Source of the DNA: an uncultured archaeon | Lineage (GTDB): Archaea; Asgardarchaeota; Thorarchaeia; Thorarchaeales; Thorarchaeaceae | DNA length: 11,873 nt | Assembly (NCBI GenBank): GCA_964458565.1 | Contig: CAYWJO010000070.1 | Location: 1-11,873 of the forward strand | Reading direction: 5' to 3' | Part shown: positions 1 through 11,873 of the stretch, one piece after another | How positions within the stretch are numbered: the first letter of the stretch is position 1 | Layout of the letters: each line of letters opens with the position of its first letter | Made by a program: the position numbers and the translations under genes | The notes under the pieces: generated by a model | What the model saw: the letters and a program-made list of their open reading frames with translations, nothing else | Database searches by the model: none | What the model was told of the DNA's origin: nothing

Positions 1-53
1 AATGATTTGTATATCGTTTTTGGCTAAGGTCCTCCTTCACGACTCTGATGATG

Positions 54-935
54 CTATATATGGCAGAACTCTTCAAACAGAGCTGCTCTTGTCCAGGGCC
101 AGCCCCATTTGCTAACAGAATCCATAATTTCGTTTTTACTAGGTATGGTGACAGATCCTAGACCTGTCGATCCTGTCTCAATATACCAATCCAACTCCTC
201 CAGATAGAAAGTATGGTAGAGCCCACTCTCGAAGAGGGTTTTCCAGTTAAACCCTATCCTGACCAAATTAAGAATCTCTTCTCGGACTCTTTGACTGGAT
301 AACAGGCCATCACTAAATAGAATGTCTAAGAGCGTGTTACCTACCAACGATTCTGAACCTTTAGCATAGCTTTCCTCGATGTTTGGAATAGCGGCAGCAA
401 TGCTCTCCTGCATTATCTCTGTACTCATGAGTTTTGGGCATCTTTCAAAAAGGAAAGGAAGATAATAATGAAATTTCTGTTCGTATGTGATTATGCCTGC
501 TATGATATCAGCGTGGGGTGCTAAAATCTCATCTACCTCATTGATGGCCTCTTGGTCAGTCAAAGACTCAAGCTTCTCTATGAACATAACAAATATTTCA
601 TCAAGCACGCCAAATTTATTCGCTAGTTCGATATCCCTAAATGTGAGATTACCAATTCTTTCGATTATATTTGTTAAACCGATCTGTAATAATTCATCAT
701 CATTAAGAGGGCCATGCCTCTCCAAAAACTCGGTAAGCACTTTATCTGCACATGATTCAAAAAGTTGAAAATAAGTTTGATCCTCTCTCCCTTGCAGAGA
801 TTGAATAAAATCAATTATGCGATCTGTTATGGTAGGCCGCTCCTGTTCTTGTCTAATTTGATCCATTACCCTTTGGAATTTATCATCCTGTTCTCGATTC
901 TCTTTCCCGTCTTCAGAACCCTCTTCTTCCCTCAT
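54..935 (-). CDS. Acidic, probably alpha-helical hypothetical protein (293 aa)
   Basis: Long ORF with ATG start 6 nt downstream of the RPA-like gene stop, so likely co-transcribed. No recognisable motif. Confidence 0.8.
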   Translation of the reverse strand: MREEEGSEDGKENREQDDKFQRVMDQIRQEQERPTITDRIIDFIQSLQGREDQTYFQLFESCADKVLTEFLERHGPLNDDELLQIGLTNIIERIGNLTFRDIELANKFGVLDEIFVMFIEKLESLTDQEAINEVDEILAPHADIIAGIITYEQKFHYYLPFLFERCPKLMSTEIMQESIAAAIPNIEESYAKGSESLVGNTLLDILFSDGLLSSQRVREEILNLVRIGFNWKTLFESGLYHTFYLEELDWYIETGSTGLGSVTIPSKNEIMDSVSKWGWPWTRAALFEEFCHI

Positions 936-941
936 GGTCAG

Positions 942-1694
942 TCACCGATACACAGTATCCTGTCGCGATAAGTCTTTCCAATCTTTTTCCGCACTCTGCT
1001 CGGGAACATACCTCCCAATCCTAACTTCCTCAATTACCCTCGCCTTCTGCAACGACAGGACCACCATGTTGATTTCAAGCCGTGAGTACTCACGAGCCTC
1101 AAAATATCCTGCAATATCCAAGATGGACACACCATCTCTCCCTGCATGTTCCCTGATGAACTCAAGAATCAGGTCAGTGAGAGGCAGTTCAAACTCCTCT
1201 TTCCTCGTCTGCGTATCCGGAAGTTCAGCTCTCTTGCGAATGATCTCATCAAGACTCGGATACCGCTTCATCTTCCCCGAAGAAGGCCACTCACCTCTTG
1301 CATGCAGGATTCCTCGTATCCTCTCATACAGGTGCAGCGTCAGCTCGTTCGGGTCCACAATCTCATTCACCATCTCAGCAGCCAGATAGACCTCTCCCTC
1401 ATATGACCTAATCTTTCCAATGACTCGAATGGGAGTGCGAATCCGGACATTGAACGCGATTCCCGTGTCGTACCCCCAAGCCTTCCCACGGATCACTCCC
1501 GTCCCATCATCGATGGTCATGCTGAGATACTTGTCCTCAAGGTGAAGCATGTCCATGAGAAAACCTACTATGACAACCCTTCGTAGCACTAGACCATGCG
1601 GTGAGAGGACAAAGGGTCCTGTGTCCTTCTTGAGTTCACCTTCGAGTACATCTGCAATGGTCACACGCGTAGCGACCAGTCTTTCAAAGGGCAA
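942..1694 (-). CDS. rpa32: Replication protein A, RPA32-like subunit (OB-fold ssDNA-binding domain plus probable C-terminal winged helix)
   Basis: OB-fold signature RRVVIVG...MTIDDGTGVIRGKAW...IRVIGKIRSYEGEVYL...IVDPNELTLHLYE typical of RPA32/RPA2. C-terminal ILEFIREH-GVSILDIA...LQKARVIEEVRIGRY resembles a wHTH. TTG start with AAGGTG RBS (1703-1708) 8 nt upstream. Confidence 0.88.
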   Translation of the reverse strand: MPFERLVATRVTIADVLEGELKKDTGPFVLSPHGLVLRRVVIVGFLMDMLHLEDKYLSMTIDDGTGVIRGKAWGYDTGIAFNVRIRTPIRVIGKIRSYEGEVYLAAEMVNEIVDPNELTLHLYERIRGILHARGEWPSSGKMKRYPSLDEIIRKRAELPDTQTRKEEFELPLTDLILEFIREHAGRDGVSILDIAGYFEAREYSRLEINMVVLSLQKARVIEEVRIGRYVPEQSAEKDWKDLSRQDTVYR

Positions 1695-1756
1695 CCGATA
1701 AACACCTTAGACTTGTGCACATCCGAACTGGTGGTGGGTCTGACGCGGGTTGCCTA
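1690..1756 (-). promoter_or_regulatory. Putative structured 5' leader of RPA mRNA (about 62 nt) whose 5' end can pair with the start codon
   Basis: Inverted repeat GGCAACC (1690-1696, includes the TTG) / GGTTGCC (1748-1754), inner AGAC/GTCT pairing and palindrome TGTGCACA (1714-1721). All are invariant in both repeat copies. Confidence 0.5.
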
Positions 1757-1779
1757 GAACAAACTAGAGTCGTGTTGGG

Positions 1780-1795
1780 TTGTTTTAAGCACCTA
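1780..1795 (-). promoter_or_regulatory. Candidate archaeal TATA box for RPA (CTTAAAA on minus strand, 1783-1789)
   Basis: Island of conservation between the repeat copies, about 27-33 nt upstream of where the high-identity block begins (1756). This fits archaeal TATA-to-TSS spacing. Confidence 0.55.
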
Positions 1796-1933
1796 CACTG
1801 TTTTTTCTGACAACTAGAATCAATCATAATCTTGCTCATAGTTGCTAATAGAACATATTTCTCGGAGAAAATAATAATAGCGTAGGTAGTGATGGATTAG
1901 AAAATAACGATTGAAAATTGAAGGCGTTGTCTA

Positions 1934-2809
1934 TTGGTGATAGTAACAGAAACAATCAATGGGATTGAAGTTGTTGGAACCTGGATGAACAGTGTTCTAG
2001 TTGAACACAAAACAAATACGATTCATTTCGATTTAGATTATCATTCTGACGATTCCAATAGTTACAATGCACTAGTGAGAGGTTGGTGTCCATTTTGTCG
2101 TCCAACAAAGGAACAAGTCGAAGATGGTTATGCAGCTCTTCGGTTACGAGTTTTCATTAAACACGGAGAACCTACTCTATACTGGGAACATCTTGCAAGA
2201 TATATGCCACGGGATTTAGATGGATGTGGAGAAATATTTCGTGTTCAGTCCATTGAGGAAAGAAATAGCAAAAGAGAGATGGTCAACTGCAGACACTGTT
2301 TTCATTTTAAAAGTCAGGCAGACATGGAGAAGCTCTACCCATCATTTAGTATGGAAGAATTTTGGGGAAAATACAAGTGGCAATATCATGTTACAAACAA
2401 ACCAAGCTATTGCCTTGCACGTAACTTTGCAGTAGATAGAGATACAGAATGGTTCATAGATTCCAAAATTGCGGATAGAGCCGGATTTGTGAATGGCACC
2501 CATCGTGGTGGTATCTCTCCACACTGTCATATGTATCGAGATATCAATGAATGGCAATACCCAACACAAGAACAGATAATTGAATGGTCTAGAAAGCTTG
2601 CTCATAAATCCAAGAAATTGCCAAAGAAAAAATCAGTAAAGAGGATGACGAGGACATGTTCATGTGGTAGAACCATGAGTATGGAGCGAATATTCTGCCC
2701 ATCATGCGGCAGAAGACTTGCTCGTTCTGGATTTAGAATTTGCGAAAAATGTGGTCAAAAAATGGATGCAGGAGACCAATTCTGTGGTAACTGTGGACAC
2801 AGAAAATAA
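1934..2809 (+). CDS. Cys/His-rich hypothetical protein with C-terminal double zinc ribbon (291 aa)
   Basis: C-terminal CSC..FCPSCG..CEKCG..FCGNCG (double zinc ribbon). Additional CPFC...H...C and CRHC...C...C clusters and a basic linker KKLPKKKSVKR. Start could be TTG 1934 or GTG 1937. Confidence 0.85.
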   Translation: MVIVTETINGIEVVGTWMNSVLVEHKTNTIHFDLDYHSDDSNSYNALVRGWCPFCRPTKEQVEDGYAALRLRVFIKHGEPTLYWEHLARYMPRDLDGCGEIFRVQSIEERNSKREMVNCRHCFHFKSQADMEKLYPSFSMEEFWGKYKWQYHVTNKPSYCLARNFAVDRDTEWFIDSKIADRAGFVNGTHRGGISPHCHMYRDINEWQYPTQEQIIEWSRKLAHKSKKLPKKKSVKRMTRTCSCGRTMSMERIFCPSCGRRLARSGFRICEKCGQKMDAGDQFCGNCGHRK

Positions 2810-2846
2810 TTATCACACGCGTAGCGACCAGTCTTTCAAAGGGCAA
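2733..2846 (-). pseudogene. Displaced 5' fragment of the RPA gene (MPFERLVATRV) reading on into a 37-aa chimeric ORF antisense to the zinc-ribbon gene end
   Basis: TTG at 2846 with intact AAGGTG RBS. Translation is MPFERLVATRVIIIFCVHSYHRIGLLHPFFDHIFRKF*, and the first 11 aa are identical to RPA. Confidence 0.7.
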
Positions 2847-2945
2847 CCGGTTAACACCTTAGACTTGTGCACATCCGAACAGCAGGTGGGTCTGACGCGG
2901 GTTGCCTAACAATACTGAGTATTATTAGATTGTTTTAAACACCTA
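2813..2945. repeat. Direct repeat copy 2 (orphan copy of RPA 5' end, leader and promoter)
   Basis: Begins 3 nt after the stop codon of 1934..2809. The first 37 nt are identical to 1661-1697. Offset is 1152 bp. Confidence 0.97.
2906..2945 (-). promoter_or_regulatory. TATA box (TTTAAAA, 2933-2939) plus 23-bp operator-like palindrome (2906-2928)
   Basis: CTAACAATACT-G-AGTATTATTAG has 10 of 11 symmetric pairs complementary. It lies between the TATA box and the inferred TSS. Confidence 0.5.
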
Positions 2946-3103
2946 TAGGAGAACCCATTTGTGTCTAATGTTTCTAAGTTGGAATCTACAAGTAGTTCTC
3001 AATACTTTAAAGAATGAATCCATAATAATTCTCTATATTATCTCGAAATTATTGAGAGCAAATCTCTTATCTCAAAAAAACCTGTATAATCCTGGGTGTT
3101 ATC

Positions 3104-4234
3104 TTGGAGAATGGGGAATTAATCCATGTAATGTTCAACAAAGGATACTATCTTCTTGAAATACTAGATGTAATCTATCCCAATGGATATTCCAATGAGA
3201 GTCTCAATGCAGTCCTTTCGTTTCTAGGTTTTCAAAACAGAAATGAGTACAAGGAAGCAAATTCTGAAATATATCAAATGATGTTGTCTGAAGCAAAAAG
3301 AGAAGCACAGAAATTCGAAAATGCTGAAATTTTAAATCAAATCAATGAAATCTTCAGTACAGAACTACCAAAATTAGATAAAATAAGACGGATTATATTT
3401 CCAGATTTATATGAAGTAAAGCGAGACAGGGTTGAGCGACTTTATAGAAAGAAAGTCATTGATTTCATTATATTGAAAGCTCTACAGTGTGATGACTGGG
3501 ATGAGTACAATCGATTAAGGAGAAACACAAGATTACGTATTAATTATCGCAGAAAAAAGGGAAGTGGATTCATTGATATTAAAGATTCAATTATTGAGAG
3601 AGATTGTAGTAAATGTGTAATCAGTGGAGAAGCTGAGTATTTGGAGATTCACCATATAGATGGGAATGATGAAAACAACGATCCCTCAAATCTTATCACC
3701 GTCACAAAAGAAGTACAACTAGCAATTCACAATGGAGCAAGAGGACTCACTGAAGATAGAATGAAATTTCATGAACAGCACAACCCAAGATATGCAAAAC
3801 TAGTAAAGAAACGACTTGAGTATCTGAAGAAGTATGTACAGTATCTAATGAAAATCGGACATGAAAATGTTTGTTTAGAAAGTATTCCTGCAGATATATT
3901 GTTTGGGATAAATCTGCACAGAACACTTCATATCAATGCTCGAGGAAAAAGAAGATCTGGATATTATTGGGTAGTAGTATTAAAACCAACAGGTTTTCAT
4001 GAGCAGCCTCATTTCACTCCCAAAGAAAGTAGGTATGACTATCTCAATGATGAGTATGGCGAGATAGAATTTGATGAAGACTTCCAATTTGGAGATACGA
4101 TGAAGACTGAAAAAGTGAAGACATGTCCAAAATGTGGAGGTCAGACACTCCGAGCTTATCTCACCCCGGGTGGTGAGTATTATGAATGTGATAAATGTAG
4201 AGATGAACAGGTAGCTAAGGAAAAAAGAACCTGA
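3104..4234 (+). CDS. HNH endonuclease domain protein with C-terminal zinc ribbon (376 aa; start may be ATG 3131)
   Basis: IIERDCSKCVISG..YLEIHHIDGNDENNDPSNLITV...AIH is an HNH motif. C-terminal CPKCGG...YYECDKC. AT-rich. Confidence 0.85.
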   Translation: MENGELIHVMFNKGYYLLEILDVIYPNGYSNESLNAVLSFLGFQNRNEYKEANSEIYQMMLSEAKREAQKFENAEILNQINEIFSTELPKLDKIRRIIFPDLYEVKRDRVERLYRKKVIDFIILKALQCDDWDEYNRLRRNTRLRINYRRKKGSGFIDIKDSIIERDCSKCVISGEAEYLEIHHIDGNDENNDPSNLITVTKEVQLAIHNGARGLTEDRMKFHEQHNPRYAKLVKKRLEYLKKYVQYLMKIGHENVCLESIPADILFGINLHRTLHINARGKRRSGYYWVVVLKPTGFHEQPHFTPKESRYDYLNDEYGEIEFDEDFQFGDTMKTEKVKTCPKCGGQTLRAYLTPGGEYYECDKCRDEQVAKEKRT

Positions 4235-4274
4235 AAGTGAATTGATGGATTAAAGTTCAGAGTATTCATATTTC

Positions 4275-4991
4275 TTAGATTTTCAATTCAATCCCTTTAT
4301 CCTTAATCTCATATTGAATAATATCCATCGCATGAGGTGTTTCTCTCATTTTTACAATACGAAGAACACGACTGACTTTTCCATCCTTCTCTTCATAATC
4401 TAGATGGATATATCCATGTGCTGCGTATCGCTCAACTCCGACCCCAGCCTCTTTTATTTCTGAAGTGAGAAGAGTTGTAAATGAGAGCCGTGAGAGTAGT
4501 GCTGCAAGTCCTAACACAGATTTCCTACGACCCTTCTCATCAAGCCCATCAAGAAGTGCTGAAACTGGATCTATGACCAATCGAACTGCACATATCTCAG
4601 TCTGTACCTCCTCAATCCTCTTGAGAACCGTGTCGATATCGAATTTACCAACAGGCAAAGCGAATGGTAAGTTAGGTTTAAGATTTAATCTACCCGAAAA
4701 TGCATCTATTATAATCAACTGACCAAGTTTCATGTATTTTTCAAGGTCCCATCCGAGTAAAGCGGCTTCTCGAATAAGGTCATCAGGGCTCTCATCAAGA
4801 CATACATAGATGCATGGTTCAGGTGACTTGGGATTTGAGATTATACCTGCGACTGTGAAATGAAGTGATAGTATCGTTTTTCCTGTTCCAGGTGGACCCT
4901 CTAAAAGAACGGTACGACCACGGGGTATGCCACCAATGAGCATATCGTCCAAGTCATCTATTCCAGTACTACAGCGTTGCTTAGTAACCAA
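4275..4991 (-). CDS. Single-domain KaiC/RAD55-family (RecA superfamily) ATPase
   Basis: STGIDDLDDMLIGGIPRG, Walker A GPPGTGKT, Walker B RLVIDPVS and the KMR motif in LRIVKMRET. GGAGG RBS before TTG. Overlaps the upstream gene by 11 nt. Confidence 0.93.
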   Translation of the reverse strand: MVTKQRCSTGIDDLDDMLIGGIPRGRTVLLEGPPGTGKTILSLHFTVAGIISNPKSPEPCIYVCLDESPDDLIREAALLGWDLEKYMKLGQLIIIDAFSGRLNLKPNLPFALPVGKFDIDTVLKRIEEVQTEICAVRLVIDPVSALLDGLDEKGRRKSVLGLAALLSRLSFTTLLTSEIKEAGVGVERYAAHGYIHLDYEEKDGKVSRVLRIVKMRETPHAMDIIQYEIKDKGIELKI

Positions 4992-5592
4992 GTAGTTTGC
5001 CCTCCTTTATCACATCAGGATGCTTACACGTCCGCCAGAACAGGTCATTCATATCAGGCTCTCGAATTCTCTCCACAGACATCGAAACATTTGATACGTA
5101 TTCGAAGAGAGCGAGCCCTCTTTTACTGTGTACCTCCTTTGCTATGAATGCCATAAAATGGATGTCTGAGAAGTCTGAAGAAATAACGCGAAGTGTCTGA
5201 ACAATCTCATCTTCATCCAGACCATGTGCAATTAGATCTGATGGCGACCACCAGAGCCACCACTTTATCTCTTTATGAGACTGCTTAAGCTTTCGAAGGC
5301 GACTCAAGAAACCCTGTATATCGGCTGGATTCTCAATATATCTCTCATCATCGGAATCAGAGATTCTCCGGCGTAAAGCAGTCTTTGCAGTCAGAGCATG
5401 TCCAGTTGCATCAACTAGTATTATTTCGTCATTCAACTCAAAGGAAATACCCTTTGAATGAACCAATGCCACTTTGGAATTATCTAGGGAGGATAGAATA
5501 CATTGTAAAACTCGATATTCTGTATCTGTTTCGAATGTTATGATACTAATTCCTTCTATGCACCAATCCCCTAGAAAAAATTGAGGTCCCAA
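4981..5592 (-). CDS. Hypothetical protein, probable inactivated KaiC/RecA-fold ATPase (203 aa)
   Basis: No Walker A. Colinear echoes of its neighbour: IILVDA vs IIIDA, LWWSPSDL vs LVIDPVSAL, FEYVSNVSMSVE vs ERYAAHGYIHLD, WRTCKHP vs LRIVKMR. TTG start 1 nt after the upstream stop. Confidence 0.7.
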   Translation of the reverse strand: MGPQFFLGDWCIEGISIITFETDTEYRVLQCILSSLDNSKVALVHSKGISFELNDEIILVDATGHALTAKTALRRRISDSDDERYIENPADIQGFLSRLRKLKQSHKEIKWWLWWSPSDLIAHGLDEDEIVQTLRVISSDFSDIHFMAFIAKEVHSKRGLALFEYVSNVSMSVERIREPDMNDLFWRTCKHPDVIKEGKLLGY

Positions 5593-5593
5593 T

Positions 5594-6133
5594 TCATTCG
5601 ACCCCCTTCAATGAGAGTTGTGTATACATGGGTACACCCTCAATGTCGATTATTTCAATCACCCGAATATCTTCTCTTGGCGCATTCTCTTCTCGATAGA
5701 GACTTTCAACTAGTATATCTCTATCAGATGTGAGAGTCACGCAATGAAGAACCCACTCGTCAACTGACTGTTTTGTGAGAAAGATGGATACTGGAGCATG
5801 ACCTACTCCATTTAGAAGAAATCTCTTGAGGGACTCAACTGTGATATCTAGGTCTTGTTTAAGCTTGTATTGAGTGGGATCTATACTAATCTGGACATGA
5901 ATGGGAATGCCAAAGATTACTGAAGATACTATTGGGATATACCCCTTAACTATGCTATCCTCCTCAAGAACTTGGATTCTTTGACGTGCTGCTTGTCTGG
6001 AAATGCGAAGGACATTACCCATCGTTGCGGGTGCACTCTTCACACACCCTCTTAGTGTGAGTATTGTTTCATTCTTAGTGTCTTTTACCTCTCCATTTTC
6101 TAATGTCCTAATCATCACTTTCACTACTTCCAT
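5594..6133 (-). CDS. Lrp/AsnC-family-like winged HTH transcriptional regulator (start possibly ATG 6115)
   Basis: DTKNETILTL...MGNVLRISRQAARQRIQVLEEDSIVKGYIPIVSSVIFG matches the Lrp/AsnC HTH-plus-linker pattern. Overlaps the upstream stop. Confidence 0.78.
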   Translation of the reverse strand: MEVVKVMIRTLENGEVKDTKNETILTLRGCVKSAPATMGNVLRISRQAARQRIQVLEEDSIVKGYIPIVSSVIFGIPIHVQISIDPTQYKLKQDLDITVESLKRFLLNGVGHAPVSIFLTKQSVDEWVLHCVTLTSDRDILVESLYREENAPREDIRVIEIIDIEGVPMYTQLSLKGVE

Positions 6134-9100
6134 CTAAATTTGAGATGTTGCGTTCTTTCTGTTTTCTTCGGCGCTCAGGTATCTTCTCCCGTTCTTCTTC
6201 CAGTGCCTTACTGATTTCTGGACTTACAGGTTTAGCAGTAGTTGTGGTGTTTCCTCTGAAGTACTTTCGACCTACAGCAACAAAGAGTGTTGAGAAGAAA
6301 ACACCTCCCAAGAGAAGGGTTAGTGGTAGATAGTCAGGTGGAAGCACGACATCAACATTACTCATTGATCCATAGTAATATTCGTTCTCACTGACTATAA
6401 TCTGAATTGGACCATCATCTGGAGCGACGAACAGTTGAACATAGCCTTCGCTGTTACTAACTTCAGTTCCAATAAGTTTGCCATCCTTTGTTCGATAGTA
6501 TTCTACAGGGATGTCCTCTATAGGAGTACCTTCGTCATCGGTTATGCATGCGAGAACATATCCCTGATCCATTGTAGTAGTATCTACATCGAGAATCAGG
6601 ATTTCTCTATCAATGATAAGATCCCCACGGACATAATCGGGGTTTTGATAATAGTACGACTCGGTCATTGGTGCAAGCATTCGCACATCGTATGTTCCAG
6701 TGGGTAGAGATGGAATCCATAAAATACTCACACATCCAGACTCATTGGATATTCCAGAGCCAATACTGATCCATCCACCATCCCATAGCTCAAGGTATAT
6801 GGAATATCCTGAAACAGGTTCACCATCGTCTGTAAGTAGATGTGCTGTCAGTATTCCTTGGTCACTGTACGTGAAGTTTCTTGCTGAATCCATAATTATC
6901 TGAGTTGTTTCCTTCTCTGAAGTGGTGTAGAAGTAACACTCGGTCCGTGCGTAATAGTCAGATAATGCAGTTTCTGTCTTTAGATAGATATCCCCTACTA
7001 TATTGCAAGTCCATTGGATACTACCCCATCCATAGGTATCAGTTCTTACAGTGTCAATGTAGATCCATGTTATATTGTCTTCAGAGGAATAGAAATGAAC
7101 ATCGAGTTCCAGTCCTTCATAGAATGATTCGTCATTTAGTGAATTCATCTGTAGATTACATGTTGTTAAATCACTGTATGTCATCGGGAACAATTGAATT
7201 TCGGTTGCAAGAACATGAACTATATCCATCGGGAACTTAACAATCAAATTTTCATATACATCGTCCCCATGGATTTCGAGTATCATATAGCATTCAAAAT
7301 CATCCTGAGTCAATCTACCATCGCCATCTAGGTCCCATTGTAGATTCCATGTAGAGATGTGTTCACCTTGCGTGATATTCCAGGTACCCAAGTGGTTTCT
7401 GGGTTCACCATATTCCGCATCCAATGTCCACCAAAGGTCGTAGGTAAGATCTATAGGATAGTCATGAATGTAGGTGACTGATTGATAGATACCTTGGAAA
7501 TCTGAGTCATATACATTGTATAGATGAAGTGATGACTCGGAAGCAGCAACCAGATAGGCTGGAAGCTCTGTGTTATATGTGATTTCTCGGGCATTTGCGA
7601 CAAGTCCAGAAACATAACCACTACATGGCTCATAATTATTGATTCCATCATAGCTCACTAGAATACTATAATCCCCAGCAACAAGAGGAGAGTAGGTGAG
7701 TGTTGTATTTGCAGATTCCCCACAATAGAGAGTATATTGTTCATCTTCAATTGATATGTTTACAGTACCTGATATTGCTCTACCTTGGCTATCACTCAAC
7801 CACATATCAATGACAAACGCTTGTGGATCGTATTCTGTGCTAACAAGAACAGTGTCTACAATAGGTATAAGATTCAGGATTGTATCTTCCTTTACCCACT
7901 CTGCATAAGTTGCATCGTTCTCTGATATCGTATCAATACCCAGAATTCCTCCAAACACCATATCAACTGTATAACCATGTCTGCATTTGATGTGATGGAC
8001 AAAAGTACTGTAATTAAGAATGCAAGTACCATCAAAGCGGCACAAATCATATTCATAATAGGCAATCACTCGGATACCTGATGCATTCTCTCCCAGTTTC
8101 AATGTGTGAGTATAGGGATCCGTGATGGTTATGATTATCGAATCCCAAATACACCATGTCGAGTCGTCAGTCATTACGAATGTTATTTCATAAGTATCAT
8201 CGCCAAGTACTTCCACAGAATATCCATGTTTTCCTGATTCACTATATGCAAAGCAGGTATCATTCAAGAGAGCTGTGCCATCATAAAGTTCTCCTGAATA
8301 GGCATAAGTGACAGAATAAGAGATCCCCGATGCATTCTCGCCTATGTTGATTCGTTGAATGGGAGTGTCAGTGAAGTTGATTATTAGACCATCCCATATT
8401 ATTGTACAGGGCTGCATGTTCTGATTAACAGAGGTGATACCAATAGGATTGTATTCAATCTCTAAATGGTCAAAAGTCAAAGAGCCAACATCATTCAAGA
8501 TTACATCAGAGCTCTGCCAGATTCCAGATGAACCGGAGTATGTCAACTCGTATCCACTTAGATTGATAGTGCCAGTCGTAAACCAACTACCAGCTTCCTC
8601 ATATTGGAGCTGAACCTGCAGATAGGTAGGGTTTCCGACATTCACATGACTATCGATTACTTCAATTGAGCTGATTAATACATTATCCCAGATGACAGTC
8701 ACTTCAGGGTCAGTTGTGACTAGAGTGACTCCTTCAGGTGTATTCACACTGATGCTGTCAAAGATTTTCGTGGAAGGTAGAGGGTTACCAAGTAAATCAG
8801 TATCTGTAGAAACATCTGCTTCCCATCGCGCATTTCCTAGATTATAAGTCATTGACACGCCCTCCCATGAGAGTGTACCAGTGGTGATTTCTGCATTATC
8901 TGAATAATATTGAAGCTGTGTGTAGATTGTTACAGTATCTTCTATATCAACCCAGTCTGCTGTAACACCGTAATCAGTTGCAATAACAGAATCAACAGTA
9001 GTCTCAAGTTTTTCCGTGGTGAGTAAGACAGAACCACCAAAGCTATCTGTTGCAATCTCTACTTGAAATCGATTGAGTGTTCCGATTGACCCAGCTGTTG

Positions 9101-10370
9101 GGCAAGTGAACTGCAATTCTCCATTATCCAGAAGCTCGTAGTCGTTCCAGACTGGTGAGATAGGTAAGGTTCTATCAACTCGAGCATAGATTCCTCCAGC
9201 ACGTACGCCAGATGTTGATGAAGCATATTTCACAATACCTTCAACAACAATACTAGAACCTGGATCACATCGCTCCTGTGTATATGATGTAAAAGACTCC
9301 CAGGCAAGTTGTGTATGAATATCTACATCCCAATCCAATTCATCCTTCCAAATTATATCGGATGTGAATATATCAGAATCTGTAGATGAGGTTGCGATGA
9401 CTCTCCAATCCACATTGTTCTCTTCTGGATGGAAATATGTGATTCGGACTGCAAACCAAACAGATCGTGAAGATGGTTGTGTGTTTACTTGACATTCAGA
9501 TGGAACTATTTCAATCCAAGAGTTATCAGGGGATTCATCATTCGCACTGAACTCCAAGTCATCCATTATCACAGACCAAAGTTTGTTTCCATTTGATTCC
9601 TTCAAGCATTGGAGTTCTATTCTTGTTATTGTACTACCACCATCAGAATCATATGCTCCACAACGGAATTTGTAAAAATCAGAACCAAGTTGTCCTTTAC
9701 CTGCATAGAGGTTGTCATTATCATAAAGAGCTGATACTTCGATGAATTGATTCACGAACGTATATGTATCGGAGAAACGCAACCTGATATAATCAAACAG
9801 CCATACACTATGTGAACCATCTCCTGCTGATTCCCAACTGTCCTTGACTCTAAGATAGATTGAGTCATGCCCTTGTACATCAATAGGCCAAGATTTCTGA
9901 ACTGATGATGTTTCATCTATTTCGAGAGTTCCGAGCAATGTATCTGTAGTAGTATCTGATAGTCCCCAGTAGAATTCGAGTGGTTCGGGACTGTAATCGC
10001 AATACCCCTCAATCTGTATCTCATAATTTTGGTATGTAGACCATGAATCACAAGGAATAATGAATGTATATTCAAACCGTTTTGACAGAATGACTGTTGC
10101 TTCACTTAATGATGCATACGATCCATCATCACTCTGCAGGTTCGTTAGACTAAAGCCGGATTGACCACTATACTTACCATCAATATATCCATACAGCCAA
10201 GAGGATACTTGACTAACATAAGAAAACTCCTCAACTTCGCTTAATTTTGAAGCTGGTTGAACAATGGATGGTGACTTGTCACTTTCAGAGGAGAGGTTTC
10301 CTGTTGAGATGAGGAGTGGTAAAAATAAGACTGATACAAACAGGAGAATCATTATTTTCTTTGTCTTCAT
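6108..10370 (-). CDS. Large secreted, C-terminally membrane-anchored surface protein with tandem Ig-like/beta-rich repeats (about 1,420 aa)
   Basis: ORF track gives 6108..10382 (GTG). ATG at 10370 has GAGGTG 9 nt upstream and gives the signal peptide MKTKKIMILLFVSVLFLPLLI. Acidic and S/T/D/Y-rich, with internal repeats. TM helix YLPLTLLLGGVFFSTLFVAVG is followed by a charged tail of about 50 aa. Confidence 0.9.
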   Translation of the reverse strand: MKTKKIMILLFVSVLFLPLLISTGNLSSESDKSPSIVQPASKLSEVEEFSYVSQVSSWLYGYIDGKYSGQSGFSLTNLQSDDGSYASLSEATVILSKRFEYTFIIPCDSWSTYQNYEIQIEGYCDYSPEPLEFYWGLSDTTTDTLLGTLEIDETSSVQKSWPIDVQGHDSIYLRVKDSWESAGDGSHSVWLFDYIRLRFSDTYTFVNQFIEVSALYDNDNLYAGKGQLGSDFYKFRCGAYDSDGGSTITRIELQCLKESNGNKLWSVIMDDLEFSANDESPDNSWIEIVPSECQVNTQPSSRSVWFAVRITYFHPEENNVDWRVIATSSTDSDIFTSDIIWKDELDWDVDIHTQLAWESFTSYTQERCDPGSSIVVEGIVKYASSTSGVRAGGIYARVDRTLPISPVWNDYELLDNGELQFTCPTAGSIGTLNRFQVEIATDSFGGSVLLTTEKLETTVDSVIATDYGVTADWVDIEDTVTIYTQLQYYSDNAEITTGTLSWEGVSMTYNLGNARWEADVSTDTDLLGNPLPSTKIFDSISVNTPEGVTLVTTDPEVTVIWDNVLISSIEVIDSHVNVGNPTYLQVQLQYEEAGSWFTTGTINLSGYELTYSGSSGIWQSSDVILNDVGSLTFDHLEIEYNPIGITSVNQNMQPCTIIWDGLIINFTDTPIQRINIGENASGISYSVTYAYSGELYDGTALLNDTCFAYSESGKHGYSVEVLGDDTYEITFVMTDDSTWCIWDSIIITITDPYTHTLKLGENASGIRVIAYYEYDLCRFDGTCILNYSTFVHHIKCRHGYTVDMVFGGILGIDTISENDATYAEWVKEDTILNLIPIVDTVLVSTEYDPQAFVIDMWLSDSQGRAISGTVNISIEDEQYTLYCGESANTTLTYSPLVAGDYSILVSYDGINNYEPCSGYVSGLVANAREITYNTELPAYLVAASESSLHLYNVYDSDFQGIYQSVTYIHDYPIDLTYDLWWTLDAEYGEPRNHLGTWNITQGEHISTWNLQWDLDGDGRLTQDDFECYMILEIHGDDVYENLIVKFPMDIVHVLATEIQLFPMTYSDLTTCNLQMNSLNDESFYEGLELDVHFYSSEDNITWIYIDTVRTDTYGWGSIQWTCNIVGDIYLKTETALSDYYARTECYFYTTSEKETTQIIMDSARNFTYSDQGILTAHLLTDDGEPVSGYSIYLELWDGGWISIGSGISNESGCVSILWIPSLPTGTYDVRMLAPMTESYYYQNPDYVRGDLIIDREILILDVDTTTMDQGYVLACITDDEGTPIEDIPVEYYRTKDGKLIGTEVSNSEGYVQLFVAPDDGPIQIIVSENEYYYGSMSNVDVVLPPDYLPLTLLLGGVFFSTLFVAVGRKYFRGNTTTTAKPVSPEISKALEEEREKIPERRRKQKERNISNLDGSSESDD

Positions 10371-10657
10371 CTGCACATACACCTCGCTAGACTATCGCCA
10401 CCTATGGTACGGTCTCTACTTGATGTGATGTCATCCTGATGCCTAATGTACTCCACTGGAACCCCTAGTATCAACATACAGAATGTGCTCTCCTACTATA
10501 ATCATATTTCACACTCTATTTTGGATTTATGAAAAACAAGAATTGAACCAAATATTCCTTTTCTGAGTAGAAAAAGGACTATAAACGCTCCCCCGCGAGT
10601 TAATAGACATAATAAATTAAATCCACATCATTTTAGCAATTAAATGTAAGAAATCAC

Positions 10658-10680
10658 TCATATTTGTGTCCCAAATGTGA
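10658..10680. other. Short inverted repeat (terminator or operator candidate)
   Basis: TCATATTTG-TGTCC-CAAATGTGA, about 30 nt downstream of the 10713..11711 stop. A second imperfect IR, TCCTTTTCT-GAGT-AGAAAAAGGA, lies at 10556-10578. Confidence 0.3.
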
Positions 10681-10712
10681 TAGTCTTGTGGGATTCTCAA
10701 TCAAATCTAAAC

Positions 10713-11711
10713 CTATTTTTCAAGATTTGATGTACCAGATTTGATATTATGCTCAATCTGTTCTATGACATGATGCAAGACCTTTCGTGCTGCAGGATAT
10801 TTCCTTAGAAATTCTGAGAATTTGGCAGAGAAGATATTAATTCTCTGTAACTCTTCTGTTGAATTAAGATAGAAAATCAATATTATTCGGCACAATCTAC
10901 TGAAATTCTGAGAGTAAACTTTGAATTCAACAAAATCTATTTTCTTGCCAAGTAAGATGTCAATATCGTCTTCAAACATAGCACCTTTAATGTAGGTACC
11001 CTCATGAAGACTATGAGAATAGGAAGAAAGAGATATCCACCATTCTGAATACAATCCATTTACCACCTCTTCAATTGGATTATCGAATATACCCCATTCG
11101 CCAATTTGTTCGAGCATTGTTTTGACCTTTGGAACCCGAAGAGGAGGTGTAGATGTCAACGCTGTCTTTGTGATTGCTGCTTCCAAGTTGAGAGGAATTA
11201 TTGATTCATCGTTTATGCTTTCAATTGCTTCTTCCACTAAATCAGAAAATGTATCCTTATTTCGACCAATCAAGATTCTAGCAATAACCATTGCCTTATC
11301 ACGATACTCCTTTTGAGCAAGATAATGATAGAAAACTCCTGTAATTATGCTTTCCAAGGTTGGACGGAGTAGAACATTTGCACTAACAGTTCTTCCTTCT
11401 AAACCAAGAATCATGGAATCGAACAGTAAATTCAAGGTTTCAATGAGTCGAGCCCATAGTCCTGACCATTTTTTTATGTAGGATTGAAAGAAAGGAGTAT
11501 TTTTTCCATATTGTTCCGAGGCAGAAAAGGTAATCAGTTCAGTGATTAGCAAAGTATACCAGTATGATTCTATTACAGATTCACATTCATCACTAACTGA
11601 ATCTAACAACTGTGTCTGTCTTTTTTGGGAAATTTTTCTCATTTGTTGAAGATAATCTCTAACATCACCATTATACAGTGGTATATGCACCTCTTCGTCC
11701 ATGAAAATCAA
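10713..11711 (-). CDS. Hypothetical helical protein, DUF5677/HEPN-like (332 aa; start may be ATG 11702)
   Basis: SANVLLRPTLES (R-x3-E) and WISLSSYSH (LS-x3-H) motifs resemble DUF5677/HEPN-related proteins. AT-rich standalone gene. Family call is from motif recall only. Confidence 0.65.
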   Translation of the reverse strand: MIFMDEEVHIPLYNGDVRDYLQQMRKISQKRQTQLLDSVSDECESVIESYWYTLLITELITFSASEQYGKNTPFFQSYIKKWSGLWARLIETLNLLFDSMILGLEGRTVSANVLLRPTLESIITGVFYHYLAQKEYRDKAMVIARILIGRNKDTFSDLVEEAIESINDESIIPLNLEAAITKTALTSTPPLRVPKVKTMLEQIGEWGIFDNPIEEVVNGLYSEWWISLSSYSHSLHEGTYIKGAMFEDDIDILLGKKIDFVEFKVYSQNFSRLCRIILIFYLNSTEELQRINIFSAKFSEFLRKYPAARKVLHHVIEQIEHNIKSGTSNLEK

Positions 11712-11820
11712 CCACAGTTTCTAATTGGAATTATCCCTATAAAAGAAATCGACAATGTTGTTATATGAATTCATAGACTTGGAAAATTAATAATTAATAT
11801 TCCGGATAAAAAGTACAAGC

Positions 11821-11873
11821 ATGGCGACGGGCTCCAGATCTGGGCTCGATTCGAGCCTGGTACTACGGGGTCA
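11821..11873. other. GC-rich palindromic segment truncated by the window end (unidentified)
   Basis: 33/53 GC versus 14/60 in the preceding 60 nt. Contains the dyads CCAGATCTGG and GGCTCGA-T-TCGAGCC. Confidence 0.3.

Follow-up and report, generated by a model that had tools for sequence, protein, structure and literature searches.

The locus lies in the genome of an uncultured Thorarchaeota (Asgard) archaeon, available as a metagenome-assembled genome (MAG) of 3.73 Mb that is 93% complete with 5% contamination. We analysed one stretch of 11,873 nucleotides (the window) from contig C70 of this MAG. The tetranucleotide use of the contig matches that of its own genome (r = 0.97) and no viral hallmark genes were found on it, and a viral or contaminant origin was set aside on these grounds. 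The features of the locus are as follows, with promoter elements and the transcription start predicted from motif and spacing.

942–1694, minus strand: RPA32-like gene of 250 aa, TTG start at 1694, with an OB fold and a C-terminal region
1661–1795, minus strand: copy 1, the head of the RPA32-like gene in use (from alignment and sequence)
1662–1694, minus strand: codons 1–11 of copy 1
1703–1708, minus strand: ribosome-binding motif AAGGTG of copy 1, 8 nt upstream of the start
To about 1756, minus strand: leader of copy 1, up to the putative transcription start
1757–1779, minus strand: spacer of copy 1, putative transcription start to TATA box
1780–1795, minus strand: putative TATA/BRE block of copy 1, TAGGTGCTTAAAACA
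1796–1933, plus strand: left end of the insert, AT-rich and non-coding, located upstream of ORF291
1934–2809, plus strand: ORF291, with an orphan, cysteine-rich N-terminal domain and, at the C-terminus, a double zinc ribbon (Pfam)
2733–2846, minus strand: predicted stub frame in which 11 RPA codons are followed by 26 antisense to ORF291 and a stop codon
2813–2945, minus strand: copy 2, a displaced head sharing promoter block, leader and 11 codons with copy 1 (from alignment)
3104–4234, plus strand: endonuclease gene of the HNH_3 type, encoding a C-terminal zinc ribbon (Pfam HNH_3, E 1.3e-6, above cut-off)

A gene head present twice around a single gene

The repeat search returned 1656–1756 and 2808–2908 at 93% identity with a spacing of 1152, followed by 1758–1795 and 2908–2945 at 74%. 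Alignment and counting place the beginning of true identity at 1661/2813, from where 91 of 96 nucleotides agree through 1756/2908; beyond this point copy 2 has a 2-nt deletion, after which 27 of 37 positions are identical up to 1795/2945. The repeat is direct, 133–135 nt long, and runs from the TATA/BRE block to codon 11 of the RPA32-like gene. An exact block of 37 nt lies at its inner edge, and identity drops with distance from that edge. Outside the repeat, identity is at chance level both on the left (35%) and on the right (12.5%), where the non-coding left end of the insert and the DNA to the right of copy 2 have no similarity.

ORF291 is the only gene enclosed by the two copies, and copy 2 begins 3 nt past its stop codon (TAA, 2807–2809). 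A first-pass annotation of this DNA had described a 96-bp repeat (91/96) duplicating RPA codons 1–11, ribosome-binding site and leader, with weaker similarity through the promoter, bracketing exactly one gene and with copy 2 starting 3 nt after that gene's stop; the alignment bears this description out. Copy 2 is now fused to the antisense strand of the 3′ end of ORF291. Copy 1 has a GC content of 54%, the interior of the cassette one of 38%, and copy 2 forms a 55% GC islet amid DNA of 38% and 30% GC.

Differences between the copies are unevenly placed: 0 of 33 positions in the codons, 5 of 62 in the leader, 9 of 21 plus the 2-nt indel in the TATA-to-start spacer, and 1 of 16 in the TATA/BRE block. 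Comparison of the spacer with the rest of the repeat gave a Fisher p of 3e-5, for a promoter partition drawn after the differences had been seen. Since a dead duplicate in decay would be expected to differ evenly along its length, the clustering in the spacer fits two heads that diverged while working, and each copy was probably once a working head. Between long-separated heads a few synonymous differences would also be expected; the 11 codons contain none, and we therefore invoke a crossover or conversion tract over them. The perfect 37 nt at the inner edge, with identity declining away from it, fits what such a tract beside a break would leave.

A layout of this kind might in principle be made by the assembler, through strain mixing or by threading a free 1.15-kb circle into the chromosome at the shared 37-mer. 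The MAG is drawn from a metagenome and carries 5% contamination, and a Logan contig (SRR9710542; window 1787–2842) ends exactly at shared k-mers. That same contig, however, contains the ORF291-to-copy-2 junction, and two JGI contigs from separate samples match the window at 100% identity, one (3300031585; window 14–2009) running from the RPA body through copy 1 to the cassette left end and the other (3300031652; window 845–1807) carrying RPA body, copy 1 and cassette left end. Both have all the copy-1-specific variants and so tie the RPA body to the cassette. Proteins identical to ORF291 and to the HNH protein are each recorded on a 6,037-bp JGI contig, probably one and the same. As all three junctions are present in assemblies besides the MAG contig, we conclude that the locus is no misassembly, and the 15 differing positions and the indel between the copies mean that it is no collapsed repeat. 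An assembly artefact is thus very improbable, and the strain-mixing misassembly that the first-pass annotation had named as a possible refutation is countered by the independent JGI and Logan assemblies.

The target gene, its insert and its neighbour

Sequence searches of the PDB with the RPA32-like protein matched Pyrococcus abyssi RPA32 (8aas_B, E 7.7e-11), yeast Rfa2 (6i52_B, E 9e-8) and human RPA32 (E 0.03–0.08), while the Pfam OB-fold match falls below the cut-off. Homologues occur in 37 of the 40 relatives searched. Judged by this OB-fold homology, the target gene belongs to the RPA32/Rfa2 family. Its TTG start at 1694 is backed by homology, as the proteins of relatives open with M-x-E-R-[ML]-T-A-[IV]-R, aligned to residues 1–11; the JGI gene calls take codon 11, a GTG, as the start (240 aa) and drop these conserved residues. 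Two further RPA32-like paralogues are encoded in the genome (contigs C25 and C46, 33–35% identity), and the target, the third, is the longest branch in the family tree. Its GC content is 50.3% and its GC3 0.55 against a genome mean of 0.35, rank 5 among 2,623 ORFs. The target is a compositionally foreign, long-branch accessory paralogue and not a core replication gene, and the earlier label ‘replication gene’ was in this respect overstated.

The composition of ORF291, by comparison, is genome-like (GC 39.4%, GC3 0.31). Its Pfam matches (DZR, Zn_ribbon_3 and Zn_Ribbon_1) lie at residues 243–290. Among 1.84 billion representatives a single homologue was found (P0004; 26% identical across the full length, with E 2e-27 in a pairwise comparison), relative to which the C-terminus of ORF291 is complete; the contig of this homologue has no flanking repeats, no RPA gene nearby and no shared neighbours. 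Pfam, PHROGs, NCBIfam and PADLOC returned zinc ribbons and a sub-threshold DUF7449 only, profile searches of the PDB zinc ribbons only, and the ESM Atlas nothing above noise. The AF2 model has a pLDDT of 50 and was unusable. Profile searches gave no nuclease or recombinase signature, and an hhalign comparison with the neighbouring HNH protein matched within the zinc ribbon only. The order of conserved residues in ORF291 (CxxC, WEH, EERN, CxxCxH) recalls zinc-stabilised HNH folds, without profile support. As the profiles give zinc ribbons alone, we stop short of calling ORF291 a nuclease.

The HNH gene lies outside the repeats, with 158 nt separating it from the right end of copy 2, and has a GC content of 35%. 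It matches PHROG HNH endonuclease families, and a homologue of its protein (P0008, 39% identity) adjoins another small HNH_3 ORF.

Mobility and related loci in the lineage

No integrase was found on the contig, whether within the cassette or outside it, in keeping with the first-pass description of the cassette as integrase-less. That annotation had also proposed searching the contig for a tyrosine recombinase; the only one in the MAG is a weak XerA-like match on contig C53 (38.9 bits against a cut-off of 220), and the 93%-complete MAG contains no serine recombinase. A further suggestion was to compare the repeat with the whole genome and with relatives. Sensitive blastn of the whole 3.73-Mb MAG recovered the two copies only, with no third or degenerate copy of either head and no older head copy beyond the HNH gene, and in 19 relatives the RPA32 orthologues had no repeats around them. 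Protein queries and a wobble-degenerate DNA pattern revealed no empty or alternative allele and no other cargo in 40 relatives, GTDB representatives, IMG/VR and JGI metagenomes, collections from which same-genus relatives are absent. The locus was recovered from one population only, in the occupied state in four metagenome assemblies.

Recombination between the copies had been predicted to release a 1152-bp circle and leave an intact RPA gene. The geometry would allow this, but no free form of the cassette was found in the collections searched. The searches gave no support to an element mobilised in trans, with no further copies, no empty alleles and the one weak XerA-like recombinase. The locus is a real insertion-type scar in which the target gene stays whole, and nothing shows that the cassette is still mobile, now or in trans.

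Several known classes of insert were considered and rejected. An integron gene cassette would not match, as there is no inverted repeat at the cassette ends and no IntI-type integrase nearby, and the boundary repeat is a copy of a gene head. Nor are there the terminal inverted repeats or transposase domain of a transposon or insertion sequence, and the duplication is 133–135 bp long. A tRNA or structured-RNA origin of the repeat was discarded because ARAGORN found no tRNA, Rfam had no match in the region and the leader folds have z values of about 0.

The same genome (contig C35) and five other Thorarchaeota MAGs carry a uS19 gene whose tail is repeated behind one-gene cassettes of 0.7–2.2 kb. 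In the three cleanest tail copies (L065, L068) all differences fall at third codon positions (13/13, 9/9 and 10/10), with no amino-acid change; in the remaining copies 12–13 of 16–17 differences do so, with 1–4 amino-acid changes. Because the differences are mostly synonymous, these displaced tails clearly come from other lineages. In the population of this genome, the uS19 cassette site is in the occupied state in 4 of 4 assemblies. Like the RPA locus, the uS19 cassettes are in this same genome, show a cast-off, once-working gene end and have no integrase; they differ in that they involve tails and recur across genomes, whereas the RPA case, known from one population, concerns one head including the promoter, and the gene is an accessory one.

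A separate 56-nt leader repeat, head-like in appearance, was noted on contig C88 upstream of two genes, where the surrounding genes are LRR paralogues; it may simply be a shared promoter.

Origin of the layout and comparison with known systems

We propose, with about even confidence, that the locus is the fixed scar of a gene-head replacement by incoming DNA. The incoming DNA would have brought ORF291 together with its own diverged working RPA32-like head (promoter, leader and 11 codons) and recombined with the resident head at or beside codon 11/12. The RPA body would thereby have been joined to copy 1, keeping the gene intact, and copy 2 displaced by 1.15 kb, so that it now points into the back of ORF291. 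We think that homologous recombination or double-strand-break repair made the join; a small circle could have integrated by a Campbell-type single crossover, or WHO-like homing could have displaced the old gene end. A dedicated integrase we think less likely than these. The HNH gene may have arrived earlier as the cargo of such a unit, made up of head 2 and HNH, or may have supplied the break.

Several observations argue for this proposal. The repeat appears to be exactly the functional 5′ unit of the gene and to bracket one intact gene, with the C-terminus of ORF291 complete. The differences between the copies follow the putative promoter anatomy, and identity is highest at the inner edge. 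The uS19 tails of this lineage show a matching architecture with a clear donor origin, to which the RPA locus would be the 5′ counterpart. The contig carries no integrase, and of recombinases the MAG has one weak XerA-like tyrosine type and no serine type. The junctions recur in independent assemblies. A low-GC HNH_3 gene lies directly outside the displaced head, and WHO elements build the same layout (PMC7282813), which by analogy may point the same way. As one allele is known and no empty site, alternative cargo, donor or circle was found, we infer the direction of the event (insertion) and any mobility, as we do the foreign origin of one head, the route of recombination and any role of the HNH gene.

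Less likely, though the most credible of the other accounts, is that a break in the RPA 5′ region, staggered or resected, took up the DNA of ORF291, both copies being fill-in of resident sequence that diverged afterwards. Long target duplications of variable size (46 to about 420 bp), flanking inserts that lack a mobility gene and with identities down to about 93%, are documented in bacteria (PMC2853133), no recombinase lies at the locus, and the two copies have their unusual GC content of 54–55% in common. A non-functional copy should, however, decay evenly, and the differences cluster in the promoter spacer; the outer edge at the TATA/BRE block and the inner edge at a coding position delimit a functional unit rather than an arbitrary stagger; and the displaced uS19 tails of the same lineage came from elsewhere. 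The idea that the cassette represents a minimal integrative element with flanking att sites, or what is left of a larger one, acted on in trans by a site-specific tyrosine recombinase with crossover at a 7-7-7 dyad (1658–1678), seems improbable to us. The identity block does start 4 nt from the spacer of this 6/7 dyad at the inner edge and extends to the functional gene end, as in target-restoring elements (PMC2791158, PMC6563490), and the MAG does encode one tyrosine recombinase. Yet this enzyme is the weak XerA-like match on another contig, no second cassette or att sequence was found anywhere searched, no empty site is present in the four metagenome assemblies of the population, and the cargo homologue is without repeats. 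By a base-probability estimate, moreover, such a dyad would fall within about 10 nt of the edge by chance in ~3–8% of cases, and if the cassette descended from a larger element, a deletion must have stopped precisely at the stop codon of the cargo.

A regulatory explanation, in which copy 2 persists because it serves as an additional RPA-type promoter and leader for an antisense RNA across ORF291, or as a decoy for RPA autoregulation, is more improbable still. Copy 2 conserves 15 of 16 TATA/BRE and 57 of 62 leader positions and is directed into the 3′ end of ORF291, as such a function would want, but the folds predicted for the leaders show no advantage over shuffled sequence (z = -0.26 and -0.12), no Rfam family matches the leader, and the origin of the layout would be left unexplained.

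If 5′ gene-end replacement is the correct explanation, such cassettes would add genes to Asgard genomes and at the same time rewire the promoter of the target, a way of changing regulation that has not been described in archaea, and would extend the seemingly widespread integrase-free tail cassettes of Thorarchaeota (uS19) to gene heads. The broader notion that Thorarchaeota possess a general integrase-free docking of single genes at resident gene ends, heads as well as tails, through break-induced or homology-driven replacement of the end, with ORF291 or the HNH protein as the nuclease opening the site and with promoter and leader being swapped at each arrival, we consider improbable. On the present evidence there is one fixed example at an accessory gene, of value as a pointer and a test substrate rather than as proof.

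Among known systems, SXT likewise targets the 5′ end of a protein gene (prfC), which is functional after integration (PMC2791158). SXT, however, is ~100 kb long, with its own tyrosine integrase and Xis and nearly identical short attP and attB sites (PMC2791158), whereas the RPA insert has one gene and no integrase, and its 133–135-bp repeat takes in a whole promoter. CIMEs, islets flanked by att sites but lacking an integrase, and archaeal elements in the 3′-distal parts of protein genes also have direct repeats of a gene end that bracket foreign DNA and leave the host gene whole; they stem from or depend on integrase-bearing elements at the same att site, of which none was found here (PMC6563490). 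In Thaumarchaeota, the protein-gene targets are 3′-distal (14 of 68 sites), and the accessible part of that survey describes none of the 68 as 5′ (PMC6563490). Inserts with long target duplications are known for bacterial restriction-modification genes, no archaeal case having survived the survey (Furuta 2010, PMC2853133; also Nobusato 2000). The RPA insert has the properties by which that survey defined them (insert below 20 kb, direct repeat above 30 bp, no mobility gene), being 1,017 bp long between repeats of 133–135 bp, and its repeat length and identity fall in the range known for such inserts, whose repeats greatly exceed the target duplications of transposons; but there the repeats are copies of one target, whereas the differences here suggest two separately evolved heads.

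In the yeasts Torulaspora and Lachancea, WHO elements at FBA1 rely on the repair of a break made by an endonuclease to replace the 3′ end of the host gene with a working copy of their own (Coughlan et al. 2020, PMC7282813). Each arrival pushes the prior gene end and older cargo outward, with no integrase (PMC7282813). WHO elements act at a 3′ end and enclose the endonuclease gene itself, whereas here a 5′ end and promoter are involved, the HNH gene lies outside the repeat and ORF291 has no nuclease signature; they are eukaryotic, with cleavage and sensitive and resistant alleles, whereas the archaeal locus is one allele read from sequence. In order, the two nevertheless correspond: gene, new end, cargo, old end and older endonuclease in WHO clusters (PMC7282813), and RPA body, head 1, ORF291, head 2 and HNH gene here. 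The RPA locus thus appears to have what marks a WHO-like arrangement, a working gene end beside the cargo and, beyond it, a putative displaced older end.

A repeated RPA32-like gene head around ORF291

Repeat search located a direct repeat at 1656–1756 and 2808–2908 (93% identity), continued at 1758–1795 and 2908–2945 (74%), and alignment of the copies places the start of true identity at 1661/2813. The repeat opens with a 37-nt exact block and is identical at 91 of 96 positions in its first stretch; copy 2 then carries a 2-nt deletion, followed by 27/37 identity to 1795/2945. Just beyond the edges, identity drops to what chance would give (35% and 12.5%). In minus-strand orientation, the repeat takes in a TAGGTGYTTAAAACA block (TATA box with BRE-like flank), a leader of ~60 nt, AAGGTG 8 nt upstream of the start, and codons 1–11 of an RPA32-like gene, in this order. 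Copy 2 begins 3 nt past the TAA of ORF291. The first-pass annotation had described this repeat and the gene it brackets, and its account is accurate in every detail.

Genes and repeat copies on contig C70 (11,873 bp, all of it the window)
54–935, minus strand: orphan protein, 293 aa
942–1694, minus strand: RPA32-like gene
1661–1795, minus strand: copy 1, the working head of the RPA32-like gene
1934–2809, plus strand: ORF291
2813–2945, minus strand: copy 2, the displaced head
3104–4234, plus strand: HNH_3 endonuclease with zinc ribbon
6108–10382: surface protein, 1,424 aa
On C70: KaiC-like ATPase module
On C70: orphan protein, 332 aa

The TTG at 1694 is the start codon: both paralogues and the orthologues of 19 relatives open with M-x-(x)-E/K-R-[MLI]-[TV]-A-[IVT]-R, a stretch that aligns to residues 1–11 of this protein. 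JGI's automatic annotation takes the GTG of codon 11 as the start (240 aa) and loses these conserved residues, thus hiding the reach of the repeat into the coding region.

The target is an RPA32/Rfa2 homologue (match to P. abyssi RPA32, E 7.7e-11) and one of three such paralogues in its genome (MAG G000; 3.73 Mb in 93 contigs, 93% complete, 5% contamination); of 24 family relatives searched, by contrast, 22 gave one match only. Its branch is by far the longest in the tree of the family, at 3.1 substitutions per site (median 0.5). Its composition is foreign, with 50% GC and a GC3 of 0.55 (genome mean 0.346, sd 0.044), the fifth highest among 2,623 long ORFs. The view that a replication gene had been targeted therefore needs revision, as this is a long-branch third paralogue of foreign composition and not a core replication gene. 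Both repeat copies share its composition (54–55% GC), ORF291 looks native (39% GC, GC3 0.31) and the HNH gene is AT-rich (35% GC, GC3 0.28); these differences make the locus a mosaic in an accessory region. In tetranucleotide use, C70 agrees with the remaining genome (r = 0.97). For the N-terminal ~400 residues of the surface protein, there is a copy at 63% identity in C7:29980–31166, recovered as two tblastn pieces 2 nt apart, which may reflect a frameshift.

ORF291 combines an orphan cysteine-rich domain at its N-terminus with a double zinc ribbon at its C-terminus. Against 5.8 billion clustered proteins it matched its own cluster alone, and a HMMER search of 1.84 billion representatives returned one other protein, P0004, full-length at 26% identity. 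This match indicates that ORF291 is a real gene, conserved over its full length with an intact C-terminus. P0004 lies among unrelated neighbours on a 4.1-kb JGI contig that has no RPA gene, HNH gene or flanking repeats.

The arrangement recurs in independent assemblies. JGI assemblies from two different samples match 14–2009 (identical from position 62) and 845–1807 at 100% identity, both joining the RPA body, via every copy-1-specific base, to the left end of the cassette. A Logan contig (SRR9710542) is identical to 1787–2842 and stops exactly where it begins to share 31-mers with copy 1. These recurring junctions make an assembly artefact extremely improbable. A further contig spans 2969–4478 with two mismatches, and protein-cluster records place an identical ORF291 and an identical HNH protein each on a 6,037-bp JGI contig, probably the same one. 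JGI contig Ga0315534_1041261 follows the window except for its last ~45 bases (18–61), where each change is a swap to the complementary base (A/T or C/G); this looks like a fold-back artefact at the contig end.

Uneven divergence of the two heads

The copies differ by 15 substitutions and one indel, unevenly distributed.

Differences between copy 1 and copy 2 by segment
11 codons: 0/33
Leader: 5/62
Spacer, TATA box to inferred transcription start: 9/21, plus the 2-nt indel
TATA/BRE block: 1/16

The spacer departs from the rest of the repeat (Fisher p = 3e-5), as do core from distal differences (p = 0.001), on a partition drawn after the data were seen, with TATA box and transcription start placed by motif and spacing. 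A dead duplicate would decay evenly, and the pattern instead matches two working promoters. Judged from sequence, the displaced head was thus probably once the functioning head of another lineage or replicon, and the perfect 37 nt beside the inner edge look like a crossover or conversion tract.

Displaced gene tails in Thorarchaeota

Self-comparison of the genome revealed further short direct repeats 0.3–8 kb apart, two of which duplicate gene tails around accessory genes. On contig C35, the last ~26 codons and trailer of the uS19 gene (12032–12175) recur 3.2 kb and 6.5 kb downstream (15193–15275, 18643–18721), with a DUF7948/beta-propeller gene (961 aa) and then a pair of orphans bracketed between the copies; third codon positions account for 12 of the 16 differences in the first displaced tail. 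On C7, a 56-nt repeat (71–126 and 5501–5556, 96% identical) duplicates the terminal 15 codons of the gene for a cobalamin adenosyltransferase; between its copies lie a DUF7948/beta-propeller gene (990 aa) and one of transglutaminase-like type. The genome has three DUF7948/beta-propeller genes, the third on C64, and each lies inside a repeat-bracketed block.

The closest matches to uS19 all come from Candidatus Thorarchaeota MAGs (76–84% identity), which marks the organism as an Asgard archaeon of Thor type. In five other Thorarchaeota MAGs (loci L065, L068, L071, L073 and L078), one or two further copies of the uS19 tail lie behind cassettes of 0.7–2.2 kb, with one main gene per cassette at L065 and L068, where ORFs are listed. 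The displaced tails measure 77–95 nt and are 75–88% identical. In the three cleanest (L065, L068), every difference is third-position (13/13, 9/9, 10/10) with no amino-acid change; the remaining tails have 12–13 of 16–17 differences at third positions and 1–4 amino-acid changes. This bias argues that the displaced tails once worked elsewhere. The RPA locus shares this architecture, at a gene head. No homologues of C70 proteins were found at the five uS19 loci.

Other repeats in the genome are of less clear kind. On C88, a 56-nt segment of leader and start codon (515–570 and 2759–2814, 86% identical) precedes an LRR gene and again a 668-aa orphan with an LRR gene on either side; this could be another displaced head, or else a promoter common to paralogues. 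Three ~130-nt repeats at a contig end (C1:245903–255079), with C/D-box-like motifs (ATGATGA ... CTGA), are related in reverse to repeats ~5 kb apart on C64:1–15387, and this array may be where the two contigs meet. A 51-nt repeat on C45 (23–73 and 939–989, 916 nt apart) resembles a tRNA 3' half in reverse complement (GGCGCCCCCGCCGGGA-T-GAACCCGGG); ARAGORN calls no tRNA there, possibly owing to introns or contig-end truncation.

Possible origins and known parallels

Four routes yield such a scar: integrase-mediated insertion, Campbell-type crossover, endonuclease-triggered repair and long target duplication. The cassette had been proposed to be mobilised in trans as an att-like element. Its lack of an integrase is borne out, as domain searches of C70 found no integrase, transposase or resolvase. 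Present-day mobility finds no support, given the missing recombinase and the lack of further copies or empty alleles: the genome holds no third repeat copy, even degenerate, and no empty allele or free form emerged, although these searches carry little weight, there being no same-genus genome. Neither GTDB representatives nor IMG/VR yielded relatives of the target RPA or ORF291, or a wobble-degenerate match to the 11 codons, and no repeats lie near the RPA32 orthologues of 19 relatives. JGI metagenomes yielded the same population alone, occupied every time, and no other cargo. A 7-7-7 dyad at the inner edge (TGGTCAC / ACGCGTA / GCGACCA, 6/7 complementary, with an estimated chance expectation of a few per cent) is a hint of an att element and only that. 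Serine recombinases are absent from the genome, and its only tyrosine recombinase is a weak XerA-like match located on C53. We regard trans-mobilisation as distinctly unlikely.

Two features, the constraint-shaped divergence and the gradient of identity, speak for recombination with an incoming head that had diverged. Insertion with long target duplication (PMC2853133) is rather unlikely. Given the missing recombinase and the HNH gene just outside the displaced head, homology or break repair is favoured as the route, ahead of an integrase. We give roughly even chances to the joint reading, in which a diverged incoming head would have recombined with the resident RPA head by such a route, either as a single Campbell-type crossover with a circle that carried a homologous head or as endonuclease-triggered repair like that of yeast WHO elements. 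That the duplication persists for a regulatory reason is very doubtful. The evidence is a single allele of an accessory gene, and a general gene-docking process in Thorarchaeota, promoter swap included, seems unlikely.

SXT/R391 elements integrate at the 5' end of prfC and keep the gene working (PMC2791158). For archaea, integrated elements are reported from tRNA genes, from intergenic sites and from protein genes in their 3'-distal parts (PMC6563490). Yeast WHO elements replace the 3' end of FBA1 and displace the previous end outward, along with older endonuclease genes (PMC7282813); the HNH gene beyond the displaced head sits where an older WHO-type unit would. A one-gene, recombinase-less insert that duplicates a full promoter–leader–start unit in an archaeon is a variant of these known kinds, and not a new category.
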